Part shown: one piece after another, positions 1-64,000 of the stretch
How positions within the stretch are numbered: the stretch's first letter is position 1
Layout: each line of letters opens with the position of its first letter
Origin: Betaproteobacteria bacterium
GTDB taxonomy: Bacteria; Pseudomonadota; Gammaproteobacteria; Burkholderiales; Casimicrobiaceae
Length of the DNA stretch: 64,000 nucleotides
NCBI GenBank assembly: GCA_013298765.1
Contig: JAAFJA010000007.1
Location: 1 to 64,000 of the forward strand
Direction: 5' to 3'
Notes under the pieces: generated by a model
Seen by the model: only the letters and a program-made list of their open reading frames with translations
What the model was told of the DNA's origin: nothing
Databases searched by the model: none
Translations under genes and position numbers: made by a program

Positions 1-130
1 GCAATCTCTCGGTTGCGACGCCTCGTGCGACTCAATGTCGCAACGTCTGCTTTGCCTTCGGTACTCTGCATAAAACTCCCTTTCGGTCATCATATGCCTC
101 GTACACAAAATTCAGGATAGGCTCAGCGAG

Positions 131-331
131 GTGGGCGTTGCGCTAGCGAAAAGCATTACCGATGCCGATCGCGACGGATTGAAATTGAATCCTGCAATTA
201 CGATTGAGCATGACGAAAGTGTCACTGAAGCGCTAGCCAAACTTGGAGAAACTAGCCGACTATTGCTCGTTGTAGATCCCAGAAGCCAAAACAGACTCTG
301 TGGAATAGTTTCTCCCTTTGAGTTGATCTAG
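131..331 (+). CDS. small hypothetical protein resembling a single CBS domain (GTG start)
   Basis: 66-codon ORF whose C-terminus (LLLVVDP...LCGIVSPFELI) looks like a CBS motif. Local GC is below the window average. An upstream in-frame stop at about nt 71 means it cannot be the tail of a longer gene. It lies convergent with tatD. Confidence 0.3.
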   Translation: MGVALAKSITDADRDGLKLNPAITIEHDESVTEALAKLGETSRLLLVVDPRSQNRLCGIVSPFELI

Positions 332-1116
332 CGACCAAGCACTCGCCCCACATTCCCCGTCGTCAGCTCCGCAAACGCCTCCGCACTCATCCCCCGCGCC
401 TCCGCGAGCATCGCGCCGATGCGCGCGACGTGCTCGGGTGCGTTGCGCGCACGTGATCCCATCGTTCCGAGAAAGCTGGGCGGAATATCGGGCGCGTCGG
501 TTTCAACGACGATGTGTTCAATCGGCATGTCGCGGAGTAAGCGCCGCACGTTGTTGGCCTGCGGATACGTCGCCGTGCCGCCGAAGCCCAAACAAAACCC
601 CAGCTTCACGAATTCTTCGGCTTGCTGCTGACTGCCGTTGAACGCATGCGCGAAACCGCCGCGCACTTTGATGCGTCGCAAATGTTTGAGCAGATGATCT
701 TGCGAGCGGCGCACGTGCAGTGACACCGGCAGATCGAAATCGCGTGCAATTTTTAATTGCTCAGCGTAGAACCATTCCTGTTCCGCTTGATTGAAATTCG
801 GAATGAAAAAATCAAGCCCGATTTCGCCGATCAGATCCGGCTTCTCGCGCTCGACCCATTCGCGAAGCACCGCAATGTGTTCGCGCGCTGAGAAGCCACC
901 TGGCCCGGCGACCCACATCGGATGGATGCCGTAACCCGTGATGCAGAAATCTTTTCCGTAGCGCTCACGTGTCGATTTTGCTTGCGCAAAGTGATCGACA
1001 TGCCCCGGTAAATTGATGATCGCTTGCACGCCCGCCGCACGTGCACGCGCAACGACTTCATCGCGATCCGCATCAAACTCCGGCGCGTCGAGATGGCAAT
1101 GGCTGTCGATCCACAT
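328..1116 (-). CDS. tatD: TatD-family metal-dependent deoxyribonuclease/hydrolase
   Basis: 262-aa ORF. Its N-terminus MWIDSHCHLD and the HxH...E...H...H...D metal-ligand pattern are typical of TatD/YcfH/YjjV hydrolases. Confidence 0.9.
   Translation of the reverse strand: MWIDSHCHLDAPEFDADRDEVVARARAAGVQAIINLPGHVDHFAQAKSTRERYGKDFCITGYGIHPMWVAGPGGFSAREHIAVLREWVEREKPDLIGEIGLDFFIPNFNQAEQEWFYAEQLKIARDFDLPVSLHVRRSQDHLLKHLRRIKVRGGFAHAFNGSQQQAEEFVKLGFCLGFGGTATYPQANNVRRLLRDMPIEHIVVETDAPDIPPSFLGTMGSRARNAPEHVARIGAMLAEARGMSAEAFAELTTGNVGRVLGR
1087..1116. repeat. 30-bp exact direct repeat, copy A (the tatD start codon region)
   Basis: The string gtcgagatggcaatggctgtcgatccacat is identical at 1087-1116 and 3521-3550. 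Both were read directly from the sequence. Confidence 0.9.
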
Positions 1117-1254
1117 GCTCCGATTGTAGGATTGCCTCTCCCTGTGGGACCAGCCGTAGGCGCAGGACGCAACGCAGTTGCGGTCGGCGAGCTATGCGAG
1201 AGATGCGCTAAAGCGCACAGAGGTCGCGCGGAACGCGCGGGTGAGGGAAATCGC

Positions 1255-1340
1255 ACCTTGGTATACGTTGCTGCAGTGCAGTCGCTTTACCCTCACCCAA
1301 CGCTTTGCGTTGACCTCTCCCAAAAGGGAGAGGTTGGGCG
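1255..1340. repeat. GC-rich REP-like palindromic element (the CTCTCCC...GGGAGAGG / CCCTCACCC family)
   Basis: It contains cctctcccaaaagggagagg and ccctcacccaac. Related copies occur at about 7803-7930, 21296-21376, 40288-40332 and 63045-63175. Confidence 0.7.
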
Positions 1341-1350
1341 GGTTCAACTG

Positions 1351-2109
1351 TCAAAACACACAATCGCGGGGCAAAATCGACTTCTCGATCATCCGATTGC
1401 GCAATCGTTCGCGAAGCATCAACACCGGATTTTTCTCTCCGAGTTCTTGGTTGGGTGCGATCACGCGAATCGTAGGCGCGTTGGCCGCATCGCTTGGCTT
1501 TGCCACGACCAGAAACGCGGAGAGTGCGCTTTGCTCCATCGTGCATCGTGCGTCTCCGCCTTCGAGCGCGCCAGCTTCGAGCGCGTTGAGCAAGGCAACG
1601 GCGAGGCCGCAGGATTTTGGCGTGCTCAGATAATGCGCAAGCGTTTTGTCGAGCACATCGGTGCTCGCGAGGATGTTGCCTTGCACGGATACGCCATCGG
1701 CCGAGCGCGCGCCGCGTGCGTGCGAGGTGAAATGGCCGGTGAAACTCGCAGTCGTTGGTTTGCCTTCTTGAAGCGTGACGACGCCATATTGCCGAGTTTG
1801 CCGGATGAGCGCGATGCTTTGATCGACATGCGTTGAGGTGATCGCTCCAACGATCGCGTTCGCGGCGCTGCCTTCGCGCAGCATCTTGCTCGCGTGATCG
1901 CGCCCTTCGTTGCTGGTCAAACCCTGCGCGACGACCGCGCCTTTGCCCGGAACGACGCGGGCAATCACGGCGACATCCGGGAAGCAGGTTGCGCCAGCAG
2001 CGCCAACTTCGCCGGTTTCGGGGTCGACTGCGACAATGCTCCAAGTCGCTGAGGCAACGAACGGCAACAACGCGACAAAGGGCGCGCTCCATCTAAACCA
2101 CGGTTTCAT
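1351..2109 (-). CDS. DUF1028-family secreted protein (Ntn-hydrolase-like fold)
   Basis: 252-aa ORF with a signal peptide (MKPWFRWSAPFVALLPFVASA). The segment TWSIVAVDPETGEVGAAGATC matches the conserved DUF1028 N-terminal motif (T-FSIVA-D). Confidence 0.8.
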   Translation of the reverse strand: MKPWFRWSAPFVALLPFVASATWSIVAVDPETGEVGAAGATCFPDVAVIARVVPGKGAVVAQGLTSNEGRDHASKMLREGSAANAIVGAITSTHVDQSIALIRQTRQYGVVTLQEGKPTTASFTGHFTSHARGARSADGVSVQGNILASTDVLDKTLAHYLSTPKSCGLAVALLNALEAGALEGGDARCTMEQSALSAFLVVAKPSDAANAPTIRVIAPNQELGEKNPVLMLRERLRNRMIEKSILPRDCVF

Positions 2110-2216
2110 AGTTTCTCCTGATTCGAAACGAACAGGTCGAAATCTAGAGAGCGCGGGAAGTGGCGTCCTCGCAAAACCAAAAAACTTCGCTCAAAACCCG
2201 AAATAAGGAGATATTT

Positions 2217-3293
2217 TTAGTTTTGAGGGGTAGTAGGTGCGTTTTCGAGCACTTTTTTGCGGTAATCCGTCGGTGTCACGCCTTCGAGCGCCTTAAAAAC
2301 GCGGTTGAACGTGGCAAGTGACGCGAAACCTGAATCCATTGATATTCGAAGGATTTGTTGCCGCGCTTTTTCCGGATCGGCAAGCGCAACCTTCGCGTGC
2401 GCGATTCGCAAGCCCGTTACGTAGCTCGAAAAATTCCGATGCCCGAGCCCACGATTGATGAGCGCGCGCAACTGGTGTTCGGGAACGCCCACGCGCTTGG
2501 CCAGCGAACCGACACTCAGTTCGGGATCGAGAAACGCGCGACCGGTTTCCATTTCGGCGTTCAGCCTGCCCAGGACGGCCTGATCGCGTGGATCAATCGC
2601 GTGCTCGACCGGCGCTTTTGACGTTTCAAGCAGCGTCGTTTCGAACACCAAGGCTTCGTGCGAAAACTTAGCCAGCCAGAACAGCACCAGAAGCGTCGCA
2701 CCAAACGCAAAGAATGCGCGCAGGATATTGCCCGCTTCCACGTTATCGATTTCTTCCGCCAGCAACGACGCGACGATAGCGAAAGCGATCACCGCAACGA
2801 TCCAAAGTCGAAAACGCCGACGTTCCTCCAGCAAATCGTCGCGAAAGCCCGAGATTGCCATCCACAGCATGTGCGCGCAAAGCACGAGCGGTGGAACGAT
2901 ACCCACGTTGAGGACGAACGCTGGCCATTGCTGAACCATTGCGCCGAGCGAATGCAAAAAGTAATACGTGGGAAATACGCAAGCCGCAATCAAACCGAAC
3001 CACTGCAAGCCAGCGATTCGAAAACGATCATCGAGCAACGAGCAAGCGAACCACCAACACAGCCCAACCGAAGGAATACTCAACGCACGCGCAACGTTGC
3101 TCCAAGACGAAGGCAGCGCTAAAGCCGAGGGCAGCAGCCAGAGATAGCCGAAGCCCACCGAAATCATCAAGGCGATAAGCAAGAGCAGTGGCTTTGAGCG
3201 ATGCCCCGCGAAGATGCCTCTCGCGAGCAATCCGCCGACGATGAGCGAAACAATCGTGACGCCAATCGTCGGGAAAACTTGAAGAAGAAGCAT
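2217..3293 (-). CDS. membrane-anchored AraC-family transcriptional regulator
   Basis: 358-aa ORF. The N-terminal about 200 aa form multiple hydrophobic transmembrane helices. The C-terminal about 100 aa form the AraC/XylS double HTH (LAKRVGVPEHQLRALINRGLGHRNFSSYVTGLRIAHAK...SLATFNRVFKALEGVTPTDYRK). Confidence 0.8.
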   Translation of the reverse strand: MLLLQVFPTIGVTIVSLIVGGLLARGIFAGHRSKPLLLLIALMISVGFGYLWLLPSALALPSSWSNVARALSIPSVGLCWWFACSLLDDRFRIAGLQWFGLIAACVFPTYYFLHSLGAMVQQWPAFVLNVGIVPPLVLCAHMLWMAISGFRDDLLEERRRFRLWIVAVIAFAIVASLLAEEIDNVEAGNILRAFFAFGATLLVLFWLAKFSHEALVFETTLLETSKAPVEHAIDPRDQAVLGRLNAEMETGRAFLDPELSVGSLAKRVGVPEHQLRALINRGLGHRNFSSYVTGLRIAHAKVALADPEKARQQILRISMDSGFASLATFNRVFKALEGVTPTDYRKKVLENAPTTPQN

Positions 3294-3520
3294 GAGTTCG
3301 CGACGCGCGTGGTTACAAAGTAATCGTGATGGACTACGAATGTAACAACGCGAAGCTAGTGATTACGTCTTTTGCCAAAGATTTACACAGAAGTTCTAGA
3401 TGCCGAATCAAAGCGGCTTGTTGCGCGCGGCGCGGTGTTGCTCGGATGTTTTTTTGACGCAGATTACGCAGATGAATCAGTTGATTTACGCAGATTTTTC
3501 ACGAGCGCTTCGCGCGGCTA

Positions 3521-3550
3521 GTCGAGATGGCAATGGCTGTCGATCCACAT
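3521..3550. repeat. 30-bp exact direct repeat, copy B (a tatD 5'-end remnant)
   Basis: Identical to 1087-1116. On the minus strand it reads ATG TGG ATC GAC AGC CAT TGC CAT CTC GAC TAG, which translates to MWIDSHCHLD followed by a stop. It is therefore an orphan 10-codon copy of the tatD start. Confidence 0.9.
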
Positions 3551-3568
3551 TTAGCGAGAACTGCAAGA

Positions 3569-4075
3569 CTACTCTGCGGCCTTGAGTTCCTCGATAATCC
3601 TTGCGCTACGCGCCCTAATGCGCTCCATCATTGGTGGCATTAGCGATTGCATCATCGGGGCTGATTGCGATATCACCTGCGGTGCTTTCTGCGCAAACGC
3701 AATGCCCGCTGGCGAACGATAAAAGTCGCGAATTCCGCGCAATTCATCTAACGTATAAACAGTCGCATAGGCGTCCAGCATCGAAGCTTTTACCTTGCCA
3801 AGAAAATCCGCGCCCATCATGTCATCAGTAAATTCCGTCATATGGCGCTGCAAAATTTCCTGCTGCTTGGAGTTGAGCTTTTGACCACTGACTTGTTTTT
3901 GCAAGTTTTGTAGCGTGGGGGTCATGAGTTGTCGCACGCTTTGGGCCAGTGACTCGCTCGCGGTCAGATCCAAAACTTCTTGTGCAAGTTGTTTCGCTTC
4001 TGCCGAGGGCTGCGCATATGAAGGGGCGCTTGTGGCGAGAAGAAACGATGCGAGGAGTAGAGCGCGTAGTTTCAT
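3569..4075 (-). CDS. DUF2059-family periplasmic protein
   Basis: 168-aa ORF with a signal peptide (MKLRALLLASFLLATSAPSYA). It is helical and Q/L-rich, with the LDELRGIRDFYRSPAG motif typical of DUF2059. Confidence 0.7.
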   Translation of the reverse strand: MKLRALLLASFLLATSAPSYAQPSAEAKQLAQEVLDLTASESLAQSVRQLMTPTLQNLQKQVSGQKLNSKQQEILQRHMTEFTDDMMGADFLGKVKASMLDAYATVYTLDELRGIRDFYRSPAGIAFAQKAPQVISQSAPMMQSLMPPMMERIRARSARIIEELKAAE

Positions 4076-4136
4076 GTATTTCCTTTAATCGATTCGCCAA
4101 ACTGAAACAAGTGAGAGCGTAGCGGATTTCAACCGA

Positions 4137-5765
4137 TCAAATGGCAATAGCGTTGAAACTCAACCCAAACCGCGCCAAATACTTGCGCAACCGATCCGCG
4201 TCGTTCACTTCGCTTCGCTCTTCGCGCGAGACGTTGTAGAGCTTGCGACCCGCATCCGAGAGCGTGCGGCTTTGTTTGCACACGCGAATTACCGCTTCGA
4301 GTTGCAGGCGATCGAAGAGATCGAGTTTTGCGAGTGCGGCTTCGTCGACATAGCGTTCGAGCTCGACGCTTTGCGCGTTGCTCGTCGATGCGTCTTTCGC
4401 CCAAAGCCATTTGAGCCGCTCGATTTCCGCATCGACCACGGCCTCGGTGATGCGCCCGCCGTCGGCGAGTGTGGCCATGCGAGTCACACTTGCGGATAGA
4501 TCACGAAAATTGCCTCTCCACGCGCCATTTACACCGGACGCGAAGCTCATATAACGCTTTTTCGCTTCTACATTGAATCGAGCCTGTTGCCCGATATCTT
4601 TTGGGCTAAGTGACAATAGGTAATCTACGTTCGGCTCAATGTCTTCGGGTCGCTCGGCAAGGCCGGGCAAGGTGTAACTCCAGAGATTGATCCGCGCGAA
4701 CAAATCCTCTCGAAACTCGCCGCGCGCGACCGCATCGCGCAGATCGAGATTGGTGCCTGCGATCAACTGGAAATCGCTCGCAACTTCTTTGTCTGCACCG
4801 ACTGGATAGAAGCGTTTGTCTTCAATCGCTTTGAGCAGCATCGCTTGTTCATCAAGCCCGAGCGTGCCGATCTCATCGAGAAAGAGCACGCCTTTGTCAG
4901 CGCTGCGAAGCAAGCCCGCGCGATCGGCCATCGCGCCCGTGAACGCGCCCTTTTTGTGACCGAACAAGGTGGACGCGGCGCCGTCGCCCATGAGCGTTGC
5001 GCAATTCACTTCAACGAATTCGCCAGTGACGTTGTGTCGCTCTTTCTTCAATTCGTAAATGCGCTTCGCGAGGAAACTTTTCCCCGCGCCGGTGGGGCCG
5101 GTCAGCAACACTGGCGCACTTGATCGCAGCGCCACGTGTTCAATCTCATCGATCAAGGCGTTGAAGCGTTTGTTCTTCGTTGCGATGCCGCTTTTCAAGT
5201 AGCGCTTCGCATCGTCCGTCGCGATCGCAAAGCGTTTCGCAATCGCGTCATAGCGCGAAAGATCAAGATCGATCAGCGCATAGCTGCCCGGATCGCCTTC
5301 GCGCTGCGGGCGTGGCGGCGCGGTTTGCAGGAGCACACCCGGTAGCACGCGCGCCTCTGCAAGCAAGAACAAACAAATCTGCGCGACGTGCGTGCCCGTC
5401 GTGATGTGAATCCAATAATCCGATTGCTCCGGATCAAGCTTCTGCGCATGCGCCCAATCAAAGAGCGCGCCATACATCTCACCGAAATCCCAAGGATCGC
5501 GCACGGGCAGCGCATGCAAGGTGACGCGCGTATCCGGGCTCACGAGCGCGATGTCTGCCACCACTTGCTCCGCAATCCGCTCATGCCCCGGCGAATGCAA
5601 CAGCTCAATCGCATCAATCGCGACATCTTCGTGCTGCACGATAGAAATGGTCGGCCGCCACTTTTGCCAACGACCACGACCGCCGCCTGCATCAAGCTGC
5701 GAGCCTAGGAAGCCGATGACGGTGGTGGGTTTGGTGGTTGGTTGTGACACTCTTTGCTGCTCCAT
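4137..5765 (-). CDS. rtcR: sigma54-dependent transcriptional activator RtcR (CARF-like N-terminal domain + AAA+ domain + C-terminal HTH)
   Basis: Collinear with E. coli RtcR throughout (WRPT, HITTGTHVAQIC, IDLDLSRY, GPTGAGKSF, GAFTGA, FLDEIG, ATWRGNFRELSASVTRMAT, NDADRLRKYLARFGL). The start was chosen at MEQQRV (5765). An alternative upstream ATG lies at 5798. Confidence 0.9.
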   Translation of the reverse strand: MEQQRVSQPTTKPTTVIGFLGSQLDAGGGRGRWQKWRPTISIVQHEDVAIDAIELLHSPGHERIAEQVVADIALVSPDTRVTLHALPVRDPWDFGEMYGALFDWAHAQKLDPEQSDYWIHITTGTHVAQICLFLLAEARVLPGVLLQTAPPRPQREGDPGSYALIDLDLSRYDAIAKRFAIATDDAKRYLKSGIATKNKRFNALIDEIEHVALRSSAPVLLTGPTGAGKSFLAKRIYELKKERHNVTGEFVEVNCATLMGDGAASTLFGHKKGAFTGAMADRAGLLRSADKGVLFLDEIGTLGLDEQAMLLKAIEDKRFYPVGADKEVASDFQLIAGTNLDLRDAVARGEFREDLFARINLWSYTLPGLAERPEDIEPNVDYLLSLSPKDIGQQARFNVEAKKRYMSFASGVNGAWRGNFRDLSASVTRMATLADGGRITEAVVDAEIERLKWLWAKDASTSNAQSVELERYVDEAALAKLDLFDRLQLEAVIRVCKQSRTLSDAGRKLYNVSREERSEVNDADRLRKYLARFGLSFNAIAI

Positions 5766-5815
5766 GCTCCCTCTAGTGCTGGGTTCCTTGCACCACACCT
5801 CAATCTGTCATCCCC

Positions 5816-5914
5816 GCGGAGGCGGGGACCCAGACCGAGACGGTCGAGAAACTACGATCATTTGATCAACAGCAATCTGCCCGGTCTGGGTTCCCGCCTT
5901 CGCGGGAATGACGA
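5816..5914. repeat. inverted-repeat pair of GC-rich palindromic units (tgtcatccccgcggaggcggggacccagaccg / cggtctgggttcccgccttcgcgggaatgacg)
   Basis: Arms of 32 nt at 5816-5847 and 5882-5914 are reverse complements with 3-4 mismatches. Each arm is itself palindromic (CCCGCG..GCGGG). The pair lies in the rtcR / rtc-operon divergent intergenic region. Confidence 0.75.
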
Positions 5915-6064
5915 CAGCGGGTTAGCTATTTTGCTATTGAACGTGCTTTCAAGCTAGTTGCGCAGTGAATTGACTCACGTGCGGCGCCAGCAAACGTGAG
6001 CAAATCAGAAAAGTAATTAAATAAATCAATGGTTTACGGTTGGCAGCCGCTGCGATACACGATC

Positions 6065-6080
6065 TGGCACGCTCGCTGCA
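6065..6080 (+). promoter_or_regulatory. sigma54 (RpoN) -24/-12 promoter for the RtcR-controlled operon
   Basis: The sequence is cTGGCACgctcgcTGCAa. The GG sits at 6066-6067 and the GC at 6078-6079, giving the canonical 12-nt spacing. It matches TGGCACG-N4-TTGCW apart from a single T-to-C change. It lies about 300 nt upstream of the divergent rtcR and points toward the SPFH-ankyrin-rtcB genes. Confidence 0.75.
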
Positions 6081-6091
6081 ATAAGAAAAGC

Positions 6092-6655
6092 GTCAAACAG
6101 AAAACATGATGCGCTTACAGGTTCTAGGGGTTTGCTCCCCACCGGTGCGCGATGCCTCGAATGGTTCGAGTTGCGTGTTGCGTATGCCGCCGCATGTGGA
6201 CTGCTTGATATGAAGTTCTCTTGGTGACAGCGGCAACGCTGTTGGGTTCGATTCCCTTGAATTTCTCCTTTTGGATAGCTCAATCGGCAGAGCAATCGAC
6301 CACGAATCGATATGTAGCGGGTTCGAATCCCGTTCCAAAACCTGGCCTGAAACGCCATGATGAAACCCGAGCCGCAAGGCTCACCGCCGAATGCAGATCG
6401 GCAACGCGGACAACGAAGCATCGAAACACGAAAGCGAATCGATGCTGCGGTGGAAGCGAAGGCGATTTGTCAGCCCGCGCGCTCTGCGATATGCGAGAGG
6501 CGAGGACGAACGGCACGGCAGCGTTGTTAGTAACGCGTTCGATGCAGTTTGATCGAACGCGAAGCAAGCGACAACACCGTTGCTCAACGTTCAACGCAAG
6601 CGAATCCCGCGAGCGGACTGTAACGGCAACACTCACGAATAAAGAAAGAACAACA
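6092..6655 (+). ncRNA. structured 5' leader / candidate ncRNA region between the sigma54 promoter and the first CDS
   Basis: About 560 nt with no convincing CDS. The overlapping ORF translation is low-complexity and R/T-rich. The region contains the tRNA-like element and several perfect hairpins (GCATCGA..TCGATGC at 6419-6446; CGTTCGAT..ATCGAACG at 6536-6559). Confidence 0.4.
6269..6341 (+). tRNA. tRNA-like cloverleaf, Arg(ACG)-type but atypical; a possible pseudo-tRNA or Y-RNA-like tRNA mimic in the rtc operon leader
   Basis: Manual fold. The acceptor stem TTTTGGA/TCCAAAA has 7 bp. Positions 8-9 are U8 and A9. The D-arm is GCTC-AATCGGCA-GAGC and includes GG. The anticodon stem is ATCGA/TCGAT with loop CCACGAA, so the anticodon is ACG but position 33 is C rather than U. 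The variable loop is ATGTA. The T-arm is GCGGG-TTCGAAT-CCCGT. The discriminator is C and no CCA is encoded. The AT-rich acceptor stem is anomalous for this GC-rich genome. Confidence 0.5.
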
Positions 6656-7795
6656 ATGATGAATCTAAACAAAATCAATGTGCGCAAAACCGAACGTGCA
6701 GTACTTTTGCGCAATGGCGATTTCGAGCGCGTGCTCGCGCCGGGTCAATACTGGTTTCCTACGCTCTTCGACAAGATTGTCGTGGAGCGAAAAGAGGTAG
6801 CACAGCCACTCTACATCGGCGCTGCTGCTGACTACCTGCTCGCAACGCCTACCGATTCGGCAAACGAGCACTTCGTGCGTGTTGAATTGAACGATACGCA
6901 AGCTGGCTTGTTGTACGAAAACGATTCGCTCGTCGAACTTTTGCCGCCTGCGACGCGTCGCTTGTATTGGAAGACTTCGGCAAACGTGCGCGTTGAAACC
7001 GTTGAGCTTTCGGGTGAAGGCGAGCTTGCGAAAGACTTGGTTGCAAAGATCACGCATTCGCAATTGAAGCGTCGCGCGGTTGCTGGTTTGCAAGCGGTGT
7101 TGCAAGTGCAAGTGCCGGAATACAACATCGGCTTGCTTGTGATCGACGGGAAACTTGTTCGCATGCTGGAAGCGGGTTCGTATGCGTTTTGGCGATTTAA
7201 CCGTAGCGTTACGGTGGAGTTCGTCGATTTGCGTGTGCAAGCGCTTGAAGTCACCGGTCAAGAAATCTTGACGCGAGACAAAGTGGCGCTACGACTCAAC
7301 CTGGGCGCAACGTGGCGTTATGCGGACGTGTTGAAAGCGTTCGCGATGACTGCGAAACCGTTGGATAACCTCTATCGCGAATTGCAGTTTGCATTGCGCG
7401 CCGCAGTGGGCACGCAATCGCTCGACGAGTTGCTGGAAAACAAAACGGCACTCAATGAGAAGGTTAAAGTCGCAGTGCGCGAGCGCATGGCGAGCGCAGG
7501 TATCGCGCTTGAGGCAGTGGGTGTGAAAGACATCATCCTGCCTGGCGAGATGAAAGCGATCCTCGCGCAAGTCGTAGAAGCGGAAAAAGTCGCGCAAGCC
7601 AACTTGATCCGTCGCCGCGAAGAAACCGCTGCATCGCGCTCGCTCTTGAACACAGCGAAAGTGATGGAAGACAACCCAGTGGCGCTACGCTTGAAAGAGC
7701 TAGAAACCCTGGAACGCGTCGCGGAACGCATCGACAAAATCTCCGTGTTTGGAGGTTTGGACGGTGTGTTGAACGCGTTGGCGAAAGTGAAGTAG
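6656..7795 (+). CDS. SPFH/band-7 (stomatin/flotillin-like) domain protein
   Basis: About 379 aa starting at the ATGATG after aaagaaagaacaaca. The SPFH domain is indicated by the pattern LYENDSL..RRLYW... and long coiled-coil/EA-rich helices (ILAQVVEAEKVAQANLIRRREE). No N-terminal TM segment is evident. Confidence 0.75.
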   Translation: MMNLNKINVRKTERAVLLRNGDFERVLAPGQYWFPTLFDKIVVERKEVAQPLYIGAAADYLLATPTDSANEHFVRVELNDTQAGLLYENDSLVELLPPATRRLYWKTSANVRVETVELSGEGELAKDLVAKITHSQLKRRAVAGLQAVLQVQVPEYNIGLLVIDGKLVRMLEAGSYAFWRFNRSVTVEFVDLRVQALEVTGQEILTRDKVALRLNLGATWRYADVLKAFAMTAKPLDNLYRELQFALRAAVGTQSLDELLENKTALNEKVKVAVRERMASAGIALEAVGVKDIILPGEMKAILAQVVEAEKVAQANLIRRREETAASRSLLNTAKVMEDNPVALRLKELETLERVAERIDKISVFGGLDGVLNALAKVK

Positions 7796-7802
7796 CCTCG
7801 TC

Positions 7803-7930
7803 AACGAGTGATTCCCTCCCCTTCAAGGGGAGGGTCAGGGTGGGGATAGTTTTCTCTGCCTCCTATCGACCGAAAACCATTCCCCTCCTAGCCTCCCCGT
7901 TGAAGGGTGAGGAACCCGCAAAGCATCGGA
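7803..7930. repeat. REP-like GC-rich palindromic element (two units)
   Basis: It contains ccctccccttcaaggggagggtcagggtgggg and cctccccgttgaagggtgagg, which belong to the same family as 1255-1340 and 40288-40332. Confidence 0.7.
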
Positions 7931-7937
7931 TCAGCGC

Positions 7938-8474
7938 ATGAACGACTACGACTACATCATCAACAGCTTACAAAACGAGTCGATCACCGAATGGGAAGAG
8001 TTGGCGTTGATTGTTGACGATTTCCCCGGTGGGGTCGATTGGTGGTTGGGGCGACGTTGGATCATCAATGCAATTGATTTGTCCCCGTTGAGCGCAATCG
8101 AATGGATGCTCACGAAAGGGATAAACCTTCGATTCCGTGACGGCGAAGGCTATACGCCGTTACATTCAGCGGTAGAGCGTAGATTCGATGATCGCGTTCA
8201 AGTGATAAGTGCATTAGTGGGAGCGGGTGCAAATGTCGACGAGATTGGTCGTGAAACGACTACCCCTCTCTTATTCGCGCTCGAAATGAAGCGAAACGAG
8301 TGCGCACTTGCACTTTTGCAACTCGGCGCAAACGTCCACGTTCAAACACTGATCGATTGGTATGAATCCCCGCTCGAGTACGCGCAGCGCACGAAACATG
8401 AGCTGTTGCCTCAACTTGAAAATGCCGCTGCGCGAAAAACTCGCGAATTCGGGGCCAAAGTGAAAACAGCATGA
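7938..8474 (+). CDS. ankyrin-repeat protein
   Basis: 178 aa with three ANK-like units (GYTPLHSAVERRFDDRVQVISALVGAGANVDE; TTPLLFALEMKRNECALALLQLGANVHV). GC is about 50%, below the window background. Its stop overlaps the rtcB start (ATGA). Confidence 0.8.
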   Translation: MNDYDYIINSLQNESITEWEELALIVDDFPGGVDWWLGRRWIINAIDLSPLSAIEWMLTKGINLRFRDGEGYTPLHSAVERRFDDRVQVISALVGAGANVDEIGRETTTPLLFALEMKRNECALALLQLGANVHVQTLIDWYESPLEYAQRTKHELLPQLENAAARKTREFGAKVKTA

Positions 8475-9688
8475 AAAACTACAACGAAATCCAAACCGAA
8501 AACGTCCCGATCAAAATGTGGACGAAGGGCGTGCCTGTTGAGGACGACGCTCAGAAGCAATTGCTCAACGCTTCGAAGTTGCCGATTGTGTTTAAGCACA
8601 TCGCTGCGATGCCGGACGTGCATTTGGGGATTGGTGCGACTGTGGGCTCGGTGATTCCTACGCTGCGGGCGATCATTCCGGCGGCCGTCGGCGTGGACAT
8701 CGGTTGCGGGATGATTGCTTGCAAGACGACGTTAACCGCGAGCGACTTGCCGGATAACTTGTTGCCGCTTCGTAGCGCGATTGAGCGCTCGGTGCCGCAC
8801 GGGCGCGTGGCGATGCGCGGGAAGCGAGACACCGGCGCGTGGGACAGCCCGCCCGAGGAAGCGGATGCTGCGTGGGCGAAACTTGCATCGGGTTTTGATG
8901 AGATCACCGAGGTTGAGCCGCGCTTGAAAAACACGAACAACCGAAAGCATTTGGGAACGCTTGGAACGGGTAACCATTTCATCGAAATTTGTCTCGATGA
9001 GAAGCAGGCGGTTTGGATCATGCTGCATTCGGGTTCGCGCGGCGTGGGTAACGCGATCGGAACGCTCTACATTGAGCGCGCTCGCGAAGAAGCGATCAAG
9101 CACAACATGAATTTGCCTGACAAAGATTTGGCGTATTTCGAAGAAGGCTCGAAGTATTTCGGCGACTACGTGCGCGGCGTGAGCTGGGCGCAGCAATTCG
9201 CGAAACTAAATCGCGAAGTGATGATGCAGCGCGTGATTGCGGCGATGAAAACCGTGATCGCGAAGCCGTTTGAGACGCATCTGGAAGCGGTGAACTGTCA
9301 TCACAACTATGTGCAACGCGAAACGCATTTCGGCGAAGCCGTGTTCGTGACGCGCAAGGGCGCGGTGAGCGCAAAGGCGGGTGAACTCGGCATCATCCCG
9401 GGTTCGATGGGCGCGAAGAGCTACATCGTGCGCGGAAAAGGCAATCCGGAAAGCTTCATGTCATGCAGCCACGGCGCAGGCCGCACGATGAGTCGCACGC
9501 AAGCGAAAAAGCGCTTCACGCTCGCCGATCACATCAAAGCGACCGAAGGCGTGGAATGCCGAAAAGACGAGGATGTGATCGACGAGATTCCGATGGCGTA
9601 CAAAGACATCGACGCGGTGATGGAAGCGCAGCGGGATTTGGTGGATGTGGTTTATACGTTGAAGCAGGTGGTTTGTGTGAAGGGGTGA
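8471..9688 (+). CDS. rtcB: RNA-splicing ligase RtcB (3'-phosphate/5'-OH RNA ligase)
   Basis: 405 aa. The N-terminus ...PIKMWTKGVPVEDDAQKQLLNASKLPIVFKHIAAMPDVHLGIGATVGSVIPT is near-identical to the E. coli RtcB N-terminus. The metal-ligand and catalytic His regions (GTGNHFIE, SCSHGAGR) are conserved. Confidence 0.95.
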   Translation: MKNYNEIQTENVPIKMWTKGVPVEDDAQKQLLNASKLPIVFKHIAAMPDVHLGIGATVGSVIPTLRAIIPAAVGVDIGCGMIACKTTLTASDLPDNLLPLRSAIERSVPHGRVAMRGKRDTGAWDSPPEEADAAWAKLASGFDEITEVEPRLKNTNNRKHLGTLGTGNHFIEICLDEKQAVWIMLHSGSRGVGNAIGTLYIERAREEAIKHNMNLPDKDLAYFEEGSKYFGDYVRGVSWAQQFAKLNREVMMQRVIAAMKTVIAKPFETHLEAVNCHHNYVQRETHFGEAVFVTRKGAVSAKAGELGIIPGSMGAKSYIVRGKGNPESFMSCSHGAGRTMSRTQAKKRFTLADHIKATEGVECRKDEDVIDEIPMAYKDIDAVMEAQRDLVDVVYTLKQVVCVKG

Positions 9689-9691
9689 GGG

Positions 9692-10417
9692 ATGCAAGTA
9701 GATATCAATGCGCGCTATACGGACTTAGTGGTTCGCTCGGAGCGGACGTGGCAGGAAGCATTGCTATTGTTTGACCGACTGAATCGAAATAGAGAAGTAC
9801 TGAGCAGAATCGAGGAAGATGAACTAAGGAGTAATCCACCTCCTATTCATTTCATGCGAAAGCGAAAAAGCGAGTGGCGCGACGAAGCTATCGCGGCAAA
9901 CGCGGAGAGGCTACTTGAGATTGCATCGCGAACCGCATTGGTTTTCGGGCACTCCGCGTTGGACGCAGCACTAAACGATTTTCTGTGTTTTTGTGCGACC
10001 CTCGACGGCAGCGCTTTCGATTTTCATGTTCAGGAGCGAAAATTGCCCGCGAAGGAATTTCTTTCTAAGAGTGGTTCAGAACTCAGAGCAGCGCTTATTG
10101 ACCGATTCCTGAAAGAATCCTCAAGAGAACCAATTTTGAAAAGAATTTCGATACTTTTGTCGATTTGCAAGCCAACGGCTCAGCATTTCAGCGATGTTGT
10201 CTACCCAGAGTTTGTCTACGAGCAATCGCGAGTGGAGCAAATCGACCATTTGCGGCATCAGGTGATTCACCGAGGCGCGATACCAAGCATTAACTACGAT
10301 GACACGCTTTATCTTTACATGATCACACGCTTGGTCTATCGCGTAGTTACCTCGCTGCGCCCGGTCACATTCGATTTAGATCTTGCGATAAGAACCTCCA
10401 CTAACCTGAAGAGCTAG
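9692..10417 (+). CDS. hypothetical protein, low-GC, occupying the position where RtcA is normally found; possible HEPN-like Rx4H motif
   Basis: 241-aa ORF. Its start lies 4 nt after the rtcB stop, with no intervening intergenic region. GC is about 42-48%. No recognisable RtcA motifs are present. The C-terminal region has LRHQVIHRG, an R-x4-H pattern. It is predicted alpha-helical. Confidence 0.55.
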   Translation: MQVDINARYTDLVVRSERTWQEALLLFDRLNRNREVLSRIEEDELRSNPPPIHFMRKRKSEWRDEAIAANAERLLEIASRTALVFGHSALDAALNDFLCFCATLDGSAFDFHVQERKLPAKEFLSKSGSELRAALIDRFLKESSREPILKRISILLSICKPTAQHFSDVVYPEFVYEQSRVEQIDHLRHQVIHRGAIPSINYDDTLYLYMITRLVYRVVTSLRPVTFDLDLAIRTSTNLKS

Positions 10418-10582
10418 AGCATCGGAATTTCGTTTCGGTCGTAGCTAGGATGAAGCGCAACGGAATCGAGGCATTTCATTCGCAACCCCTCGATTGCGCT
10501 TCGTTTCATCGAGGCTGCGAATCGTGGATCGCTTCGCGATGCGTTACGGGAACCCGGATGCGAGCATCCGGGCTACGTCCTT

Positions 10583-10693
10583 CGTTTTCGGTAGGGTGCG
10601 ATCCTATCGCACCTTGTGCGCATACGCGCGAAGCGCACTACTTCAATCCGCGTTGGTCGGTATCAAACTGGGTGCGATAGGATCGCACCCTAC
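10583..10693. mobile_element. MITE-like element of about 115 bp (copy 1) with terminal hairpin/inverted repeats TAGGGTGCGATCCTATCGCACC ... GGTGCGATAGGATCGCACCCTA
   Basis: Terminal 23-nt inverted repeats lie at 10583-10606 and 10669-10693. The internal core (cttcaatccgcgttggtcggtatcaaa) is about 80% identical to the reverse complement of the core of the second copy at 55157-55255. Confidence 0.65.
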
Positions 10694-10712
10694 GATTCGT
10701 CACAAAATTGCA

Positions 10713-11063
10713 TCACGGTTTCCCGTACGCGCGCTCGACCTTGGCGATTCGTAATTCGAAGTGTTCATACCAACGCTCTTGCCCATACTGCTGCGCGACT
10801 AGGTGTTCGGCGTTGGCTTTCCATTTGACGATTGCGGCTTCGTCGCGCCAATACGAGACGGTGATGCCGAAGCCGTCGGCGCCGCGTGCGGATTCGATGC
10901 CGAGGTAGCCGTCTTGTTGGGCGGCAAGTTCGACCATGCGGTCTGCCATGTCGCCGTAGCCGTCGGACGCCCCGTGTCCGTCGTTGTCCGCACCGGGGGT
11001 TCGAAAGCTGGAGAAGATCACGGCGAAGTAGGGCGGTTGAGGAAGCGTTGCGAAGTTCGTCAT
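10713..11063 (-). CDS. antibiotic-biosynthesis-monooxygenase (ABM)-like / stress-responsive alpha-beta barrel protein
   Basis: 116-aa ORF with the motif SYWRDEAAIVKWKANAEHLVAQQYGQERWYEHFELRIAKV, typical of the ABM/Dabb fold. Confidence 0.55.
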   Translation of the reverse strand: MTNFATLPQPPYFAVIFSSFRTPGADNDGHGASDGYGDMADRMVELAAQQDGYLGIESARGADGFGITVSYWRDEAAIVKWKANAEHLVAQQYGQERWYEHFELRIAKVERAYGKP

Positions 11064-11177
11064 TCTTGTATCGTGAGGCGTTCAAGGCTCGGCTCGAAAT
11101 CGTAGCGCAACCGAAGCATTTGGCAGATGCGCTTTCAGCATCGATGTTGTTGAGCGAGTTATCCAATAATTGCTGTT

Positions 11178-11951
11178 ATGCGCATTCTCATCACCGGACT
11201 CAACGGCTCGTTAGCGCCGCATCTTGCGCGGGTTGCACGTGCGCACGCGCACGAGGTGATCGGTTGGGATCGCGGTGCGGTTTCTCCGGATGATGCAGCG
11301 GCGGGCGATACGTTCCTTCACAACACGCAACCCGATGCCATTGCGCATTTGGGCTTTGGGAGTGAGGATTGGGCCGCGCGGCTTGCGAGTTGGGCAGCGG
11401 CGAATGATCGAGCGTTTGTGTTCACGAGTACGGCAATGGTGTTCGATCATCTACCCGATGGCCCGCATCGAGTGAACGATGAGCGCACGGCGAAAGACGA
11501 TTACGGTCGCTACAAAATTCGTTGCGAAGACGCGATCCGCGCGGCGAATCCTGCTGCGTGCATCGCGCGGATTGGTTGGCAGATTGATGTTGACGACGAC
11601 GGCCACGCGCGGGGTAACAATATGCTTGCGGCGCTCGATCAACAGCAAGCCAGTGATGGACGGATTCGCGCGAGCACTGCGTGGCGGCCCGCGTGTTCGT
11701 TGATGAGCGATACGGCGTTGGCTTTGCTTCAGTTGATCGAGCAGCGCGGCGAAGGTGTCGTGCATCTCGATAGCAATGAAGACTCAGCGCTCAATTTTTA
11801 TGAGTTGGTTGCGTCACTCAAAGTGCGGTTCGCTAGAGCGTCGTGGATCATCGAGCCGCATGCGGAGTATGTTCACGATCAGCGGCTGATTGCTTCCGAG
11901 TGCAGCGCGGTGCGTATCGCGCCGCTTTCAGCACGGTTCGGTAGCCAATAA
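11178..11951 (+). CDS. NAD(P)-dependent sugar-nucleotide epimerase/reductase (short-chain dehydrogenase/reductase (SDR) family; RmlD-substrate-binding-like)
   Basis: 257 aa. It has an N-terminal Rossmann motif (MRILITGLNGSLAPHL) and the Y-x3-K pattern (DDYGRYKIRCE). Confidence 0.65.
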   Translation: MRILITGLNGSLAPHLARVARAHAHEVIGWDRGAVSPDDAAAGDTFLHNTQPDAIAHLGFGSEDWAARLASWAAANDRAFVFTSTAMVFDHLPDGPHRVNDERTAKDDYGRYKIRCEDAIRAANPAACIARIGWQIDVDDDGHARGNNMLAALDQQQASDGRIRASTAWRPACSLMSDTALALLQLIEQRGEGVVHLDSNEDSALNFYELVASLKVRFARASWIIEPHAEYVHDQRLIASECSAVRIAPLSARFGSQ

Positions 11952-12075
11952 TTGCAATGCAACTTAAATCGCTATAACCAGGCTTAAACAGGGCGAAAAT
12001 CAATAAATCAAGTTTATCAATGCTTAGGTTTTTAGACCGCTAGCCCCGCTAGAAAAAGGATTACGCTTGAAAAGC

Positions 12076-12579
12076 TTACTCTGTTTCAACAAGCTGTAAC
12101 GCCATGTAGAGCACGTCTGGCTCGGGGTTGTGCACATACGCTTCCGCCTCTTCAAAGCCGAGCGAACGGTAGAGCGAAATCGCGGCCGGCATCCGCGTAC
12201 GCAGTGTGTCGAGTTTCATCGTGCGATAGCCTGCAGCGCGCGCGAAGTCGATAGAGGTTTGCGCAAGAGCGCGTCCCACCCCCATGCCCTTCGCGGCGTC
12301 TTCCACCCAGAGGCGTTTCATCTCGCATTCCGCGTCGTTTAAGGGCTTTACTGCGATGCAGCCGAGCGGTTCTTGATCGCTTGTTCGTCGCGCGATCCAC
12401 AAATTTCCACGAGGCTTCACATACGCGCCCGGGAGCGCGGCAAGCTCAGCTTCGAAGTTCTGAAAACATAAATCGATTTGTGTCCATGTTTGATAGCGAC
12501 GCATCAAACCGCGCAGTGCATCCAAGTCTGCGGCCTGCGCTTCAAGAAGCGTGAAGGTGGTGCGATTTTCGACTGTCAT
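12076..12579 (-). CDS. GNAT family N-acetyltransferase
   Basis: 167 aa. It contains the acetyl-CoA binding motif region (RLWVEDAAKGMGVGRALAQTSIDFARAAGYRTMKLDT). Confidence 0.85.
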   Translation of the reverse strand: MTVENRTTFTLLEAQAADLDALRGLMRRYQTWTQIDLCFQNFEAELAALPGAYVKPRGNLWIARRTSDQEPLGCIAVKPLNDAECEMKRLWVEDAAKGMGVGRALAQTSIDFARAAGYRTMKLDTLRTRMPAAISLYRSLGFEEAEAYVHNPEPDVLYMALQLVETE

Positions 12580-12635
12580 AGTTGTCTAAATCTTCGCGAT
12601 TGCATCAAGGAGGCAGGCGCGTGTTTCGCGCATGT

Positions 12636-13295
12636 TCATCGGTTTTCAGGGCACGCACCGCTCGCCACATTACTGCTGGGGATACGTACTTTGAATTCTT
12701 CGAGCTTCTGCATCACGCTTTGCGGCGGCTCACGCAGCACGATTGAAGCGCCAGCGACGGTTTGTTGCCGCTGCCGATACACGGCCGTTTTCACACCTTT
12801 GTTGCGCACTTCTTCAAATCGGCTGTCTGCGGCGTTACGACTGCGAAACACGCCAAGCGAAATCGACCATTGCCACTGCCCGGCTTCGCTTACGATTGCG
12901 GCGTCGCTCACATTGAGTCGACCTAGCTCTGCAAGCGCGCGCTCGGCTGCCGCTTTGTTGGCTTTGGGCGGAATGTAGACCCAGTGCTCAGCGGTGATCT
13001 CCACTTTACGCGTCGACACGGTTTTTCCGAGTGCGAGCGGCTCAAGAAGGGCGCGCGCTTGGGTGAGCTCGGCATCATTAAAGGGCCCCCATTCCGCGCA
13101 TGCGAGTGTGAGCTGCGCCGCTTTTGCGGGGCCGAGCTTGGCGTACTGTTGCGCGCTTAGTACGCGCACGCTCTCCGGATTCATCGGCTTTAAGCGTTCG
13201 TTGTCGGGCGAGGCATTGGCGGCGAATTCGCGGTAATAGCCATAGCCAAACACCGCGAGGTTGGCGAAGAGCAGCACGAAGATCCAGCGTTTCAT
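12636..13295 (-). CDS. SPOR-domain protein (septal peptidoglycan-binding)
   Basis: 219 aa with an N-terminal signal/TM segment and a C-terminal SPOR-like region (QWQWSISLGVFRSRNAADSRFEEVRNKGVKTAVY). It sits at the conserved position downstream of coaX. Confidence 0.75.
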   Translation of the reverse strand: MKRWIFVLLFANLAVFGYGYYREFAANASPDNERLKPMNPESVRVLSAQQYAKLGPAKAAQLTLACAEWGPFNDAELTQARALLEPLALGKTVSTRKVEITAEHWVYIPPKANKAAAERALAELGRLNVSDAAIVSEAGQWQWSISLGVFRSRNAADSRFEEVRNKGVKTAVYRQRQQTVAGASIVLREPPQSVMQKLEEFKVRIPSSNVASGACPENR

Positions 13296-14038
13296 CGCGC
13301 AGCCTCCAGCGCAACCAAACGCACGCCTTCGAGCGCTAAGGTGTCGATCACCGTAGCATCCGCGCGCAAATGCGGCAGCAGTCGATACGCGCTGCCGCCA
13401 GTGAGTACCACTTTGGGCTCACGGAAATGCCCACGCTCATGCAACACCTTCGCCAATCGAGCATGACTCGCTTGAATTGCGCCCACCATGGCATCGATGG
13501 CGCCAGTCGCAAGTGCATCTCGTGTGTTTCTTGGCTGACTGGTCCAATCTCCAGCGTCCACCGATAGCGCGGCGGTGTTCCCAGCGAGTCCACCTAACAT
13601 CGCGTGATACCCGGCGACGATCGCGCCCCCCAAGAATCGGCCAGTCTCGTCGAGCTGATCGATGGTGAGGGCGGTTCCGGCGCTGACCACGAGGCAGGGC
13701 CCGAGTTTTCGCTGCCAGGACGCGACGAGCGCAGCCCAGCGATCTGTGCCAAGACGCGCTGGCTCGTCATAGCTATTCACCACGCCGCCGCAGCTCGCTT
13801 TGGATTCAATCCATTCGACCGTGTGGCCGAGCGAAGCGAGTTGCTCTTCGATCTTTCGGCGGGTGACCGCATTAGCGACGTGGCTCCCCGCAATTCGAGT
13901 TGGCTTGAGCTTCTCGACGCCGGCGCGCTCAAGAAATTGATCGAGTTCGGCGATAAACATCGCGCCGCGACTCACGATCATGTCATGTTCAAAGGCGGCC
14001 CATTTGAGGCGTGTGTTGCCGATATCGAGTGCGAGCAT
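13292..14038 (-). CDS. coaX: type III pantothenate kinase
   Basis: 248 aa. It has the MLALDIGNTRLKWA N-terminal motif and the LVVSAGTALTID ASKHA-fold motifs. It overlaps the downstream SPOR gene by 4 nt. Confidence 0.9.
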   Translation of the reverse strand: MLALDIGNTRLKWAAFEHDMIVSRGAMFIAELDQFLERAGVEKLKPTRIAGSHVANAVTRRKIEEQLASLGHTVEWIESKASCGGVVNSYDEPARLGTDRWAALVASWQRKLGPCLVVSAGTALTIDQLDETGRFLGGAIVAGYHAMLGGLAGNTAALSVDAGDWTSQPRNTRDALATGAIDAMVGAIQASHARLAKVLHERGHFREPKVVLTGGSAYRLLPHLRADATVIDTLALEGVRLVALEAAR

Positions 14039-14058
14039 GCGGGCGAAGAATGAGTCAA

Positions 14059-14835
14059 TCAGGCCGGGCGCAACGAAATCGCGCCCGAGTGAAGTGTATG
14101 CAATGCGCGCCCATCGTCGATGACAAGCGCGCCGCCTTCGTCAAGCGCTGCAATCCGGCCCACGTAGGATTGCCCGCTGGCTTCGCCGCGCTCGAATACG
14201 CGCACGGGTGTGTTGGCATAGGCACGACGCGACCACCATTCCTCTCGAAACACGCCAAAACCGTAATGCTCAAATCGATCTAGCGTGAGCGATAACTCAC
14301 TTAACAATGAGCTGCGTAGCGCGTTGCAGATAATGGCGGCACCGTCCGCATGTCGCGGGAGAACAGTGCTCACGAGCGCTGCGGGCGGCAACGCACCCGT
14401 CTCGAAAGACGCCGCGTTGGACGGATGCGGCGCGCGCACGTTAACGCCGACGCCGATCACGGCGCTGCGACCACCGCCTTCGTGAGGTAGGGTTTCAACC
14501 AATACCCCCGCGAGCTTGGCGCGATCTTCGAGCAGAACATCGTTAGGCCACTTGAGCGTGATGCGATCCGGAGAGAAATTTGTCACCGAGCGCGCCACTG
14601 CGAGGCCCACGGCAAGGCTGAGGCCATCGAGGCGTCGCGACGGTGAAAAAGTCCAACCGACGCTCAACAAAACCGCGTCGCCCGCCTCGGCATACCAGCG
14701 CCGTCCGCGCTGGCCGCGACCCACGGTTTGCACATCTGCCGAGACTGCACGCTGATGAATTGGGCTCTGGGCAGCGCGGCGAAGCAATTCCGAGTTGGTG
14801 GAATCGATGCTGCTGACGTGTTCAAGAACAAACAT
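14059..14835 (-). CDS. birA: biotin--[acetyl-CoA-carboxylase] ligase, class I (no HTH)
   Basis: 258 aa with the GRGRRGRRW biotin-binding loop motif (QTVGRGQRGRRWYAEAGDAVLLSV). It is syntenic with coaX. Confidence 0.9.
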   Translation of the reverse strand: MFVLEHVSSIDSTNSELLRRAAQSPIHQRAVSADVQTVGRGQRGRRWYAEAGDAVLLSVGWTFSPSRRLDGLSLAVGLAVARSVTNFSPDRITLKWPNDVLLEDRAKLAGVLVETLPHEGGGRSAVIGVGVNVRAPHPSNAASFETGALPPAALVSTVLPRHADGAAIICNALRSSLLSELSLTLDRFEHYGFGVFREEWWSRRAYANTPVRVFERGEASGQSYVGRIAALDEGGALVIDDGRALHTLHSGAISLRPA

Positions 14836-15181
14836 GGGTGGGTGTACGCGTGCGTACAGAGATAAATTATTATTTCGCGGAAACGCTTATTCTATTGGGC
14901 CTAAGGCGCGATTAATCTGATTAACGAAAATCAACAAAGTTGTTTCTAGCCGATGACTATTGGGGGGTAACTACCCAAAGCTGTCGTTCAGAAAGGTCCA
15001 ATAAATGGGAAACCCTAGTGCCTTAACTCTTGTATAGGACTTAGACTAAAACATTACCGACCGCGTGGTCGGTTTTGTTTCGTTTTGCGGCTCGGTCTAC
15101 CGTCAAACCAAACAAGCCAGTGATCGTAGCGCAGCGTGGAACCTGGTTTTTCGCCGCGGCTGAGTTCGATGAATAAGGAGG

Positions 15182-17131
15182 TTGACCGACATGCCCGAAC
15201 CAACGACGTTTCCGCGTCTGCTGCTCGCACACGCCGACGCGCGCCCGGACGCGCCCGCGCTGCGCGAGAAGTACCTCGGTATTTGGCAAACCTGGACATG
15301 GCGGGAAACAGCCACCGAAGTTCGCGAAGTTGCGGCCGGTTTGGCGTCGCTTGGCTTCAAGCGCGGCGATAACCTGGCGATCATTGGCGACAACCGGCCG
15401 CAACTCTATATGGCGTTTGCCTCGGCTCAATGCTTGGGCGGCGTCGCGGTTCCGATGTATCAGGATGCAGTTGCCGACGAGATGACGTACGTGCTCGACA
15501 ACGCCGAGATCAAATTCGCGATTGTTGAAGATCAAGAGCAAGTCGATAAGCTCCTCGAAGCTCGCGAAAAAGCGCCGGTAGAACACATCATTTTCGACGA
15601 CCCCCGCGGGTTGCGTAATTACAGCGCGCCTGGCCTGCAAAGCTTGGAAGCGCTGCGCGCGCTCGGCCGCGATTACATGGCGAAGCATCCGAGCTTCATC
15701 GATGCCGAAATCGAAAAAGGCAAAACGACTGACGTTTCAGTCATGCTCTACACCTCGGGCACGACCGGTAAACCGAAAGGGGTTTGCCAGACGCACGAAG
15801 CGTTCATCACGGCCGCACAAGGTGGCGTGGCGTTCGACCATCTGGTTGGCACCGACAACGTGCTTTCCTATTTGCCGATGGCGTGGGTGGGCGATCATTT
15901 GTTTTCCTACGCACAGTGGCTGGTGGCTGGCTTCACCGTGAATTGCCCCGAATCGGGCGACACCGTGATGATCGATCTTCGCGAAATCGGGCCGACGTAT
16001 TACTTCGCGCCGCCGCGTATCTTCGAAGGCATGCTGACTAACGTGATGATTCGCATGGAGGATGCGAGCAAGCTGAAGCGCTGGCTGTTCGACAAGTTCA
16101 TGGCCGTTGCCAAACGCTCGGGCGCGAAGATTCTGGATGGCGAAGCAGTAAGTTTTGGCGATCGCGTGAAGTACGCGCTGGGCAACGTATTCGTGTTTGG
16201 CCCGCTTAAAAACACGCTAGGTCTGAGCCGTATTCGCGTGGCCTACACCGCAGGCGCCGCCATCGGCCCGGATCTCTTCCGTTTCTATCGCTCGATTGGC
16301 ATCAATCTCAAGCAGCTTTACGGGCAAACGGAAACCTGTGCATACGTGACCTTGCAACCTGATCGTCAGATCAAGTTTGATAGTGTGGGCAAGGCGGCGC
16401 CGTCGGTCGAAGTGAAACTCGCTGAGAACGGTGAAGTGCTCGTGCGCGGCCCGATGGTGCTCAAGGAATACTACAAACGGCCAGACGCGACAGCGGAATC
16501 CATCGATCAAGAAGGCTATTTCCACACCGGCGATGCGGGCGTGTTCGATGGCGATGGCCACCTAAAAATTATTGATCGCGCGAAAGACGTGGGCCGCCTC
16601 GCAAATGATGCGATGTTTGCGCCGAACTACATTGAAAACAAGCTGAAGTTCTTCTCACATATCAAGGAAGCGGTGTGTTTCGGTCACGGCAAAGACGCGG
16701 TGATGGCGTTCATCAACATCGATCTCACCGCCGTGGGCAATTGGGCTGAGCGGCGAAATATCGTGTACTCGGGTTACATTGACCTGGCCGGCAAGCCCGA
16801 GGTTTACGAGCTGATCCGCGAATGTGTTGAGAAGTGCAACGCAGAACTCGCCACCGAAGGTGAACTCGCGCATTCGCAAATCGCCCGCTTCTTGGTGTTG
16901 CACAAAGAGCTTGATCCCGATGATGATGAGCTCACGCGCACACGCAAAGTCCGCCGCGGCTTCATTCAAGAAAAATACGGGCCGTTGGTAGACGCGCTTT
17001 TCAGCGGTAAACAAATGCAACACATCGAAACGCAAGTGAAATTCGAAGACGGTCGCACCGGCTCAATCGCTGCCGATATCAAGATTGCAGAGGCGAAGCG
17101 CTTCCCAGCGGTGACGAAGGCGGCGGCATGA
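15182..17131 (+). CDS. AMP-dependent synthetase/ligase (long-chain-fatty-acid--CoA ligase-like) associated with the ABC operon
   Basis: 649 aa. The AMP-binding signature reads YTSGTTGKPKGV, and YGQTE and the core GYFHTGDAG are also present. It overlaps the downstream ABC ATPase gene by 4 nt. Confidence 0.85.
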   Translation: MTDMPEPTTFPRLLLAHADARPDAPALREKYLGIWQTWTWRETATEVREVAAGLASLGFKRGDNLAIIGDNRPQLYMAFASAQCLGGVAVPMYQDAVADEMTYVLDNAEIKFAIVEDQEQVDKLLEAREKAPVEHIIFDDPRGLRNYSAPGLQSLEALRALGRDYMAKHPSFIDAEIEKGKTTDVSVMLYTSGTTGKPKGVCQTHEAFITAAQGGVAFDHLVGTDNVLSYLPMAWVGDHLFSYAQWLVAGFTVNCPESGDTVMIDLREIGPTYYFAPPRIFEGMLTNVMIRMEDASKLKRWLFDKFMAVAKRSGAKILDGEAVSFGDRVKYALGNVFVFGPLKNTLGLSRIRVAYTAGAAIGPDLFRFYRSIGINLKQLYGQTETCAYVTLQPDRQIKFDSVGKAAPSVEVKLAENGEVLVRGPMVLKEYYKRPDATAESIDQEGYFHTGDAGVFDGDGHLKIIDRAKDVGRLANDAMFAPNYIENKLKFFSHIKEAVCFGHGKDAVMAFINIDLTAVGNWAERRNIVYSGYIDLAGKPEVYELIRECVEKCNAELATEGELAHSQIARFLVLHKELDPDDDELTRTRKVRRGFIQEKYGPLVDALFSGKQMQHIETQVKFEDGRTGSIAADIKIAEAKRFPAVTKAAA

Positions 17132-17910
17132 GCGATAGAAAAATCGGCGACGTGATTTTGAAGGCGGAGAACATATCGCTCTCCTTCGGCGGCGTGAAGG
17201 CGCTCACCGATATCTCTCTTGATGTGCGCGAACATGAAATTCGCGCCATCATCGGACCGAACGGCGCGGGCAAGAGCTCAATGTTGAACGTGATCAACGG
17301 CGTCTACACGCCGCAAGAGGGCACCATCACCTATCGCGGCGAGCAACGCAAAGACATGAACACGTATGCAGCTGCTGCGAGCGGCATCGCACGTACCTTC
17401 CAAAACATCGCGCTCTTTTCCGGCATGAGCGTGCTCGACAACATCATGACCGGGCGTAATCTGAAGATCAAATCGAGCTTCGTCGAACAGGCGCTGTGGA
17501 TTGGTCGTGCCCGTCGCGAGGAAATGGAAAACCGCAAAGTCGTGGAAGAAATCATCGACTTCTTGCAGCTTCAACATGTTCGCAAGACGCCCGTTGCGCG
17601 CTTGCCATACGGCATCAAAAAGCGGGTCGAGCTTGCGCGTGCGTTAGCCGCCGAGCCCAACATGCTCTTGCTTGACGAGCCGATGGCCGGGATGAACGTG
17701 GAAGAGAAACAAGACATGTGCCGTTTTGTGCTCGACACTAACGATCAATTCGGCACCACCATCGTATTGATCGAACACGATATGGGTGTAGTGATGGACA
17801 TTTCCGATCGCGTTGCCGTGCTCGACTACGGCAAAAAAATCGGTGACGGTACGCCGGATGAAGTTCGGAACAATCCCGAAGTCATCAAGGCTTACCTGGG
17901 GGCGCACTAA
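17128..17910 (+). CDS. ABC transporter ATP-binding protein (LivG-like, branched-chain amino acid family)
   Basis: 260 aa. Walker A is GPNGAGKSS, the signature is LPYGIKKRVELARAL, and Walker B is LLLDEP. Confidence 0.85.
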   Translation: MSDRKIGDVILKAENISLSFGGVKALTDISLDVREHEIRAIIGPNGAGKSSMLNVINGVYTPQEGTITYRGEQRKDMNTYAAAASGIARTFQNIALFSGMSVLDNIMTGRNLKIKSSFVEQALWIGRARREEMENRKVVEEIIDFLQLQHVRKTPVARLPYGIKKRVELARALAAEPNMLLLDEPMAGMNVEEKQDMCRFVLDTNDQFGTTIVLIEHDMGVVMDISDRVAVLDYGKKIGDGTPDEVRNNPEVIKAYLGAH

Positions 17911-18806
17911 TGCAATTCTTTTTTGAAGTATTGATCGCAGGATTGCTCTCGGGCGTGATGTACGCGCTTGTCGCGCTCGGATTCGTGCTGATCTTCAAAG
18001 CCTCTGGCGTGTTCAATTTCGCGCAGGGTGCGATGGTGTTTTTCGCAGCGCTCACAACCGTGGGGCTGAAAGAAGAGTTTGGGCTCTCGCTGTGGGCGGC
18101 AATCCCTATCACGATGGTCGTGATGGTCTTGTTGGGTATCGCCACCGAGCGGATTGTGCTGCGACCGTTGGTGAACCAGCACGACATCACGCTCTTCATG
18201 GCAACCATCGGTCTCACCTTCTTCATTGAAGGTTTCGCACAGCTCGTGTGGGGCTCAACGGTGCGCAAGCTGGATTTGCCGATTCAAGACGTGCCCATCG
18301 AATTTGTGATGGAACGAACGGGAATGCTCATTTCGCAGTTTGACGTGATCGCGGCGATCATCTGCGCGATTCTTGTGGCCGCGCTCGCGATTCTCTTCAA
18401 CAAAACAAAAGTCGGGCGTGCACTGCGCGCCGTGGCAGACGATCATCAAGCCGCGCTCTCAGTCGGGATCCCGCTGCAACACGTGTGGGCGATTGTGTGG
18501 GCAGTCGCGGGGTTCGTCGCCCTCGTAGCCGGGTTGCTTTGGGGCGCACGAAATGGTGTGCAGTTTGCGCTCATCTTTGTTGCGCTGAAAGCGTTGCCAG
18601 TGCTGATTCTCGGCGGCTTCACTTCAGTTCCGGGCGCGATCGTTGGCGGACTGATCATCGGCGCATCCGAAAAGCTCGCTGAGGTTTACATCGGCCCCTA
18701 CGTCGGCGGCGGCATCGAAGGCTGGTTCCCGTACGTGCTCGCGCTGGTCTTCCTCTTGATTCGTCCCGAAGGCCTCTTCGGCGAAAAGATTATCCGGAGG
18801 ATCTAG
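17910..18806 (+). CDS. ABC transporter permease (LivH-like)
   Basis: 298 aa with a multi-TM profile. Its start overlaps the stop of the upstream gene. Confidence 0.85.
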   Translation: MQFFFEVLIAGLLSGVMYALVALGFVLIFKASGVFNFAQGAMVFFAALTTVGLKEEFGLSLWAAIPITMVVMVLLGIATERIVLRPLVNQHDITLFMATIGLTFFIEGFAQLVWGSTVRKLDLPIQDVPIEFVMERTGMLISQFDVIAAIICAILVAALAILFNKTKVGRALRAVADDHQAALSVGIPLQHVWAIVWAVAGFVALVAGLLWGARNGVQFALIFVALKALPVLILGGFTSVPGAIVGGLIIGASEKLAEVYIGPYVGGGIEGWFPYVLALVFLLIRPEGLFGEKIIRRI

Positions 18807-18859
18807 GCTGTGACTCATATGTTTTTCTGCCCAGTGGGCACTTCGGTCGGAGCCCGCGC

Positions 18860-19918
18860 ATGATCTATAGAGAATCCGGTCAATACAAAACGAGTTACAT
18901 CAACGACTCGCAAATTTTTCCAATTAAGCAAGATCGATATGCGGTGTTGGCGTTCATCGCCTTTGCGTTTCTCGCCGTCCCCTTCATTGCAACACCGTAT
19001 TTTTTCTCGGCGATCTTAATTCCGTTTTTGATCTTCTCGCTCGCAGCGCTTGGATTAAACATTTTGACCGGTTACGCCGGGCAAATCTCGTTAGGCACGG
19101 CTGCGTTCATGGCGGTCGGCGCATTCGCGGCATACAACTTTATGCTGCGCGTGCCGGGTATGCCGATCCTGCTCGCATTCATTTTGGGCGGCGTGTGCGC
19201 GTCCATGGTGGGTATCTTGTTCGGATTGCCAAGCTTGCGAATTCGAGGGTTCTACCTCGCGGCATCCACACTGGCGACGCAATTCTTCGTGGTGTGGTGC
19301 TTGACGAAAGTGCCTTGGTTTACCAATTACTCCTCATCGGGTGTCATCACCGCTCAAGAGGTGAAAATCCTTGGATTTCACTTCAACACACCAGAAGAGA
19401 AGTATCTTCTTGTTCTCGCAATCGTGTGTGTGATGGCGCTTCTGGCGAAAAACATGGTTCGCTCTACCGTTGGGCGCTCGTGGATGGCGGTTCGCGATAT
19501 GGACGTCGCCGCCGAGGTGATCGGCTTCAGGATCATGCGCACCAAGCTCACCGCGTTTGCGGTCAGCTCGTTCTACTGCGGCGTGGCCGGGGCGCTTTTT
19601 GCCTACTGCTACGTAGGCACCGTCGAGCCTGAGGCCTATAACCTTGATCTCTCGTTCCGGATTCTGTTCATGGTGATCATTGGTGGCCTCGGGTCAATCC
19701 TAGGCTCATTCCTGGGCGCAGGGTTTATCGTGCTGCTTCCCATCGTGCTGTCGTACATCGTGCACGTCACTGGGCTGCCTAACTCGGTGACATCAAACGT
19801 CGAGTTGATGGTGTTTGGCGCGTTGATTATTTTCTTTCTGATCGTTGAGCCGCATGGCTTGGCCCGGTTATGGCAAGTGGCAAAGGAAAAGTTGCGTTTG
19901 TGGCCATTCCCGCACTAG
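18860..19918 (+). CDS. ABC transporter permease (LivM-like)
   Basis: 352 aa with a multi-TM profile. Confidence 0.85.
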   Translation: MIYRESGQYKTSYINDSQIFPIKQDRYAVLAFIAFAFLAVPFIATPYFFSAILIPFLIFSLAALGLNILTGYAGQISLGTAAFMAVGAFAAYNFMLRVPGMPILLAFILGGVCASMVGILFGLPSLRIRGFYLAASTLATQFFVVWCLTKVPWFTNYSSSGVITAQEVKILGFHFNTPEEKYLLVLAIVCVMALLAKNMVRSTVGRSWMAVRDMDVAAEVIGFRIMRTKLTAFAVSSFYCGVAGALFAYCYVGTVEPEAYNLDLSFRILFMVIIGGLGSILGSFLGAGFIVLLPIVLSYIVHVTGLPNSVTSNVELMVFGALIIFFLIVEPHGLARLWQVAKEKLRLWPFPH

Positions 19919-19965
19919 TCCGATTCGTTTCGATACTTAAATTCAGTCAATCCAAAGGAGGATCT

Positions 19966-21285
19966 ATGAAACTGAAGTTCGTAAAGGCGTTAGCAGTGTC
20001 CGCGGTGGCTGCTACGACTGCGCTCACTGGCGCCTTGGCTACCGCACAAGAGCAGTTCATTCCCATTCTCTCGTACCGCGTCGGGCTCTATGCCGCAGGC
20101 GGCTCCGGCTTCTTCGGTGGCGCGATCGACTATTTCAACCTCGTCAATGCAAACGGCGGCATTAACGGCGTAAAAATCTCGTGGGAAGAATGCGAGACGG
20201 AATACGCAGCAACGCGCGGCGTGGAATGCTATGAGCGCCTGAAGAAGAAGAACGGTGGCGCAACGCTGGTTGAGCCCCTCGGCACCGGTATCGCCTACGG
20301 CATTTTGGATCGACTTCCTGCCGACAAAGTGCCGATGACGACATTGGGTTACGGTCGCTCCGATGCGGCTAACGGTCAAGTCTTCCCGTACGTGTTCCCA
20401 CTCATTACGAGCTACTGGAATCAAGCCGCGGGCATGATCAAGTACTTGGGCGACAAGTCGGGCGGAATGGACAAGTTAAAGGGCAAGAAGATCGTGCATC
20501 TGTATCACGATTCCGCCTACGGACGTGAGCCGTTCCCCGTGCTTGAAGCATACGAAAAGCAACTGGGCTTTCAGCTGATCAAGATTCCCGTGCCGCATCC
20601 TGGAACCGATCAAAACGCGCAGTGGTTGCAGATTCGCCAAGCCAACCCTGATCACGTCATTCTTTGGGGTTGGGGCGTGATGAATGCCGTTGCGCTCAAA
20701 ACGGCTGCACGTGTGGGCTTCCCGCGCGAGAAGATGTTGGGCGTTTGGTGGGCGGGTTCTGAAGAAGACACGATTCCAGCGGGCGACGCAGCGAAGGGCT
20801 ACACCACGATGACCTTCAACACGCCAGGCAACTATCCTGTGATCGACGAGATTCGCAAGAAAGTTTACGGCGCAAACAAAGGCAACTTGTCTGACAAAGA
20901 TCGTATTGGCTCGGTCTATCACATGCGCGGCATCACGGCCGCGATGTTGTGGGTCGAAGGCATTCGCAATGCACAGAACAAGTACGGCAAAGGCAAAGTC
21001 ATGACTGGCGAGCAAGTTCGCTGGGGGCTAGAGAACCTGAACGTCGATGAGAAGCGCCAGCGTGAATTGGGCGCACTCAACATGTTCCCAACCATCAAGA
21101 CGAGCTGCCAGGATCACGAAGGCTCGGGCGCGGTGAAAGTGCAAGTATGGGATGGCAAAGCATGGAAAGCCGTAACGCCAAACTGGGTGATCGGCGATCG
21201 CGCGATGATTCAGAAGATGGTGGCTGAGTCGTCTGCGAAGTACGCTGCAGAAAAGAAAATCACGCCTGCCTGCTTACCAGGCTAG
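19966..21285 (+). CDS. ABC transporter substrate-binding protein (Leu/Ile/Val-binding family, periplasmic)
   Basis: The start was chosen at MKLKFVKALAVSAVAATTALTGALATAQE, which gives a signal peptide. The ORF-track start at 19870 lacks one. It is about 440 aa. Confidence 0.85.
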   Translation: MKLKFVKALAVSAVAATTALTGALATAQEQFIPILSYRVGLYAAGGSGFFGGAIDYFNLVNANGGINGVKISWEECETEYAATRGVECYERLKKKNGGATLVEPLGTGIAYGILDRLPADKVPMTTLGYGRSDAANGQVFPYVFPLITSYWNQAAGMIKYLGDKSGGMDKLKGKKIVHLYHDSAYGREPFPVLEAYEKQLGFQLIKIPVPHPGTDQNAQWLQIRQANPDHVILWGWGVMNAVALKTAARVGFPREKMLGVWWAGSEEDTIPAGDAAKGYTTMTFNTPGNYPVIDEIRKKVYGANKGNLSDKDRIGSVYHMRGITAAMLWVEGIRNAQNKYGKGKVMTGEQVRWGLENLNVDEKRQRELGALNMFPTIKTSCQDHEGSGAVKVQVWDGKAWKAVTPNWVIGDRAMIQKMVAESSAKYAAEKKITPACLPG

Positions 21286-21295
21286 TGTGATTGCT

Positions 21296-21376
21296 CCCTC
21301 TCCCGCAGCGCGGGAGAGGGCTGGGGTGAGGGCGGTCGATCCAATGAATCGAGTGTCCTCCCTCCAGCCCCTTAAC
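21296..21376. repeat. REP-like GC-rich palindromic element
   Basis: The sequence is ctccctctcccgcagcgcgggagagggctggggtgagggc...cctccctccagcccc. Confidence 0.7.
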
Positions 21377-21386
21377 GTTTTCTGCA

Positions 21387-22190
21387 ATGAGCGCTTACCT
21401 AAGCATCAACAACATCGAAGTTATCTACGACCATGTGATTCTGGTGCTCAAGGGCGTGTCGCTCGAGGTGCCGAAGGGCAAGATCGTGGCGTTGCTTGGC
21501 GCGAACGGCGCAGGCAAGAGTACGACGCTCAAGGCGATTTCGAATTTGCTGCGCACCGAGCGTGGCGAAGTCACCAAAGGCTCCATCGAATTCGATGGCA
21601 AACGAACCGACAAACTCACAACCAACGACTTGGTAAAGCTGGGTGTCGTGCAAGTCATGGAAGGCCGGCATTGCTTCGCGCACTTGACCGTTGAGGAAAA
21701 TCTTCTCACCGGTGCGTACACACGAAAAATTTCGCGTGCAGAGCTGAAGAACGATTTAGAGAAGGTGTATCACTACTTCCCGCGCTTGAAGACGCGCCGC
21801 ACTTCGCAATCAGGCTACACCTCGGGCGGTGAGCAGCAGATGACCGCGGTGGGTCGCGCGCTGATGGCAAAGCCGTCGATGATTCTCCTCGACGAACCGT
21901 CGATGGGTCTCGCGCCACAAATCGTTGCCGAGATTTTCGAAATCGTGAAAGACTTGAACGCGAAAGAGGGCGTGAGTTTCTTGCTCGCGGAGCAAAACAC
22001 TAACGTCGCGCTCAAATATGCAGACTACGGCTACATCCTCGAAAACGGTCGCGTAGTGATGGACGGCGCAGCGAAAGATCTCGCATCCAACGAAGACGTG
22101 AAAGAGTTCTATCTCGGCGTGTCCTCGGGCGAGCGGAAGAGCTTTCGCGATGTGAAGAGCTATCGCCGCCGCAAGCGTTGGCTGGCGTGA
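21387..22190 (+). CDS. ABC transporter ATP-binding protein (LivF-like)
   Basis: 267 aa. Walker A is GANGAGKST, the signature is YTSGGEQQMTAVGRAL, and Walker B is ILLDEP. Confidence 0.85.
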   Translation: MSAYLSINNIEVIYDHVILVLKGVSLEVPKGKIVALLGANGAGKSTTLKAISNLLRTERGEVTKGSIEFDGKRTDKLTTNDLVKLGVVQVMEGRHCFAHLTVEENLLTGAYTRKISRAELKNDLEKVYHYFPRLKTRRTSQSGYTSGGEQQMTAVGRALMAKPSMILLDEPSMGLAPQIVAEIFEIVKDLNAKEGVSFLLAEQNTNVALKYADYGYILENGRVVMDGAAKDLASNEDVKEFYLGVSSGERKSFRDVKSYRRRKRWLA

Positions 22191-22214
22191 ACAACGTTAC
22201 GCCCTGTGATCATT

Positions 22215-22361
22215 GCCACAGATGCACACAGATTCAAACCAGTAACAAACGGATCACGCGCGCTGCACTCACGTCGAACTTTCGATGCGGGACTGCTGAT
22301 GCGAGTGACATGGCTTGTACCCATCTGTTTAATCTGTGTGCATCTGTGTAAATCTGTGGCA
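22215..22361. repeat. element of about 150 bp bounded by 21-nt inverted repeats (tgccacagatgcacacagatt / aatctgtgtgcatctgtg-ta-aatctgtggca); MITE-like or large regulatory palindrome
   Basis: The arms at 22215-22235 and 22331-22361 are exact reverse complements, and the right arm has a partial internal duplication. The element sits in the intergenic region upstream of the gamma-carbonic-anhydrase gene. Confidence 0.6.
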
Positions 22362-22375
22362 AATAATTTTCAAAC

Positions 22376-22903
22376 ATGGCTCTCTACGAACTCGACGGCA
22401 TTGCGCCCACTGTTTCTCCCTCTGCATGGGTCGCTGAATCGGCGCAGGTGATTGGCAACGTCACGTTGGGCGACAACGTCAGCATTTGGCCGGGCGTGGT
22501 GATTCGCGGCGATATGAATGTGCCGATTACGATTGGTGCAAACTCAAACATTCAAGACAACTCGGTGCTGCATGCCGATGATGGCGTGCCGCTCACCATC
22601 GGTGAAGGCGTCACCGTAGGTCATCTCGTGATGCTGCATGGCTGCACAATTGGCGATCATTCGTTGATCGGCATCGGCGCGATTGTGTTGAACAACGCGA
22701 AGATTGGTAAACACTGCCTTGTCGGCGCGAGCTCACTCGTCACTGAGGGAAAAGAGTTTGCCGATGGTTCGATGATTCTCGGCTCGCCTGCGAAAGCGGT
22801 GAAAGAGCTGCCGCCCGAAGCGCAGGAGAAACTAAAGTGGAGCGCAGGGCATTATGTTGCCAACGGCGCGCGCTTCAAACGCAGCCTCAAACGCGTTGGC
22901 TGA
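22376..22903 (+). CDS. gamma-carbonic anhydrase family protein (left-handed beta-helix / hexapeptide repeat; YrdA/PaaY-like)
   Basis: 175 aa with hexapeptide repeats and conserved His ligands (VIRGDMN, SVLHADDG, VMLHGCTIG). Confidence 0.85.
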   Translation: MALYELDGIAPTVSPSAWVAESAQVIGNVTLGDNVSIWPGVVIRGDMNVPITIGANSNIQDNSVLHADDGVPLTIGEGVTVGHLVMLHGCTIGDHSLIGIGAIVLNNAKIGKHCLVGASSLVTEGKEFADGSMILGSPAKAVKELPPEAQEKLKWSAGHYVANGARFKRSLKRVG

Positions 22904-23074
22904 GCAATGCATCGCAAATGCAAAGTATTCCCACAACACTTGAAAATGCTAGGGCTAGCGGCTGGTTGTCTAAGTAGTTAGTTGAAACGTATCTGCTCGT
23001 CTAGCCCAAATAGAATCGTCGTTCAGCCGATATTGCTATCTGGGGGCTTGACACGTTTGTTACCCTATCGATCA

Positions 23075-23515
23075 ATGTTGCTGTTTCGTTCCCATCGCCG
23101 CCTTGCTTTGATCGCGCTCGCGTTTGTCGTGCTCGCGATGCAAAGTCTCGCGCTTGTGCATCGGATCGCTCACGGCTCGCACGCTCATCACGAAGCCGCC
23201 ACGCAGACCGATGAAGTTGAACTGTGGCTCATCGTCGCGAACGGCGGTGAGGTGAGCGAAGCGGCGTGGAGGCAATCTACGAGCCCCACGCCAACAGACC
23301 CGTGGCACGCGCACGAGAACGCAAGCGATTGCGAGCGATTCGATGCGATCGCCGCAGCGCACGCGCTTTTAAGCACGACATCGCCCACGCCCGAGGCATC
23401 GCCACTGATTGAAGTCTTCACGCGTCATTACATCGCGAACATCGCTGCGCGCACCCCACGCGCTCACGCTCGCGCGCCGCCGCTCAAGGCCGCGCCCATC
23501 TACACGCTCGCCTAG
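23075..23515 (+). CDS. hypothetical His-rich protein, possibly DUF2946-like, upstream of a TonB-dependent receptor
   Basis: The start was chosen at MLLFRSHRRLALIALAFVVLAMQSLA, which gives a signal/TM segment. His clusters are present (HRIAHGSHAHHE, WHAHEN) along with a Cys. Such small His/Cys proteins commonly precede copper-type TonB receptors. This assignment is an inference. Confidence 0.4.
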   Translation: MLLFRSHRRLALIALAFVVLAMQSLALVHRIAHGSHAHHEAATQTDEVELWLIVANGGEVSEAAWRQSTSPTPTDPWHAHENASDCERFDAIAAAHALLSTTSPTPEASPLIEVFTRHYIANIAARTPRAHARAPPLKAAPIYTLA

Positions 23516-23619
23516 GCGAGCGTCCTTCCCTCCTTGCACCACTCGCGCGCTTTGCGTGCGAGTCGCTGCGTTTTGTTTTTCGACATAACGACGTCTGCGC
23601 GTTTTGGGCGTGCGCCGCT

Positions 23620-25743
23620 TTGTCTCACTGCCTCATTCTTATGCACCACAACCTCTCTCAAAACCCGCAGCGCGCAAAACCTGCGCGACGGTTACTCGTC
23701 CTTGCAATATCTGCATGCCTAACGCCTTACGCGGCGCATGCGCAAACGAGTTCGCCGCAACGAGTCGAACCGATTGTCGTCACCGGTAACCCGTTTGAGC
23801 GCGCCATCGCTGGGCAGCCGTGGTCCGTGCTGTCCGGCGAAGAGCTTGCCCAGAGACAAAGCGGCACACTCGGCGAAACCCTAAACGGTTTGCCAGGCGT
23901 ATCGTCCTCCTACTTCGGCCCAAACTCTTCGCGCCCTATCATCCGCGGCCTTGATAGCGAGCGCATTCGCGTGCTGGAAAACGGCGCATCGTCGGTCGAT
24001 GCGGCATCGCTCTCGTTTGATCATGCCGTACCCATTGATCCAATCGCAATCGAGCGCATTGAAGTGTTGCGCGGCCCTGCGGCGCTGCTCTACGGCGGCG
24101 CAGCGGTGGGCGGTGTGGTGAACGCAATTAGTAACCGTATTCCAAAGCGCGCATTCAAGCAGCCGACGTTCATGTTGCAAACGCAATTCGGCGGCGCGGA
24201 GCGTACCGCGATGGGCGCGGTCAGCGCGAATGCAAGCTTCGGGCAATTGAGCCTTCATGCCGATGCGTCGCGTCGCGAAACGGAAGACTTGCGCGTTCCT
24301 ACGTTCACCCTGCCTGATGGCGATACCGCCAATCGAGTCGTGAACTCAGCGCTCGAAGCCACCTCCGGCGCGTTTGGCCTTTCACACATGACAGCCAACG
24401 GCTACATCGGCGCATCGTTTGATAGCTACCGCAGCAAGTACGGCATCGTCGTCGAGCCTGATGTGACCATTGATTTGAAGCGCGACAAATTCATGCTCGC
24501 GGGCGAGCAACGCGTCGCTGGTTCGCTGTTTAACACGTGGTCTGGACACTTCGCTCACACGCGCTATCAGCATCAAGAGATCGAGGGCACGGGTGAAGTG
24601 GGAACGACCTTCAAGAATCGCGGATACGAGTGGCGCGTCGAAGGTAAAACGATGCAATACGGGCCTTGGCGCAGCGTGATCGGCGTAAGCGGTGACAACA
24701 CGCGCTTTTCCGCAGTGGGCGAAGAAGCGTTTGTACCGCCGACAAAGTCGAGCAACGCGGCGCTCTTTGCTAAACAGGAAGGCAAGTTCGGCGACTCGCT
24801 CATTGCATTTGGCGGGCGCTACGAGCGAAATCGTGTCTCCGCGAGCGACGTGCTTGATGAAGAAGGTGATTCGCGCTTTGGCCCCGCTGACTCGAAGCGC
24901 TTGAACCTTGCGAGTGCATCTTTCGGCCTTACGCAAAAGCTCTCGAATTCATTTTCGCTCCTCAGCAATCTCTCGTATTCAGAGCGCGCACCGTCTTACT
25001 TCGAGCGCTATGCGGATGGAGTGCATGTCGCCACCGCTGCTTATGAGCGCGGCGACCGCAATCTACCGAAGGAAAAATCAACTCATTTTGATGTTGGCTT
25101 CGCCTACAAACAAGGCCCATTTGCGGCGCAGGTAACCGCGTTCTCCTCTCGTCACAAGAACTTTGTCTCGCTTGATTTCACCGGCGAATTCTTCAAGGAA
25201 GAGAGCGAAGCGGCGAGCGCACAAAAAGGCGGTGAACACGAAGGCGAGTTGCCGATCTACCAATTCCGCGCTGTGCCAGCGCGATTCTCCGGCCTCGAAT
25301 TCGAATCGTCGCTGCGCGTGATTGACGCCCCTAGCTCGACGCTTGACCTCGGTCTGGGTATCGATCTCGTTCGCGCAACCAATCGCGCTTCTAACGAGCC
25401 GCTGCCGCGTATCGCACCGACGCGAATCACGTTTAACGCAACCTATCGCGCTGGCCCGTGGAAACTGCGCGGCGAAGTGGTGCATGCAGCGAAGCAAACG
25501 CGCATCCCGCTCGTGGAGCGCGAGGAGAACGATGCTGGCGACGGAACCACTGGCGCGTACACGATGCTCAACTTAAGCGCTGCATACGACATCCGTGTGG
25601 GCCGATTGAACGGCAACGTGTTCGTGAAAGCGACCAACCTGACCAATGAGCTTGGCTACAACGCCGCATCCATTCGTAGCGTGCGTGAGCTATCGCCGCT
25701 ACCTGGGCGAGGCATTCGCGCCGGTTTGACGTTCACGTTCTAG
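23620..25743 (+). CDS. TonB-dependent outer-membrane receptor (OprC/NosA copper-type likely)
   Basis: 707 aa with a signal peptide. The TonB box/plug reads PIVVTGNP...LNGLPGV. The beta-barrel C-terminus ends in ...RAGLTFTF. Confidence 0.9.
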   Translation: MSHCLILMHHNLSQNPQRAKPARRLLVLAISACLTPYAAHAQTSSPQRVEPIVVTGNPFERAIAGQPWSVLSGEELAQRQSGTLGETLNGLPGVSSSYFGPNSSRPIIRGLDSERIRVLENGASSVDAASLSFDHAVPIDPIAIERIEVLRGPAALLYGGAAVGGVVNAISNRIPKRAFKQPTFMLQTQFGGAERTAMGAVSANASFGQLSLHADASRRETEDLRVPTFTLPDGDTANRVVNSALEATSGAFGLSHMTANGYIGASFDSYRSKYGIVVEPDVTIDLKRDKFMLAGEQRVAGSLFNTWSGHFAHTRYQHQEIEGTGEVGTTFKNRGYEWRVEGKTMQYGPWRSVIGVSGDNTRFSAVGEEAFVPPTKSSNAALFAKQEGKFGDSLIAFGGRYERNRVSASDVLDEEGDSRFGPADSKRLNLASASFGLTQKLSNSFSLLSNLSYSERAPSYFERYADGVHVATAAYERGDRNLPKEKSTHFDVGFAYKQGPFAAQVTAFSSRHKNFVSLDFTGEFFKEESEAASAQKGGEHEGELPIYQFRAVPARFSGLEFESSLRVIDAPSSTLDLGLGIDLVRATNRASNEPLPRIAPTRITFNATYRAGPWKLRGEVVHAAKQTRIPLVEREENDAGDGTTGAYTMLNLSAAYDIRVGRLNGNVFVKATNLTNELGYNAASIRSVRELSPLPGRGIRAGLTFTF

Positions 25744-25818
25744 CACCACCGCTTCGTGCGCACCTAACCACGTGCGCACAACCCATTTGCTTCAATCGAT
25801 TCAAAACATCAACAAACA

Positions 25819-27927
25819 ATGAACACGAGAAAAAATAAAGCCGTCCCTTTCGCGCTGAGCGCACTTGTTTGCGCGCTTTCCACAACATCGGTGAATGCAC
25901 AAACGAACGACGCCCAGACGGCAAAGACCACTGAGCTTGAACGCGTTGAAGTGGTGGGCCGACGTCAAGGCGGCGGCTACGAGGCGGCGGATGTGAGCGG
26001 CACGAAATCGGATTTGCCGCTTCGCGAACTGCCTCAAAGCGTTCGCGTGATTTCACGACAAGCCATCGATGACTTGGGCGCGATACGTCTTGATGATGTG
26101 CTTGACTACGTGGGTGGCATCTCGCGGCAAAACAATTTTGGCGGCCTGTGGGACAACATCGCCATTCGCGGTTTGCCTGGTAATGAAAACACTGGGATGG
26201 CGATGTTGCGCAATGGCTTCGCCGCCAACCGCGGCTTTAACGCGCCGCGCGATCTGGCCGATGTTGAACGGGTTGAGTTTCTCAAAGGCCCGGCGGCTGC
26301 GCTTTATGGCGCAAGCGAACCGGGCGGCACCGTCAATCTCGTGACCAAAAAGCCGCTATGGCGCGCGGGTACTTCCGCAGAGCTTTATGCGGGTAACTAT
26401 GACTCTTACCGCGCAGCCATCGACACTACGGCACCGCTTGGCGCATCGTTTGCCTATCGTGTAAACGCGGCCATCGAAGATCGCGGTAGCTTTCGAGACT
26501 TTGTGAAAACTGAGCGCGCAGTGTTTGCACCCGCGTTTACTTGGAAGATCGGCGCGAACACCACACTGGACTACAACGGGCAGTGGCTGCGCCATCGCAC
26601 ACCGCTTGATCGCGGGGTGCAAGCGATTGGCGGCGTGTTGGGCACTGTCGCGCGTAGCCAGTTTCCGGGTGAACCGAATGATGGTGACGTGACCGTTGAA
26701 AACACATCACACCAGTTTGTGTTCGAGCATGAATTCAATACGGATTGGCGCGCGCGCGCCGCGCTTGGCGCTCGGGATGGCACGCTCAACGGCTTCTCGA
26801 CCGAACCGAGCAGCATTCGCTCCGACAATCGCACACTCTGGCGTCAACGCCGTGAGCGCGAATACAAGAGCGATGATCTGTCGGTTCAAGGCGAGCTACT
26901 GGGCCGCATAAAGACGGGCGCAATCAGTCATGATATGTTGTTGGGCGTTGAGACGTATCGCTTCAATCTTGATCAGTTGATGCGTCGAATCAACCCAACG
27001 GCAGCTGCGCCGTATGCAATTGATTTGCTCGCACCGGTGTACGGGCAAATCCGGCCAACACCGCTGCCGAATACGGATACACGTGAAGAGCAACGTGGTG
27101 TTGCGTTTACTGTTCAAGACGCGATTTCGTTCGGCTCGCACTGGCGCGCGGTTGCGGGGGTGCGCGTTGATCGAGTTCGCCAGTCGCTCGATAACCGCCG
27201 CACCGGCGCACGCACGCAACAAAACCCGACTGAGACGCTACCGCGATTAGGCGTTTCTTATCTGCCTAACGCGCAGTGGACGCTCTACGCCAACGCCGGA
27301 AAGAGCTTTCGCGCGAACGCTGGCAGCAGCGTGGCAGGCCGTGCGTTTGAGCCAGAGTCTGGCACGGCCTACGAAGTGGGGGCCAAATGGGAATCGCTCG
27401 ACAAGCGACTCGGCGCGACAGTCGCGCTGTTCGACATCACCAAGCGAAACGTGTTGACCCCCGATCCAGCGAATGCTGGGTTCTCCGTGACCGCAGGTAA
27501 GGTATCGAGCACAGGCATGGAGTTTGATCTCGCGGGTCAGCTCACGAAACACTGGCGCGTCACCGGTAGTTTGAGCTACGCTGATGTCGATGCGGGCGGC
27601 GGTGCGCGCCTGCTCAACGTGCCAAAAATCAACGGTAGTTTGCTCGCCGTTTACGAGAGCACATTCGCTGGCGGTTCGCGCTACGGCATCGGCGGCGGTG
27701 TGACTCATATGGGCCGACGCTTGGGCGAGACGGGCACAAACTTTGATCTACCTGCATACACCACAGCCAAGTTAGTTGCTTACTGGAGCGCAACACCAAC
27801 GCTACGAGTTTCGTTGGACGTCGATAACGTGTTTGACCGAACGTACTACACCAGCTCGTTCAGCCGCGTGTGGGTCACGCCGGGGACACCGCGCAATGTG
27901 ATGTTGGGCGTGCAGGCCAAATTCTGA
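25819..27927 (+). CDS. TonB-dependent siderophore-type receptor
   Basis: 702 aa. It has a signal peptide, a plug domain (ERVEVVGRR..., RELPQSVRVISRQAIDDLGA) and a C-terminal barrel ending in ...GVQAKF. Confidence 0.9.
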   Translation: MNTRKNKAVPFALSALVCALSTTSVNAQTNDAQTAKTTELERVEVVGRRQGGGYEAADVSGTKSDLPLRELPQSVRVISRQAIDDLGAIRLDDVLDYVGGISRQNNFGGLWDNIAIRGLPGNENTGMAMLRNGFAANRGFNAPRDLADVERVEFLKGPAAALYGASEPGGTVNLVTKKPLWRAGTSAELYAGNYDSYRAAIDTTAPLGASFAYRVNAAIEDRGSFRDFVKTERAVFAPAFTWKIGANTTLDYNGQWLRHRTPLDRGVQAIGGVLGTVARSQFPGEPNDGDVTVENTSHQFVFEHEFNTDWRARAALGARDGTLNGFSTEPSSIRSDNRTLWRQRREREYKSDDLSVQGELLGRIKTGAISHDMLLGVETYRFNLDQLMRRINPTAAAPYAIDLLAPVYGQIRPTPLPNTDTREEQRGVAFTVQDAISFGSHWRAVAGVRVDRVRQSLDNRRTGARTQQNPTETLPRLGVSYLPNAQWTLYANAGKSFRANAGSSVAGRAFEPESGTAYEVGAKWESLDKRLGATVALFDITKRNVLTPDPANAGFSVTAGKVSSTGMEFDLAGQLTKHWRVTGSLSYADVDAGGGARLLNVPKINGSLLAVYESTFAGGSRYGIGGGVTHMGRRLGETGTNFDLPAYTTAKLVAYWSATPTLRVSLDVDNVFDRTYYTSSFSRVWVTPGTPRNVMLGVQAKF

Positions 27928-29519
27928 TGCGAACGTCGCTGATTCGCCGCCGCTGTCTTCTGGCGGCGATGGCGCTGATCGGCGCGCAGGCCTTTGCGCA
28001 GACGACGAGCCAGATACCAAAGGCGGCGGATACACCCAGCACAGCCGTGCTGCGCATTGTGGGTCCGTGGGAAATTAGTGGGCTTGAACCCGCAAGTGCG
28101 GGGTATTTGTTCGCGCGAATGCGGGTGACCGAAACCTTGATCGATGCGGACGATTCAGGTCGAGCGTTACCTGGACTTGCGTCTCGATGGGAGGCATCGA
28201 GCGATGGCCTTCGCTGGCGCTTTGAACTTCGCGCGTCAGCACGATTTCACGACGGCACGTCGGTGGCTGCAGATCACGTCGCGCAAATGCTTCGCCGTGC
28301 CGCGTCGCGCCCCGGCGTGCTTGCCAATGCTCCGATCAAATTGATCAGCGCGGAGGCGGGCGCTGTGGTCGTGCAATTGAACAAGCCGTTCGCTGCACTC
28401 CCTGCACTGCTTTCGCATAGCAGTACGATGGTGCTCGCGCCCTCGTCTTTTGACGCGAAGGGCGGCGTGGCGCGCATCATCGGCAGCGGTCCGTTTCGCA
28501 TCACTTCGCTCGACCCGCCGCAACGATTTGAGGTGAGTGCGTTTGATCGTTATGACGGCGCGCTTCCGCTCATCCAGAACGCCAGTTACCTATCAGTAAG
28601 TCGCGCTGAAACACGCGCGCTGATGGTGGAGGCTGCGCAAGTTGAGATCGCGTTTGGATTGGATCCCGCGAGCTTAGAGCGGCTTCGCAAAAGCAGCCGG
28701 GTGCGAGTGGAATCAGTGACGATTCCCCGCACCATGATTTTGAAACTGAACGCGGGCCACCGATGGCTTGCGGACGTACGCGCCCGTGAAGCGATCAGCC
28801 TCGCGCTTAACCGCGCTGGCATCGCGCGCGCTCTCTTGCGCGACCCTGCGCTTACCGCGAACCAACTGTTTCCGCCAACGCTTGCGGGCTGGCATGTGCC
28901 AACGCTGCCACCGCTTCGGATGGATGTTGTGCGTGCGCGAGAACTGTGGAGCGAGCTTGGGTGGCAACGCGGACGGGATGGAATTTTCGAGCGCAATGGT
29001 GAACGTTTGAGTTTTACTCTGCGCACGTTTCCAGATCGTCCGGAATTGCCGCTGGTCGTGGCGGCGATTCAGGAGCAACTAAGACAATCTGGCGTTCAGA
29101 TTCGTGTCGCTATTGGCAATTCCGGAGACATTCCACTTCGACATCGGGATGGCAGTTTGGAGCTTGCGCTCGCGGCGCGCCAATACGGGTTGGTGCCCGA
29201 TCCGATTGGCACACTCTTGCAAGACTTTGGCACAAAGGGCGGCGACTGGGGCGCGATGCATTGGAAAAACGGCTCGTTGCAAACAGCCCTCAACGAACTC
29301 TCGAGTCTGCCGCCCACCGCGACCGATGCTGAACGAATGAAGCTTCGCGCTTTTATCGCTCAGGTATTGCACGAGGAGCTACCTGTGATCCCCGTCGCTT
29401 GGTATCGGCAAACAGCGGCGGTGTCGCCGCGCATCGACGGTATGACGATTGATCCGCTGGAGCGATCGTATCGAATTGATCGCATGCGCTGGGCGAGTCC
29501 AGCGCCTCGCGAACGCTGA
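27927..29519 (+). CDS. ABC transporter substrate-binding protein, family 5 (peptide/nickel/opine type)
   Basis: The start (ATG within TGATG) overlaps the stop of the receptor gene. A signal peptide is present (MRTSLIRRRCLLAAMALIGAQAFA). It has SBP_bac_5-like architecture and is about 530 aa. Confidence 0.85.
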   Translation: MRTSLIRRRCLLAAMALIGAQAFAQTTSQIPKAADTPSTAVLRIVGPWEISGLEPASAGYLFARMRVTETLIDADDSGRALPGLASRWEASSDGLRWRFELRASARFHDGTSVAADHVAQMLRRAASRPGVLANAPIKLISAEAGAVVVQLNKPFAALPALLSHSSTMVLAPSSFDAKGGVARIIGSGPFRITSLDPPQRFEVSAFDRYDGALPLIQNASYLSVSRAETRALMVEAAQVEIAFGLDPASLERLRKSSRVRVESVTIPRTMILKLNAGHRWLADVRAREAISLALNRAGIARALLRDPALTANQLFPPTLAGWHVPTLPPLRMDVVRARELWSELGWQRGRDGIFERNGERLSFTLRTFPDRPELPLVVAAIQEQLRQSGVQIRVAIGNSGDIPLRHRDGSLELALAARQYGLVPDPIGTLLQDFGTKGGDWGAMHWKNGSLQTALNELSSLPPTATDAERMKLRAFIAQVLHEELPVIPVAWYRQTAAVSPRIDGMTIDPLERSYRIDRMRWASPAPRER

Positions 29520-29532
29520 CAAATAGTTTCGT

Positions 29533-30510
29533 ATGCAACTTCATCCCCCTGCCCGGATTGGGCTTCATCCTTTTGCCCAGATTGGGCTCCATCGCTTGTG
29601 GCAAGCGCTGTTGGTTGCTCTCGTGGTCGGCACGCTCACTTTTTTTCTCTTGCGACTCCTGCCCGGCGATATGGCATTTCGCATCGCTGCAAGTCGGTAT
29701 GGCTATGACTTGGTGAGCGCGGCCGCAGCCGAATCAGTGCGAGCAGAGCTAGGGCTAGATCGGCCCATGTTCCTCGCCTTGCTAAGCTGGTGGCGCGATT
29801 TAATGCAGCTCAATCTCGGCAATTCGCTAGTCAGCGGTGAGCCGGTGCTACATGAGCTTGCCCACGAACTGGGCAATACGCTGCAACTCGCTGGCGTTGC
29901 GCTACTCCTTTCCGCGGTGATTGGTGTACCGCTGGGGATGCTAGCGGGGAGCCGCCCCGGCGGTGTGATTGATCGCGTGACTCTCGCGCTTGCCGTATTG
30001 CTGCGCGCGCTACCGCCGTTTGTGCTTGGGTTGGTTCTCATCGTTGTGTTCGCGGTGCAGGTATCAGTGCTGCCCGCTGCGGGACATGGCGCACCGAGTC
30101 ATATCGTGCTGCCCGCATTAACGCTCGCCTTACCGCTTGCCGCACTGAGTTGCCGCGTCGCGCGCGACGCGATGGTGAGCGTGGGCCAATCGGCGTACTT
30201 CGCCTTCGCGTTGACCAAAGGTCTTAGCCAGCGACAAGCGCTGTTGCGCCATGGACTGCGCAACGTGGGCGTACCGGTGGTGGCCTATCTCGGCGTGCAA
30301 ATGGTCGTGTTGGTTGAAGGGGTGGTGATCGTTGAAACGCTCTTTGCCTGGCCCGGCATTGGCCACGCGTTGGTACACGCCATCTTCGGGCGCGACGTCC
30401 CGATGATTCAGGGGACCGCGCTTGCGATGGGGCTTTTGTTTGTGCTTTTCAACGCGCTCATTGATGTTGCGTGTCACACCATCGATCCGCGCCGGAAGGC
30501 AACGTCATGA
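29533..30510 (+). CDS. ABC transporter permease (DppB/NikB-like)
   Basis: 325 aa with a multi-TM profile and an EAA-like loop. Confidence 0.85.
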   Translation: MQLHPPARIGLHPFAQIGLHRLWQALLVALVVGTLTFFLLRLLPGDMAFRIAASRYGYDLVSAAAAESVRAELGLDRPMFLALLSWWRDLMQLNLGNSLVSGEPVLHELAHELGNTLQLAGVALLLSAVIGVPLGMLAGSRPGGVIDRVTLALAVLLRALPPFVLGLVLIVVFAVQVSVLPAAGHGAPSHIVLPALTLALPLAALSCRVARDAMVSVGQSAYFAFALTKGLSQRQALLRHGLRNVGVPVVAYLGVQMVVLVEGVVIVETLFAWPGIGHALVHAIFGRDVPMIQGTALAMGLLFVLFNALIDVACHTIDPRRKATS

Positions 30511-31352
30511 GCGCGTCAATCAACACCTCCACTGCGGTGTATCTAGTAGCAAATACTACTCGGAAGACCCATAAAATACCGGTATACATTGGCATTTTAA
30601 TACTTCTCTTTTTAGTATGTATTGCAGCGTTTGCCCCGTTATTTAATAGATTTGACGCCATTAGCCAAAATCTTGATCGCGTGCGAGAAGCGCCCTCACT
30701 CGAGCATTGGCTGGGCACGGACCATTTGGGGCGTGATCAGTGGGCGCGGCTCGCCGCTGCGTTGCGGGTGTCGCTGGGAAGCGCGCTCATCGCTGTGCTC
30801 GTCGCAGCGTGTATCGGCTGCGGACTCGGCGTGCTTGCCGCGTGGCGAGGGGGCGGGGCGGAGCGCGCGATCTCCGCATTCGCCGATGCGACGATGGCGC
30901 TTCCGGGCCTGCTGTTGGTGCTCTTGGTGGCAAGCTTGTCGCCGGGCGCGTATGCGTTGCTTTACTTGGGCGTCGCGCTCTCGATGTGGGTGGAATATTT
31001 TCGAGTGGTGCGCGCGATGAGTCATCGCGTGTTGAGCGGCTCGCCGGTCGAAGCCGCGCGGCTGCTGGGCTTTGGCCCGCTCTACATCGTTCGAAGGTAT
31101 CTGTTGCCGGAGCTGCTGCCCGTTATCGGCACGCTTATGTGTTTCGGCGTATCTGCCGCAGTGCTCGCCGTTGCAGCGCTGGGTTTCGTCGGGGTTGGAT
31201 TGCAGCCGCCCGCGGCTGAACTTGGCGTGATGCTCATCGAGTTGATGCCGTATTACGAAGAGGCACCGTGGCTGCTCGCCGCGCCTTCGGCCTGCCTGCT
31301 GCTGTTGCTGATCGCGCTGGTCTTGTTGGCTGGAGAGAAGGATCCGCGATGA
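30507..31352 (+). CDS. ABC transporter permease (DppC/NikC-like)
   Basis: The start was chosen at MSASINTS, whose ATG overlaps the upstream stop. It is multi-TM. Confidence 0.8.
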   Translation: MSASINTSTAVYLVANTTRKTHKIPVYIGILILLFLVCIAAFAPLFNRFDAISQNLDRVREAPSLEHWLGTDHLGRDQWARLAAALRVSLGSALIAVLVAACIGCGLGVLAAWRGGGAERAISAFADATMALPGLLLVLLVASLSPGAYALLYLGVALSMWVEYFRVVRAMSHRVLSGSPVEAARLLGFGPLYIVRRYLLPELLPVIGTLMCFGVSAAVLAVAALGFVGVGLQPPAAELGVMLIELMPYYEEAPWLLAAPSACLLLLLIALVLLAGEKDPR

Positions 31353-32800
31353 GTGGCGCATTATTAGATGTCCGCGATCTGTCGGTACGCACGCTCGCGT
31401 CGCCTCACACCACGCTGGTCGATGAGGTGTCGTTTTCACTTCACGCAGGTGAGGCGTTCACCTTGCTCGGCGAAAGCGGTTCCGGGAAATCGCTGTTGGC
31501 GCAGGCCATCGTGGGAAACCTTCCGAACACGTTACAAGCGCGCGGCGTGATCCGGGTCGGCAAACGAGAGATGCGCGCCGAGCACGCGGGTGAGCAACGC
31601 GCGCTGTGGGGGCGTGAGTTGGCGCTATTGCCACAGGAGCCGTGGGCAGCGCTTGACCCAACGATGCGCGCCCTGCCGCAAGTTGCAGAAACCTATCAGC
31701 TCGTGTGCGGTTATGAGACGAAGGAAGCACGCGCTCGTGCCAATACCGATCTCGCGCGCTTGGGGCTTGCCGCGCACGCCCACAAATTCCCGCATCTTTT
31801 GTCGGGCGGTATGGCGCAGCGTGTCGCTTTTGCGGCAACGGTCGCGGGCGGCGCACCGATGCTGATCGTTGATGAGCCCACGAAGGGGCTCGATCATGCG
31901 TTGCGCGACCAGATCGTGAGTTTGTTGAAAGACGTATTGGCAGCAGGCGGCGCGGCATTCGTGATCACGCACGATGTGTCGGTACCGCGTTCGCTGGGCG
32001 GTACCGTCGCCGTCATGCGTGATGCGCAGATATTGGAGATTGGCCCAAGCGACACCGTATTGCAGCAGCCTGCACACAGCTACACCCGCGCCTTACTCGC
32101 AGCGGAGCCTGCGCGCTGGCCGATCATTGATGACGCATCGATGTGCAGAGACGGCGATCCCGAATCTCGCGAGCCGCTTCTCACCGCGAGCGCGCTCACG
32201 CAGCGCTTTGGTGAGCACACCCTGTTTCAAAACGTCGATGTGACGCTGCAACGAGGTGAGCGCATCTCGATTACCGGCCCCAGCGGTTCCGGAAAAACTA
32301 CGCTCGGTAATGTGTTGCTGGGATTGCGAACGCCGAGCGCTGGTTCAGTTACTCGCGCGCGTGAGCTGCATCCGCAAGCGTTTCAAAAGCTCTATCAAGA
32401 CCCACTTGCCGCATTTGCGCCGCAGTTGCAGATCCGCGTGGCGTTACGCGACTTGATGCAACTGCATCGGCTACAGGACGATGCCTATCTGCCGTGGCTA
32501 GAAAAGCTCGGCCTCAGCGACGCGCTCCTGGATCGGCTTCCTGCACAAGTGTCGGGCGGTGAGCTGCAACGGATCGCGCTCGCACGCATCCTTGCACTGA
32601 AACCCGCGCTGATCTTCGCCGACGAACCCACGTCGCGCCTAGACCCGATTTCACAGCAGCAAACGATGGCCTTGCTGATCTCGTCGATCGCGGAGCAGGG
32701 CGGTGCATTGCTGCTCGTTACACACGATCCGTTTCTCGCGCAAAAACTCACGCATCGCCAGATCGAGATAGGAGACATGCGCGACGAACCCAATGTGTAG
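31349..32800 (+). CDS. ABC transporter ATP-binding protein, fused tandem ATPase (DppD/DppF-like)
   Basis: About 483 aa with two Walker A motifs (GESGSGKS and GPSGSGKT) and two signature motifs (LSGGMAQR and VSGGELQR). Its start overlaps the permease stop. Confidence 0.85.
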   Translation: MSGALLDVRDLSVRTLASPHTTLVDEVSFSLHAGEAFTLLGESGSGKSLLAQAIVGNLPNTLQARGVIRVGKREMRAEHAGEQRALWGRELALLPQEPWAALDPTMRALPQVAETYQLVCGYETKEARARANTDLARLGLAAHAHKFPHLLSGGMAQRVAFAATVAGGAPMLIVDEPTKGLDHALRDQIVSLLKDVLAAGGAAFVITHDVSVPRSLGGTVAVMRDAQILEIGPSDTVLQQPAHSYTRALLAAEPARWPIIDDASMCRDGDPESREPLLTASALTQRFGEHTLFQNVDVTLQRGERISITGPSGSGKTTLGNVLLGLRTPSAGSVTRARELHPQAFQKLYQDPLAAFAPQLQIRVALRDLMQLHRLQDDAYLPWLEKLGLSDALLDRLPAQVSGGELQRIALARILALKPALIFADEPTSRLDPISQQQTMALLISSIAEQGGALLLVTHDPFLAQKLTHRQIEIGDMRDEPNV

Positions 32801-32934
32801 CGTCGCAAGAAGCACGGCACGCCTATGCAGCCGGGCACCAATGTTTATACAAGCGCCCAGCGTATGAAAACACGCCCATCTACATTGGGTCTATGGGTCG
32901 GCTGTACGCGCGGAGTCGCTCGCTTCACACCATC

Positions 32935-33417
32935 CTATTGCAAATGCGCGCGCAACATCCACGCCATTTTTTCGTGTTGCTCGATCAAGCTGACGAGGAA
33001 ATCCTCGCTCGCTGAATCTTCTGCGTCGTCCGCGAGATCGGCGTATTTGCGCAAGTTGCGAATGATTGCTTCGTGTGCTTTAAGCAGGGATTCGATCATC
33101 TTCGCGGCGCCTGCTTCGTTACCCGCACCGTCGTCGATCGACTTGGCTTTCGCGTACGCGCCGACGCTCGCAGGCGCGGGTGCGCCAAGCGCGCGCATCC
33201 GCTCGGCGACATCATCAAGAATGTCATCGAGCGCCTCGTACTGCGATTCGAAAAAGCTGTGCAACGGACCGAAATTCGGGCCAACAACATTCCAGTGCGC
33301 GCCACGCGTTGCGATGTAGAGCGCCACCTCATCCGCGAGCAATTGCGCGAGCGCAGCGCTCACCGTTTTTCGGTTTTTCTCAGAGAGACCGATGTTCATT
33401 TTCATAACGTTTTCCAA
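32935..33417 (-). CDS. dps: Dps (DNA protection during starvation protein, ferritin-like)
   Basis: 160 aa with ferroxidase-site residues in the conserved context (HWNVVGPNFGPLHSFFESQYEALDDILDDVAERMRALG). Confidence 0.9.
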   Translation of the reverse strand: MENVMKMNIGLSEKNRKTVSAALAQLLADEVALYIATRGAHWNVVGPNFGPLHSFFESQYEALDDILDDVAERMRALGAPAPASVGAYAKAKSIDDGAGNEAGAAKMIESLLKAHEAIIRNLRKYADLADDAEDSASEDFLVSLIEQHEKMAWMLRAHLQ

Positions 33418-33529
33418 TGACTTGTGGGAGGAGGAGCCGCGAATTTACGAACTGTGACGCGAGTTGTCTATAGGAAATTTACTCCGCAGAGACCACTCGC
33501 GTTTTGGGTTACGTTCGGCCGATTGCGTC

Positions 33530-35791
<2,262 letters not shown>

Positions 35792-36020
35792 TTAGTAAAA
35801 CAATTTAAAATTGCTGCTGTAATCGAAAATACAGATCAATTGAGTTGCCCGCTGTCAGAGAAGTTCCATACTTGACGTCAGATTTCGATGACATATAGGC
35901 TGCGCCCTGCGAAACCAAGGGCTGTGGGTTCTCTGCCGACACGATGGCTCAAAGTCGAATAGTCGAAGCGGGCGATTGGTTCGATCTCGCTGAATCCGTA
36001 GTCGCCGGAGAAAACTTGCC

Positions 36021-36998
36021 ATGCCAGCATTACCTTCACTGCATCAGCTCCGCTATCTGATCGCGCTTCACGAAGAGCAGCATTTCGGTCGCGCGGCAGA
36101 AAAAGCGTTTGTCACGCAAAGCACGCTCTCTGCGAGCCTTAGAGATTTGGAAGCTGTGCTCGACGTTACGCTCGTGGAGCGTGATCGTCGGCACGTGGCA
36201 TTCACGCCGATTGGCGAAGCGGTCGTAGCGCGAGCGCATGACTTGATTGCGCAGGCGAGCGATTTGGCTGAGCTTTGCGCCTCATCCCGCAATCCTTTGA
36301 CGGGTACCTTCCGATTAGGTGTAATTCCGACCATTGCGCCATTTGCCCTTCCAGCCACGCTAAGTAAGCTGCGTACGGATTACCCCAAGCTCAAACTCAT
36401 CTTGCGGGAAGATCTGACCGAAGTCTGTATTGATCGCTTGGTCGCGAGCGCACTCGACGCTGCACTGATCGCCACCCCGTACGATTTGCCGCCCGCCATC
36501 GAAACTTTGCCGTTGTTCGATGACGAGTTCCTGTTCGTCACCGCCGACAGCAAACTCGGCGCTGCCTCGTCGCCGCTGCCCATCGACAAAATAGATTCCG
36601 ATTCGTTGCTCCTGCTTGAGGACGGGCACTGTCTGCGCGATCACGCGATCGCCGCATGCAGTCTGAAAGAGCCTTCGCGTAACGCTTCCGCTGCCAACAG
36701 CTTAGCGGCAACCAGCTTGATCACGCTCACCCACATGGTGCAAGGCGGGTTGGGCAACACGCTCCTGCCCGAACTCGCCATCGCCGGAGGTGTGCTCTCA
36801 GGCACGAGCCTCTACGCCCGCCGCTTCACGCCGCGCGGCCCCGCGCGCACGATCGCGCTCGCGTACCGAAAAACCTCCGCCAGAAAACACGAAATCGCAG
36901 AGCTTGGACGAATCTTTTCAGCGAGCAAAGGTTTTACCGGTGCTACTCGTGCGAAGACAGTGAGGAAGGCGAGGACGGTGGCGGGTGGCAGTCGATGA
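36021..36998 (+). CDS. oxyR: LysR-family transcriptional regulator, OxyR-like (divergent from katG)
   Basis: 325 aa with an N-terminal LysR HTH (LHQLRYLIALHEEQHFGRAAEKAFVTQSTLSASLRDLE). It is divergently arranged with katG/dps. The redox Cys positions were not verified. Confidence 0.75.
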   Translation: MPALPSLHQLRYLIALHEEQHFGRAAEKAFVTQSTLSASLRDLEAVLDVTLVERDRRHVAFTPIGEAVVARAHDLIAQASDLAELCASSRNPLTGTFRLGVIPTIAPFALPATLSKLRTDYPKLKLILREDLTEVCIDRLVASALDAALIATPYDLPPAIETLPLFDDEFLFVTADSKLGAASSPLPIDKIDSDSLLLLEDGHCLRDHAIAACSLKEPSRNASAANSLAATSLITLTHMVQGGLGNTLLPELAIAGGVLSGTSLYARRFTPRGPARTIALAYRKTSARKHEIAELGRIFSASKGFTGATRAKTVRKARTVAGGSR

Positions 36999-37150
36999 CC
37001 GTTTCGACTGTTCAAAGTCGGCTTGCTCCTGCGTGGAGGCGCCAGAATGTAAAGCCATGCCCAGGTGAAAGAGGGTAGCTGAACGTCGGCACAGGGAAAT
37101 GGCGGTTTTTAAGCTTGCAAAAATAGGAATAAAACTCCATAATTGCAAGG

Positions 37151-38329
37151 ATGTTGCATCGACAACTCTTCGCCACCGTTGAGGACGAGCTAACTCATTC
37201 TCCAGCGGTCGCGCTCCTCGGCCCTCGCCAAGTGGGCAAGACGACGCTTGCGCTCGATATCGCTGCGAAGCACCCCGGAAGCATCTACCTGGATCTTGAA
37301 TCTGAGGCGGATCGATTCAAGCTTTCTGAGCCGGAGCTTTATCTATCCGAGCACCTTGATACGCTCGTAATCCTTGATGAGGTGCATCGCGCGCCGGGAC
37401 TGTTCCCGATTCTTCGCGGACTGATTGACCGCGCGCGGCGGCGCGGCCATCGTGCAGGGCGCTATCTGTTGCTCGGCTCGGCGTCGCTCGATCTGCTCAA
37501 GCAATCCGGCGAGAGTCTTGCTGGCCGTATCGCGTATCTAGAACTCGGCGGATTGACGCTCGGCGAGGTTGGGGAAGACAAACTCGACACGCTCTGGTTG
37601 CGTGGTGGGTTTCCCGAGAGCTTAACTGCAGCGAGCCACGCACGCAGCTTAGCGTGGCGACAAAACTTTATTCGCACTTATCTCGAACGCGATATTCCTC
37701 AGTTTGGGTCACGAATCGCGGCGGAAACCCTTCGCCGCTTTTGGACGATGCTTGCCCACCATCAAGGCGGTCTTCTCAATGTCGCACAACTTGCCCGCAA
37801 TCTGGGTGTCGATGTAAAAACCGCTGCGAGCTACATCGATTTATTGTGCGATTTGCTTCTCGTGCGCCGACTGCAACCGTGGCACGATAACCTCGGTAAG
37901 CGCCTGGTGAAGAGCCCGAAGACTTACGTGCGCGATACCGGTTTGCTGCATGCGCTACTCGCCATTGGCACCCGCGACCAATTGCTCGGGCATCCGGTGG
38001 TTGGGGCTAGTTGGGAAGGTTTCTGCATCGAAAACGCGATTGCGAGCGCACCGCGCGGCACGGATGCTTACTTCTATCGCGCAAACGGGGGCGCGGAAAT
38101 CGATTTATTGCTAACGCTGCCCGATGGAGAGCGCTGGGCCATCGAGGTGAAGCGCAGTTTGACACCAAAGATCGAACGGGGCTTTCATTCCGCATGTGAG
38201 GATGTCATGCCCGCGCGGAAATTTGTCGTGTATCCCGGCAAAGAGCGCCTGCCCATGCCTCACGGCATCGACGCGCTGCCGCTCGGTGTGTTGTGTACAA
38301 CGCTGCGAAATGCCAGCAAAACGCCGTAG
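37151..38329 (+). CDS. AAA-family ATPase with a DUF4143 C-terminal domain
   Basis: 392 aa. Walker A is GPRQVGKTT and Walker B is LVILDEVH. The C-terminal part resembles DUF4143. Confidence 0.8.
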   Translation: MLHRQLFATVEDELTHSPAVALLGPRQVGKTTLALDIAAKHPGSIYLDLESEADRFKLSEPELYLSEHLDTLVILDEVHRAPGLFPILRGLIDRARRRGHRAGRYLLLGSASLDLLKQSGESLAGRIAYLELGGLTLGEVGEDKLDTLWLRGGFPESLTAASHARSLAWRQNFIRTYLERDIPQFGSRIAAETLRRFWTMLAHHQGGLLNVAQLARNLGVDVKTAASYIDLLCDLLLVRRLQPWHDNLGKRLVKSPKTYVRDTGLLHALLAIGTRDQLLGHPVVGASWEGFCIENAIASAPRGTDAYFYRANGGAEIDLLLTLPDGERWAIEVKRSLTPKIERGFHSACEDVMPARKFVVYPGKERLPMPHGIDALPLGVLCTTLRNASKTP

Positions 38330-38425
38330 TTCCAAGTAGTGCTGCGTTGCGGTGTAGTCAGCGCCACACGCGGAAGGTATGTTTTAGATCTCGATGCGTC
38401 TGCACTAACGACGCTTGACAATTGC

Positions 38426-38462
38426 GATTACATGCGTAAACATATCGCACGATTACAAATGT
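38426..38462. promoter_or_regulatory. BlaI/MecI-type operator dyads (TACA/TGTA palindromes) upstream of the blaI-like gene
   Basis: A perfect palindrome GATTACAAATGTAATC lies at about 38447-38462. A second dyad, TTACATGCGTAA, lies 10 nt upstream. Confidence 0.6.
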
Positions 38463-38483
38463 AATCAACGCGCGAAAGAGTCT

Positions 38484-38915
38484 ATGCCCCAGAAGCCCAG
38501 GACGAACGTAAAGACCGCACTACAGCGTACGGTCGATTCGCTCGCGTCGCTCACGATTAGCGAGGCTGAATCGGCCGTGATGGAAGTGCTGTGGCATCGA
38601 CAACCGCAAGCTGCGGACGAGATCGTTGCCGCGCTTTCCAAGGAACGAGATTGGCAAGAGTCGACCGTGAAGACGCTTATCAATCGCCTATTAAAAAAAG
38701 GTGCGATCGATGCTGAACAAGACGGGCGACGCTATCTCTACCACCCGATCCTCAAGCGAGACGTTTGGCTTCGTTCGCAAAGCACGAACTTACTGGATCG
38801 GCTATTTGGCGGGAGGGTTGCGCCGTTGGTTGCGCACTTCAGCGAGCATCGAAAGTTGACGCGCGACGACATTGCCGAACTCAAGCGAATCGTTGCGAAG
38901 CTGGAGAAAAATTGA
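38484..38915 (+). CDS. BlaI/MecI/CopY-family transcriptional repressor
   Basis: 143 aa with a winged helix (ISEAESAVMEVLWHRQPQAADEIVAALSKERDWQESTVKTLINRLLKKGAI) and a C-terminal dimerisation helix. Confidence 0.85.
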   Translation: MPQKPRTNVKTALQRTVDSLASLTISEAESAVMEVLWHRQPQAADEIVAALSKERDWQESTVKTLINRLLKKGAIDAEQDGRRYLYHPILKRDVWLRSQSTNLLDRLFGGRVAPLVAHFSEHRKLTRDDIAELKRIVAKLEKN

Positions 38916-39943
38916 TGAGCCCATTTCTCGAAGCGTTCGTGCATCTGTGCATCGTCGTTACCGCCGCGATCGTCATCGTGCTTGGCTGTCGAGTCCCGTT
39001 GCGTTGCTATGCAGGCGCAAGCCTCGCGTATGCGACTTGGTTGCTGATTCCGGTCATGATCGTGGCGTTCGTGATCGCGAAAAGTATCCCAACTGCACCC
39101 TTCGGGTTGCCGATGCCCACCGCGATACAAGCGCCAACGATTCTGGCTTCTTCCCGGCAGATTACGTCACAAACTGATCTAGATGTCACGCAAGTACTGC
39201 TCGCTGCATGGTTGATCGGAATGTGTGCCATGGCCGCGCGGTTTGCGATACGCCAATACCGATTTGTTCGCAGCTTGGGTTCGCTAACACGTGAAGATTC
39301 GACTACTACTACAGCTCCTGTGCTCCGCGCCGCAAATACATCGACTGGGCCGTTGGTGCTTGGTTTGACTCGATCGCGAATTGTGATTCCCGCAGATTTC
39401 TACGAGCGCTACAACGAAGCGGAGCAGCGGCTGGTGATCTCCCACGAGTTAGCGCACATTAGCGGCGGCGATCTCTACGCAAATGCGTTGGCGACATTGA
39501 TGCAAATCGTGTTTTGGTTCAACCCACTTACTCATTTGGCTGCTTCGAGGATGCGTTTCGATCAAGAACTCGCATGCGACGCGCGAGTGCTACGCGCAAC
39601 GCATGACATTGCAGATCAAGCGAAAACGTACGCAGCCGCCGTGTTGAAAACAGCGCTACCGAAACACGCGTCTCCGCTTGCCTGTCACTGGCATTCCCGC
39701 CACCCCTTGAACGAAAGGATACTCAGCATGACTGCTCCTAAACCTCTCACAGCATCGCGCCGTGCAGCTCAGATCGGGCTGACTGCGCTAGTTGCCGCTT
39801 GCTGCTACGGCGCGCTCGCGTTTGCAAACAACACTCCAAAAACGGGTGAAGGTCAGTATCGGATTGATTTTCTCTACACGAGCTACACCTTCGACTCTGC
39901 GTCCGATCTCACGCGACGTAGAAGTAGCTTTAGCATGATTTAG
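38915..39943 (+). CDS. M56-family (BlaR1-like) membrane metallopeptidase / signal transducer
   Basis: 342 aa with N-terminal TM helices and the HEXXH motif (ISHELAHISGGD). Its start overlaps the blaI stop. It ends at TAG 39941-39943, and the same frame stays open for a further 79 codons. Confidence 0.85.
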   Translation: MSPFLEAFVHLCIVVTAAIVIVLGCRVPLRCYAGASLAYATWLLIPVMIVAFVIAKSIPTAPFGLPMPTAIQAPTILASSRQITSQTDLDVTQVLLAAWLIGMCAMAARFAIRQYRFVRSLGSLTREDSTTTTAPVLRAANTSTGPLVLGLTRSRIVIPADFYERYNEAEQRLVISHELAHISGGDLYANALATLMQIVFWFNPLTHLAASRMRFDQELACDARVLRATHDIADQAKTYAAAVLKTALPKHASPLACHWHSRHPLNERILSMTAPKPLTASRRAAQIGLTALVAACCYGALAFANNTPKTGEGQYRIDFLYTSYTFDSASDLTRRRSSFSMI

Positions 39944-40183
39944 GATATCGGAAAACCGTCCGTCTTCAAGCCAGCGAAAGATAGTGCATGCGAGTTCTCG
40001 TTTACGGTGACTCCACTGAAAGACGATTTAGTACAAATTGACGCGCCTTTCGTATGCGATGGCAAAGAATCGCACCCGAAAATGGTCACCCAACTCGGCA
40101 AACTCTCGTCTATCGAAACAACGGTCGGCGAGATCGGATCAACCAGGACCGTTCATAACGTAACCATGACGGTGACTCGCTGA
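39944..40183 (+). other. in-frame open continuation (79 codons) of the M56 gene beyond its amber stop; a possible disrupted C-terminal domain or pseudogene fragment
   Basis: It translates as DIGKPSVFKPAKDSACEFSFTVTPLKDDLVQIDAPFVCDGKESHPKMVTQLGKLSSIETTVGEIGSTRTVHNVTMTVTR* without internal stops. GC is about 48%. Confidence 0.3.
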
Positions 40184-40287
40184 ACTCGCGCGAACAGTTA
40201 CACAAGAAATAGTCAGCGTCATTCTGCGAAATCAGCGTAATCCGCGTCAAAGGAATCAACGCGCCGAAGCGCTATTGAATCCCGCTG

Positions 40288-40332
40288 AACCCCAACCCAC
40301 CCTAACCCTCCCCTTGAAGGGGAGGCATCAAT
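40288..40332. repeat. REP-like GC-rich element (ccctccccttgaaggggagg)
   Basis: Its core is the same as the 7812-7830 element. It lies upstream of ppc. Confidence 0.65.
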
Positions 40333-40377
40333 ATGCGGTAGTTTGCGGTAGTGCTGCATTGCAGCATAATCAGCCGC

Positions 40378-43119
40378 ATGAACGTCACCGCCGCTCCCCT
40401 CCCTACTTCCGAAGACAAAGAAGCGCTCTTGAAGGCCGACACCCGTTTGGTGGGTCGGCTGTTGGGCGACATCATTCGCGAACAGCGCGGTAGCGCGACA
40501 TTCGAAACGATTGAGGCGATTCGAAAAGAGTCGGTTCGTCTGCACAAGGAAGGCGTGTCGCATCGTTCGATGGACGCATTGCTTTCCGATTTGACGATCG
40601 AGCAAACGCTTGATGTGGTGCGCGGCTTCACGTATTTTTCGCACCTCGCCAATATTGCCGAAGACGTGCAACAGAATCGTCGTCGTCGCTTCCATAAACG
40701 TAGCGGCTCTGCGCCACAAGTCGGCTCGCTCGCGGCGGCGTTCGAACATTTGAAGGCGGCTCAAATTTCAGGCAGCGAGATTTGGCATTGCCTCTCGCGC
40801 GCGAACGTGAGCCCGACGCTCACCGCGCATCCGACCGAGATCAAACGCCAGAGCATTCTGGATACGGAGCGTGCGATCACGAAAACGCTCGCGGGTGACG
40901 AGGATGAGCGTGAAGAAATTTTGAAGCGCTTCATTCTGCAAATGTGGCAGACCGCGATGCTTCGGCTCACCAAGTTGCGCGTTCGCGATGAGATTGACAA
41001 CGCACTTTCATATTTCCGGGCGAGCTTCCTCTCCGAAGTGCCGCGATTGATGAAGCACACCATCGACGCGCTTGAAAAGCATGATGGCACGCAAGCCGAG
41101 TTGCCCGCGTTTTTCAAAGTCGGGATGTGGATTGGCGGCGATCGTGATGGCAATCCGTTTGTCACCGCAGAAACGCTCGACTACGTGATCGATACGCAAA
41201 GCGAATTAGCGTTGTCGCATTACTTGAACGAGCTACACACGCTCGGCGCCGAACTTGCGATGTCTTCGCGGGTGGTGGAAGTCACGCCTGCGCTACAAAA
41301 CCTCGCCGAGCGCGGTCATGATGATTCGCCGTTTCGCTCCGACGAGCCGTATCGCCGCGCGATCACGGGAATGTATGCGCGCCTGTCGCTCACTTATGAA
41401 GCGATCGTCAAGAAACCGTTCTTCCGACCAGCTCGGGCGACTAACGCTCAATCCTATTCGGCTGCAGGTGAATTTGAAGATGATCTCGAAATCATTGCAG
41501 AATCACTTCGAGCCCATGGTTCTTTGGGGATTGCTCAACAAAGGCTTCTGCCCCTAAAGAACGCGGTGCAGATTTTTGGCTTTCATCTTGCGCCGATCGA
41601 TTTGCGTCAGAACTCTGCCGTGCACGAGAGTGTGATCGCTGAGTTGCTTGCTGGCTGCGGCGTCTGCGAGAACTACGCCTTGCTCCCCGAGGCCGAAAAA
41701 GTCGCGTTGCTCACGCGCGAACTGAACACGGCTCGCCTCTTGTCATCACCGTATTTGAAGCTCTCCGAAGTCGCGTTATCTGAGCTTGCAATTTTCCGTC
41801 GTGCGGCCGAAGTGCACGCGCGCTTTGGCGCGGCCGCGATTCCGCGGATGATTATTTCGAAGGGCGAATCGCTCTCTGATTTGCTTGAAGTTGCCACGCT
41901 TTGCAAAGAGGTCGGCCTCGCGCGCGGCGGCGAAATGCCGCATCTGGCGGTGGCAATCGTGCCGCTGTTTGAAACCATTGAAGACTTGCAAAACGCGCCG
42001 CGCGTGATGGCTGAGGCCTTCGCGCATCCGCTCTATCGTCGCTGGATTCGCGCGCAAGCCGATGCGCAAGAAATCATGTTGGGCTACAGCGATAGCAACA
42101 AAGATGGCGGCTATTTCACTGCGAACTGGTCGCTCTACCGCGCGCAGCAGTCGCTCGTGGAATGCTTCGCGAAACACGGCGTTCGCCTCTGCTTGTTCCA
42201 CGGTCGTGGCGGCAGTATTGGTCGCGGCGGTGGCCCGAGCTACGACGCTATTCGCGCGCAACCTGCAGGTGCTGTGAACGGATTTCTTCGCCTAACCGAA
42301 CAAGGTGAAATCATCTCGAGCAAATACGGTGACCCCGAGCTCGCGCAGCGGAATTTGGAAACACTCCTGGCTGCCGTGCTGGAAAGCACCTTGTTGCCGA
42401 ACTTGACGACTGATGCTGCGCAGGCGAGACGTTTCGAGGCTATCGCAGAAAAATTGAGCGGCTTTGCGTTTCACGCTTACCGCGATCTTGTTTACGGCGA
42501 CGACGGTTTCGTCACCTATTTCCGCGAGAGCACTCCGATCAAAGAAATTGCCGAGCTCAATATCGGCTCTCGCCCTGCGTCACGCAAGGCGAGCCCAGCG
42601 ATCACTGATTTGCGCGCCATTCCTTGGGTGTTTTCCTGGGCGCAAGCGCGTATCGCGCTGCCCGGTTGGTTTGGCTTTGGTAGCGCGGTTGAAAAACTGC
42701 TCGCTGACGATCCAAAAGCCATCGACGATCTTCGCGCCATGGCAAAAGAATGGCCGTTCTTCAAAACCATTCTCTCGAACCTGGGCATGGTGCTCGCGAA
42801 AACCGATTTGCAGATCGGCGAAGCCTATGCCTCGCTCGTGCAAGACGCGACGATTCGCGAACGCGTCTGGTCGCAGATCAAAGCCGAATGGCATCGTTGC
42901 CGCGACGCCTACGTTCAGATTGTTGGCGCCGAACCGCTCGCCGACAACGCCACACTCGCCCGCTCGATCCGCAATCGATTCCCGTATCTCGACCCGCTCA
43001 ATCACGTGCAAATCGAATTGATCCGCCGCGTACGCTCGGGCGACGTGGAAGAGCGCACCAAGCGCGCGTTGCATTTGACGATCAACGGGCTTGCGGCGGG
43101 GTTGCGGAATACGGGGTGA
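40378..43119 (+). CDS. ppc: phosphoenolpyruvate carboxylase
   Basis: About 913 aa. Hallmarks are VLTAHPTE, GYSDSNKDGG, and FHGRGGSIGRGGGP followed by a C-terminal ...NTG. The start was chosen at MNVTAAPLP. Confidence 0.95.
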   Translation: MNVTAAPLPTSEDKEALLKADTRLVGRLLGDIIREQRGSATFETIEAIRKESVRLHKEGVSHRSMDALLSDLTIEQTLDVVRGFTYFSHLANIAEDVQQNRRRRFHKRSGSAPQVGSLAAAFEHLKAAQISGSEIWHCLSRANVSPTLTAHPTEIKRQSILDTERAITKTLAGDEDEREEILKRFILQMWQTAMLRLTKLRVRDEIDNALSYFRASFLSEVPRLMKHTIDALEKHDGTQAELPAFFKVGMWIGGDRDGNPFVTAETLDYVIDTQSELALSHYLNELHTLGAELAMSSRVVEVTPALQNLAERGHDDSPFRSDEPYRRAITGMYARLSLTYEAIVKKPFFRPARATNAQSYSAAGEFEDDLEIIAESLRAHGSLGIAQQRLLPLKNAVQIFGFHLAPIDLRQNSAVHESVIAELLAGCGVCENYALLPEAEKVALLTRELNTARLLSSPYLKLSEVALSELAIFRRAAEVHARFGAAAIPRMIISKGESLSDLLEVATLCKEVGLARGGEMPHLAVAIVPLFETIEDLQNAPRVMAEAFAHPLYRRWIRAQADAQEIMLGYSDSNKDGGYFTANWSLYRAQQSLVECFAKHGVRLCLFHGRGGSIGRGGGPSYDAIRAQPAGAVNGFLRLTEQGEIISSKYGDPELAQRNLETLLAAVLESTLLPNLTTDAAQARRFEAIAEKLSGFAFHAYRDLVYGDDGFVTYFRESTPIKEIAELNIGSRPASRKASPAITDLRAIPWVFSWAQARIALPGWFGFGSAVEKLLADDPKAIDDLRAMAKEWPFFKTILSNLGMVLAKTDLQIGEAYASLVQDATIRERVWSQIKAEWHRCRDAYVQIVGAEPLADNATLARSIRNRFPYLDPLNHVQIELIRRVRSGDVEERTKRALHLTINGLAAGLRNTG

Positions 43120-43410
43120 TACCACGCGCATGCGCGATGCGGATTGCGCTACGACGTTATGAATCCTTTACATGTCTTGCAGTTGTCCGCCGCCCGACAA
43201 TCGCTGCTCCCTTCGTTCATTCTTTGGATTTAATTGTTTGAGACGATTCTGACCAAGCGGTTTGAGCGCCTACTATACTTCGCAACAGTGCCTTCTGCGT
43301 CCGTCGAGTTTCTTACGATATTGCGCGAATTGTTTTGAACGGCAGCGCTGTATCGTTTGAACGCTGATGCTGGCGGCGCGAGCGATTAGCATTTTTCGGG
43401 GGGTATACCA

Positions 43411-45537
43411 ATGAAACGCGTCTTTTATCGTCTGCACATCATGCGGACGCTCATGACCCTTGCCGTAAGCGCGGGTCTCGGATTGATATCAAGTATTGTC
43501 GGCGCTCAAACCGTCATTAACGCAACGCTCGGGAGCGCGCCGCCTACGGGCTCCAACTACACCGCGAGCAGTGGGACACAAACGGGTCGTCTGCTGCGCA
43601 ACGGAACAGCCTCCACCTGCGCAGCGCCGAAGACGAATCCAGGTTTGAACGACACCGACCCGGGTCGGGCGTATCACGCCTACACGTTCACGAACACAGC
43701 AAGTAGCGCGGTCTGCTTTACGGTGACTTTGACGCAGCCGGGTAACACGCTGTTTGTATTGGCATACGGTAACGCGGGTCTCGTTACTTCGGCGCCCGAT
43801 ACGAACTACCTTGCAGACGCCGGATCCTCTACCGCAACCGCAACCTTCAGTTTCAATGTGCCAGCGGGCGAGAGCTTTACGCTGGCGGTGCACGAAGTCG
43901 CTGCGGGAGGAGGGGGAGGGACGGCTTACACACTCTCCGTGAACTTGCCATCCGCCGATCTCGCGATTACTAAAACCGATGGCGTTACCACCGCCGTGCC
44001 GGGCGGCTCGGTCACCTATACAGTCACAGCTAGCAACGCTGGACCCGGAAGTGCCAACGGTGCGACGGTCGCTGATACCTTTCCGGCTGCGCTCACCTGT
44101 ACCTGGACTTGCGCAGGCGCGGGCGGTGGAACTTGCACAGCATCGGGCTCCGGAAACATCAACGACACCGTAAATCTCCCGACTGGCGGCTCTGTAAGCT
44201 ACACCGCATCTTGTGCCATCTCTGCCTCAGCAACGGGAACGCTCAGCAACACCGCCACGGTGTCGCCGCCCGCTGGCGTTGTTGATCCGAACCCTGCGAA
44301 TAACAGCGCGACGGACACCGACACGCTAACGCCAAGCGCCGACCTCGCAGTCACGAAGACCGATGGCGTTACAACTGTGACAGCCGGCACCTCTACGACG
44401 TACACGATTACGGCCAGCAACGCCGGGCCTAGCAATGCTCTCGGAGCCACTGTGGCCGATACGTTTCCGGCGTCGCTCACCTGTACGTGGACTTGCGTAG
44501 GTGTTGGCGGCGGCTCGTGCACTGCATCGGGCTCCGGAAACATCAACAACAACGTGAATTTACCCGCCGGGGGTTCGGTAACCTACACCGCAACCTGCGG
44601 CATCGCTGCAACGGCAACTGGATCGTTAAGCAATACCGCCACCGTGACGGCGCCCGGTAGCGTCGTTGATCCGAACCCTGCGAATAACAGCGCAACGGAT
44701 ACCGACACGATCATCGCGGCGACCTACACCATTGGCGGCACAATTTCCGGACTCAGTGCGAGCGGTTTGGTGCTCGCGGCAGGCACGTCGCCCAATCAAA
44801 CGGCGTCTCCCGCTTCTGGTGCGAGCAGCTTCGCATTCCCGACTGCGGCATCCGGAAGCTATGCGGTCACTGTGCAAACGCAGCCAAGCGGATTGAACTG
44901 CAGTGTTGCAAACGGTAGCGGCACACTTACGGCCAACGTAACCAACGTAGCGGTGACTTGTTCGGCGATCACATTCACGGTGACCGGCATCGCGAATCCT
45001 TCGGCAGGCGGAACGGTGAATTGCGTTTCTCCGGTGAACTTTGGTGGCAGCAGCTCCTGCAATGCGAGCGCGAACGCCGGGTACGTGTTTTCGAGTTTCA
45101 GCGGCGGGTGCGTGGGAAGCACTTGCGCAATTAGCAATATTCAGGCGAATCAATCAGTCACCGCAAATTTCTTGCTAACTCAAACGATCACGTTTGGCAC
45201 TCAAACGCCGCGCGCACTGATCGCCGGGGGTTCGTTCCTGCTGAACCCTGTTGCAACTGCGAGCAGCGCTCTGCCGCTCGCCTACTCATCGCTTACGCCC
45301 TCTGTGTGTACCGTTTCTGGAACGACCGTGACCATGTTTACAGCTGGCACCTGCACCGTCAGGGCCGATCAAGCGGGTAATGCGCAGTTCGCGTCCGCTT
45401 TCGCTACGCAATCCTTCGTCATTGGCGCAGCCGCGGCCGCAACCCAGGTGCCTTCACTGCCGGTTGGGTGGGTCATCGCCCTAGCGCTATTGCTCATCGC
45501 GGCGGGTGTGATCGTTCAACGTGCGAAACGAACGTAG
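43411..45537 (+). CDS. DUF11-repeat surface protein with an IPTL-CTERM-type C-terminal sorting signal
   Basis: 708 aa with a signal peptide. There are three repeats of about 125 aa (LAITKTDGVT...TASNAGP...DPNPANNSATDTDT), which are DUF11/CARDB-like. The C-terminus VPSLPVGWVIALALLLIAAGVIVQRAKRT matches the IPTL-CTERM pattern: the motif, a TM helix, then a basic tail. Confidence 0.8.
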   Translation: MKRVFYRLHIMRTLMTLAVSAGLGLISSIVGAQTVINATLGSAPPTGSNYTASSGTQTGRLLRNGTASTCAAPKTNPGLNDTDPGRAYHAYTFTNTASSAVCFTVTLTQPGNTLFVLAYGNAGLVTSAPDTNYLADAGSSTATATFSFNVPAGESFTLAVHEVAAGGGGGTAYTLSVNLPSADLAITKTDGVTTAVPGGSVTYTVTASNAGPGSANGATVADTFPAALTCTWTCAGAGGGTCTASGSGNINDTVNLPTGGSVSYTASCAISASATGTLSNTATVSPPAGVVDPNPANNSATDTDTLTPSADLAVTKTDGVTTVTAGTSTTYTITASNAGPSNALGATVADTFPASLTCTWTCVGVGGGSCTASGSGNINNNVNLPAGGSVTYTATCGIAATATGSLSNTATVTAPGSVVDPNPANNSATDTDTIIAATYTIGGTISGLSASGLVLAAGTSPNQTASPASGASSFAFPTAASGSYAVTVQTQPSGLNCSVANGSGTLTANVTNVAVTCSAITFTVTGIANPSAGGTVNCVSPVNFGGSSSCNASANAGYVFSSFSGGCVGSTCAISNIQANQSVTANFLLTQTITFGTQTPRALIAGGSFLLNPVATASSALPLAYSSLTPSVCTVSGTTVTMFTAGTCTVRADQAGNAQFASAFATQSFVIGAAAAATQVPSLPVGWVIALALLLIAAGVIVQRAKRT
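43957..44710 (+). repeat. tandem direct DNA repeats of about 380 bp, two full copies, encoding the DUF11 domains
   Basis: The protein repeats are about 80% identical. The DNA copies are 43957-44340 and 44341-44710. Confidence 0.7.
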
Positions 45538-45616
45538 CACGTTGCATGGGCTTCGGATGTGATCGCGCCCGTTCAGCCGGGCTCGCCGCCACATAGACGC
45601 AAGCCAGATTGAACCG

Positions 45617-45643
45617 TAAAGAAGGGGCGCCAGCCCCTTTTTT
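45617..45643 (+). terminator. rho-independent terminator (gaaggggcgccagcccctttttt)
   Basis: A GC stem (GGGGC / GCCCC) is followed by a T6 run. It lies 80 nt after the DUF11 gene stop. Confidence 0.7.
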
Positions 45644-45689
45644 GCGGAACGCGCACTGTAGAAGACGATGACGTGAGCGAAGTCCGATG

Positions 45690-45980
45690 CCTAACGCTCG
45701 GCGGAAGCGAACTCGGTAAGACGCTGTTGTGGCGAGGGCGCAGTACATCGTGCGCCGATGCTGAAACTCGATTGATCTCGGCATGGAAGGTTCCCGCGAA
45801 GCGATTTGCTTACCCCGTGGGTGTCGTGAACGGCTTTCTGCGCCGTTCCGAGCACAGCAAAGCCACTTCCAGTAAATACCGCGATCCAGATCTCGTGCAG
45901 CGAAACTTAGAAACGCCGTTCGCGACTGTACTCGAAAGCACGTCGATCGAAAAAATCGCGGACCTCAGCATCGGCTGACA
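45690..45980 (+). pseudogene. decayed fragment of a ppc paralogue/duplicate (PEP carboxylase C-terminal region)
   Basis: Its translation PVGVVNGFLRRSEHSKATSSKYRDPDLVQRNLETPFATVLESTS...IEKIADLSIG aligns to Ppc residues PAGAVNGFLRLTEQGEIISSKYGDPELAQRNLETLLAAVLESTL...IKEIAELNIG. The nucleotide sequences are clearly homologous at about 70% identity. The fragment is truncated and has internal deletions. Confidence 0.65.
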
Positions 45981-46094
45981 GTCATCATCGCGTTTGCTCT
46001 CCGCCCTACTAAGTGGGCGCTAGCGCAAGAAAAATGCATTAACGAGAATCGCGAATAACGCCTTGTAGCCCCAATTAATGTGAGCTCGGTGAGC

Positions 46095-47255
46095 CTATCC
46101 TGCTATGCACAACACGCTCTTCACAAGACGCGCATTGGCAAGCGCTTCATCAAGCGTCGCCGCGGTACAGGTGACGTGCCCCATCTTTCGCGCGCGTCGC
46201 GGTTCGGCCTTGCCGTAGAGATGCAAGTGTGCTCCAGGAATCGCGAGCACGTCGTTCCACGCCGGCTGCATGGGCGTTTCAGCGTCGAACCAGACATCGC
46301 CGAGCACATTCACCATCACCGCCGGTTGAATGAGCGAGGTGTCGCCGAGCGGCGCACCTGCGAGGATACGCGCTTGCTGTTCGAACTGTGAAGTTACGCA
46401 GGCTTCAATCGTGTAATGACCGCTGTTATGCGGGCGCGGCGCGATCTCGTTCAGCAAGAGTTCGCCTGACTTCGCGACGAACATTTCAACGCAGAGCACG
46501 CCAACGTAATCAAGCGCGGTGACGAGTTGCTTTGCGAGCGACTGCGCGCGAGCGCTGATGTTTGCTGCGATGCGCGCAGGAACAATCGTGAGATCAAGAA
46601 TGCCGTTGGCGTGTTCGTTTTCCTGCACAGGCCACACGCCTACATCGCCATCAGCGCCGCGCGCCACGAGCACAGAAATTTCCATGTCGAACGCAATCAG
46701 CGCTTCGAGCATGCACGGTACGGCCTTCATCTTTGCGAACGCGGCGAGCGCCTCTTCGAGGTTTGCAACCCGCGCCTGGCCCTTACCGTCGTAGCCGAGG
46801 GTTGCCGTTTTCAGAATGCCTGGAAAAAGCGAAGCCGCTACAGCACGCAGATCGGATTCGGATTCGATCGCAGCGAACGCACCCACTGGCAAACCGCTTT
46901 TTGCGAAGAACGTCTTTTCCAGCCGACGATCTTGTGCAACGCGTACGGCAGCAGCGCTCGGTCGGGTTGGAATTTTCTGCGCGAGGCGTTCGAGCGCGGC
47001 GGCCGGAACGTTCTCAAATTCGGTGGTGACTGCTGAAACGCGTAAAGCGAGTGCATCAACCGCTTTCAAGTCGTCATAGTTGGCAGCGATCACATCATTG
47101 GCAGCTTGTGCGGCCGGGCCGTTGGCATCCGGATCAAGTACGACCACGTGATAGCCCATGGCTTGCGCGGCATGCACGAACATGCGACCCAACTGACCGC
47201 CACCCATGCAGCCCAACCAGGCACCCGGCGGCAGCGTGCTCGCACTAGCGCCCAT
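46095..47255 (-). CDS. purK: N5-carboxyaminoimidazole ribonucleotide synthase
   Basis: 386 aa with an ATP-grasp fold. The N-terminus GCMGGGQLGRM matches PurK's LGNGQLGRM. Its start overlaps the purE stop (TGATG). Confidence 0.9.
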   Translation of the reverse strand: MGASASTLPPGAWLGCMGGGQLGRMFVHAAQAMGYHVVVLDPDANGPAAQAANDVIAANYDDLKAVDALALRVSAVTTEFENVPAAALERLAQKIPTRPSAAAVRVAQDRRLEKTFFAKSGLPVGAFAAIESESDLRAVAASLFPGILKTATLGYDGKGQARVANLEEALAAFAKMKAVPCMLEALIAFDMEISVLVARGADGDVGVWPVQENEHANGILDLTIVPARIAANISARAQSLAKQLVTALDYVGVLCVEMFVAKSGELLLNEIAPRPHNSGHYTIEACVTSQFEQQARILAGAPLGDTSLIQPAVMVNVLGDVWFDAETPMQPAWNDVLAIPGAHLHLYGKAEPRRARKMGHVTCTAATLDEALANARLVKSVLCIAG

Positions 47256-47770
47256 CAGTGTTTTTCAGTAATGAGCGGCGGCACGATCATTGAGCGCGCC
47301 GACGCTGTTTGCTCATCACGGAATGACGCGAGCTGCTGCGTCAAAGATCGATTAGAGATGCCGAGCATAGCAACGGCGAAAAGCCCCGCATTTGCCGCGC
47401 CCGCTTCACCAATGGCAAAGGTTGCAACCGGTACGCCCTTTGGCATTTGCACGATGGAGAGCAGGGAGTCTTCGCCACGCAAGTATTTCGACGGAACAGG
47501 AACGCCGAGCACGGGAACAGTCGTTTTCGCCGCGATCATTCCGGGGAGGTGCGCCGCGCCACCCGCCCCCGCGATGATCACCTTGATACCGCGATCCGCT
47601 GCAGTTTCGGCGTAGGCAAACATATCGTCGGGCGTACGATGCGCCGAGACGACTTTAGCCTCAAAGCTCACGCCAAAGCGTTCGAGCATATCCGTCGCGT
47701 GTTTCATCACCTCCCAATCGGAAGACGATCCCATCACGACGCCCACTATTGCGTGATCCCCGTTTTGCAT
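47255..47770 (-). CDS. purE: N5-carboxyaminoimidazole ribonucleotide mutase
   Basis: Core PurE motifs are [11 protein letters not shown] and [10 protein letters not shown]. The start was chosen at MQNGDH. The ORF track extends it to 47791. Confidence 0.9.
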
Positions 47771-47919
47771 GCCGCGATTGTAGCTACGCACCGATTCCTC
47801 AAGGCTTTATCCCTGATGGGCGCTCGCGGCGTTGCGAATTCGCCCCTCGCGGCGCGTTCTTAGGGGGCGCACGGGAAGTCGATGTAGTCCGCTCGCACCG
47901 ATTCGCAGAAAATATCGGT

Positions 47920-49842
47920 ATGAAGTTGAAAACGATCACATTTCTGAGCGCGCTTGCATGTTTTTTGCCGAGCGCGATGGCAAACGATGCCGCGGTGAAA
48001 GACGCATCTGAAGGCTTTCGATTAGGCGAAATGTCGCGCATCTCTGCTGCGCTGCCCAAGGTGCGCGGGCATGTGCTTGAGAACTACGTGGAATACTGGG
48101 CGCTTCGTTTGGCGATTGACGGCGCTCGCGCGGAGGAAATCGAATCGTTTCTGCAACGCCACAAATCAAGCGCTGTTGCCGATCGTTTGCGCGTTGATTG
48201 GCTAAAGCAGCTCGGAAAAAATGATCGCTGGGATGAATTCGTACGCGTGGGCGAAGGCTTCGAGACAGACGATGCAGAAGTCGGTTGTCACCGCGCAACG
48301 CTCGCGGCACGTCGCGGCGAAACGGGTGGCGCAATTCCTCCAGGAATATGGGCCGAGCGGCTCACCGAGGCGTGCGCGCAGGCGTTTTCTGCGCTGGCGG
48401 AGCGTGGTCGTCTATCGGTTGAAGAAACGGTTTTTCGTTTACGCTCCGCTGCCGATGGCGCAACGTTTCTTGCTGCACAACGCGTAGCCTCTGCGCTGCC
48501 CGAGAGTGCGCGGCCCAGCGAGGAATTGCTTCGACGTGCGTTTAGCACGCCCGAACAACAACTAAAGGCACCGCGTGTGAGTGGTCGTGCGCAACGCGAA
48601 GCCACGCTCTTCGCGCTCGCTCGCGCAGCGCGCACCGACCCCACGCGCGCGGCGGTGCTGTGGGATGCCAATCGCTCGCGCTTCAGCGACGATGAACAAC
48701 GCTTCGCTGCCGCAACCCTCGCGTATCGCTTCGCGCGCAGGCTCGAAACGGACGATGCGCTGCGTTGGTTTCGCCAAGCCGGTAGCGAGACAAATATGCC
48801 GCGTTTAGGGGATTGGCAAGTCGCGTGGATTGCACGCTCGGCGCTTCGCGAACTGGCGTGGTCCGACGTGTTGCGCGCGATTAACGCGATGAGCGCGTCT
48901 AGCAACGGCGGTCAGATGGACCCGACGTGGCGCTACTGGAAAGCGCGGTCACTTGCGGCACTAAATGATGCAAACGGCGCAACCAACCTTTACACGGAGC
49001 TTGCAAAGGAATTTCACTTTTACGGTTTGCTCGCGGCCGAGGAAATCAAAGCGCCGCTACCAAACCCAGAGTCGCTCAAAACCGGGACAGTCACACCGAC
49101 TGCTGAGCAGCTTGCGAAGTTTGAGCAGTCGCCTGCCGCTAAGCGCGTGTTGAAACTTTCCGAGCTCGGCCTTCGCGCCGACGCCGCGCGCGAGTGGTTC
49201 AGCGTGGTTCGCGAATTTGGCGATGCGGAATCACTCGTCGCTTCGGAATGGATGCGTCGCAAAGGGATTTGGGATCGCTCAATCAACACCGCTGAGCGCA
49301 CGCGTAGCGCACACGATTTCGGACTGCGTTTCCAAACACCGTACGACAAAGAGATTCGTAAAGCAGCCGCCTCGGTAAATCTGGATCTCTCGCTCACATT
49401 TGGTCTGATTCGGCAAGAGTCACGCTTCTGGGCCGAGGCGGTATCTTCAGCGGGGGCGCTAGGTTTGATGCAAGTAATGCCCGCTACGGGAAAATGGATT
49501 GCGCAGCAGCTCAGCATTCCAAATTACCGCCCTAGCATGCTGACCGACATTGATGTCAGCACCGGCTTTGGCACGTTCTATCTCAAGAATGCGCTTAACA
49601 ACCAAAACGGGAGCGAAGTGCTCGCTTCCGCTGCGTACAACGCAGGTGCGGGGCGCGCTCGTGCGTGGCGCCATGATCGGCGTGCGCTCGAAGGCGCGAT
49701 CTACGCCGAATCCATTCCGTTTAACGAAACGCGCGATTATGTGAAGAAAGTGCTGACCAACGCGGTTTGGTATGCACATTTAGGCGTAGGCGGCGAAACA
49801 AGTATCAAGAAACGCCTGGGTGTGATTCAGCCAAAAGGCTAG
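47920..49842 (+). CDS. slt: soluble lytic murein transglycosylase (Slt70-like)
   Basis: It has a signal peptide (MKLKTITFLSALACFLPSAMA), superhelical U/L domains, and the C-terminal lysozyme-like catalytic motif (ESRFWAEAVSSAGALGLMQVMPATG, AYNAG). Confidence 0.85.
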   Translation: MKLKTITFLSALACFLPSAMANDAAVKDASEGFRLGEMSRISAALPKVRGHVLENYVEYWALRLAIDGARAEEIESFLQRHKSSAVADRLRVDWLKQLGKNDRWDEFVRVGEGFETDDAEVGCHRATLAARRGETGGAIPPGIWAERLTEACAQAFSALAERGRLSVEETVFRLRSAADGATFLAAQRVASALPESARPSEELLRRAFSTPEQQLKAPRVSGRAQREATLFALARAARTDPTRAAVLWDANRSRFSDDEQRFAAATLAYRFARRLETDDALRWFRQAGSETNMPRLGDWQVAWIARSALRELAWSDVLRAINAMSASSNGGQMDPTWRYWKARSLAALNDANGATNLYTELAKEFHFYGLLAAEEIKAPLPNPESLKTGTVTPTAEQLAKFEQSPAAKRVLKLSELGLRADAAREWFSVVREFGDAESLVASEWMRRKGIWDRSINTAERTRSAHDFGLRFQTPYDKEIRKAAASVNLDLSLTFGLIRQESRFWAEAVSSAGALGLMQVMPATGKWIAQQLSIPNYRPSMLTDIDVSTGFGTFYLKNALNNQNGSEVLASAAYNAGAGRARAWRHDRRALEGAIYAESIPFNETRDYVKKVLTNAVWYAHLGVGGETSIKKRLGVIQPKG

Positions 49843-50038
49843 CGCGGCGCGCGAGCGAAATCGAATGCCCGATGACGGGTGGCCCAGCGCCTTGCGATCA
49901 GTGATGCGAGGAGAGATCGCCGATTTTCATTGCATCGCGAAATCCTGGCTAAGTCAAACGTAAAATAGCTTTTTAGTCTGCGTCTTTCGTGTTTTCGTCT
50001 CGCACTGATCGTGCGTTCGCTATCCGTCTTCTTTCAAA

Positions 50039-50983
50039 ATGAATCTCCTCATCCTCGGCGGCTCCGGCTTCGTCGGCACCGCGATCTGTAACAAGCTCGC
50101 CGCACTGAATCACAACGTTACGGTGATTACGCGCAAACGCGATAACGCGCGAGCGCTTTTCATGCTGCCTACGGTCACCGTCGTTGAAGGTGACGCGTTT
50201 GATCGTGCCACGCTTGTGCGCTACGCGAAGGGTAAGGATGCGCTCATCAACCTGGTGGGCATCCTCAATGAAAAGAAGCGTGGCGGTTTCAATCGCGCGC
50301 ATGTCGAGCTGACTGAGCTCGCGCTCGGTGCGTGTAAAGATGCAGGTGTTTCGCGCTATTTGCATATGAGCGCGCTGGGGGCGTCAGAAAAAGGCCCGAG
50401 CGAATATCTGAAGTCGAAAGCAAAGGCGGAAGCGGTCGTGCGCGCGAGCGGACTCGATGTGACGATTTTCGCGCCGAGCGTTGTGTTCGGGCGGGGTGAC
50501 TCGTTTCTTACCCGTTTCGCTAATTTGGTTGCGCTCACGCCGCCTTTTGCGCCGTTTGCTCTGCCGGGTTCAAGTGCGATGTTTCAGCCGGTGTGGGTGG
50601 AAGATGTCGCTAGCGCGTTCGTGGCTTCGCTAACGCTCAAATCGACGATTGGGCAGCGCTACGAATTGGTCGGTCCGCAGCGATACAGCTTGGGCGAGTT
50701 GGTGCGCTACGTGATGACGCTCAAAAATGATCGTCACATCATTATCGGTTTGCCTGGATTTGTGACGAGCCTGCTCGCGGGTGTGATGCAATTTGTTCCA
50801 ACGCAACCGCTCACGCCCGACAATGTGAAATCCATGTCGGTCGCGAATGTGAGCGATGCGCCGTTCCCAGCGTTTGCGGGAAAAGCGACACCGCTTGAAC
50901 AAATCGCGCCGAGCTACATCGGCACGTCAGCCGTGGTTGATACACACGCCGACGCGCGCCGCAAGGCAGGGGATCGGCAATAG
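50039..50983 (+). CDS. NAD(P)H-binding short-chain dehydrogenase/reductase (SDR)-family protein (complex I NDUFA9-like / NmrA-like)
   Basis: 314 aa with a Rossmann motif (MNLLILGGSGFVGTAIC) and Y-x3-K (YLKSKAKAE). Confidence 0.8.
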   Translation: MNLLILGGSGFVGTAICNKLAALNHNVTVITRKRDNARALFMLPTVTVVEGDAFDRATLVRYAKGKDALINLVGILNEKKRGGFNRAHVELTELALGACKDAGVSRYLHMSALGASEKGPSEYLKSKAKAEAVVRASGLDVTIFAPSVVFGRGDSFLTRFANLVALTPPFAPFALPGSSAMFQPVWVEDVASAFVASLTLKSTIGQRYELVGPQRYSLGELVRYVMTLKNDRHIIIGLPGFVTSLLAGVMQFVPTQPLTPDNVKSMSVANVSDAPFPAFAGKATPLEQIAPSYIGTSAVVDTHADARRKAGDRQ

Positions 50984-51110
50984 CATTAATCGGTAACCCG
51001 TTGTTTAATTTGGGCTAGCTTTACGTTGCGCGCAGTAGCTAGTTGCCAGAAAAATGCAAGCTATCCCCAATCAATTAGTCTTTTCTCAGAAATTGCGGAA
51101 TCACAACACC

Positions 51111-52055
51111 ATGCTCGATCCTGATCTAAAAAAGTATTTCGACGAGCTGGCGCTGATGTTTCCTCCGCTTCCGCTGGATCCGACGCCGCTTGTGCGTCGG
51201 TCACGCTACTGGACGCTTTGTGCTATCGGCCGCACGGCGATTCCTTCGAGCGTCACGATGAATGACATTGAGTTAGCGCTGCCGCTCGGCGCTACTCGCG
51301 TGCGCTTGTTTTACGGGCACGACGGCCGTGATGAACCGGTTCCTACGATTATTTACTTCCACGGCGGCGGCTGGGTGGTGGGCGATGTTGAAACTCACAC
51401 GGTCACCTGTGCGCGCATGGCGCATGAGGCGAATGCCTTGGTCGTCTCGGTTGACTATCCGCTTGCACCTGAGGCTGATTGGAAGACGATCACACAAGTT
51501 TGTTTTGATGCGGCACGCGCTATTGCCTCGGATCGCGACGCGCAGCAGCCTGGCACACCTATCGCACTGGTCGGCGACAGCGCGGGCGCGCATTTGGCAG
51601 CAGTCACCTCAATCCGAGCGCGCGACGAGAATGCGTTTCACATCGCGCTGCAGGGGCTTATCTATCCCTGCATTTCGCCCGACACTGACACACCGAGCTA
51701 CAACGAATTTGAAGCAGGCCCCGGTCTCACACGCGCCGATATGCAATGGTATTGGCGGCACTTCGCAGGCCAAGATGCATCACTTTCTGATGCGCGGATT
51801 TCTCCTGCTCGCGCGCGATCGTTGACCGGGCTGCCGCCCGCTTACGTGACCACCGCCGGGCGCGATCCGCTGCGCGACGAGGGGCGTGGCTACGTGCTTG
51901 CGATGCGCGAGCACGGCATTGATGTCGCGCATGATGAGTTCGATTCACTGCCGCACGGATTTCTCAGAATGGCGAAATACAGTGAAGCAGTGAATGCTGC
52001 CGTGTCGCGGATCAATACCCGCATCGGTGAATTGCTGCGCGCATCCGCCTCGTAA
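51111..52055 (+). CDS. alpha/beta-hydrolase fold esterase/lipase (HSL family)
   Basis: It has the HGGGW oxyanion motif (IIYFHGGGWVVGD) and the nucleophile elbow GDSAGAHLA. An alternative ATG lies at 51054. Confidence 0.8.
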   Translation: MLDPDLKKYFDELALMFPPLPLDPTPLVRRSRYWTLCAIGRTAIPSSVTMNDIELALPLGATRVRLFYGHDGRDEPVPTIIYFHGGGWVVGDVETHTVTCARMAHEANALVVSVDYPLAPEADWKTITQVCFDAARAIASDRDAQQPGTPIALVGDSAGAHLAAVTSIRARDENAFHIALQGLIYPCISPDTDTPSYNEFEAGPGLTRADMQWYWRHFAGQDASLSDARISPARARSLTGLPPAYVTTAGRDPLRDEGRGYVLAMREHGIDVAHDEFDSLPHGFLRMAKYSEAVNAAVSRINTRIGELLRASAS

Positions 52056-52070
52056 CACTGAAGCGGCGCG

Positions 52071-52830
52071 CGTGAGCTTTCAAATCATTACTGATCCGTG
52101 GTTTTATGTGTTCGCGATTCCCGCGATATTGATCACAGGCATCTCGAAAGCGGGCTTCGGCTCGGGCTCGGGCGGAATCGCCGTACCGATGATGAGCCAA
52201 GTGGTTGCCCCCAGCGCGGCTGCTGGCATCACGTTGCCGATATTGATCGTGATGGATATTCTGGGTATCCGCGCCTATCGAGGTAAGTGGAGTGTGGCTG
52301 CACTTAAGCCCATGATCGCGCCCGCCGTTCTTGGCATCGTGATTGGTGGGCTCATGTTTGGCGTGCTCTCCGTGAAGGCGACCAAAGCGCTCTTGGGCGC
52401 AATCGCTGTCTCCTTCGCGCTCTATCAGTTCCTGCCGGTGCTGCGAGATTTGAAATCGTGGCTGCCCGCTCCTATGCGGCCCTGGATTTGGTGCACGCTA
52501 TCGGGCTTTACCTCTACGCTCGCGCACGCGGGCGGGCCACCCTGCACAATCTATTTGTGGCCGAAAAATCTTGATCGTGTCACCTTCGTAGCGACCACGG
52601 TCGTGTTTTTCACCATCGTGAATCTGGTGAAACTCGTGCCCTACGCGATCCTCGGTCAGCTCAACTTCGCAAATCTTGCCACGGCGTTAGTGCTGATGCC
52701 GCTCGCGCCGCTGGGCGTCTGGATCGGTGTGCGTATCAATCGTTGGCTGAGCGAAGCTGCGTTCAAAAATACCATGCTCGCGCTCACGTTTGTCTTCGGA
52801 TGCAGACTGCTATTTGAGGGATTGCGATGA
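52071..52830 (+). CDS. sulfite-exporter TauE/SafE (DUF81) family membrane protein
   Basis: A GTG start is inferred at VSFQIITDPWFY. It has 7-8 TM helices and glycine-rich motifs (GISKAGFGSGSGGIAVP). Confidence 0.7.
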
Positions 52831-55157
52831 AAGATTCGCTTAGCTCGCTCACACTTGTCGCCGTGGATTGCGCGTACCCCGCGCTTGCTGCGAAGGCGCT
52901 CCAGCGATCTGCTGCGCTCTTGCCAAGTGCACGCGTATTGCTCTTGTCAGATTGCGGCGAAGTGTTTCCGGACGTTGAGACCGTTGCCATTGCGCCAATT
53001 AAATCGCGCTCGGCGTACTCGCGCTTCATGCTTAAAGAGCTCGCGGATTACATCGATACCGATTTCGCGCTGGTTGTGCAGTGGGACGGTTTTGTGATCC
53101 ACGACAACGCGTTTGCCAAAGAGTTTTGGAACTACGATTACATCGGCGCAAAGTGGCCCCACAAGGAAGGCGATTTCCGCGTCGGCAACGGCGGCTTCTC
53201 ACTGCGCTCGAAGCGCTTGCTAGAGGCGCTTCGCGATCACGCTATTGAGTTTCTGGAAGACGAGAACGAAGACGAAAGTATCTGTATTCGTTATCGGGAT
53301 CAACTGGAAACCCAGTACGGAATCGTTTTTGCTGATGAACGTGTTGCGGATCGATTTGCGTTCGATGTTTCACGCCCGATTGGCCGCACGCTTGGCTTTC
53401 ATGGCGTGTTTAATTTCTGGCAGGCGCTTTCAGCCGATGAGTTAGTGGAGTTCGCGCGCACTGCTCCGGAGGCAATTGCGGAAGGGCTCGGGTTCGGTTC
53501 GCTCACTAAAAATCTAGTCGATCTGAAGCGAAATGAGGTGGCGAGCGAATTCGTTACTCGTCGGCTTGCTTCGGTGCCTGGTGATCCGGCCGCGCTCGCG
53601 CTTCGTGCTCGTCTCGCCGATGCGCTTCGTGTTAATGCCTCATCTGCGTCTACACAGCCCGCTCCAAGCGATGTGGGGGTCAAGCCGCCGGCTTCACGAA
53701 ACGATCCGTGCCCGTGTGGCAGCGGGAAGCGCTACAAGGAATGTCATGGCGCGATTGCAGCGGCTACAACCGCTCAGAGCGTGAAAATTGATGAAGAAAG
53801 CGTGATTGCCGAGGCGCTCCGGCTTCATGAGCAAGGCCAGATTCAAGCAGCGGTTGAACGGTACAGCCGCGTGCTCCAGCAATCGCCTGAAAATCCGACG
53901 GCCCTGCACTTTATCGGGCTTGCGCAGTACCAGGCAGGTCAGCCCAGTGATGCGATGGAAGCGATGTGGCGCTCATTGCTTCTCGCACCAAACGAACCCG
54001 AGTTCCTTAGTAACTTCAGCGCTGCGGCGTGGAGCGCGGGTCGCTACGATGAAGGCAAGTGGGCTGCCGAGCGCGCAATCGAGTTGCAAGCTGATCATCC
54101 TGGCGCCCTCAATAACTTGGGCTTTAACTTGCGCGCGCTCAATCGGATTGACGAATCCATCACAGTCTTTGATCGTGCGCTTGAGCTACACCCGCAGTTC
54201 GATTACGCGCGCTGGAACCGCATGTTTTCGTTGCTCGCAAAGGGTAACTACTCGCAAGGATTTGCTGATAACGAACTGCGCTTGCAGTTTCCACAAACGC
54301 AGCCCACCGGGAGAATTCCCGCAAACACGTCGCTGTGGCGTGGCGAGGCTGCAACAGGCAAGTCGATCGTGATTCTGTGCGAGCAAGGGCTGGGCGACAC
54401 GTTCATGTTTGCGCGGTTTGTTCCGCTCGTCATTGAGCGTGGGTTGCGCGTAACACTCGTGGTTCAGCGCTCTCAAGTGGCGCTGATGCAGCAGTCGTTT
54501 CCGCATGCGCGCGTGCTCTCCGTGGGTGAACACGAGGCGCTCAGCTTTGATTTTTGGACGCCGTTGTGGTCGCTCACCTCCGCGCTCAACATTACGCTTG
54601 AGAATCTCCCCACGCCTGAGCGTTTTTTGCAAACTAACGTGGCTGATGTCGCTCGTTGGGAAGCGCGTCTGTCGCGAGTCTCCGCGACAAATGCTGGAAG
54701 GCCGCTTCGAATCGGTTTGGTTTGGCAAGGTCAAATGGCTGGTGCCGATAGCCAAATGGCGGAGCGTTCAATCGCGCCGCGTCTGGTGAAGCGTTTCGTG
54801 GAATCGCACCCTGAACATGTGTGGGTTTCTCTTCAGCATGGCGCTGCACCGCTCGGCGCGAGTAACCTGAACGATTGGACGAGTGAGACAGTTGAATTCA
54901 CGCAGATGGCGGCGTTAATCGACGCGCTCGACATCGTGCTCACGATTGACACGGGTGCCGCACATCTCGCCGCTGCACTCGGCGCGAAAACCTGGGTCAT
55001 GCTGCGCCATGCAGGCGATTGGCGCTACGGCACCGAAGCCGCGAATGGCGAGCTCTGCCCGTGGTCACCGACCATGCGGCTATTCAGACAGGACGAATCG
55101 CGGCGTTGGGAGCCTGTGTTCGCACATATCGCGGACGCGCTTCGTGAAGCGGGGTAG
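52827..55157 (+). CDS. multidomain protein: N-terminal unknown domain + SEC-C zinc motif + TPR repeats + C-terminal glycosyltransferase family 9 (heptosyltransferase-like) domain
   Basis: 776 aa. The SEC-C motif is DPCPCGSGKRYKECHG, with TPR-like helical repeats after it. The C-terminal region (GLGDTFMFARFVPLV...TGAAHLAAALG) is GT9-like. Confidence 0.7.
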   Translation: MKDSLSSLTLVAVDCAYPALAAKALQRSAALLPSARVLLLSDCGEVFPDVETVAIAPIKSRSAYSRFMLKELADYIDTDFALVVQWDGFVIHDNAFAKEFWNYDYIGAKWPHKEGDFRVGNGGFSLRSKRLLEALRDHAIEFLEDENEDESICIRYRDQLETQYGIVFADERVADRFAFDVSRPIGRTLGFHGVFNFWQALSADELVEFARTAPEAIAEGLGFGSLTKNLVDLKRNEVASEFVTRRLASVPGDPAALALRARLADALRVNASSASTQPAPSDVGVKPPASRNDPCPCGSGKRYKECHGAIAAATTAQSVKIDEESVIAEALRLHEQGQIQAAVERYSRVLQQSPENPTALHFIGLAQYQAGQPSDAMEAMWRSLLLAPNEPEFLSNFSAAAWSAGRYDEGKWAAERAIELQADHPGALNNLGFNLRALNRIDESITVFDRALELHPQFDYARWNRMFSLLAKGNYSQGFADNELRLQFPQTQPTGRIPANTSLWRGEAATGKSIVILCEQGLGDTFMFARFVPLVIERGLRVTLVVQRSQVALMQQSFPHARVLSVGEHEALSFDFWTPLWSLTSALNITLENLPTPERFLQTNVADVARWEARLSRVSATNAGRPLRIGLVWQGQMAGADSQMAERSIAPRLVKRFVESHPEHVWVSLQHGAAPLGASNLNDWTSETVEFTQMAALIDALDIVLTIDTGAAHLAAALGAKTWVMLRHAGDWRYGTEAANGELCPWSPTMRLFRQDESRRWEPVFAHIADALREAG

Positions 55158-55255
55158 GGTGCGATCCTATCGCACCCAAATTGATACTAGCCAACGTAGA
55201 TTGAGGAAATGCGGTCGCGCGGATCGTCACGAGGTGCGATGGGATCGCACCCTAC
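55157..55255. mobile_element. MITE-like element (copy 2, inverted relative to copy 1)
   Basis: It has the termini TAGGGTGCGATCCTATCGCACCC ... GGTGCGATGGGATCGCACCCTAC. The internal core is the reverse complement of the 10607-10668 core, at about 80% identity. Confidence 0.65.
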
Positions 55256-55277
55256 ACACTGCCTGCTCGGCAACGCG

Positions 55278-56375
55278 CTACACGTTGAACAAAAAGTTCA
55301 ACACGTCGCCATCATGCACGACGTACTCTTTGCCTTCCGCGCGCATCTTGCCCGCTTCCTTCGCACCGGCTTCGCCCTTGAGTTTCACGTAGTCGTCGAA
55401 CGCAATTGTTTGCGCGCGAATGAAACCCTTCTCGAAATCGGTGTGGATCACGCCAGCGGCTTGCGGTGCGGTGTCGCCTTTGTGGATCGTCCACGCGCGT
55501 ACTTCTTTCTCGCCCGCAGTGAAATAGGTTTGTAGCCCAAGCAAATCGTAGCCCGCGCGAATCACGCGATTGAGCCCTGGCTCTTCAAGGCCCAAGTCTT
55601 TCAAGAATTCCATCTTGTCGGCGTCATCCATGTCGCCGATCTCGGCTTCAATGTTGGCGCACACCGCGACGACCGGCGCTTTCTCGCTCTTCGCGTGCGC
55701 GAGCACAGCTTGATAGTGAGCGTTGCCTTCGAGATTGTTCGCGTCCGCCACGTTCGCAACATACATCGTGGGCTTCGAAGTAATCAGTGTGAGCTGCTTC
55801 ACCACCACTTTTTCTTCTTCGTAGAAATCGAGCGTGCGAACGGCCTTGCCCTCGTTCAATACTTTTTGGCACTTCTCAAGCACGCCCATCATGCGCTGGG
55901 CTTCTTTATCGCCGCCCGCTCGGGCGAGTTTGCTGTACTTGAGGATCGCTTTTTCGACCGTTGCCAAATCAGCCAACGCGAGTTCAGTGTTGATGATTTC
56001 AATATCGTCGACGGGTGAAACTTTGCCGGAGACATGAATCACGTTGTCATCTTCGAAGCAACGCACCACATGCGCAGTGGCATCACACATACGAATGTTG
56101 GCGAGAAATTGATTGCCCAATCCTTCGCCTTTTGATGCGCCTTTCACAAGCCCCGCGATATCAACGAATTCAACGGTCGCTGGAATGATCTTTTGCGGCT
56201 TCACAATGGCCGCGAGTTGCTGCAAGCGGGTGTCGGGCACTTCGACGATGCCGGTGTTGGGCTCAATCGTGCAAAACGGATAGTTTTCCGCTGCGATTCC
56301 CGCTTTCGTGAGCGCGTTGAAAAGCGTCGATTTGCCGACGTTCGGAAGGCCGACGATGCCACATTGGACTGCCAT
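55278..56375 (-). CDS. ychF: redox-regulated ribosome-binding ATPase YchF (Obg family)
   Basis: 365 aa. The N-terminus [40 protein letters not shown] is near-identical to that of E. coli YchF. Confidence 0.95.
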
Positions 56376-56567
56376 GTTGTTCTTCTGTGTAAGGGTTGAT
56401 TTGCCTTAATTGTAGGCGGCTCGTGCGTCGCTGTAGGCGCGCACTTGGGCGCGCTTGCGGCATGGGCGGTATGTCAGCGCCGGGAAGCGCGGCCAAGTCC
56501 GCGCCTACAATCCGATCGTCTAGCGCCGAATGCGCGTTTGTCATGGGGCATTCGTCCTGCGAAGCAA

Positions 56568-57137
56568 ATGAATATCCTGTATCTACACGGTTTTCGCTCG
56601 TCGCCGCAATCGATGAAGGCGCGATTAATGGCCGCGCATTTCGCGACGACGGAGCACCGTTTCATTTGCCCGCAACTACCCGCGAGCCCCGCCGCGGCAA
56701 TCGAACTCGCGAGTGACTTCATCGAAGATCGAGGCGATCCCCAAAAGGATTGGGCGTTAATCGGCTCATCGCTCGGTGGCTTCTACGCCGCTTTCTTGGC
56801 GGAAAAATATGGCAGCCGCGCGGCACTACTCAATCCGGCCGTGTTCCCCGCCGACGATCTCGCGGGCTATGTGGGCGAACTCACGATGTATCACTCGAAC
56901 GATCCATTCGAATGGAAAGCAAACTATTTGCACGAACTCGAATCGTTACGCGTCGCACAAATTACGAAGCCCGAACGCTACTTTTTGCTCGCCGCCACTG
57001 GCGACGAAGTGCTCGATTGGCAAATGATGCGCGATCACTACGCGGGCGCGGAGCAGGTGATCATTCAGGGCAGCGATCATGCGATTAGTGAGTTTGAGCG
57101 ATACATTACTCGAGTGGCGGCTTTTTGCATCGTGTGA
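56568..57137 (+). CDS. YqiA-family esterase (UPF0227, alpha/beta hydrolase)
   Basis: The N-terminus is MNILYLHGFRSSPQS and the nucleophile motif is GSSLGG. It is about 189 aa. Confidence 0.75.
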   Translation: MNILYLHGFRSSPQSMKARLMAAHFATTEHRFICPQLPASPAAAIELASDFIEDRGDPQKDWALIGSSLGGFYAAFLAEKYGSRAALLNPAVFPADDLAGYVGELTMYHSNDPFEWKANYLHELESLRVAQITKPERYFLLAATGDEVLDWQMMRDHYAGAEQVIIQGSDHAISEFERYITRVAAFCIV

Positions 57138-57948
57138 TTCGTGGCAGACCCGCCAAATCGTGAATCATTTCAACATCGGCGAATCCCGCTTCACGAAATA
57201 GCGCTGGCACCGATTCGCCTTGATCGTAGCCGTGTTCAACAATCAGCACACCGCCTTCGCGTAAGCGCGCTTTCGCACCGCTTAAAAGTTCGCGATAACT
57301 CTCTAACCCATCAACGCGATCACGCAGCGCGAGCCACGGTTCGAAACGCAGATCGCCTTTGAACAAATGCGGATCGTTCGGAGGGATGTAGGGCGGATTG
57401 CTCACAATCACGTCGAAGGTTCGATTCGAATCGATTGCTGAAAACCAATCGCTTTCGATGAATTCGACGTTGGTTGCTCCGAGCGCGTTCGCGTTTTCGC
57501 GCGCGAGAGTGAGCGCATCGCGCGAGAGGTCGCACGCGGTCACGCGAGCGTTGTCAATTTCGAGCGCGAGCGTAATGGCGATACACCCCGTACCAGTGCC
57601 GACGTCGAGGATGCTTGGCTCTCTGTCTTCCCCGAGCAAGCGAGGATCGTCGCGCAACAAATCGATGAGCAACTCTGTTTCTGGTCGCGGAATCAACGCG
57701 GCGGGCGTGCACTTGAAGTTGCGACCATAAAACTCGCGCACGCCAAGGATGTAGGCGATCGGCTCGCCTGCGGTGCGGCGTGCAGCAGCAATTCGCAGAT
57801 GATTTTCTTCAGTCGGCGTGAGCTCGTAATCGTCGTGCGCCGCGAGCCATGCTGCGTTTTGTGCGAGCACGTGCGAAAGCAACAAGCGGAGCTCCGCGCG
57901 AGGTAGGGAATCGGAAACCAGCTGGGCGATGGATTGGCGAATGTTCAA
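57106..57948 (-). CDS. prmC: release factor glutamine N5-methyltransferase
   Basis: 280 aa with the NPPY motif (VSNPPYIP) and the SAM motif (ILDVGTGTGCIAI). Confidence 0.9.
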   Translation of the reverse strand: MNIRQSIAQLVSDSLPRAELRLLLSHVLAQNAAWLAAHDDYELTPTEENHLRIAAARRTAGEPIAYILGVREFYGRNFKCTPAALIPRPETELLIDLLRDDPRLLGEDREPSILDVGTGTGCIAITLALEIDNARVTACDLSRDALTLARENANALGATNVEFIESDWFSAIDSNRTFDVIVSNPPYIPPNDPHLFKGDLRFEPWLALRDRVDGLESYRELLSGAKARLREGGVLIVEHGYDQGESVPALFREAGFADVEMIHDLAGLPRITRCKKPPLE

Positions 57949-58130
57949 CGCGACACGCAGCGACTTTCACGCGTTAATGGCAAAGCACAGAAGTATTTAT
58001 CTGTATATCGAACAATATGACGGGGCTAACGGGCTGAAAATTGATAACACAGTAACAAATGCAATTCGCGCCTAGCCCCATATTTATTGGGACTTTGTTG
58101 ACGAAGTCATAACTGTGTGTGGTCACACAT

Positions 58131-58943
58131 TTAAGCGACGCTTGCGCCGTCTGCAATCATCTGTTCGACAGCGCCGCGCGCTGCGTGCGCGAAATCGTCG
58201 CCGTTCGATGCGTAGAGCACGGAGCGCGACGCGCTGATCATGAGCCCTGCGCCATTGCCTGCGCGGCCGGCAGCGACCGAAGCGGCAACATCGCCGCCCT
58301 GCGCGCCAACACCGGGTACGAGTAGCGGCATATCGCCGACGACTGCGCGCACATCGGCAATCACTTTCGGCACGGTCGCACCGACCACGAGCGAGACATT
58401 GTTGTTCGCGTTCCACTTCGTTGCGGCAAGGCGCGCGACTTTCATGTAGAGCGGTTCGCCATCGATCAAAAGTTCTTGCAAATCCGCAGCGCCGGGGTTC
58501 GATGTGCGGCACAAAAGAATCGTGCCGCGATCGGCGTACTTCGTGAATGGCTCAATCGCATCCGTTCCAAGGTAGGGGCTCACCGTTACCGCGTCTGCCT
58601 TGAAGCGATCAAAGGCTTCCTGCGCGAGATACATCGCCGTGTTACCCATATCGCCACGCTTTGCGTCCAGAATCACCGGCACGCTCGGATAGCGATCGTG
58701 AATGTAATCAATGATCGCGGCGAGCTGATCGTACGCACCGAGCGCCGCATGATGTGCGAACTGCGGCTTGTATGCGCAGACGATGTCGTGCGTCGCGTCC
58801 ACAATCGCTTTGTGAAATGCAAACACACCATCAGGCCGCTCACGAAAACGCGCAGGCAGTTTTGGCATCTCGGGATCAAGACCGACGCAAACCAGTGAGC
58901 GAGATTTGCGCCAAGCCACGTTTAGTTTTTCGGTGAAAGTCAT
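58131..58943 (-). CDS. pyrF: orotidine 5'-phosphate decarboxylase, type 2
   Basis: 270 aa with the motifs [22 protein letters not shown] and [12 protein letters not shown], typical of long-form PyrF. Confidence 0.8.
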
Positions 58944-60025
58944 ACCGTCGCCCCTTCCATGCTCGCCATTTGTTCTGCCTGATGTTCGCTGCGCAACGCA
59001 TCGACCATATCGCCGATGTCGCCGTCCATAATCATGTCGAGCTTGTAGAGCGTCAAATTAATGCGGTGATCAGTCATGCGGCCTTGCGGATAGTTGTAGG
59101 TACGAATGCGCTCGCTCCGGTCGCCGCTGCCGACGAGTGATTTGCGCAGTCCTGCTTCTTTCGCATGCGCGGCCTCGCGCTCGCGCTCAAGCAGGCGCGA
59201 GGCGAGCACTTCCATCGCACGCGCCTTGTTCGAGTGCTGCGAACGACCATCCTGGCATTCAACGGTTACGCCGGTTGGAATGTGAACGATGCGCACTGCC
59301 GAATCGGTCTTGTTGATGTGCTGACCGCCCGCACCGCTCGCGCGGAACGTATCGATGCGCAAATCCGACGGATTGATCGTGATGTCTTTCACCGGATCGG
59401 CTTCCGGCAGGATCGCCACCGTGCAGGCGCTCGTGTGGATGCGGCCCTGCGCTTCGGTTTCCGGCACGCGTTGCACGCGATGCGTGCCCGATTCAAACTT
59501 GAATTTCGAATACGCACCTTGTCCGCTGACGCGCGCGATCACTTCTCGATAGCCACCAAGCTCGCTCTCGTTGGCGGAAACGATTTCCACTTGGTAGCGC
59601 TGACGCTCTGCAAAGCGTGTGTACATGCGAAGTAAATCGCCTGCGAAAATCGCGGATTCGTCGCCGCCTGTACCCGCGCGAATCTCCAAAAAGATGTTGC
59701 GTTCGTCGCTTGGATCTTTCGGCAGCAGCGCAATCGTCAGTTCTTTGTCGATTGCATCGATCGCTTCTTTCGCGCTCGCGATTTCTTCTTGCGCCATCTC
59801 CTTCATCTCGGGATCGGCGAGCATTTCTTGCGCAGTCGCGAGATCGTCTTCGCGGGCCTTGAACTGCTTAAACAGCTCCGCCACTGGCTCCAAATCACTG
59901 CGCTCTTTCGACAACGCACGATAGCGGTTCATATCGTTCACCACCGTCGGATCGGCGAGCAAAGACTCCACCTCGACCAAGCGGCGTTCGAGTTGCTCGA
60001 GTTTGATACGGAAACTGTCTTTCAT
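58940..60025 (-). CDS. prfA: peptide chain release factor 1
   Basis: 361 aa with the GGQ motif ([18 protein letters not shown]) and the PxT tripeptide anticodon region. Confidence 0.95.
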
Positions 60026-60031
60026 GTTGCT

Positions 60032-60454
60032 TTATTTTTCTGTATTTGATTCTGGGGCTAGCCAGTTTTCAATTTGCAGCGCGGGAACGCGCATGAACTC
60101 ACTCTCGTTATTGGTGATGAGCGTGAGTCCTTCGCTGCGTGCGTGCGCTGCGATATGCAGATCATTGACGCCGATGGGCGTACCGGCCCGCTCTAGCGAG
60201 GCTCTGATCGCGCCGTAGTGCGCTGACGCTTTCGCGCCGTACGGCAAGACTTCAAGCCGGCTACAAAAATCTTCAACGATCGAGAGATTTGTGTTCCTGC
60301 GTTCGCTTTTCTCCGCGCCGTGTATGAGCTCCGCCAGCGTAATCGATGAGATTGCCATTCGTCCCGCGTTCTCATTAAAGCGAACACGCGCGACCTCGGG
60401 GCGCTTTTTGATGACATAGATCACGATATTCGTGTCCAGAAGGTAGCGCAGCAT
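60032..60454 (-). CDS. vapC: type II toxin VapC (PIN-domain ribonuclease)
   Basis: 140 aa. The N-terminus MLRYLLDTNIVIY carries the first PIN Asp. Other acidic residues are conserved. Confidence 0.85.
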   Translation of the reverse strand: MLRYLLDTNIVIYVIKKRPEVARVRFNENAGRMAISSITLAELIHGAEKSERRNTNLSIVEDFCSRLEVLPYGAKASAHYGAIRASLERAGTPIGVNDLHIAAHARSEGLTLITNNESEFMRVPALQIENWLAPESNTEK

Positions 60455-60460
60455 AGGCAG

Positions 60461-60694
60461 CTACAGCGTGTCGCGGTCAGCTTGCGTCTGCAATGCGCGC
60501 GTATCCATGAAGTCATCGCTGACTGTCTCAGTGGCCGAGAAAAAGCTATCCCACGACGCACCAGCGGGCGCAATGATTCGCTCAACGCCGCGCGCGCGCA
60601 CGTCCACATGCTTCACGCCCTCCGGCATGCGAAGCTCCGCCGGCAGGCGAACCGCTTGTGTGCGGTTGTTGGTGAAGATTGTGCTGGTGGTCAT
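60461..60694 (-). CDS. vapB: type II antitoxin VapB (AbrB/SpoVT-type swapped-hairpin)
   Basis: 77 aa with TNNRTQAVRLPAELRMPEGV. It lies immediately upstream of vapC with a 6-nt gap. Confidence 0.75.
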   Translation of the reverse strand: MTTSTIFTNNRTQAVRLPAELRMPEGVKHVDVRARGVERIIAPAGASWDSFFSATETVSDDFMDTRALQTQADRDTL

Positions 60695-60888
60695 TTCGAC
60701 GAGGGCGGAGATAAGAATGCTAAGTCGTATATGGCAATTGTATATTGCAGTCGTGTCGACAGTCTTGCGTGTAACGAACGTGTGCTTGCATTACCCGCAA
60801 AATAATCGCAAACTGTATCGCTCATTGATATATAAATTATTGAAAAACAACAAAAGATTCACAACATTTACTATGCGAATGCGCGTGA

Positions 60889-62220
60889 ATGAAACGAGCC
60901 ATAACCGACCTTCTAGCATCCGACGGCCCGCTCTCGGCACCAGAGGCGGCGCGACGCTTGGGCGTTGACCCGCTGACGATTGCGCGGCAAGCACGCGCGT
61001 CAGCGAGTCGTGTTCTTTCGCTTGGACGCGGCAAAAACACGCGCTATGCAGTGCCCGAGATCGTGGTCACTGGCGCGGCTCAATGGCCGCTCTTTTGGAT
61101 TGACGAGAACGGCCGTGTCACCGAATTCGCAACCGCGTCGTTCGTCAAGCCGCAAACCGTGCATGTGTATGGCAGCGGTATCAACGATGCGTCGCGCGGA
61201 GAGGTCCCGTGGTTTCTATTGCCGCTGATATTGCGCGGCTACCTTGGGCGCGCCGCGCGGTTTCGCTTGGGCGCTGTCGTTCAGTCGTGGGATAGTCACC
61301 CCGAGCGCTGGACGCTCGCGCAGCATGTTTTTGCAATGCAATCGTCCGCGCTTGAACATGCGGGAGCAATCCTCATGGGCGACGATGCGGTTAGCGCTTG
61401 GCAAGCGGCGCAGCAACAAAAGCCGTACCCCGATTCGCCGGAAGCGCTCGCGCAAACGTACGATGCGCTCGCGCATGACGCGATGTCGGGGCGCGTCGCG
61501 GGATCAAGTGCGGATGGGGAGCAGCCTAAATTCAGCACGCGTGTCGTCGATACTAATGGCAACATTCGCGAAGTGTTGGTTAAGTTCTCGCCCCCGCGCG
61601 GCACACCGTTTGGCGAACGTTGGAACGATTTGCTCCACGCCGAAGCAATCGCCGCCGACGTGTTACGTGACCATGGCTTCGCAGTCCCGAATACCCGAAT
61701 CATTCGCAGCGAAAAGCGCACCTATTTCGAATCGGTGCGCATCGATCGCATCGACGCAACTGGACGGCGACATCTGTTACCGCTTCATGCCGTTCACGCC
61801 GCATTTCTTCCAGGGTCGCAACAACACTGGGCTGCGACCGTTGCACAACTCGCCGCGCAAAAACGCATCACCTACCATGCGGTCGCTGCGACGCAAACGC
61901 TCTACGCTTTCGGACAACTCATCGGGAACACCGATATGCATTTCGGCAACTTAGGCATGATCGCCGAGTCGCCGCAGGAAATCGCAAAAGGGCGTTTCAA
62001 ACTCGCTCCGTGTTACGACATGCTGCCGATGCGGTTCGCGCCTGGGGCGCATAGCGATTTGGAGTACACGGCGTTTGGTGTGGAATTGAATGCAGCGTTG
62101 CCAGAGGGCGTCGCAAGCACTGCGCGCGCCATGGCAAAAGAATTTTGGCGGCGCGTTTCTGATGAAACACAAGTGAGCGCGAGCTGGCGCGAGTTCGCAC
62201 TTGGACGCGCTGCCGCTTAA
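60889..62220 (+). CDS. HipA-like Ser/Thr kinase with an N-terminal HTH domain (YjjJ/HipH-like toxin family)
   Basis: 443 aa. An N-terminal HTH-like region (SAPEAARRLGVDPLTIARQARA) precedes a HipA-like core with the catalytic-loop motif GNTDMHFGN. It is preceded by an AT-rich promoter region. Confidence 0.7.
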   Translation: MKRAITDLLASDGPLSAPEAARRLGVDPLTIARQARASASRVLSLGRGKNTRYAVPEIVVTGAAQWPLFWIDENGRVTEFATASFVKPQTVHVYGSGINDASRGEVPWFLLPLILRGYLGRAARFRLGAVVQSWDSHPERWTLAQHVFAMQSSALEHAGAILMGDDAVSAWQAAQQQKPYPDSPEALAQTYDALAHDAMSGRVAGSSADGEQPKFSTRVVDTNGNIREVLVKFSPPRGTPFGERWNDLLHAEAIAADVLRDHGFAVPNTRIIRSEKRTYFESVRIDRIDATGRRHLLPLHAVHAAFLPGSQQHWAATVAQLAAQKRITYHAVAATQTLYAFGQLIGNTDMHFGNLGMIAESPQEIAKGRFKLAPCYDMLPMRFAPGAHSDLEYTAFGVELNAALPEGVASTARAMAKEFWRRVSDETQVSASWREFALGRAAA

Positions 62221-64000
62221 GCCTTCGCAAACTCTGTCCGATGCGCAATCCATCGCGCTAGAAACGCTGCGCGATGGAATGCCGGGTCGTTATCGAGTTG
62301 ATTTGCGGCATTGCGCGCGGCTTCGACGAGGTCGATGTCTTCTTCGATGTTCGCGTAGCGAAGCCCCGGTACGCCGGACTGCCTTGGGCCAAGCAATTCG
62401 CCAGGGCCCCGAATGCGCAGATCTTCTCTGGCGATCACGAAGCCATCGGTGGTTTCGTAGATGACTTTGAGGCGTTGCTTGGCGGTGTCGGAGAGTTTGT
62501 CGGCGAAAAGCAGAATGCAAGTGGACGCCGCACTGCCGCGCCCCACGCGTCCGCGTAGCTGATGCAGTTGCGCAAGACCGAAGCGTTCCGCGTGTTCGAT
62601 CACCATCCAACTTGCGTTCGGTACATCGACGCCGACTTCGATGACGGTGGTCGATACGAGCACTTGTACCTTGTTTTCGATGAAGGCTTGCATGATTTCC
62701 GCCTTCTCTTCGGCTTTCATGCGACCGTGCAAGAGCGCGACCTTGACGTTCGGCATCGCTGTGACGAGCTCTGTGTAGAGCGCGGTTGCGTTTTGCAGCT
62801 CGATTTCCATTTTGTCGCTCTCTTCAATGAGCGGACAAACCCAATACGCTTGCGCGTCGGCTTGCGCGGCAGCGTAAATGCGTTCGGCAACCTCGCCGCG
62901 GCGTTTTTCGGAGACGAGTTTGGTGACGATCAGTTGTCGGCCGCTTGGGATTTCGTCGATGACTGAAACATCGAGGTCAGCGTAGTAGCTCATCGCGAGC
63001 GAGCGTGGAATGGGGGTGGCGCTCAGCATTAATGTGTGGGGGGCGAGTTGCTCCCTCCCGTTCAACAGGAGGGCGGGGGTGGGGATGGGGTTGTCTTCTG
63101 GCGCGTTAAACCGGACGCCAACTCCCTCACCCGCCCTTCGGGCACCCTCTCCCAGAGGGAGAGGGACGGTTTTCGAGCGCAATCGCAACCGCTGCTCCAC
63201 GCCAAATCGGTGCTGTTCATCTACGACCACCAAGCCCAATCTTGCAAACGACACTTTCTTCTGAAATAGCGCGTGCGTACCGATGGCGATCTGTGCTTCG
63301 CCTCGCTTGCACTTCTCCTGTGCGGCCTTGAGCTCCGCCGCGGTGAGCGAGCCGGCAAGCCAGGTGAGCTGCACGGGCAAATCTTTGAGCCAGTGCGAGA
63401 GCTTGCGAAAGTGCTGCTCGGCCAGCAGCTCTGTCGGGGCCATGAACGCGACCTGGTAGCCCGCCTCGACACAGGCGAGCGCCGCCAGCGCGGCGACGAT
63501 GGTTTTTCCGCTGCCTACATCGCCTTGAAGTAGGCGTGTCATCGGCACCTCGCGGGCGAGATCGCGCAGCACGTCGGCGACTGCGCGTTCCTGAGCGGCC
63601 GTGAGCGTGAACGGCAAACGCTGCATCATCAATGGTGTGATGAGCTGCGTGGGGCTGATCGATGGCGCGCGCTCGGCGGCGCGAAGCGTTTTCGCATCTT
63701 TGAGCGCGAGCTGTTGTGCGAGTAGCTCATCAAACTTGATACGCCGCCATGCGGGATGCGTTCGCGTTTCAAGCGCGGCAATCGCGTTCACATCGGTGGG
63801 CGCATGGAGCGCGGCAAGCGTCTCCCCCCACTGCAGCAGTTTCATTGAATCTCGCGCCGACGCTGGCAACAGTTCCGACTGCCACTCACGAACCTTGAGC
63901 GCTTTGCTCGCGAGCGTGCGCAATGCTGCCTGAGGAATTCCCGCAGTGGACGGGTAGACAGCCGTAAGCGCTTTCGAACCACTTAATTGGGGCTCAATCT
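62217..64000 (-). CDS. recG: ATP-dependent DNA helicase RecG, partial (N-terminus lies beyond the window end)
   Basis: Helicase motifs are conserved: GDVGSGKT (I), VVDEQHRFGV (II), SATPIPR (III) and the C-terminal QLRGRVGRG (VI). It carries an extra segment of about 35 aa between motifs II and III that derives from a REP element. Confidence 0.9.
   Translation of the reverse strand, partial: IEPQLSGSKALTAVYPSTAGIPQAALRTLASKALKVREWQSELLPASARDSMKLLQWGETLAALHAPTDVNAIAALETRTHPAWRRIKFDELLAQQLALKDAKTLRAAERAPSISPTQLITPLMMQRLPFTLTAAQERAVADVLRDLAREVPMTRLLQGDVGSGKTIVAALAALACVEAGYQVAFMAPTELLAEQHFRKLSHWLKDLPVQLTWLAGSLTAAELKAAQEKCKRGEAQIAIGTHALFQKKVSFARLGLVVVDEQHRFGVEQRLRLRSKTVPLPLGEGARRAGEGVGVRFNAPEDNPIPTPALLLNGREQLAPHTLMLSATPIPRSLAMSYYADLDVSVIDEIPSGRQLIVTKLVSEKRRGEVAERIYAAAQADAQAYWVCPLIEESDKMEIELQNATALYTELVTAMPNVKVALLHGRMKAEEKAEIMQAFIENKVQVLVSTTVIEVGVDVPNASWMVIEHAERFGLAQLHQLRGRVGRGSAASTCILLFADKLSDTAKQRLKVIYETTDGFVIAREDLRIRGPGELLGPRQSGVPGLRYANIEEDIDLVEAARNAANQLDNDPAFHRAAFLARWIAHRTEFAKA
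63045..63175. repeat. REP-like GC-rich palindromic element embedded in-frame within recG
   Basis: It reads ctccctcccgttcaacaggagggcgggggtggggatgggg...ccctctcccagagggagagggac. On the minus strand it translates to ...TVPLPLGEGARRAGEGVGVRFNAPEDNPIPTPALLLNGREQ... inside RecG. Confidence 0.7.

What the first reader, a model, noticed from the sequence alone, without database searches (positions are those of the whole stretch)
1087..3550. 30-bp exact direct repeat (a copy of the tatD start codon region) flanking a 2.4-kb two-gene segment
Seen in sequence. The 30 nt that encode the first 10 codons of tatD (1087-1116) recur exactly at 3521-3550. There, on the minus strand, they read MWIDSHCHLD followed immediately by TAG. 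The intervening segment carries a DUF1028 secreted protein, a membrane-anchored AraC regulator and a REP element. Inference. This is the signature of a duplication-associated insertion, either an islet or illegitimate recombination at the 5' end of tatD. The orphan copy is the remnant of the original junction.
Basis: seen in the sequence. Interest (0 to 1): 0.6.

Follow-up and report, generated by a model that had tools for sequence, protein, structure and literature searches.

The report
Orphan tatD start: old recombination scar
The second copy of the first ten codons of tatD is a dead gene fragment marking where tatD used to begin, left when a regulator/hydrolase gene pair was joined in front of tatD by a sloppy recombination event; it is an ordinary genome-evolution scar, not a mobile element or a functional site.

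Summary
The 30-nt exact direct repeat is real (1087-1116 and 3521-3550; 34/36 if extended) and is not an assembly artefact. A sister lineage has the same layout in four independent assemblies. There the orphan and the live tatD start differ at 2 of 30 positions.

Relatives (Casimicrobium-like betaproteobacteria) carry both "parent" layouts:
- rtcR-DUF2059-(17-21 nt)-tatD in L001, L002 and L174.
- AraC-DUF1028-(REP)-tatD in L084, L085 and L171.

The window is a chimera of the two. The orphan sits 18 nt after the DUF2059 stop, where tatD starts in the first layout. The repeat's left edge is exactly the ATG, because only coding sequence is shared between the two upstream contexts.

L084 has its own independent, longer and decayed orphan (271 nt, 87% identical, frameshifted).

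There is no integrase, transposase or terminal inverted repeat. The 30-mer is not dispersed.

Best explanation: one illegitimate join at tatD nt 30-36 plus one homologous exchange, either homology-facilitated illegitimate recombination or single crossover of a circularised fragment. The chimeric allele was later passed between lineages by homologous recombination.

The orphan is a non-functional relic. Interest is low.

The parts
328..1116 (-). Intact tatD (262 aa, TatD_DNase).
   Evidence: Pfam E = 7e-57. 91-95% aa identical to tatD of L001, L002, L173 and L174.
1087..1116 (-). Repeat copy 1: the first 10 codons of the live tatD.
1117..1350 (-). REP-containing spacer between DUF1028 and tatD. 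TACAAT at 1123-1128 (minus strand) lies 6 nt before the ATG, which is the geometry of a leaderless promoter.
   Evidence: 93% match to both REP copies in L084, and pieces at unlinked sites in L002 and L085. CCTACAAT-N6-ATG is conserved in L003, L004, L084, L085, L166, L171 and L173. The promoter role is inferred.
1351..2109 (-). DUF1028 protein (252 aa) with a signal-peptide-like N-terminus.
   Evidence: Pfam E = 3e-32. Paired with the AraC gene in L084, L085, L166, L171 and L172.
2217..3293 (-). AraC-family regulator (358 aa) with a multi-pass hydrophobic N-terminal half.
   Evidence: Pfam HTH_18. Hydropathy. Orthologues 82-96% identical lie upstream of DUF1028-tatD in relatives.
3294..3350 (-). 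AraC upstream region shared with the AraC-DUF1028-tatD relatives.
   Evidence: Homology to L084 and L085 stops at window position 3350-3357.
3351..3520 (-). Spacer found only in this chimeric arrangement. It contains a dispersed REP2-type element (3448-3499) and 21 nt of unknown origin next to the junction.
   Evidence: Present only in the window, L081-L083 and L166-L169. The REP2 core recurs in L001, L004, L008, L009, L014 and L166.
3515..3520 (-). Illegitimate junction zone. TAGCCG replaces the tatD sequence GCGCCG; the TAG stop ends the orphan ORF.
   Evidence: In L166 the sequence is TAGCAG and in L169 TACCAG, where the stop is lost.
3521..3550 (-). Repeat copy 2: orphan tatD' fragment (10 codons), a pseudogene relic at the former tatD start.
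   Evidence: Identical in L166-L168, with one substitution in L169.
3551..3568 (-). 18-nt spacer between the DUF2059 stop and the orphan ATG. Its length matches the 17-21 nt DUF2059-tatD spacers of relatives.
3569..4075 (-). DUF2059 periplasmic-type protein (168 aa), a hypervariable allele.
   Evidence: Pfam. 96% aa identity to P0121 (gene 97.4% nt identical in L166), but only 51-60% aa identity to L001, L002, L173 and L174.
4137..5798 (-). rtcR, the conserved left anchor of the variable region.
   Evidence: Pfam RtcR plus Sigma54_activat. 88-97% aa identity in relatives.

Best explanation
The orphan 30-mer is a non-functional 10-codon fragment of tatD. It marks the start of tatD in an older arrangement, rtcR-DUF2059-tatD. 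The present arrangement is a chimera of two pre-existing alternative arrangements of the rtcR-tatD interval.

Proposed event: DNA carrying '...AraC-DUF1028-REP-tatD 5' part' from a related lineage was joined to an rtcR-DUF2059-tatD chromosome. One exchange was homologous, most simply inside tatD. The other was an illegitimate join at tatD nt 30-36. This is homology-facilitated illegitimate recombination. A circularised fragment integrating by a single crossover through the short tatD homology would give the same product.

Consequences:
- The incoming block brought its own tatD start and upstream REP/TACAAT region, so tatD stayed intact.
- The resident first 30 nt were left stranded behind DUF2059.
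- The two 30-mers are identical because this stretch of tatD is highly conserved, not because it was duplicated on the spot.
- The chimeric allele later moved between lineages by ordinary homologous recombination.

Shown: the anatomy, both parental arrangements in relatives, a second independent orphan, the age of the scar, and the mosaic identity.

Inferred: the direction (which side was recipient) and the enzymatic route.
For: 1. Parental arrangement A, rtcR-DUF2059-(17-21 nt)-tatD, is present in L001, L002 and L174, and with a REP in L173. Their DUF2059 alleles are only 51-60% aa identical, so this adjacency is old.
2. Parental arrangement B, AraC-DUF1028-(REP)-tatD, is present in L084, L085 (plus an M60 peptidase gene) and L171. 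It is collinear with window 3350-371 at 83-90% nt identity.
3. The orphan lies 18 nt after the DUF2059 stop. The repeat's left edge is exactly the ATG. Upstream of the orphan is DUF2059-type context; upstream of the live gene is REP/CCTACAAT-type context, as in L003, L004 and L084.
4. L084 has an independent orphan: REP plus about 40 codons of tatD directly after rtcR (4458-4724). It is 87% identical to 9960-10230 and has a 4-nt deletion. It has a different junction position and a different upstream context, so the process has recurred.
5. The same scar is present in L166-L169. The orphan is unchanged in L166-L168, while L169 has one substitution and has lost the stop. L166's live tatD differs from its orphan at 2 of 30 positions.
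6. Window versus L166 identity is 95-97% from about 5350 to about 1500, but 77-87% in rtcB, the 5' part of rtcR and most of tatD. This shows allele exchange by homologous recombination at this locus.
7. No integrase or transposase lies within 12 kb. There are no terminal inverted repeats. The 30-mer is not dispersed.
8. HFIR is known to give an insertion coupled to a deletion, with 3-10 bp microhomology at the illegitimate junction. Circularised fragments are known to integrate by single crossover (PMC3240628). Orphaned gene ends at T6SS/Rhs loci have been explained the same way (PMC5361080).
Against: - No relative carrying the donor-type sequence (the 3351-3520 spacer without the orphan) was found. 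The microhomology at the junction therefore cannot be read; the only hint is GCCG two bases past the break.
- Sliding-window identity across tatD shows no clean crossover point. The 5' end is marginally closest to L084/L085 and the 3' end to L001, but the signal is weak.
- The direction cannot be decided from the product: the anchor could be in tatD or in rtcR, and either side could be the recipient.
- All relatives are metagenome assemblies of different species, so the order of events rests on parsimony.
- Natural competence or another DNA delivery route is unknown for this organism.
Confidence: 0.62

Rival explanations
1. Intragenomic origin. A tandem duplication included the 5' end of tatD. 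Deletion of most of one copy then left a stranded tatD start, with no DNA from another lineage involved.
For: Duplication followed by deletion can formally produce the L084 layout, with 271-nt direct repeats flanking six genes. Microhomology-type deletions do occur at this locus: L085 and L171 have the rtcR 3' end fused to the AraC upstream region at AGCTTC.
Against: For the window, the deletion would have had to end exactly at the orphan's ATG and recreate the 17-21 nt DUF2059-tatD spacing seen in L001, L002 and L174. The sequences upstream of the two copies are unrelated, and each matches a native context in other lineages. No trace of a second AraC/DUF1028 copy exists.
Confidence: 0.12
2. 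Reverse polarity. The orphan-bearing arrangement is ancestral, and the DUF2059-tatD genomes arose from it by deletion between the two 30-nt repeats.
For: Deletion between 30-nt direct repeats is mechanistically easy and would give exactly the DUF2059-tatD product.
Against: DUF2059 alleles next to tatD in L001, L002, L173 and L174 are only 51-60% aa identical to the window's (64-68% nt in local alignments for L001, L173 and L174; 66.5% nt for L002). An orphan of that age could not have stayed 30/30 identical. This reading also leaves the origin of the orphan unexplained.
Confidence: 0.08
3. Site-specific integration. The first ~30 nt of tatD are an att-like core for a recombinase supplied in trans or since lost. 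The AraC-DUF1028 block is a non-autonomous integrated cassette that restores the tatD 5' end, in the way SXT does at prfC.
For: Direct repeats flank the block and tatD is restored. Two independent lineages carry orphan tatD starts.
Against: There is no integrase or recombinase in the segment or within 12 kb, nor among the called genes of L084. The junctions lie at different positions: nt 30-36 in the window and about nt 125 in L084. In L084 the repeat extends 146 nt upstream of the ATG. AraC-DUF1028 occurs at another locus in L172 with no tatD gene called anywhere on its 9.1-kb contig. There are no hits in viral contigs.
Confidence: 0.06
4. Transposon-like insertion that generated a 30-bp target-site duplication in situ.
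For: A perfect direct repeat flanks a discrete segment.
Against: There are no terminal inverted repeats and no transposase. From general knowledge, 30 bp is far longer than usual target duplications. The left repeat edge coincides with the start codon. The right-hand context (REP-TACAAT-ATG) is a native tatD upstream region in relatives, so it is not the end of an element.
Confidence: 0.03
5. Assembly artefact. A k = 31 de Bruijn graph loop through a shared 30-mer placed a 2,434-bp path inside the locus.
For: 30 = k-1 for k = 31, and Logan contigs use k = 31, so on their own they cannot prove linkage across the repeat.
Against: L166 (a 170-kb contig) and L167 show the same order although their two copies differ at 2 of 30 positions. 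Four JGI samples, an NCBI contig and two Logan runs all agree.
Confidence: 0.01

Closest known systems
Homology-facilitated illegitimate recombination (HFIR) products, described experimentally in Acinetobacter baylyi, Streptococcus pneumoniae, Pseudomonas stutzeri and E. coli conjugation (PMC3240628)
   Same: There is one homologous junction and one illegitimate junction. An insertion of about 1-5 kb from a related genome sits next to a conserved anchor gene. No mobility genes are involved. The product retains a truncated piece of resident sequence.
   Different: Here the event is inferred from comparative genomics only. RecA dependence and the DNA uptake route are untested. The retained resident piece duplicates the start of the anchor gene.
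Orphaned gene ends in T6SS effector-immunity, Rhs and CDI arrays (PMC5361080 and the references cited in it)
   Same: Successive replacement at a variable locus bounded by conserved sequence leaves short orphaned fragments of the conserved gene as scars. The explanation given there is HFIR-like events followed by spread through homologous recombination.
   Different: Those loci strand 3' ends and immunity genes that stay useful. Here a 5' end of a housekeeping-type TatD hydrolase gene is stranded, and nothing suggests the orphan is used. There is no toxin/immunity logic.
SXT/R391 integration into the 5' end of prfC, and similar islands that restore the 5' end of the target gene (from general knowledge, not tested here)
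   Same: Inserted DNA supplies a new promoter and start for the target gene and leaves direct repeats at both ends.
   Different: Those elements encode a tyrosine integrase and use a fixed short core. No recombinase was found here, and the junction positions differ between the two independent cases.
Campbell-type single crossover of a circularised fragment (PMC3240628)
   Same: It yields direct repeats exactly as long as the shared homology, flanking the inserted DNA. This fits both the 30-nt repeats in the window and the 271-nt repeats in L084.
   Different: A 30-36 nt homology is near the lower limit for RecA-dependent crossover (general knowledge). The circular intermediate is hypothetical.

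Membership tests
HFIR-type (one homologous + one illegitimate junction) recombination scar | Both parental arrangements exist independently in related genomes. | tested here: met
   rtcR-DUF2059-tatD in L001, L002 and L174. AraC-DUF1028-tatD in L084, L085 and L171.
HFIR-type (one homologous + one illegitimate junction) recombination scar | Short (3-10 bp) microhomology at the illegitimate junction. | tested here: inconclusive
   No donor-type sequence lacking the orphan was found, so the junction cannot be compared with its donor. The only hint is GCCG, shared two bases after the break.
HFIR-type (one homologous + one illegitimate junction) recombination scar | Homologous exchange in the adjacent conserved gene(s). 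| tested here: inconclusive
   Mosaic identity tracts show that homologous exchange occurs at this locus. No unambiguous crossover point for the founding event is visible in tatD.
HFIR-type (one homologous + one illegitimate junction) recombination scar | RecA dependence and linear incoming DNA. | not testable with these tools
   Requires genetics in a cultured relative.
Integrative island with att repeats (site-specific recombinase) | An integrase or recombinase gene in or beside the element. | tested here: not met
   Pfam scans of all ORFs from 131 to 12579 show none. None is listed among the called genes of L084, L085 or L166.
Integrative island with att repeats (site-specific recombinase) | The same crossover core in independent insertions. 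| tested here: not met
   The orphan ends at nt 30-36 in the window and at about nt 125 in L084. In L084 the repeat also spans 146 nt upstream of the ATG.
Transposable element with target-site duplication | Terminal inverted repeats and a transposase (or a family of identical non-autonomous copies). | tested here: not met
   No inverted repeats at the segment ends. No transposase. No second copy of the segment in the window or in the fetched loci other than at the same locus.
Dispersed repeat (REP-like) family | Multiple copies of the 30-mer at unrelated sites. | tested here: not met
   Two copies in 64 kb. In the loci held at that point, including about 150 with a tatD hit, it occurs only at tatD starts and orphans. 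None in viral contigs. The rest of this genome could not be scanned.
Assembly artefact (k-mer loop) | The structure is absent from independent assemblies or depends on an exact repeat of at least k-1. | tested here: not met
   The same order is seen in L166 and L167, where the two copies differ at 2 of 30 positions, and in L082 and L083.

The most novel reading that the evidence does not exclude
The first ~30-125 nt of tatD, together with the REP-borne 'CCTACAAT-N6-ATG' start region, act as a recurrent landing pad. Gene blocks that end in REP-TACAAT-tatD5' are repeatedly captured in front of tatD in this clade, each time replacing the gene's promoter and start and stranding the old start. A dedicated but unrecognised recombination activity (for example REP-associated) would drive this, rather than rare random illegitimate events.
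Probability: 0.06. Interest if true: 0.55.

Novelty: new member of a known kind. Interest (0 to 1): 0.2.

Why it matters
The finding is a clean, datable natural example of how gene content changes at a variable chromosomal interval without mobile-element machinery. Two alternative arrangements were joined by one illegitimate and one homologous exchange. The join left a pseudogene scar, and the new allele was then passed between related species by homologous recombination.

Practical value:
- The orphan should be annotated as a tatD fragment, not as a gene or an att site.
- The case shows that an exact repeat of conserved coding sequence is not evidence of a recent duplication.

It does not reveal a new system or function.

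Tried and rejected
- Mosaic test on tatD. No clear breakpoint appeared, so the recipient and donor sides remain undecided.
- Search for a donor-type sequence for the 3351-3520 spacer. Only the REP2 core recurs elsewhere. The 21 nt next to the junction have no other match, and no tatD 3' remnant is present.
- Rfam scan of 1-6500. Nothing was found at the repeat or in the spacers, only sub-threshold hits on REP hairpins and a tRNA at 6269-6341.
- Promoter/terminator scan of 900-4200. No sigma-70 consensus sites, and terminator-like hits at chance level.
- Exact-protein look-up of the window's TatD. Not on record, so the right-hand junction could not be confirmed in the Logan runs.
- The metagenome scan with TatD returned only more distant relatives (80% or less), whose loci carry none of the window's neighbouring genes (rtcR, DUF2059, AraC, DUF1028).
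- Viral-contig scan for the 30-mer. No hits.
- The whole genome of the window's organism could not be scanned for further 30-mer copies.
- Transposon/target-site duplication, att-site, tandem-duplication, reverse-polarity and assembly-artefact readings were considered. The reasons for ranking them low are given under the rival explanations.
Full report
**1. The observation**

The 30-mer GTCGAGATGGCAATGGCTGTCGATCCACAT is present exactly twice in the window, at 1087-1116 and 3521-3550. Allowing 3 mismatches finds no further match, and 100 shuffles gave none. Similarity continues for six more bases with two mismatches, giving 34/36 over 1081-1116 and 3515-3550.

On the minus strand the upstream copy reads MWIDSHCHLD followed by TAG. 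The other copy is the true start of a 262-aa TatD_DNase gene.

- DUF1028, 1351-2109.
- An AraC/HTH_18 regulator, 2217-3293. Its N-terminal 210 residues contain several hydrophobic segments.
- DUF2059, 3569-4075.
- rtcR, 4137-5798.

All of these lie on the minus strand.

**2. Is it an artefact?**

The repeat length equals k-1 for k = 31, so I checked independent assemblies.
- The window's AraC protein comes from an NCBI contig of 251,827 bp.
- Logan contigs from two other runs are 100% identical over 1,882 and 928 nt and cross DUF2059-orphan-AraC.
- A sister lineage carries the same order rtcR-DUF2059-orphan-spacer-AraC-DUF1028-tatD in L166, a 170-kb JGI contig. Three further JGI samples cover the DUF2059-orphan part of the same structure, and L167 extends into AraC and DUF1028.
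- In L166 the orphan (identical to the window's) and the live tatD start differ at two positions (AGT, GAT). No exact repeat could have caused a mis-join there.

The structure is real.

**3. What relatives show**

The organism is a Casimicrobium-like betaproteobacterium; the best TatD matches are 88-92% aa identical. The interval between rtcR and tatD exists in many alternative forms among close relatives:

| Locus or loci | Arrangement |
|---|---|
| L001, L002, L174 | rtcR-DUF2059-(17-21 nt)-tatD |
| L173 | rtcR-DUF2059-REP-tatD |
| L003 | rtcR-REP-tatD |
| L171 | rtcR'-AraC-DUF1028-tatD |
| L085 | rtcR'-AraC-DUF1028-M60 peptidase-tatD |
| L084 | rtcR-REP-tatD'-four genes-AraC-DUF1028-REP-tatD |
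| L170 | rtcR-DUF2059-then the same four-gene block |
| Window, L166-L169 | rtcR-DUF2059-tatD'(30 nt)-spacer-AraC-DUF1028-REP-tatD |

Four genomes have rtcB genes 93-94% identical to one another (window, L001, L084, L085), yet they show four different arrangements. The interval therefore turns over quickly.

**4. Reading the scar**

The orphan lies 18 nt after the DUF2059 stop. This is where tatD starts in L001, L002 and L174, whose spacers are 17-21 nt.

The repeat's left boundary is exactly the ATG. Upstream of the orphan is DUF2059-type context. Upstream of the live gene is REP context ending in CCTACAAT-N6-ATG, the same context that precedes tatD in L003, L004, L084, L085, L166, L171 and L173. 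Both contexts are native tatD upstream regions in other lineages, and they share only the coding sequence. This explains the boundary without any coincidence.

To the right of the orphan, similarity to tatD stops at nt 30-36. It is followed by 21 nt of unknown origin, a REP2-type dispersed element (3448-3499), and then, from about 3350, the AraC upstream region shared with L084, L085 and L171.

From 3350 to 371 the window is collinear with L084 at 87-90% identity, apart from a 70-nt difference within the REP.

The window is therefore a chimera of a 'DUF2059-tatD' arrangement and an 'AraC-DUF1028-REP-tatD' arrangement. It has a single non-homologous junction, at tatD nt 30-36.

**5. A second, independent case**

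L084 has REP plus about 40 codons of tatD directly after rtcR (4458-4724). This fragment is 87% identical to the REP-tatD start at 9960-10230 and carries a 4-nt deletion. Its upstream context is REP rather than DUF2059, and its junction is at about nt 125 rather than nt 30-36. It is therefore a separate event.

Among about 150 loci with tatD hits, only the window type and L084 carry a second tatD 5' copy.

**6. Age and spread**

The DUF2059 alleles beside tatD in L001, L002, L173 and L174 are only 51-60% aa identical to the window's. Their rtcR is 88-97% aa identical in L001, L173 and L174; in L002 only the C-terminal third aligns, at 80%. Their tatD is 91-95% identical. The DUF2059-tatD adjacency is therefore old. 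An orphan that is still 30/30 identical must be younger than that adjacency, which argues against the reverse polarity in which the 'empty' sites arose by deletion.

The scar predates the window/L166 split. It is unchanged in L166-L168. In L169 it has one substitution and the TAG has become TAC, so there is no sign of constraint.

Gene-by-gene nt identity between the window and L166:

| Gene | nt identity (%) |
|---|---|
| rtcB | 87.2 |
| rtcR | 92.2 |
| DUF2059 | 97.4 |
| AraC | 96.0 |
| DUF1028 | 92.6 |
| tatD | 86.2 |

A sliding window shows a 95-97% tract from about 5350 to about 1500, inside flanks of 77-87%. The chimeric allele has evidently been exchanged between lineages by homologous recombination.

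The exact identity of the two copies in the window reflects conservation of this part of tatD, not recency. L001 and L173 also have the identical 30-mer at their tatD starts.

**7. Mechanism**

The product has one illegitimate junction and otherwise homologous continuity. This is what homology-facilitated illegitimate recombination yields. That reaction has a homologous anchor at one end of incoming DNA and an illegitimate join at the other. The illegitimate join usually shows 3-10 bp microhomology, and the insertion is coupled to a deletion (PMC3240628).

The same paper notes a second route: linear DNA can be circularised and integrated by a single crossover. That route would give direct repeats exactly as long as the shared homology, which fits both the 30-nt repeats in the window and the 271-nt repeats in L084.

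Orphaned gene ends at T6SS/Rhs loci have been explained in the same way (PMC5361080).

I favour a DUF2059-tatD recipient and an incoming AraC-DUF1028-REP-tatD5' fragment anchored in tatD. That version explains why both orphans sit in intact native upstream contexts and why tatD stayed intact. The mirror version, with the anchor in rtcR, gives the same product and cannot be excluded. tatD shows no clean breakpoint.

**8. Rivals**

- Mobile-element and att-site readings. They are contradicted by the absence of any integrase or transposase within 12 kb, the absence of terminal inverted repeats, the different junction positions in the two cases, and the presence of the AraC-DUF1028 pair at another locus in L172, on a 9.1-kb contig with no tatD gene called.
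- Purely intragenomic duplication-deletion. It needs an unlikely deletion endpoint exactly at the ATG.
- Function for the orphan. None is supported. It is a 10-codon ORF with no conserved stop, sitting 227 nt upstream of AraC.

**9. Verdict**

The 'islet' and 'in-situ duplication' flavours do not hold.

This is an ordinary, if tidy, recombination scar at a fast-turnover interval. I rate it a new member of a known kind, with low interest.

Noticed in passing
window 3569-4075; L001 9533-9922, L002 9530-9976, L173 1843-2352, L174 1814-2323: DUF2059 is far more divergent than its neighbours. It is 51-60% aa identical between lineages whose tatD is 91-95% identical and whose flanking rtcR is 88-97% identical (L002 aligns only over the C-terminal third, at 80%). 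This could reflect diversifying selection or repeated allele replacement.
   Followed up: partly
L084 4458-4724 versus 9960-10230: An independent, longer orphan copy of REP plus the first ~40 codons of tatD lies directly after rtcR. It is 87% identical to the live copy and has a 4-nt deletion. Six genes lie between the copies.
   Followed up: yes
window 1114-1128 (minus strand); the same motif in L003, L004, L084, L085, L166, L171, L173: CCTACAAT is followed by exactly 6 nt and then the tatD ATG, with no Shine-Dalgarno sequence. This is the geometry of a -10 box for a leaderless mRNA. The TAC belongs to the end of a REP arm. The motif is absent from DUF2059-tatD junctions and from the orphan.
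   Followed up: partly
L085 6962-8001; L171 6899-8001: rtcR lacks its N-terminal RtcR domain. Its 3' end is fused to the AraC upstream region at a shared AGCTTC, changing the last residues (…SFALLHS*). This looks like a microhomology deletion derived from a longer arrangement.
   Followed up: partly
window 6066-6081 and 6269-6342: A sigma-54-type motif (TGGCAC-N5-CTGCA) and a tRNA-Arg(ACG)-like gene (Rfam tRNA 57.9 bits; ARAGORN) lie in the leader of the operon Band7/SPFH-ankyrin-RtcB, which is divergent from rtcR. The layout is reminiscent of tRNA-like or Y-RNA modules in rtc/rsr operons.
   Followed up: no
window 3448-3499; L001 18580-18713 (inverted pair), L004 8718-8769, L008, L009, L014, L166 14894-14944: A second dispersed short repeat family (AAAAATCTGCGTAAATC…ATCTGCGTAATCTGCGTCAAAAAAA) is distinct from the REP at 1117-1350. 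There is only one copy in this 64-kb window.
   Followed up: partly
window ~5350 to ~1500 versus L166 ~6700 to ~10570: A 3.9-kb tract is 95-97% identical, embedded in flanks of 77-87% (rtcB, the 5' part of rtcR, and the ends of tatD). A separate 94-95% patch lies in mid-tatD (870-571). These indicate recent inter-lineage homologous recombination.
   Followed up: yes
window 5807-5912: A 31-nt inverted repeat pair (90% complementary, 44-nt spacer) lies upstream of rtcR. It is a REP doublet, and copies occur in L001, L003, L004, L085 and L166.
   Followed up: no
window 1-327: The flank downstream of tatD (a converging 66-aa ORF with a CBS-domain match) is shared with none of the fetched relatives. 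These carry glyoxalase/AraC2 or DUF1289/radical-SAM genes there instead. tatD is therefore bounded by variable DNA on both sides.
   Followed up: partly
L005, L007, L009-L012, L014, L015, L086-L088, L090, L091, L095, L101 (upstream of tatD): In more distant Casimicrobiaceae, tatD starts 10-25 nt after another conserved gene ending in …AAKRAA*, often with a GTG start. The rtcR-linked position of tatD is therefore specific to the close clade.
   Followed up: no

What the first reader, a model, noticed from the sequence alone, without database searches (positions are those of the whole stretch)
4137..10417. RtcR/sigma54-controlled RNA-repair-type operon with non-canonical cargo: tRNA-like leader, SPFH protein, ankyrin protein, RtcB and an unknown low-GC ORF in place of RtcA
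Seen in sequence. A bona fide RtcR (CARF + sigma54 AAA+ enhancer-binding protein, EBP) lies divergent to a strong sigma54 -24/-12 promoter at 6065-6080. That promoter drives a structured leader, an SPFH/band-7 protein, an ankyrin-repeat protein, rtcB and then a 241-aa unknown ORF, with the last three translationally coupled. Established knowledge. Canonical rtc loci are rtcR divergent from rtcBA. In Salmonella the operon is rsr-yrlBA-rtcBA, combining Ro60, Y RNAs and RtcBA. Here RtcA and Rsr are both absent. They are replaced by an SPFH scaffold, an ANK protein and an unknown ORF. All three have GC well below background at about 42-55%, consistent with horizontally acquired cargo. Inference. 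This looks like an uncharacterised variant RNA-damage response or repair module in which an SPFH membrane scaffold and an ANK adaptor are co-regulated with the ligase. The unknown ORF could be an RNA end-processing or effector component.
Basis: partly seen in the sequence, partly recalled or inferred. Interest (0 to 1): 0.85.

Follow-up and report, generated by a model that had tools for sequence, protein, structure and literature searches.

The report
Rtc RNA-repair operon with HEPN nuclease
This is a rare variant of an already-predicted bacterial RNA-repair operon (RtcR regulator, tRNA-like RNA, stomatin-like protein, RtcB ligase) in which the usual end-modifying enzymes are replaced by a fast-evolving predicted RNA-cutting enzyme and an ankyrin protein.

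Summary
The core is not new. RtcR, a sigma54 promoter, a tRNA-like RNA, a Band-7/SPFH protein and RtcB form the "Band-7 / b7a-tRNA" RtcB system predicted by Burroughs and Aravind in 2016. One scan found at least 564 relatives of this Band-7 protein. Among the 80 best loci, 53 have divergent RtcR and 67 have RtcB downstream. The tRNA-like element sits upstream of Band-7 in 81 of 85 loci examined.

Three things are specific to this locus.
- The 241-aa "unknown ORF" is not RtcA. It is a HEPN-fold protein with an invariant R-x4-H motif, so a predicted metal-independent RNase. Its closest relatives also lie directly after RtcB, at about 34% identity beside RtcB genes that are 86-98% identical.
- The ankyrin gene fills a second variable slot between Band-7 and RtcB. 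It recurs once.
- The leader is about 560 nt of conserved structured RNA, not only a tRNA mimic. Its 5' domain has strong covariation and no Rfam family.

The Band-7 protein has no predicted transmembrane helix, so "membrane scaffold" is unsupported.

Verdict: a new variant of a known, experimentally untested kind. Interest is moderate.

The parts
4137..5798 (-). rtcR: CARF + sigma54 AAA+ enhancer-binding protein. The probable true start is the ATG at 5765.
   Evidence: Pfam RtcR 3.4e-76 and Sigma54_activat 3e-49. NCBIfam RNA_repair_RtcR 790.7 bits against a cutoff of 650. 58-90% identical orthologues lie divergent from Band-7 in 53 of 80 loci.
5807..5912 (.). REP-like inverted repeat pair (31-nt arms) between rtcR and the promoter region
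   Evidence: the repeat finder I1, 90% complementary. Two copies against 0 expected by chance.
5969..6005 (.). 12-nt inverted repeat ATTGACTCACGT/ACGTGAGCAAAT, 60-95 nt upstream of the -24 element. It is a candidate RtcR upstream activating site (inference only).
   Evidence: the repeat finder I3. Conservation was not established.
6065..6080 (+). sigma54 -24/-12 promoter TGGCACGCTCGCTGCA
   Evidence: Exact match and the only hit in the window. TGGCACG-N4-yTGCw is conserved in L082, L083, L085 and L086, and in many RtcR-positive loci at about 540-610 nt before Band-7.
6092..6268 (+). 5' domain of the leader RNA. Helices are H1 6120-6143, H2 6144-6188 (with the conserved GCGUAUGCCGCC motif) and a T-arm-like hairpin H3 6242-6258 (GGGUUCGAUUCCC).
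   Evidence: nhmmer detects it in 24 loci. On 20 sequences, 96.4% of cells are paired and 15 of 21 pairs show compensatory change. 0 of 500 shuffles reach this, and slid controls give 40-55% paired. There is no Rfam family.
6269..6342 (+). tRNA-like element (b7a-tRNA type). It is a cloverleaf with anticodon loop CCACGAA (C at position 33) and no encoded CCA.
   Evidence: Rfam tRNA 57.9 bits. ARAGORN. Family model R1 scores 76.5 bits. Orthologues sit upstream of Band-7 in 81 of 85 loci. 11 of 17 pairs covary. The anticodon loop is hypervariable and includes GAAA tetraloops.
6343..6655 (+). 3' domain of the leader RNA. It has GNRA-capped hairpins and a long closing stem (CUGUCAGCCCGCGCGC ... GCGAGCGGACUGU).
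   Evidence: It is conserved only in the close clade L082-L086. 21 of 56 predicted pairs show compensatory change among 5 sequences, and indels are not multiples of three. The evidence is suggestive, not strong.
6656..7795 (+). Band-7/SPFH (stomatin-like, 'slipin') protein with a conserved ~150-aa N-terminal domain of unknown fold and no predicted TM helix
   Evidence: PF01145 4e-31 over residues 152-323. PDB stomatins match residues 165-365. More than 7,999 homologues. Maximum KD19 is 1.29.
7814..7834 (.). REP-like GC-rich palindrome in the Band-7/ank spacer. It may be an mRNA-stabilising or attenuating hairpin (inference).
   Evidence: Copies also occur at 40306 and 63053, against 0 expected by chance. 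The spacer is homologous to the post-Band-7 region of L089.
7938..8474 (+). Ankyrin-repeat protein (178 aa) occupying variable slot 1
   Evidence: Ank_2 1.3e-9. Only 3 homologues were found. The 62%-identical one lies between Band-7 (96% identical) and RtcB (94% identical) in L087.
8471..9688 (+). rtcB, the 3'-phosphate/2',3'-cyclic-phosphate RNA ligase
   Evidence: PF01139 2.4e-129. 64-98% identical orthologues lie downstream of Band-7 in 67 of 80 loci.
9692..10417 (+). orfX: a HEPN-fold predicted RNase (RiboL-PSP-like) occupying variable slot 2. The catalytic R188-x4-H193 motif is encoded at 10253-10270.
10481..10508 (+). Weak terminator-like hairpin plus T-rich tail, 64 nt after orfX
   Evidence: Consensus scan. 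The number of such sites equals the chance expectation, so this is weak evidence.

Best explanation
This is a Band-7/b7a-tRNA-type Rtc RNA-damage response operon. Its two variable accessory positions carry an ankyrin-repeat protein (between Band-7 and rtcB) and a HEPN RNase (after rtcB). In most relatives the position after rtcB holds RlaP and RtcA.

Shown here:
- the identity of each gene;
- the conserved sigma54 promoter;
- the conserved structured leader (5' domain, tRNA mimic, 3' domain);
- the cassette-like replacement of the two accessory genes.

Inferred from established Rtc biology (Hughes et al. 2020):
- RNA damage yields 5' tRNA halves that end in 2',3'-cyclic phosphate.
- These bind the RtcR CARF domain.
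- RtcR then activates sigma54 transcription of one mRNA: leader, Band-7, ANK, RtcB, HEPN.
- RtcB reseals 2',3'-cyclic-phosphate/5'-OH breaks.

Inferred, following Burroughs and Aravind: the tRNA-like leader RNA and the soluble stomatin-like oligomer act as an RNA-protein cofactor or scaffold for RtcB, analogous to Ro60 and Y RNA.

My commitment for the HEPN protein (about 0.45): it is a damage-induced, metal-independent RNase effector. Its cuts leave cyclic-phosphate/5'-OH ends. Those ends would both feed back on RtcR, making RtcA dispensable, and remain resealable by RtcB. That makes the operon a 'cut-and-reseal' conflict module rather than pure repair.

ANK (about 0.3) is a protein-binding adaptor or modulator that is itself under diversifying pressure.
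For: Domain assignments.

Class membership:
- the literature statement;
- at least 564 genome loci;
- RtcR in 53 of 80 and RtcB in 67 of 80 loci;
- the tRNA-like element in 81 of 85 loci, with covariation.

Leader 5' domain: strong covariation.

HEPN assignment:
- invariant R-x4-H;
- PF18735 hits among relatives;
- a confident model;

Linkage of HEPN to RtcB: four of the five closest family members sit immediately downstream of rtcB, counting the window's own.

Conflict signature:
- HEPN is 34% identical next to RtcB that is 86-98% identical;
- ANK is 62% identical between genes that are 94-96% identical;
- nucleotide homology breaks exactly at the rtcB stop codon.

HEPN loci that can be assessed (window, L089, L092) lack RtcA and RlaP.

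Precedents:
- RtcA and cyclic-phosphate ends are needed for RtcR activation, and metal-independent cleavage bypasses RtcA (PMC7790460).
- RtcR homologues are proposed to control HEPN RNases with cyclic-phosphate feedback (PMC11090510).
Against: - There is no expression, RNase or ligand data for this locus or for any Band-7-type Rtc operon.
- orfX itself is below the Pfam threshold for PF18735 (E 0.071), and Foldseek against the PDB gave nothing significant.
- A toxin co-transcribed with, and downstream of, its potential antidote has no obvious control step.
- The same slot holds a 436-aa repeat protein in L082. The slot may therefore simply tolerate insertions.
- The HEPN family also occurs away from RtcB (L091).
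- None of the 80 genome-representative loci has this HEPN, so the association rests on 4 loci.
- The role of Band-7 and the tRNA-like RNA is a six-year-old... [sic: 2016] prediction that has never been tested.
Confidence: 0.75

Rival explanations
1. Pure repair reading. The HEPN protein is an end-conditioning enzyme. It re-cuts damaged RNA (for example tRNAs with ragged or 3'-phosphate ends) to give clean cyclic-phosphate/5'-OH ends for RtcB. It would be a functional replacement for RtcA and RlaP with no toxic or defensive role.
For: - It sits in the position held elsewhere by RlaP (30 loci) and RtcA (35 loci).
- Assessable HEPN loci lack both.
- HEPN chemistry gives RtcB-compatible ends (established knowledge; for the relevance of cyclic-phosphate ends).
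Against: - A housekeeping trimming enzyme would not be expected to diverge to 34% identity beside RtcB that is 98% identical.
- Known HEPN families are overwhelmingly toxins or defence effectors (PMC3710099).
- Many Band-7 loci have neither RtcA nor HEPN.
Confidence: 0.3
2. Hitch-hiker reading. ank and orfX are selfish or mobile cargo genes that landed at permissive intergenic sites of the operon, which are flanked by REP-like elements. They have no functional connection to RNA repair.
For: - Low GC for orfX (48.1%) and ank (50.7%) against 57.0% for the window.
- REP-like elements lie at the junctions.
- Both slots hold unrelated genes in close relatives.
- One family member lies elsewhere, beside a HigBA-like pair.
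Against: - Divergent HEPN homologues recur at the same position right after rtcB in four loci, with Band-7 63-96% and RtcB 86-98% identical.
- The gene spacing is tight (3-nt gap, ATGA overlap).
- The ANK homologue recurs in the same slot.
Confidence: 0.15
3. The element at 6269-6342 is a genuine decoding tRNA-Arg(ACG) gene that happens to lie upstream of Band-7.
For: Rfam tRNA 57.9 bits and the ARAGORN call. D- and T-arms are near-canonical.
Against: - Positional orthologues in 81 of 85 loci carry any 'anticodon', loops of 4-9 nt including GAAA tetraloops, and even a stop anticodon.
- This copy has C33 instead of the universal U33 and no CCA.
- It is embedded in a conserved structured leader downstream of a sigma54 promoter.
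Confidence: 0.04
4. This is a previously unknown module in which a membrane-anchored SPFH scaffold and an ANK adaptor were horizontally acquired and replace Rsr and RtcA.
For: RtcA and Ro60 are absent. ANK is rare.
Against: - Band-7, the tRNA-like RNA and RtcB are a known, widespread combination.
- No TM segment is predicted.
- Band-7 GC is only about 1 sd below the mean.
- ANK is absent from other HEPN loci and from 80 of 80 genome loci.
Confidence: 0.05

Closest known systems
Band-7 / b7a-tRNA RtcB systems (Burroughs and Aravind, NAR 2016). An example is the P. aeruginosa rtc locus with PA14_60630 (PaFlo8).
   Same: A divergent RtcR, a tRNA-like ncRNA directly upstream of a soluble Band-7/SPFH gene, and then RtcB. 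The Band-7 protein is 55-66% identical to the 80 genome examples.
   Different: - Most members continue with RlaP (PF10127) and RtcA, sometimes a zf_Tbcl protein. This locus has a HEPN gene instead, and an ankyrin gene between Band-7 and RtcB.
- I could not read the 2016 paper itself. I therefore cannot say whether it describes the 5' leader domain.
E. coli rtcR / rtcBA operon
   Same: The RtcR CARF-AAA+ activator, a divergent sigma54 promoter and the RtcB ligase.
   Different: This locus has no RtcA. It adds a long structured leader, Band-7, ANK and HEPN.
Salmonella rsr-yrlBA-rtcBA (Ro60 plus Y RNAs)
   Same: An RtcR-controlled operon that combines RtcB with a putative scaffold protein and a tRNA-mimicking ncRNA.
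   Different: The scaffold is stomatin-like rather than a TROVE/Ro60 ring. The RNA is a near-complete cloverleaf preceded by a distinct 5' domain. There is no Rfam Y-RNA match.
RtcR-homologue-associated CoCoNuT systems (Bell et al., eLife 2024)
   Same: An RtcR-like CARF activator is placed upstream of HEPN RNases. A feedback loop through cyclic-phosphate RNA ends has been proposed.
   Different: Those are McrBC-type restriction systems with no RtcB, Band-7 or tRNA-like RNA. Here the HEPN protein is a small stand-alone protein that follows the ligase.
RiboL-PSP HEPN family (PF18735), distantly related to AbiD/AbiF (Anantharaman et al. 2013)
   Same: An all-alpha HEPN fold with an Rx4-6H motif. 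16 of 81 orfX relatives hit the Pfam model.
   Different: orfX itself is below threshold. There is no L-PSP fusion and no ParB neighbour. The RtcB-linked clade is not described in the papers I could read.

Membership tests
Rtc RNA-repair operon (rtcR / sigma54 / rtcBA) | RtcR with an N-terminal CARF domain and a sigma54-interaction AAA+ domain | tested here: met
   PF06956 3.4e-76, PF00158 3e-49, NF038308 790.7 bits against a cutoff of 650
Rtc RNA-repair operon (rtcR / sigma54 / rtcBA) | A divergent sigma54 -24/-12 promoter in front of the repair genes | tested here: met
   Exact TGGCACG-N4-CTGCA at 6065-6080, unique in the window and conserved in relatives. Its activity was not tested.
Rtc RNA-repair operon (rtcR / sigma54 / rtcBA) | RtcB ligase | tested here: met
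   PF01139 2.4e-129
Rtc RNA-repair operon (rtcR / sigma54 / rtcBA) | RtcA RNA 3'-phosphate cyclase in the operon | tested here: not met
   tblastn with an RtcA from L002 finds nothing in the 64-kb window. orfX shows no similarity to RtcA.
Band-7 / b7a-tRNA RtcB system | A Band-7/SPFH protein encoded next to RtcB | tested here: met
   PF01145 4e-31. The same pairing occurs in 67 of 80 related loci.
Band-7 / b7a-tRNA RtcB system | A tRNA-like ncRNA immediately upstream of the Band-7 gene | tested here: met
   Family covariance model R1 scores 76.5 bits at 6269-6341. Orthologues occur in 81 of 85 loci, with covariation in 11 of 17 pairs.
Band-7 / b7a-tRNA RtcB system | The ncRNA is expressed and works together with Band-7 and RtcB | not testable with these tools
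   It is reported as not experimentally validated.
Ro60/Y-RNA Rtc operon (rsr-yrlBA-rtcBA) | A TROVE/Ro60 protein and a YrlA/YrlB Y RNA | tested here: not met
   All operon ORFs are assigned to other families. Rfam finds only tRNA.
HEPN superfamily (orfX) | The helical-bundle HEPN fold | tested here: met
HEPN superfamily (orfX) | A conserved Rx4-6H catalytic motif | tested here: met
   R188 and H193 (LRHQVIH) are the only invariant columns among 81 family members.
HEPN superfamily (orfX) | Membership of the Pfam family PF18735 (RiboL-PSP HEPN) at the curated threshold | tested here: inconclusive
   orfX scores E 0.071 and 13.4 bits against a cutoff of 28.4. 16 of 81 relatives match, best 1.4e-5.
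HEPN superfamily (orfX) | Metal-independent endoribonuclease activity that leaves 2',3'-cyclic phosphate | not testable with these tools
   This needs biochemistry.
Canonical decoding tRNA | A cloverleaf with conserved D- and T-arms | tested here: met
   Rfam tRNA 57.9 bits.
Canonical decoding tRNA | A 7-nt anticodon loop with U33 and a conserved anticodon identity among orthologues | tested here: not met
   The loop is CCACGAA with C33. Orthologues have loops of 4-9 nt and unrelated 'anticodons'.
Membrane-anchored SPFH proteins (stomatin, HflK/C, flotillin) | An N-terminal transmembrane or hairpin membrane anchor | tested here: not met
   The maximum 19-residue Kyte-Doolittle hydropathy is 1.29. 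The N-terminal 150 aa are polar and conserved. This is a crude test.
Ankyrin-repeat proteins | Tandem ANK repeats | tested here: met
   Ank_2 1.3e-9 and Ank 4.5e-9, residues 45-138.

The most novel reading that the evidence does not exclude
The operon would encode a self-contained 'cut, signal and reseal' RNA-conflict device.
- A damage-sensing CARF activator induces a fast-evolving HEPN RNase.
- The cyclic-phosphate products of that RNase re-activate RtcR.
- A ~560-nt structured leader RNA (a new 5' domain plus a tRNA mimic) is bound or enclosed by a soluble stomatin-like oligomer. This RNA-protein particle presents, or decoys, tRNA-shaped substrates for RtcB and the nuclease.
- The two hypervariable slots (ANK/famA/famB, and HEPN/repeat protein/RlaP-RtcA) would then be specificity cassettes in an arms race with tRNA-targeting toxins or phages.
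Probability: 0.15. Interest if true: 0.8.

Novelty: new variant of a known kind. Interest (0 to 1): 0.5.

Why it matters
Band-7-type Rtc operons are common in Burkholderiales, Rhodocyclales and Pseudomonas, yet nothing is known experimentally about what the stomatin-like protein and its tRNA-like RNA do.

This locus adds three testable handles.
- A clade of HEPN RNases is genetically welded to the RtcB ligase under an RNA-damage sensor. That would link RNA cutting, cyclic-phosphate signalling and resealing in one transcription unit. It would also explain how such operons can do without RtcA.
- Two cassette-like hypervariable positions point to an arms race rather than housekeeping repair.
- A covariation-supported 5' RNA domain next to the tRNA mimic is absent from Rfam and could be curated as a family.

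If the HEPN and ANK genes are only passengers, the locus is an ordinary member of a known predicted class.

Tried and rejected
- The word-indexed protein search for orfX found only itself. The exhaustive HMMER search was needed.
- The single-sequence AF2 model of orfX was useless, with pLDDT 48.
- A profile search of PDB sequences found nothing.
- PADLOC has no model for Band-7, RtcB or orfX.
- Attempts to fetch more orfX-family loci failed. Alignment A2 was too diverse. Alignment A6 found nothing in metagenome or viral contigs. Plasmid tblastn found nothing.
- I could not retrieve the Burroughs and Aravind 2016 paper. Its content is taken from a citing preprint and from my own memory of its abstract.
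- orfX as a divergent RtcA: rejected.
- The tRNA-like element as a real tRNA-Arg: rejected.
- The leader as an N-terminal coding extension of Band-7 (ORF 6221-7795): rejected. Indels are not multiples of three, the hairpins are GNRA-capped and covary, and homologues start at the MMNLNK position.
- ANK and HEPN as an obligate pair: rejected.
- One script bug (a filter that removed every protein containing asparagine) made meaningless for the HEPN search. It was corrected.

Full report
**1. Observation.**

- The ORF at 4137-5798 (-) is an RtcR. It matches Pfam RtcR/CARF at 3.4e-76 and Sigma54_activat at 3e-49. It also matches the NCBIfam equivalog RNA_repair_RtcR at 790.7 bits against a cutoff of 650. 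Homology begins near residue 23, so the ATG at 5765 is the likelier start.
- TGGCACGCTCGCTGCA at 6065-6080 is an exact sigma54 -24/-12 element. It is the only hit in the window even with one mismatch allowed.
- Downstream on the + strand lie five features:
  - a tRNA-like element at 6269-6342 (Rfam tRNA 57.9 bits; ARAGORN 'Arg-ACG');
  - a Band_7/SPFH protein at 6656-7795;
  - an ankyrin-repeat protein at 7938-8474;
  - RtcB at 8471-9688;
  - a 241-aa ORF at 9692-10417 with no Pfam or NCBIfam hit above threshold.
- ank and rtcB overlap by ATGA. rtcB and orfX are 3 nt apart. Band-7 and ank are 142 nt apart.
- tblastn finds no RtcA or RlaP anywhere in the window.
- GC content is 57.0% for the window, 53.9% for Band-7, 50.7% for ank and 48.1% for orfX. 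Only the last two are clearly deviant.

**2. The core architecture is a known, widespread kind.**

A preprint from the Wolin laboratory cites Burroughs and Aravind (2016). [quoted passage not shown] A 2026 paper notes an SPFH gene (PA14_60630, PaFlo8) embedded in the P. aeruginosa rtc locus. I could not open the 2016 paper itself.

- The Band-7 protein here has more than 7,999 homologues of about 380 aa, often annotated 'slipin family'.
- A scan of one genome per species found at least 564 loci. The 80 best come from Burkholderiales, Rhodocyclales and Pseudomonas.
- Among those 80, 53 have a divergent RtcR and 67 have RtcB downstream on the same strand.
- Downstream of RtcB they typically carry RlaP (PF10127, 30 loci) and RtcA (35 loci), sometimes a zf_Tbcl protein (16 loci).

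**3. The tRNA-like element is a mimic, not a tRNA.**

- ARAGORN finds an element 224-350 nt before the Band-7 start in most loci, with almost any 'anticodon'.
- I aligned 40 copies. The cloverleaf is supported, with 11 of 17 pairs showing compensatory change. The D- and T-arms are nearly invariant. The anticodon loop varies in length and sequence and includes GAAA tetraloops.
- The covariance model built from this alignment finds the element upstream of Band-7 in 81 of 85 loci. The window copy scores 76.5 bits.
- The window copy has C33 instead of U33 and no encoded CCA.

**4. The leader is more than the tRNA mimic.**

- Aligning the window with its four closest relatives shows conservation from the sigma54 promoter all the way to the Band-7 start.
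- Almost every locus has two T-loop motifs about 72 nt apart.
- The 177 nt between the predicted transcription start and the cloverleaf (6092-6268) is detectable by sequence alone in 24 loci.
- This region folds into three helices: H1 6120-6143, H2 6144-6188, and a T-arm-like H3 at 6242-6258.
- On 20 sequences, 96.4% of cells are paired and 15 of 21 pairs change on both sides. No shuffle out of 500 reaches this, and slid controls give 40-55% paired.
- The 313 nt after the cloverleaf is conserved only in the close clade. It shows GNRA hairpins and a long closing stem with some compensatory changes, but on only five sequences.
- Rfam has no family for either flank.
- I cannot tell whether the 2016 paper already noted the 5' domain.

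**5. orfX is a HEPN-fold predicted RNase.**

- The word-indexed search found only the protein itself. An exhaustive HMMER search found 343 relatives, mostly about 250 aa, the best at 40% identity.
- In an 81-sequence alignment the only invariant columns are R188 and H193 (LRHQVIH), an R-x4-H motif. H87, D185 and P161 are nearly invariant.
- Sixteen of the 81 match Pfam PF18735 (RiboL-PSP HEPN), best 1.4e-5. orfX itself scores E 0.071, which is below threshold.
- With the alignment, AlphaFold gives an all-alpha model at pLDDT 94.7.
  - the SO_3166 HepN toxin, 9.3;
  - sacsin HEPN, 9.2;
  - TT1696 and AbiA, 9.0;
  - Csm6, 8.3;
  - AbiV, 7.0.
- Foldseek alone was not significant.
- orfX has no similarity to RtcA.
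- Anantharaman et al. (2013) list RiboL-PSP HEPN as an Rx4-6H family distantly related to AbiD/AbiF.

**6. The HEPN gene is linked to RtcB and evolves very fast.**

- In L089 the order is RtcR, leader, Band-7, zf_Tbcl, a 245-aa protein, RtcB, then a HEPN gene 34% identical to orfX.
- In L093 the order is famA, RtcB (92% identical), then HEPN (34%).
- In L092 the RtcB C-terminus is 98% identical. A HEPN gene at 34% follows, and then the same ABM and acetyltransferase genes that flank the window's operon.
- One further relative, P0126, lies elsewhere, between glyA and nrdR next to a HigBA-like pair.
- Nucleotide homology to L082, L092 and L093 stops at the rtcB stop codon (9688/9689). It resumes at 10428 in L093 and at about 10715-10723 in L082 and L092.
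- The HEPN profile finds no member in the 80 genome-representative loci, so the variant is rare.

**7. The ankyrin gene sits in a second variable slot.**

- Only three homologues exist in the 5.8-billion-protein index.
- The 62%-identical one lies between a Band-7 that is 96% identical and an RtcB that is 94% identical, with the same ATGA overlap.
- In other close relatives the slot differs:
  - it is empty in L083, whose RtcR is 89.5% identical;
  - it holds a ~270-aa 'famA' protein in L082 and nine others;
  - it holds a ~245-aa 'famB' protein in some loci;
  - it holds a zf_Tbcl protein or an SDH-protease-like protein in others.
- HEPN loci L089 and L093 have famB and famA there, not ANK. 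ANK and HEPN are therefore independent cassettes.
- REP-like elements mark the junctions.

**8. The Band-7 protein.**

- Residues 165-365 match archaeal and human stomatins.
- The N-terminal ~150 aa are conserved within the family but match nothing.
- No segment reaches transmembrane hydrophobicity. It is probably a soluble or peripheral oligomer, not an integral membrane scaffold.

**9. Mechanism.**

Established for Salmonella:
- RtcA promotes induction by making such ends.
- RtcA is dispensable when a metal-independent nuclease makes the cuts (PMC7790460).

HEPN RNases are metal-independent and leave cyclic-phosphate and 5'-OH ends. Bell et al. (2024) already proposed RtcR-like activators controlling HEPN RNases with cyclic-phosphate feedback.

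My best reading follows.
- RNA damage activates RtcR.
- One sigma54 transcript delivers the structured leader, Band-7, ANK, RtcB and the HEPN RNase.
- RtcB reseals breaks, helped by the leader RNA and the Band-7 particle. This step is inferred, following Burroughs and Aravind.
- The HEPN enzyme adds further cuts that are resealable and that produce the RtcR ligand.
- The extreme divergence of HEPN and ANK beside conserved neighbours argues for a conflict role rather than housekeeping trimming.

All functional steps are inference. Only the gene identities, the RNA structures, the linkage and the cassette behaviour are shown.

**10. Verdict.**

It overstates the novelty of the SPFH and tRNA-like core and the membrane role.

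The locus is a new variant of a known but experimentally untested kind. The RtcB-linked HEPN clade, the two hypervariable slots and the covariation-supported 5' leader domain are the parts worth following up.

Noticed in passing
L003, L005, L006, L014-L019, L029, L037, L042 and L049 (upstream of Band-7, e.g. L049 3690-6714, L017 342-2702): Band-7 loci that lack RtcR carry arrays of 3-15 ordinary-looking tRNA genes directly upstream of the tRNA-like element, Band-7 and (usually) RtcB. This suggests an alternative, RtcR-independent way of expressing the module, from a tRNA-array transcript.
   Followed up: partly
L055 7604-7673, L067 6397-6469, L069 7584-7647, L070 7582-7645, L075 7583-7646 and L080 7583-7645: In Pseudomonas loci the upstream T-arm module is complete enough to score as a second tRNA-like copy in tandem with the first. 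The 5' leader domain in the window may be a degenerate or elaborated version of it.
   Followed up: partly
L041, L044, L045, L046 and L054 at about 9371-9405; L089 3457-3476: Isolated T-arm-like hairpins (model positions 46-66 only) lie just downstream of the Band-7 gene in Variovorax-type loci and in L089.
   Followed up: no
window 5807-5837 / 5882-5912: A pair of REP-like 31-nt elements in inverted orientation (90% complementary) lies between rtcR and the promoter region. There are no other copies in the window.
   Followed up: partly
window 7814-7834, 40306-40326 and 63053-63073: The GC-rich palindrome CCCTCCCCTTCAAGGGGAGGG recurs three times in the window. One copy sits in the Band-7/ank spacer, at the edge of the variable slot.
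   Followed up: partly
window 10545-10578 and L083 4051-4084: A 34-nt element downstream of orfX is 97% identical, on the opposite strand, to the Band-7/RtcB spacer of a close relative. It may be a small mobile repeat at the cassette junctions.
   Followed up: no
L082 9202-10014 and 11259-12569; L089 3976-4713: Two recurrent protein families without any Pfam match occupy the slot between Band-7 and RtcB: famA (~270-300 aa, 10 loci) and famB (~245 aa, 8 loci). A 436-aa repeat-rich protein without a Pfam match replaces the HEPN gene in the closest syntenic relative.
   Followed up: partly
L091 6001-9125: A 29-31%-identical member of the orfX HEPN family lies between glyA and nrdR, together with a 314-aa unknown gene and a HigB/HigA-like (Gp49 / HTH_3) pair. 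The arrangement looks like a small defence islet.
   Followed up: no
window 5969-6005: A 12-nt inverted repeat (ATTGACTCACGT / ACGTGAGCAAAT) lies 60-95 nt upstream of the sigma54 -24 element. It is a candidate RtcR binding site, but conservation was not checked.
   Followed up: no

Follow-up and report, generated by a model that had tools for sequence, protein, structure and literature searches.

The 64,000 nt stretch of DNA analysed here (the window) contains an rtc locus in which the activator gene rtcR is transcribed leftwards, divergently from the rtc operon, and an inverted repeat has these two transcription units as its neighbours. The rtcR ORF matches the Pfam families RtcR (3e-76) and Sigma54_activat (3e-49), and the nearest relatives of its product are found in uncultured Betaproteobacteria and in a Casimicrobium sp. 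MAG. Beyond the sigma-54 promoter of the operon lie, in order, a tRNA-like gene (6269-6342), an SPFH/Band-7 gene, an ankyrin-repeat gene, rtcB and a 241-aa ORF that has no Pfam match. The organization of rtcR and of the divergent control region is as follows.

4137-5765, minus strand: rtcR, encoding a CARF-type RtcR domain and a sigma-54 activator AAA+ domain (Pfam)
5766-5805, minus strand: leader of about 40 nt that separates the rtcR ATG from the dimer and contains a GGGAG Shine-Dalgarno sequence
5806-5837, plus strand: left REP unit, with tag TGTC, stem ATCCCCGC / GCGGGGAC, loop GGAG and tail CCA, then GACCG
5838-5881, no strand: 44 nt spacer between the left and right REP units
5882-5913, minus strand: right REP unit, with tag CGTC, stem ATTCCCGC / GCGGGAAC, loop GAAG and tail CCA, then GACCG
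5925-5957, plus strand: likely RtcR enhancer boxes GCTAT (5925-5929 and 5933-5937), a degenerate ACGTGCT (5941-5947) and GCTAG (5953-5957), at offsets as in other rtcR loci
6024-6036, plus strand: IHF-like site AATCAATGGTTTA (consensus WATCAANNNNTTR), about 40 nt upstream of the -24 element
6065-6080, plus strand: sigma-54 -24/-12 promoter of the rtc operon, TGGCACGCTCGCTGCA

We note that RtcA is missing from the rtc operon, both in the window (6221-10417) and in the related loci L001, L003, L005 and L006. Besides rtcB, the content of the operon varies among close relatives. The window operon has the SPFH/Band-7 and ankyrin-repeat proteins and the 241-aa unknown, those of L001 and L005 have a zf_Tbcl protein of 143-144 aa and a 238-aa unknown, and that of L003 is without the Band-7 and tRNA-like genes and has unknowns of 60, 269 and 442 aa.

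A preliminary description of this DNA had reported an imperfect inverted repeat of two 32 nt units with three to four mismatches at 5816-5914. The repeat is real but its boundaries are shifted, since it begins at 5806, 10 nt further leftwards, and ends at 5913. A repeat finder returns arms of 31 nt (5807-5837 and 5882-5912) that are complementary at 28 of 31 positions (90%) and 44 nt apart, and the 32 nt version of the arms (5806-5837 and 5882-5913) has four mismatches. Its placement relative to rtcR and the -24 element was correctly described: counted from the -24 element, the repeat extends from about -259 to -152, and its left end is some 40 nt upstream of the rtcR ATG, from which the -24/-12 promoter is 300 nt away. 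Written as a pattern the unit is YGTCATYCCCGC-N4-GCGGGRA. When the arm is searched for with up to 3 mismatches, the 64 kb window contains exactly two copies, making one dimer, and 100 dinucleotide-preserving shuffles contain none.

Each arm was also said to be palindromic in itself, and both indeed form their own hairpin, TCCCCGC-GGAG-GCGGGGA on the left and, on the minus strand, TTCCCGC-GAAG-GCGGGAA on the right, with the left stem consisting of 7 Watson-Crick pairs and one A.C. A compensatory change from C:G to T:A accounts for two of the three differences between the left and right 31 nt arms, and the two units form a heterodimer in which the tags are on the outside (head-head, or HH). The dimer as a whole folds as one long hairpin, both as DNA (z = -6.7 relative to shuffles) and as RNA of the rtcR strand (-84 kcal/mol, z = -5.5). 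When the mismatches between the arms are scored by strand as G.U or C.A, the plus strand has two G.U and one C.A, and the minus strand the reverse.

This anatomy closely resembles that of the CGTC-1 repeats described by Di Nocera, De Gregorio and Rocco (2013, BMC Genomics 14:522; PMC3733652). CGTC-1 copies carry an unpaired terminal CGTC tag, which in many of them is TGTC or CCTC, their stem is 8 bp with A and T at the first and second positions, they have 4 nt loops and unpaired tails fitting CCA, and they are mostly HH dimers, defined by tags on the outside, with spacers mostly of 20-100 bp (PMC3733652). In the window, TGTC is present at 5806-5809 and CGTC on the minus strand at 5913-5910, the loops GGAG and GAAG are each of 4 nt, CCA follows the stem in both arms, and the tags are outside with a spacer of 44 nt, within the published range. 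The dimer is also like CGTC-1 in being a heterodimer, as described for the betaproteobacterium Cupriavidus taiwanensis, and in the presence of GTAG-type REPs in the same genome. The stems begin with AT as published, but contain 7 rather than 8 Watson-Crick pairs, the first A facing a C; all eight stem pairs form in an arm of L005 that ends in GGGAAT. We assign the units to CGTC-1 because the tag, the AT start of the stem, the loop, the tail and the HH layout match the published description.

Repeats of this kind were thus already described in 2013, and earlier as dRS3, and what is seen here is another copy, in an unsurveyed lineage and an unusual place. The members of CGTC-1 include Neisseria dRS3 and Rickettsia RPE-6, and no transposase could be linked to CGTC repeats in the 2013 survey (PMC3733652); the CGTC work is cited by Quentin et al. 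2018 and by the RepRanger paper (2025), which add nothing to it. A literal literature search with six variants of an 18 nt core gave a single paper, on Neisseria gonorrhoeae. The present host differs from those in the 2013 survey, which did not cover Casimicrobium-like Burkholderiales. REPs usually follow genes and have unidirectional or convergent ORFs on either side (PMC3733652), and most CGTC-1 members are downstream of ORFs, whereas the window dimer lies between divergent genes and within a sigma-54 control region, a minority case for REPs.

Comparison with related genomes provides a context for this location. Dimers are present upstream of rtcR in L001, L003, L004, L005 and L207, in which RtcR is 83-97% identical, and are absent from L006 (RtcR 75%), from some 70-80 metagenome rtcR loci (62-68%) and from E. 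coli. Alignment with L006 indicates that the window has roughly 150 nt extra, corresponding to the dimer and the 40 nt leader, and these together are a lineage-specific insertion between what is likely the real upstream activating sequence (UAS) and the rtcR ATG. When L003 and L005 are compared with the window, identity is 84-97% in the arms, 48-68% in the spacer and 48-62% in the adjoining intergenic DNA, and the spacer of the orthologous rtc dimers diverges at the neutral rate. In the right arm of L003 the T:A pair is replaced by the C:G form, with both sides of the stem changed. Judging from these comparisons, something preserves the hairpins, and with arms that are intact from 97% down to 83% RtcR identity a local function could have been acquired.

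Dimers that are not associated with rtcR are also present. Locus L064, from the same Casimicrobium MAG as L005, has a dimer between the end of an xdhB-like ORF and an xdhC-like ORF in which both 31 nt arms are identical to the window arms and the spacer is different and longer. Four further non-rtc dimers are present in the 56 kb of the relatives' rtc loci, at 13795/13869 in L001, 5529/5613 and 16704/16780 in L003 and 883/967 in L005, and all eight dimers of close relatives are arranged HH. The window arms are thus identical to those of the dimer at the xdh-like locus but have one and two differences from the rtc dimer of that same MAG, which points to a family-wide cause rather than to locus-specific selection. 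Such a cause could be a constraint acting on every copy, or homogenisation between copies.

The same comparisons bear on how the dimers spread. The 31 nt terminal inverted repeats, a size near 108 bp and the occurrence of GTAG-type REPIN-like dimers elsewhere in the window are features expected of a MITE or REPIN, that is, a non-autonomous transposon whose unit of about 108 bp is mobilised through its terminal inverted repeats, for example by a RAYT. Such an origin is nonetheless highly improbable. Spacers of dimers at different loci are no more similar than shuffles and vary in length (34-52 nt in the relatives and more widely elsewhere), and there is no target-site duplication or flanking direct repeat in either the window or L064, so the dimers do not look like MITEs that have been copied whole. 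Short GC-rich hairpins, inverted pairs, intergenic locations, multiple copies and folding into a long hairpin are all shared with GTAG REPs and REPINs such as the E. coli BIMEs and Pseudomonas REPINs, but the tag is CGTC or TGTC and not the RAYT-associated GTAG, the spacer is not conserved, and no transposase is known for, or tied to, the CGTC class (PMC3733652).

Among the other repeats in the window, GTAG-tagged inverted dimers are present at 10591-10693, 55154-55255 and 56432-56509, with the sequences GTAGGGTGCGATCCTATCGCACC (two dimers, with 23 nt arms and spacers of 56-57 nt) and TGTAGGCGCGCACTTGGGCGCGC. The stretch following the rtc operon (10417-11178) has a dimer of this GTAG type in the window, and in the same part of the locus L003 (5529-5634) and L005 (883-988) carry a CGTC-1 dimer in the gap beside an epimerase gene. 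Inverted repeats of unassigned kind are found at 22212-22362 and 43258-43513, one of them (TTGCCACAGATGCACACAGATTCAAAC) with arms of 26-27 nt about 90 nt apart and the other (CGGTTTGAGCGCCTACTATACTT) with 23 nt arms separated by 210 nt.

CGTC-1 units are also widely dispersed in other genomes. When the 26 nt core GTCATYCCCGCGRARGCGGGRAMCCA is scanned against reference genomes, taking one per species, it is found in at least 120 stretches from many phyla. The matches listed include Alpha-, Beta- and Gammaproteobacteria, Dehalococcoidia, Gemmatimonadota, Pirellulales, Zixibacteria and others, with Sphingomonas, Devosia, Luteimonas, Lysobacterales, Coxiellaceae, Massilia, Gemmatimonadales and Hydrogenedentota among their record titles, and several of the foreign genomes among them have more than one core stretch. 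These stretches contain 199 units. Convergent pairs, spaced 37-128 nt from start to start, account for 110 of them, and the window pair, measured in the same way, is spaced 84 nt. The tag is CGTC in 150 units and TGTC in 38, the first tag base having been left free in the search pattern; CCA was fixed in that pattern, and tail statistics are therefore biased. GAAA and GAAG dominate the loops. The stem pair that differs between the window arms is C:G in 92 of the 199 foreign units, T:A in 98 and not Watson-Crick in 9 (Fisher p = 7e-45), and the two window arms are the two common alleles of CGTC-1 units.

Stop-free stretches of at least 150 codons enclose 145 of the 199 foreign units, but this is uninformative because GC-rich DNA has long spurious frames in all six frames. 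The titles of the matches listed (L007-L126), which contain exact 26 nt cores, also include Atribacteria and Desulfatibacillaceae, and the phyla with CGTC-1 cores exceed the five listed for CGTC repeats in 2013 (PMC3733652). Some of the carriers are MAGs, in which binning errors are possible, and closed Dehalococcoidia chromosomes are also included. The wider phylum range of these transposase-less repeats sharpens, without answering, the old question of how they spread.

The position of the dimer upstream of a sigma-54 promoter raises the question of whether it acts as an enhancer. The preliminary description had proposed that it is a UAS for RtcR, but other motifs are found at the enhancer position. 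Common to about 70 rtcR loci (L127-L206) and E. coli (L208) are periodic CTAG/GATA boxes beside the rtcR ATG, together with an IHF-like ATCAAnnnnTT. CTAGC is present in 43 of 69 loci in a 70 nt segment whose end is 90 nt upstream of the -24 element, and in these 69 loci the positions of CTAG cluster between -140 and -101 from the -24 element; ATCAAnnnnT, which fits the IHF consensus, occurs 47 times at -45 to -36. A three-box enhancer pattern matched 8 of 73 sequences with a shuffle maximum of 10, the pattern being badly spaced, and positional k-mer counts were used instead. In the window, boxes are located at -132 (GCTAT, 5933-5937) and -112 (GCTAG, 5953-5957) and ATCAA at -40. In L003 and L005 all three boxes are clean. 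The CTAG/GATA boxes and the IHF-like site constitute a candidate RtcR enhancer consensus, and the RtcR binding role in the window most likely belongs to the boxes at 5925-5957. A UAS and an IHF site of the E. coli rtc system have been used experimentally (PMC9650030). For mapping the RtcR enhancer in this organism, 5925-5957 and 6024-6036 are thus the regions to look at, and not the palindrome.

It is exceedingly improbable that the dimer is itself a UAS, or an auxiliary one, with RtcR dimers or hexamers binding the arms and reaching the sigma-54 holoenzyme by DNA looping. As in UASs of enhancer-binding proteins, it has dyad symmetry and lies upstream of a sigma-54 promoter; it also adjoins the activator gene and is retained in the five related rtc loci. 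However, orthologous promoters do not share it at a constant spacing from the -24/-12 element. In L006 and the 70-80 metagenome loci from which it is absent, the intergenic region is much shorter, a mere 110-140 nt or so separating the -24/-12 element from the rtcR ATG, and the rtc locus of E. coli K-12 is equally compact, its intergenic region being 188 nt long and free of REPs. Nor is the arm sequence specific to the regulon: identical arms are present at the xdh-like locus, and none of the 120 stretches listed has an rtcR orthologue beside the core, as tblastn matches there are confined to the AAA+ cores of other activators, at 37-38% identity. There is no CTAG or GATA box in the arms, and the dimer lies beyond and outside the region of conserved boxes, which with the IHF-like site fill the role at the same offsets as elsewhere. 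We reject the enhancer reading because the dimer is neither conserved among nor specific to rtcR loci, and the boxes are missing from its arms.

The inverted repeat thus very probably consists of two CGTC-1-type REP units that form a head-head heterodimer, inserted in this lineage, and is not an RtcR site. This agrees with the alternative offered in the preliminary description, that a REP-type element incidentally occupies the control region, and it is the combination of anatomy and dispersal that identifies the element as a CGTC-1 HH dimer. In the common ancestor of a small group of Casimicrobium-like Burkholderiales, a dimer very probably became located between the start codon of rtcR and the compact enhancer-IHF-sigma-54 region that other rtcR loci also have, and has been passed on vertically since. 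The arms may then have been kept intact either by selection on the hairpins or by homogenisation with other genomic copies, with the spacer free to drift.

Where the dimer lies relative to the rtcR promoter can be judged from the compact loci. ATTCT is present in 35 and TTCTA in 39 of 69 rtcR loci, and in the compact loci the third box forms TAGAAT, a good -10 hexamer, on the rtcR strand. TAGAAT overlaps the boxes, and on this sequence evidence the rtcR promoter probably overlaps the enhancer boxes. The frequent occurrence of this -10-like TAGAAT as the third box also suggests autoregulation. In the window, the approximately 40 nt between the dimer and the rtcR ATG, which include the GGGAG ribosome binding site, are too short for a new promoter and leader. 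From this geometry, a short gap and a promoter over the boxes, the dimer is most likely in the rtcR 5' leader. The whole element, or its proximal arm at least, would then be transcribed as part of a lengthened leader, as one long hairpin or two short ones, and could influence the stability, processing (by cutting of the long duplex) or translation of rtcR mRNA, although its effect could also be nil.

Scans for a consensus sigma-70 promoter and for terminators between 5700 and 6400 found nothing. An intrinsic terminator was considered for the dimer and rejected; there is no terminator-like site in 5700-6400 and no run of T residues after either arm. With a relaxed threshold Rfam gives microRNA-precursor matches to the dimer at 33.8 bits, relative to a gathering threshold of 100, and we regard these as generic long-hairpin matches.

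Co-option of the REP insertion as a selected cis-regulator of rtcR, for example as a leader hairpin that sets the level of RtcR through RNase III, 5'-end protection or occlusion of translation, is conceivable but unlikely. The arms are intact where the spacer and flanks decay, the predicted minus-strand leader fold is very stable, and with about 40 nt to the ATG at least the proximal arm must be in the promoter or the transcript. Arm conservation is, however, equally explained by whatever keeps the family uniform across genomes, and the window arms, identical to those of the L064 dimer at the xdh-like locus, differ at one and two positions from the L005 rtc dimer of the same MAG, which points to family-wide homogenisation. 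Improbable to a somewhat greater degree is the specific case in which the RNA-repair regulon captured a selfish CGTC-type REP dimer and put it to use, with the rtcR-leader hairpin setting RtcR level by way of RNase III or 5'-end protection; if true, capture would explain the presence of intact arms at one site amid surrounding decay. The locus is a clean case in nature of a REP dimer within a tight divergent control region, with insertion-free relatives as controls, and could be used to test whether such insertions alter the expression of a neighbouring regulator.

The Neisseria dRS3 repeats are targets for phage integration, and this precedent and the very stable DNA hairpin could suggest that the dimer acts at the DNA level through some other factor, as a site for gyrase or a nucleoid protein, as a cruciform insulating the divergent promoters, or as a dRS3-like recombination target. 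Gyrase targeting is among the roles of REPs discussed in the literature (PMC3733652). We consider a role of this type very improbable here, as the sequence shows nothing specific to it and no integrated element is adjacent to the dimer.

We also note the complete tRNA-like gene at 6269-6342 on the plus strand, which is the first element downstream of the rtc sigma-54 promoter and scores 57.9 bits with the Rfam tRNA model. Counterparts are present in L001 (9406-9481), L207 (1494-1566; RtcR 96% identical to that of the window), L005 (6090-6162) and L006 (9586-9658). The acceptor stem, UUUUGGA/UCCAAAA, is unusual, and position 33 of the window copy is a C. The body of the gene is conserved in the close relatives but the anticodon differs, being Arg-ACG in the window and L001, Lys-TTT in L207, Thr-TGT in L005 and Asn-GTT in L006. 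RtcR is reported to be a sensor of cleaved tRNA fragments (PMC7790460), and a tRNA mimic with a swapping anticodon in a repair operon may therefore act as a bait for anticodon nucleases, or as a decoy.

In rtc loci that are less closely related, a Leu, Met, Arg-CCG, Ser or Ile tRNA is found at a similar distance upstream of rtcR. Dense arrays of 10-19 tRNA genes lie directly downstream of rtcR in L127 (5312-6303), L152 (5236-7453) and L184 (5202-6814), and arrays are also present in L129, L132, L136 and L144; there is no such array downstream of rtcR in the window. The leader that runs from the sigma-54 promoter to the tRNA-like gene (6092-6268) has no Rfam family match and is conserved in L001, L005, L006 and L207. 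It includes a second T-arm-like sequence, GGGTTCGATTCCC, at 6244-6256, and may contain a second, degenerate tRNA-like or Y-RNA-like module.

Follow-up and report, generated by a model that had tools for sequence, protein, structure and literature searches.

A tRNA-like element, very probably non-decoding, in the structured leader of an RtcR/sigma54-controlled Band-7-RtcB operon

Why should a tRNA gene lie between the activator gene and the protein-coding genes of an RNA-repair operon? In the window (the whole 64,000-nucleotide stretch of DNA that was analyzed), ARAGORN called a single tRNA, Arg(ACG), at 6269-6342 on the plus strand, 315 nt 5' of a Band-7 open reading frame (ORF) on the same strand. 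The original prediction had described a complete 73-nt cloverleaf at 6269-6341, and every feature listed for it was recovered by ARAGORN, by the Rfam tRNA model RF00005, in the minimum free energy (MFE) fold, and by direct reading. When the whole window was searched, RF00005 covered 6269-6341 end to end (model positions 1-71; 57.9 bits; E = 6.7e-10; gathering score, 29 bits), and the cloverleaf was the MFE structure of the 73 nt (-20.7 kcal/mol; z = -2.3). The elements follow the standard tRNA order (acceptor, D, anticodon, T, acceptor). The 7-bp acceptor stem, UUUUGGA/UCCAAAA, is A/U rich, with no G-C among its outer four pairs; it is followed by U8, by the D-loop AAUCGGCA with G18, G19, and C20, by the anticodon stem AUCGA/UCGAU with the 7-nt loop CCACGAA (C32-C33-A-C-G-A37-A38), and by the T arm GCGGG-UUCGAAU-CCCGU. 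At the 3' end, C73 is succeeded by CUGG, and CCA is not encoded. The three departures from ordinary tRNAs noted originally, namely, the AT-rich acceptor, C33, and the missing CCA, were thus all read from the sequence; the genome was then called GC rich, and the local GC content is only ~0.48-0.60.

Bacterial RtcB operons are induced by broken tRNAs, and the cloverleaf is placed in the leader of one of them. The divergent activator gene, rtcR (4137..5798, minus strand), encodes a CARF-type RtcR domain (PF06956; 3.4e-76) and a sigma54-interaction AAA+ domain (PF00158; 3e-49), and a divergent RtcR that is 60-90% identical occupies the equivalent position in 30 or more related loci. An IHF-like site, AATCAA-TGGT-TTA (6024..6036, plus strand), is located between the upstream region and the sigma54 promoter; this putative site agrees with the IHF consensus, WATCAANNNNTTR, and its ATCAA core was invariant in the alignment of RtcR-linked loci. 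The sigma54 promoter, CTGGCACG-N4-CTGCAATA (TGGCACG-N4-CTGCAATA; 6065..6083, plus strand), has its -24 GG at 6066-6067 and its -12 GC at 6078-6079. Both TGGCACG and TGCAAT were kept at ≥90% in 25 RtcR-linked loci, and the distance from the sigma54 element to the tRNA-like element is a constant ~203-218 nt in such loci. The position of the promoter places the start of the tRNA-like element ~178 nt from the expected transcription start, in agreement with the ~180 nt on the same strand estimated beforehand. Neither a sigma70-like promoter nor an intrinsic terminator was found within 5700-6800; matches to mir-789 and mir-423 at 5806-5916 were rejected as a long inverted repeat only.

Downstream on the plus strand are genes for a 379-aa Band-7/SPFH (slipin/stomatin-like) protein (6656..7795; PF01145, 4e-31, residues 152-323), a 178-aa ankyrin-repeat protein (7938..8474; Pfam Ank_2/Ank), and a 405-aa RtcB RNA ligase (8471..9688; PF01139, 2.4e-129). 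RtcB lies 3' of Band-7 in most of the 80 related loci and is 66-93% identical. The ankyrin gene, whose stop overlaps the rtcB start, is specific to the window, with a tblastn match in none of the 80 loci. The operon membership of a 241-aa ORF directly 3' of rtcB (9692..10417) is uncertain; it had no match in Pfam, NCBIfam, or PADLOC and is unrelated to the 247-aa ORF that precedes rtcB elsewhere. The closest relatives in the genome collection were a Betaproteobacteria MAG and a Casimicrobium sp. (Burkholderiales), rather than the Xanthomonadales among which the locus had first been placed.

Comparison of these loci indicated that the element is a conserved part of the operon. Among the 77 related loci that had enough upstream DNA, 75 carried a homologous element on the same strand, 206-392 nt upstream of the Band-7 start, and the window element scored 75.3 bits (E = 4.5e-25) against R1, the covariance model of this family (b7a). 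Over 66 homologues, 87% of the cells were paired compared with 73% in shuffles, and 194 cells were compensatory compared with 64. The D stem and both the D and T loops were invariant; the anticodon stem was 98% paired, with compensatory changes at all five pairs, and the T stem was 100% paired, with compensatory changes at three of five. The comparison across orthologous loci that had been proposed therefore found the cloverleaf core to be both conserved and covarying. What does not extend to the family is the 7-bp acceptor, which is peculiar to the window copy: the outer three acceptor pairs were unpaired in 41-50 of the 66 copies, and the family as a whole retains only the inner 4 bp. Many copies aligned to the Rfam tRNA model only locally (model positions 3-68 or 5-66), and most do not encode CCA. 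The loop likewise varies. The 46 loops of 7 nt carried 20 different "anticodons"; C32 (38/46), U33 (39/46), and A38 (40/46) were largely retained, C37 occurred in 11/46, and positions 34-36 varied freely, even between close relatives. In the nearest orthologues, whose bodies are nearly identical to that of the window element, the loop triplets are CGT (L001) and TGT (L002). In at least 13 copies the anticodon loop is replaced by a GNRA tetraloop (GAAA/GCAA).

Could the window copy nevertheless be an ordinary, functional tRNA-Arg(ACG) gene, as a pipeline would annotate it, located in the rtc intergenic region by accident? The high ARAGORN and RF00005 scores and the full 7-bp acceptor fit such a gene, CCA might be added posttranscriptionally, and the P. 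aeruginosa homologue is both expressed and annotated as a tRNA-Arg (PMC13637947). In the Burkholderiales, however, genuine tRNA-Arg(ACG) genes have a GC-rich acceptor, U33, A20, A/G73, and an encoded CCA, and the window copy has none of these. A20 and A/G73 are the identity elements for ArgRS (PMC13637947), and tRNA-Arg(ACG) genes of tRNA arrays read GGA(U) in the D-loop and A/G at 73; the window copy has C20 and C73, in addition to C33 and an A/U-rich acceptor without CCA in place of a stable one. Moreover, most relatives have lost the acceptor stem, Thr anticodons occur on the same body in orthologues, and other family members carry many other triplets or a tetraloop, so that the Arg(ACG) identity assigned at first is meaningless. 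We consider an ordinary tRNA gene highly improbable. A decaying, functionless pseudo-tRNA, the other alternative raised originally, would account for the deviations from tRNA rules and for the partial degeneracy of a neighboring module in the window, TL1 (U.U pairs, CCA lost), but not for a position that is fixed in 75 of 77 loci, for D and T loops without variation, or for compensatory stem changes across the Burkholderiales. Because of this conservation and covariation, the pseudo-tRNA reading is refuted, and its remaining probability is negligible. The element is very probably a non-decoding member of the b7a-tRNA family, and the earlier proposal of a tRNA mimic, rather than an ordinary tRNA, in the leader of an RtcR/sigma54-controlled RtcB operon is supported. 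The window copy, with its 7-bp acceptor and C33, is atypical for the family and may behave differently.

The element is one part of a leader of ~565 nt that is a conserved structured RNA throughout, composed of D1, TL1, the b7a element, and a rod, D4; the domains that flank the b7a element are likewise conserved and covarying. D1 (6092..6209, plus strand), a closed multi-helix domain resembling a three-way junction, begins at about the predicted transcription start. RNAalifold on 30 loci gave 30 pairs in D1, 20 of them with compensatory changes, including a 12-bp stem (GGUGCgcg.../...cgcGCAUGCC); on the full leader (28 loci), D1 was closed by AUC-GCCGU/ACGGC-GAU, and the MFE fold of the window has a matching closing helix, GUCAA.CAG/CUG.UUGAU. 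TL1 (6212..6268, plus strand) is a mini tRNA-like module without a D arm, defined by MFE folding (-18.5 kcal/mol; z = -2.15) and covariation. It consists of the acceptor GAAGUUC/GAAUUUC, an 8-nt linker, the hairpin ACAGCG-GCAA-CGCUGU, the T arm (U)GGG-UUCGAUU-CCC(U), and then U-CC(U). Its T-loop, GGGTTCGAnTCCC, was invariant in relatives, and 48 different heptamers occurred in its 7-bp acceptor, which was fully paired (7/7) in 35 of the 62 loci (swapped controls, 13%). N-CCA is encoded at the end of TL1, abutting the b7a element, in ~45 of 62 loci; the window TL1 has UCCU instead, as well as two U.U pairs in the T stem.

On the 3' side of the b7a element, the hairpin UGGC-CUGAAAC-GCCA (6343-6357, plus strand) is followed by a GNRA hairpin, GAGCC-GCAA-GGCUC (6369-6382, plus strand), which reads GGUC-GAAA-GACC in most relatives; it was kept with compensatory changes in 30 loci and was 100% paired in 28. 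D4 (6386..6627, plus strand) is a long irregular helical rod with conserved blocks and covarying helices, closed by invariant GCCG (6386-6389) and CGGC (6624-6627); the window MFE fold recovered this closing helix (-99.3 kcal/mol; z = -3.24). Helix A4 (columns 77-82/149-154) had 10-13 compensatory sequences per pair, and a 13-bp CAGC.../...GCUG helix and further helices had many pair types. The conserved motifs of D4 are CGCCGAAyG, UCAGC, and GCUGUAACGGCA, the last ~35 nt 5' of the Band-7 start codon. A pairing between the invariant CACAGG of D1 and CCUGU of D4 was dropped, since alifold gave CAGG a local partner and no covariation was seen among the variants. Against Rfam, the window leader matched nothing but tRNA, either at gathering thresholds or at E ≤ 10; as one four-domain RNA, it is possibly undescribed.

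RNAs of the same kind have been predicted before. According to the discussion in bioRxiv 10.1101/312249, a b7a-tRNA beside Band-7 and RtcB was predicted by Burroughs and Aravind in 2016, was still a prediction in 2018, and is considered functionally parallel to YrlA. The window element is a new member of this kind as that text describes it: it folds and scores as a near-authentic tRNA, it adjoins a Band-7/SPFH gene on the same strand, its operon includes RtcB (8471-9688), a linkage common to most of the 80 loci, and by R1 it is homologous to the elements of other Band-7-RtcB loci. Nothing that contradicts the assignment was found. The element also appears to correspond to PA4581.1 ("tRNA-Arg4") of P. 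aeruginosa PAO1, a homology inferred from context only. PA4581.1 lies between rtcR (PA4581) and PA4582 (SPFH, PaFlo8)-rtcB-rtcA (PMC13637947, PMC13086221), and its RNA, which lacks an encoded CCA and A20, is detected by quantitative RT-PCR (PMC13637947; PMC13086221) at a level that does not rise upon Rtc protein induction (PMC13637947). Both elements thus share the intergenic position between rtcR and SPFH-rtcB, the tRNA-Arg call, and the lack of CCA and A20. They differ in bacterial class and in bases 73 and 20, which are G73 and G20 in PA4581.1 and C73 and C20 in the window.

The suggestion of a Y-RNA-like module held in part. Like the window element, YrlA and YrlB (RF02553; rsr-yrlBA-rtcBA operons) are noncoding RNAs that mimic tRNA, D and T arms included, and are encoded within RtcB operons under RtcR control; the window element takes the place in its operon that they hold in theirs. 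YrlA, a mimic of tRNA, is itself modified by tRNA enzymes (PMC4201824). The GNCGAAN0-1G motif, the putative Ro60 contact of these RNAs, also occurs at the base of D4, outside the tRNA-like element, as GCCGAAUG (6386-6393), which is kept as CGCCGAAyG in ~90% of loci; a motif of 8 nt is no proof of kinship. At locus L079, the TL1 T arm together with the b7a D arm matched YrlA weakly (22.3 bits; E = 0.03; threshold, 69). The architecture, by contrast, is different: in YrlA the parts are circularly permuted, running from the T arm through a closed acceptor stem-loop to the D arm (PMC4201824), whereas b7a has the normal order, and a Ro60-binding stem takes the anticodon position in YrlA whereas b7a has a real anticodon stem. 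No YrlA match was obtained in 5800-6800 or 6200-6350 of the window at E ≤ 10, so that the Rfam search originally envisaged succeeded for RF00005 and failed for YrlA. A Ro60/TROVE (Rsr) gene is absent among the operon genes (Band-7, ankyrin, RtcB, and the 241-aa ORF), and the protein partner is SPFH here and Ro60 there. TL1 has a look-alike of its own in mascRNA/MEN-beta (RF01684): both are embedded in a longer transcript, and both combine an acceptor of 7 bp with a D region that is reduced, a short "anticodon" hairpin, and a T arm plus CCA. The TL1 of L079 scored 31.4 bits (E = 2e-4) against mascRNA-menRNA, below the Rfam threshold, and the window TL1 gave no mascRNA match and only a weak tRNA-Sec-like one (15 bits). 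Since the mascRNA family is eukaryotic, the resemblance is convergent or generic tRNA-likeness.

The protein encoded next to the RNA has more than 8,000 homologues, no membrane segment, and an all-beta N-terminal extension of ~150 aa. Its AF2 model (pLDDT, 75; pTM, 0.48) matched stomatin, HflK/C, and prohibitin in Foldseek at 1e-13 to 1e-10, and 426-476 columns aligned with the major vault protein (MVP), with low TM-scores for a model of medium confidence; the sequence profile matched only stomatin in the PDB (residues 163-363). On this model, the Band-7 protein is similar to SPFH proteins that build rings and cages and to MVP. The vault particle combines MVP, vault RNA, and the TROVE protein TEP1, and the proposed parallels are a cage- or ring-forming protein, an SPFH-like shoulder with beta-repeat domains before and a long helix after it, and small structured RNAs. 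With 379 aa, the Band-7 protein falls far below the vault protein in size, and there is no sequence-level similarity beyond SPFH.

What might the RNA do? The b7a RNA, Band-7, and RtcB form an invariant core in both RtcR-linked and RtcR-less loci, and the RNA persists where the upstream genes are quite different. The explanation that we favor, and hold to be probable as a whole, is that the element is a b7a family member, a leader domain, and an RNA cofactor of Band-7. A class-I tRNA would have been its ancestor, with the D arm, T arm, variable loop, and anticodon stem kept; retention of this core implies an L-shape with its elbow. Lost would be the needs of a decoder, i.e., a fixed anticodon, U33 (in the window copy), the synthetase identity bases, CCA, and, in most copies, the full acceptor. 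RtcR-activated transcription from the sigma54 promoter would yield a leader transcript in which b7a is the third of four folded domains, ahead of Band-7, ankyrin, and RtcB. By analogy, this leader RNA may act as a cofactor or scaffold of a Band-7 assembly working with RtcB, a role that we advance tentatively. The b7a RNA, either alone once processed or within the whole leader, would serve a soluble stomatin-like/vault-like Band-7 oligomer; the tRNA-like fold could stabilize the RNA and offer a tRNA-shaped handle that might bring together tRNA-binding factors, broken tRNAs, and RtcB. The pair of b7a and Band-7 would then be the counterpart of YrlA/YrlB with Ro60 in rsr-yrlBA-rtcBA operons. The flat level of PA4581.1 under Rtc induction is a poor fit with simple coinduction from the operon promoter. 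In a bolder and rather unlikely version, the functional unit is the whole four-domain RNA of ~540 nt, cut by RNase P and trimmed at the 3' end and loaded with RtcB into a vault-like Band-7 ring, which the tRNA-shaped small RNAs and the rod domain with its Y-RNA-like GNCGAANG motif would enter; the loops of RtcR-less islands would be decoys for anticodon nucleases. If true, this would be a bacterial "mini-vault" RNA-repair particle.

Two other functions were weighed against the cofactor role. Both tRNA-like folds of the leader could be signals for RNase P and 3' processing (tRNA punctuation), by which D1, TL1, and b7a are cut from the mRNA and the stability or translation of the Band-7-RtcB message is set, the small RNAs being by-products. 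TL1 suits such a cis-acting module: its 7-bp acceptor covaries, its T arm has 5 bp, N-CCA is encoded, and it abuts b7a like a tandem tRNA precursor and resembles mascRNA, a tRNA-like RNA released by RNase P/Z; the leader has no separate promoter or terminator, GCUGUAACGGCA is conserved close to the start codon, and M. smegmatis YrlA is cut by RNase P and receives CCA (PMC4201824). Yet the 4-bp acceptor of most b7a copies should make a poor RNase P substrate (reasoning of Chen 2014, PMC4201824), a cleavage signal needs neither ~565 nt of covarying structure nor an invariant D arm and conserved anticodon stem, and the RNA is kept beside quite different upstream genes, all of which makes this function unlikely. 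Alternatively, the anticodon loop could be the target of an anticodon nuclease, as bait, decoy, or sensor: its cleavage would protect real tRNAs, or fragments with 2',3'-cyclic phosphates would activate the CARF domain of RtcR, and the "anticodon" would track the local nuclease threat. In its favor, tRNA fragments ending in a cyclic phosphate activate RtcR, and a role in competitively inhibiting an anticodon nuclease has been put forward for YrlA (PMC7790460); moreover, the frame of the 7-nt loops (C32, U33, A38) is kept while 34-36 are free to vary, and many loops are identical to those of real tRNAs for Ile, Thr, or Met. But GNRA tetraloop copies make up about half of the RtcR-linked loci, where sensing would matter most, and 7-nt loops dominate RtcR-less loci; these tetraloop variants speak against the anticodon loop being a bait in general. 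Loop variation is also compatible with neutral drift, C33 in the window disrupts the canonical U-turn, and no YrlA fragments were seen in Salmonella under inducing conditions (PMC7790460). We regard this function as quite improbable.

To our knowledge, a tRNA mimic with a stomatin-like/vault-like protein, predicted in 2016, is the least studied RtcB accessory module. The window adds a clean example under RtcR/sigma54 control, and the 80-locus comparison indicates that the anticodon is dispensable, as in the tetraloop variants, that the elbow and anticodon stem are constrained, and that a CCA-ended mini-tRNA (TL1) and two further structured domains travel with the b7a element. Annotation pipelines will go on labeling such elements as genes for tRNA-Arg, tRNA-Thr, or other tRNAs, and the tRNA gene sets that result are inflated and distorted. 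Since P. aeruginosa has an equal arrangement (PA4581.1/PaFlo8), the hypotheses are directly testable there.

Several smaller observations were made along with these comparisons. When loop changes were set against Band-7 identity at four-fold sites, to look for diversifying selection on the anticodon, the third positions proved compositionally saturated, with 0.65-0.85 identity everywhere. The D4 motif, searched as GGTCGMAAGACC-N1-6-GCCGRAYG, occurred in six viral contigs, none with a tRNA by ARAGORN; against R1 these six gave two identical weak plus-strand matches (10.3 bits; E = 0.077), with the D4 motif on the minus strand. The matches were treated as chance, and the scan gives no support to a phage-borne module. 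RtcR-less islands also carry 2-13 spare tRNA genes in arrays and an HNH nuclease. In RtcR-less loci, the sigma54-like motif TGGCCGCGCGCCTGCC, which recurs at the end of the HNH gene, was rejected as a promoter because it is within coding sequence and at a different distance. The NtrC-type regulators encoded 5' of some arrays (L010, L036) appear to be unrelated neighbors.

ARAGORN identified a single tRNA in the 64-kb window, at positions 6269-6341 of the forward strand, and named it Arg(ACG). This segment, referred to here as b7a (Band-7-associated tRNA-like RNA), was matched end to end by the Rfam tRNA model, one of the checks proposed with the original prediction (57.9 bits against a threshold of 29; E = 6.7e-10), and its minimum-free-energy fold was a cloverleaf as well; the complete cloverleaf that had been predicted was thus borne out by all three approaches. 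Reading of the sequence likewise recovered each detail listed for it: a perfect, A/U-rich 7-bp acceptor stem (UUUUGGA/UCCAAAA), U8, G18G19, C33, the T arm (GCGGG-UUCGAAU-CCCGU), and the absence of CCA. The anticodon stem is 5 bp, C33 lies in the loop CCACGAA, and position 73 is C.

Relatives of the Band-7 protein number more than 8,000, and the 80 closest loci from a genome-collection scan, nearly all from Burkholderiales, formed the comparison set. Because the nearest loci belong to a Betaproteobacteria MAG and a Casimicrobium sp. (83% identity for Band-7, 83 to 90% for RtcR, and 90 to 93% for RtcB), the organism is not a member of the Xanthomonadales, where it had been placed. The tRNA-like element was present in 75 of the 77 loci whose upstream DNA was long enough (67 by pattern search and 8 more by a covariance model built from those 67), on the same strand as Band-7 and 206 to 392 nt 5' of its start. 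The sole two loci with ample upstream sequence in which it went undetected were L005 and L080; RtcR is kept in L005, and b7a there is reduced to a remnant T-loop match. Among 66 distinct copies, the D stem was invariant, pairing reached 98% in the anticodon stem and 100% in the T stem, and compensatory changes were seen at all five pairs of the former and at three of the latter. Paired cells overall amounted to 87%, versus 73% in shuffles and 35 to 43% when partners were slid. The conserved structure that the original prediction had suggested seeking in orthologous leaders is therefore there, as a covarying cloverleaf core. In the acceptor, conservation is limited to the inner four pairs; pairing at the outer three was lacking in 41 to 50 of the 66 copies, which makes the perfect 7-bp acceptor of the window copy unusual. 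The Rfam tRNA model scored the copies at 31 to 58 bits, many being aligned only locally. In three Variovorax loci, the main element has a degenerate D arm, and the b7a model gives a second, weak match of about 18 bits 3' of the Band-7 gene (L066, 5342-5409; L073, 5385-5405; L074, 5376-5396).

ARAGORN named the orthologues Thr, Lys, Phe, Ile, Val, Met, Asn, Ala, Glu, Cys, Arg, or Pro or gave them no name, and 20 different triplets occurred among the 46 copies with a 7-nt loop. U33 was kept in 39 of these loops and replaced by C in four, that of the window included, and position 37 was a pyrimidine in 11. In at least 13 copies, mostly at RtcR-linked loci (Acidovorax, Delftia, Burkholderia, and relatives), the anticodon stem is capped by a GAAA or GCAA tetraloop. 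The two closest orthologues match the body of the window copy nearly base for base, with loops CUCGUAA and CUUGUAA versus CCACGAA. In true tRNA-Arg(ACG) genes of related bacteria, the acceptor is G/C-rich, positions 33, 20, and 73 are U, A, and A/G, respectively, and CCA is encoded, whereas the window copy has C33, C20, and C73 and lacks CCA. Together with the varied triplets and tetraloops, these differences indicate that "Arg(ACG)" is an accident of an unconstrained triplet. The original prediction of a tRNA mimic in the leader of an RtcB operon was therefore right in kind, but the Arg identity attached to it is meaningless. The element is a tRNA-shaped RNA under structural constraint, conserved and non-decoding; that it is an ordinary tRNA-Arg, as its ARAGORN name would have it, is very improbable, and a dead pseudogene is less credible still.

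The b7a class is already in the literature. As summarized in the discussion of a YrlA structure preprint, Burroughs and Aravind (2016) predicted b7a-tRNA, which was thought to be functionally redundant with YrlA and which that preprint describes as lacking experimental validation (10.1101/312249). The window element fits every b7a-tRNA criterion in the same summary (10.1101/312249). In addition, a 2026 paper independently noted PA4581.1 of Pseudomonas aeruginosa, annotated tRNA-Arg4 and flanked by rtcR and the divergent PA4582-PA4585 rtc cluster; this RNA has neither CCA nor A20, and qRT-PCR detected it at about half the canonical tRNA level, unchanged upon Rtc protein induction (PMC13637947). 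In PA14, PA4582 corresponds to PaFlo8, an SPFH protein encoded inside the rtc locus (PMC13086221). The present element is therefore a further example of a known but uncharacterized class. YrlA mimics a tRNA in permuted order, with a T arm, a closed acceptor stem-loop, and then a D arm, whereas the order in b7a is not permuted. The YrlA covariance model matched nothing in the window, and the Y_RNA/YrlA search proposed for the leader thus came back empty; in locus L079, the T arm of the preceding domain (TL1, below) plus the b7a D arm gave a weak YrlA match (22.3 bits; threshold, 69).

The operon context was as originally stated, with the sigma54 promoter upstream on the same strand. RtcR, the sigma54-dependent activator, is encoded divergently (5798..4137, reverse strand), and the forward strand encodes a Band-7/SPFH stomatin-like protein (6656-7795), an ankyrin protein (7938-8474), the RNA ligase RtcB (8471-9688), and a 241-amino-acid open reading frame (9692-10417) that starts 4 nt past the rtcB stop and had no match in Pfam, NCBIfam, or PADLOC. 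No RtcA cyclase gene and no Ro60 gene are present in the operon. None of the 80 related loci, not even the two closest, has the ankyrin gene, which separates Band-7 from rtcB here and whose stop overlaps the start of rtcB; it thus looks like a recent insertion into the operon. The sigma54 element, TGGCACG-N4-CTGCAATA (-24 GG at 6066-67 and -12 GC at 6078-79, forward strand), and a predicted IHF-consensus site, AATCAATGGTTTA (AATCAA-N4-TTA; 6024-6036), are kept in other RtcR-linked loci, as is a conserved CTAGC...CTAGTT dyad-like block 5' of the promoter (within 5940-6036), a candidate RtcR binding site. The expected transcription start lies about 178 nt before the tRNA-like element, and a simple scan of the leader found no sigma70-like promoter or terminator. 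Just 5' of the rtcR start codon is an inverted repeat (5807-5912; 31-nt arms, 90% complementary, 44-nt spacer), which occurs once in the window, was the source of spurious miRNA-family matches, and may represent either a small mobile element or a hairpin that regulates rtcR.

Alignments of RtcR-linked and RtcR-less loci showed that conserved RNA fills nearly all of the leader, between the transcription start and the start codon of Band-7, and RNAalifold on 28 to 30 loci resolved four domains, of which b7a is the third, co-oriented and contiguous with the others. D1 (6092-6209, forward strand) forms the 5' end as a closed, multi-helix, three-way-junction-like structure with a 12- to 15-bp stem rich in compensatory changes. 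TL1 (6212-6268, forward strand), directly 5' of b7a, is a D-armless mini-tRNA in which a 7-bp acceptor leads through a short linker to a GNRA hairpin and then to the invariant T arm GGGUUCGAnUCCC. Across 62 loci, its acceptor took the form of 48 different heptamers and was perfectly paired in 35, versus 13% in swapped controls, and N-CCA is encoded at its end, abutting b7a, in about 45 of the 62. TL1 of L079 scored 31.4 bits, below threshold, with the Rfam mascRNA model; that of the window folds correctly but has two U.U pairs in the T stem and UCCU in place of NCCA. Beyond two hairpins that follow b7a, D4 (6386-6627, forward strand) is a long rod with invariant GCCG/CGGC closing, the motifs CGCCGAAyG, UCAGC, and GCUGUAACGGCA, and a fold z score of -3.2 in the window. 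Neither D1 nor D4 matched an Rfam family. The near-invariant CGCCGAAyG, GCCGAATG at 6386-6393, fits GNCGAAN0-1G, which is associated with Ro60 binding in YrlA and YrlB (Chen et al. 2014; PMC4201824), and is a lead as a putative Ro60-contact-like motif. In relatives, GTCGAAAG in the hairpin preceding this site also fits GNCGAAN0-1G.

The Band-7 protein has no hydrophobic anchor or membrane segment. Sequence profiles gave a stomatin match only (residues 163-363), and the AF2 model (pLDDT 75) comprises two N-terminal all-beta repeats (about 150 amino acids), an SPFH domain, and long C-terminal helices. Foldseek matched it to stomatin, HflK/C, and prohibitin at 1e-13 to 1e-10 and aligned major vault protein over 426 to 476 columns, beyond the SPFH domain alone (repeats, shoulder, and cap helix). 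Since SPFH proteins form rings and cages, and since the vault particle unites small RNAs, an SPFH-like shoulder, and a Ro60-related TROVE protein, a parallel between Ro60/Y RNA and Band-7/b7a is plausible. The system would be of greater interest if the four-domain RNA, and its putative link to a vault-like Band-7 particle, turned out to be undescribed and functional.

The b7a element is invariably followed by Band-7 and usually then by RtcB, and the window copy is under the RtcR/sigma54 promoter. Our tentative reading, which we put somewhat short of an even chance, is that b7a may be an RNA cofactor or scaffold of a Band-7 assembly acting with RtcB on damaged tRNAs; with its tRNA fold, it would be stable and would present tRNA-binding factors with a handle. 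The perfect RNase P-type architecture of TL1, with its CCA, would instead suit a cis-acting processing or stability module, but the 4-bp acceptor in most b7a copies and the extent of conserved structure make that role for b7a unlikely. More doubtful again is a bait for anticodon nucleases or an alarm for RtcR: the free triplet within a conserved loop frame would agree with it, yet the tetraloops occur precisely in RtcR-linked loci.

About half of the related loci have no RtcR within 4 kb and carry the same RNA-Band-7-RtcB module. Here a gene for an HNH endonuclease of about 200 amino acids lies 5' of the module, ending about 25 nt before D1, and further upstream, on the same strand, are arrays of 2 to 13 canonical-scoring tRNA genes (41 to 68 bits). 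The window has no such array. These arrays, about 1 to 2 kb 5' of Band-7 (L004, L006, L007, L009, L010, L015, L019, L026-L034, L036, L038, L056, L062, L067, L069, and L079), include one of 13 tRNA genes in L015 (1141-2819), and loci of this type look like islands that join a spare tRNA set to tRNA repair. Some also have a ClpP/SDH-like serine protease gene 3' of Band-7 (L036, 5186-6214), which recalls the classical stomatin-NfeD/protease pairing.
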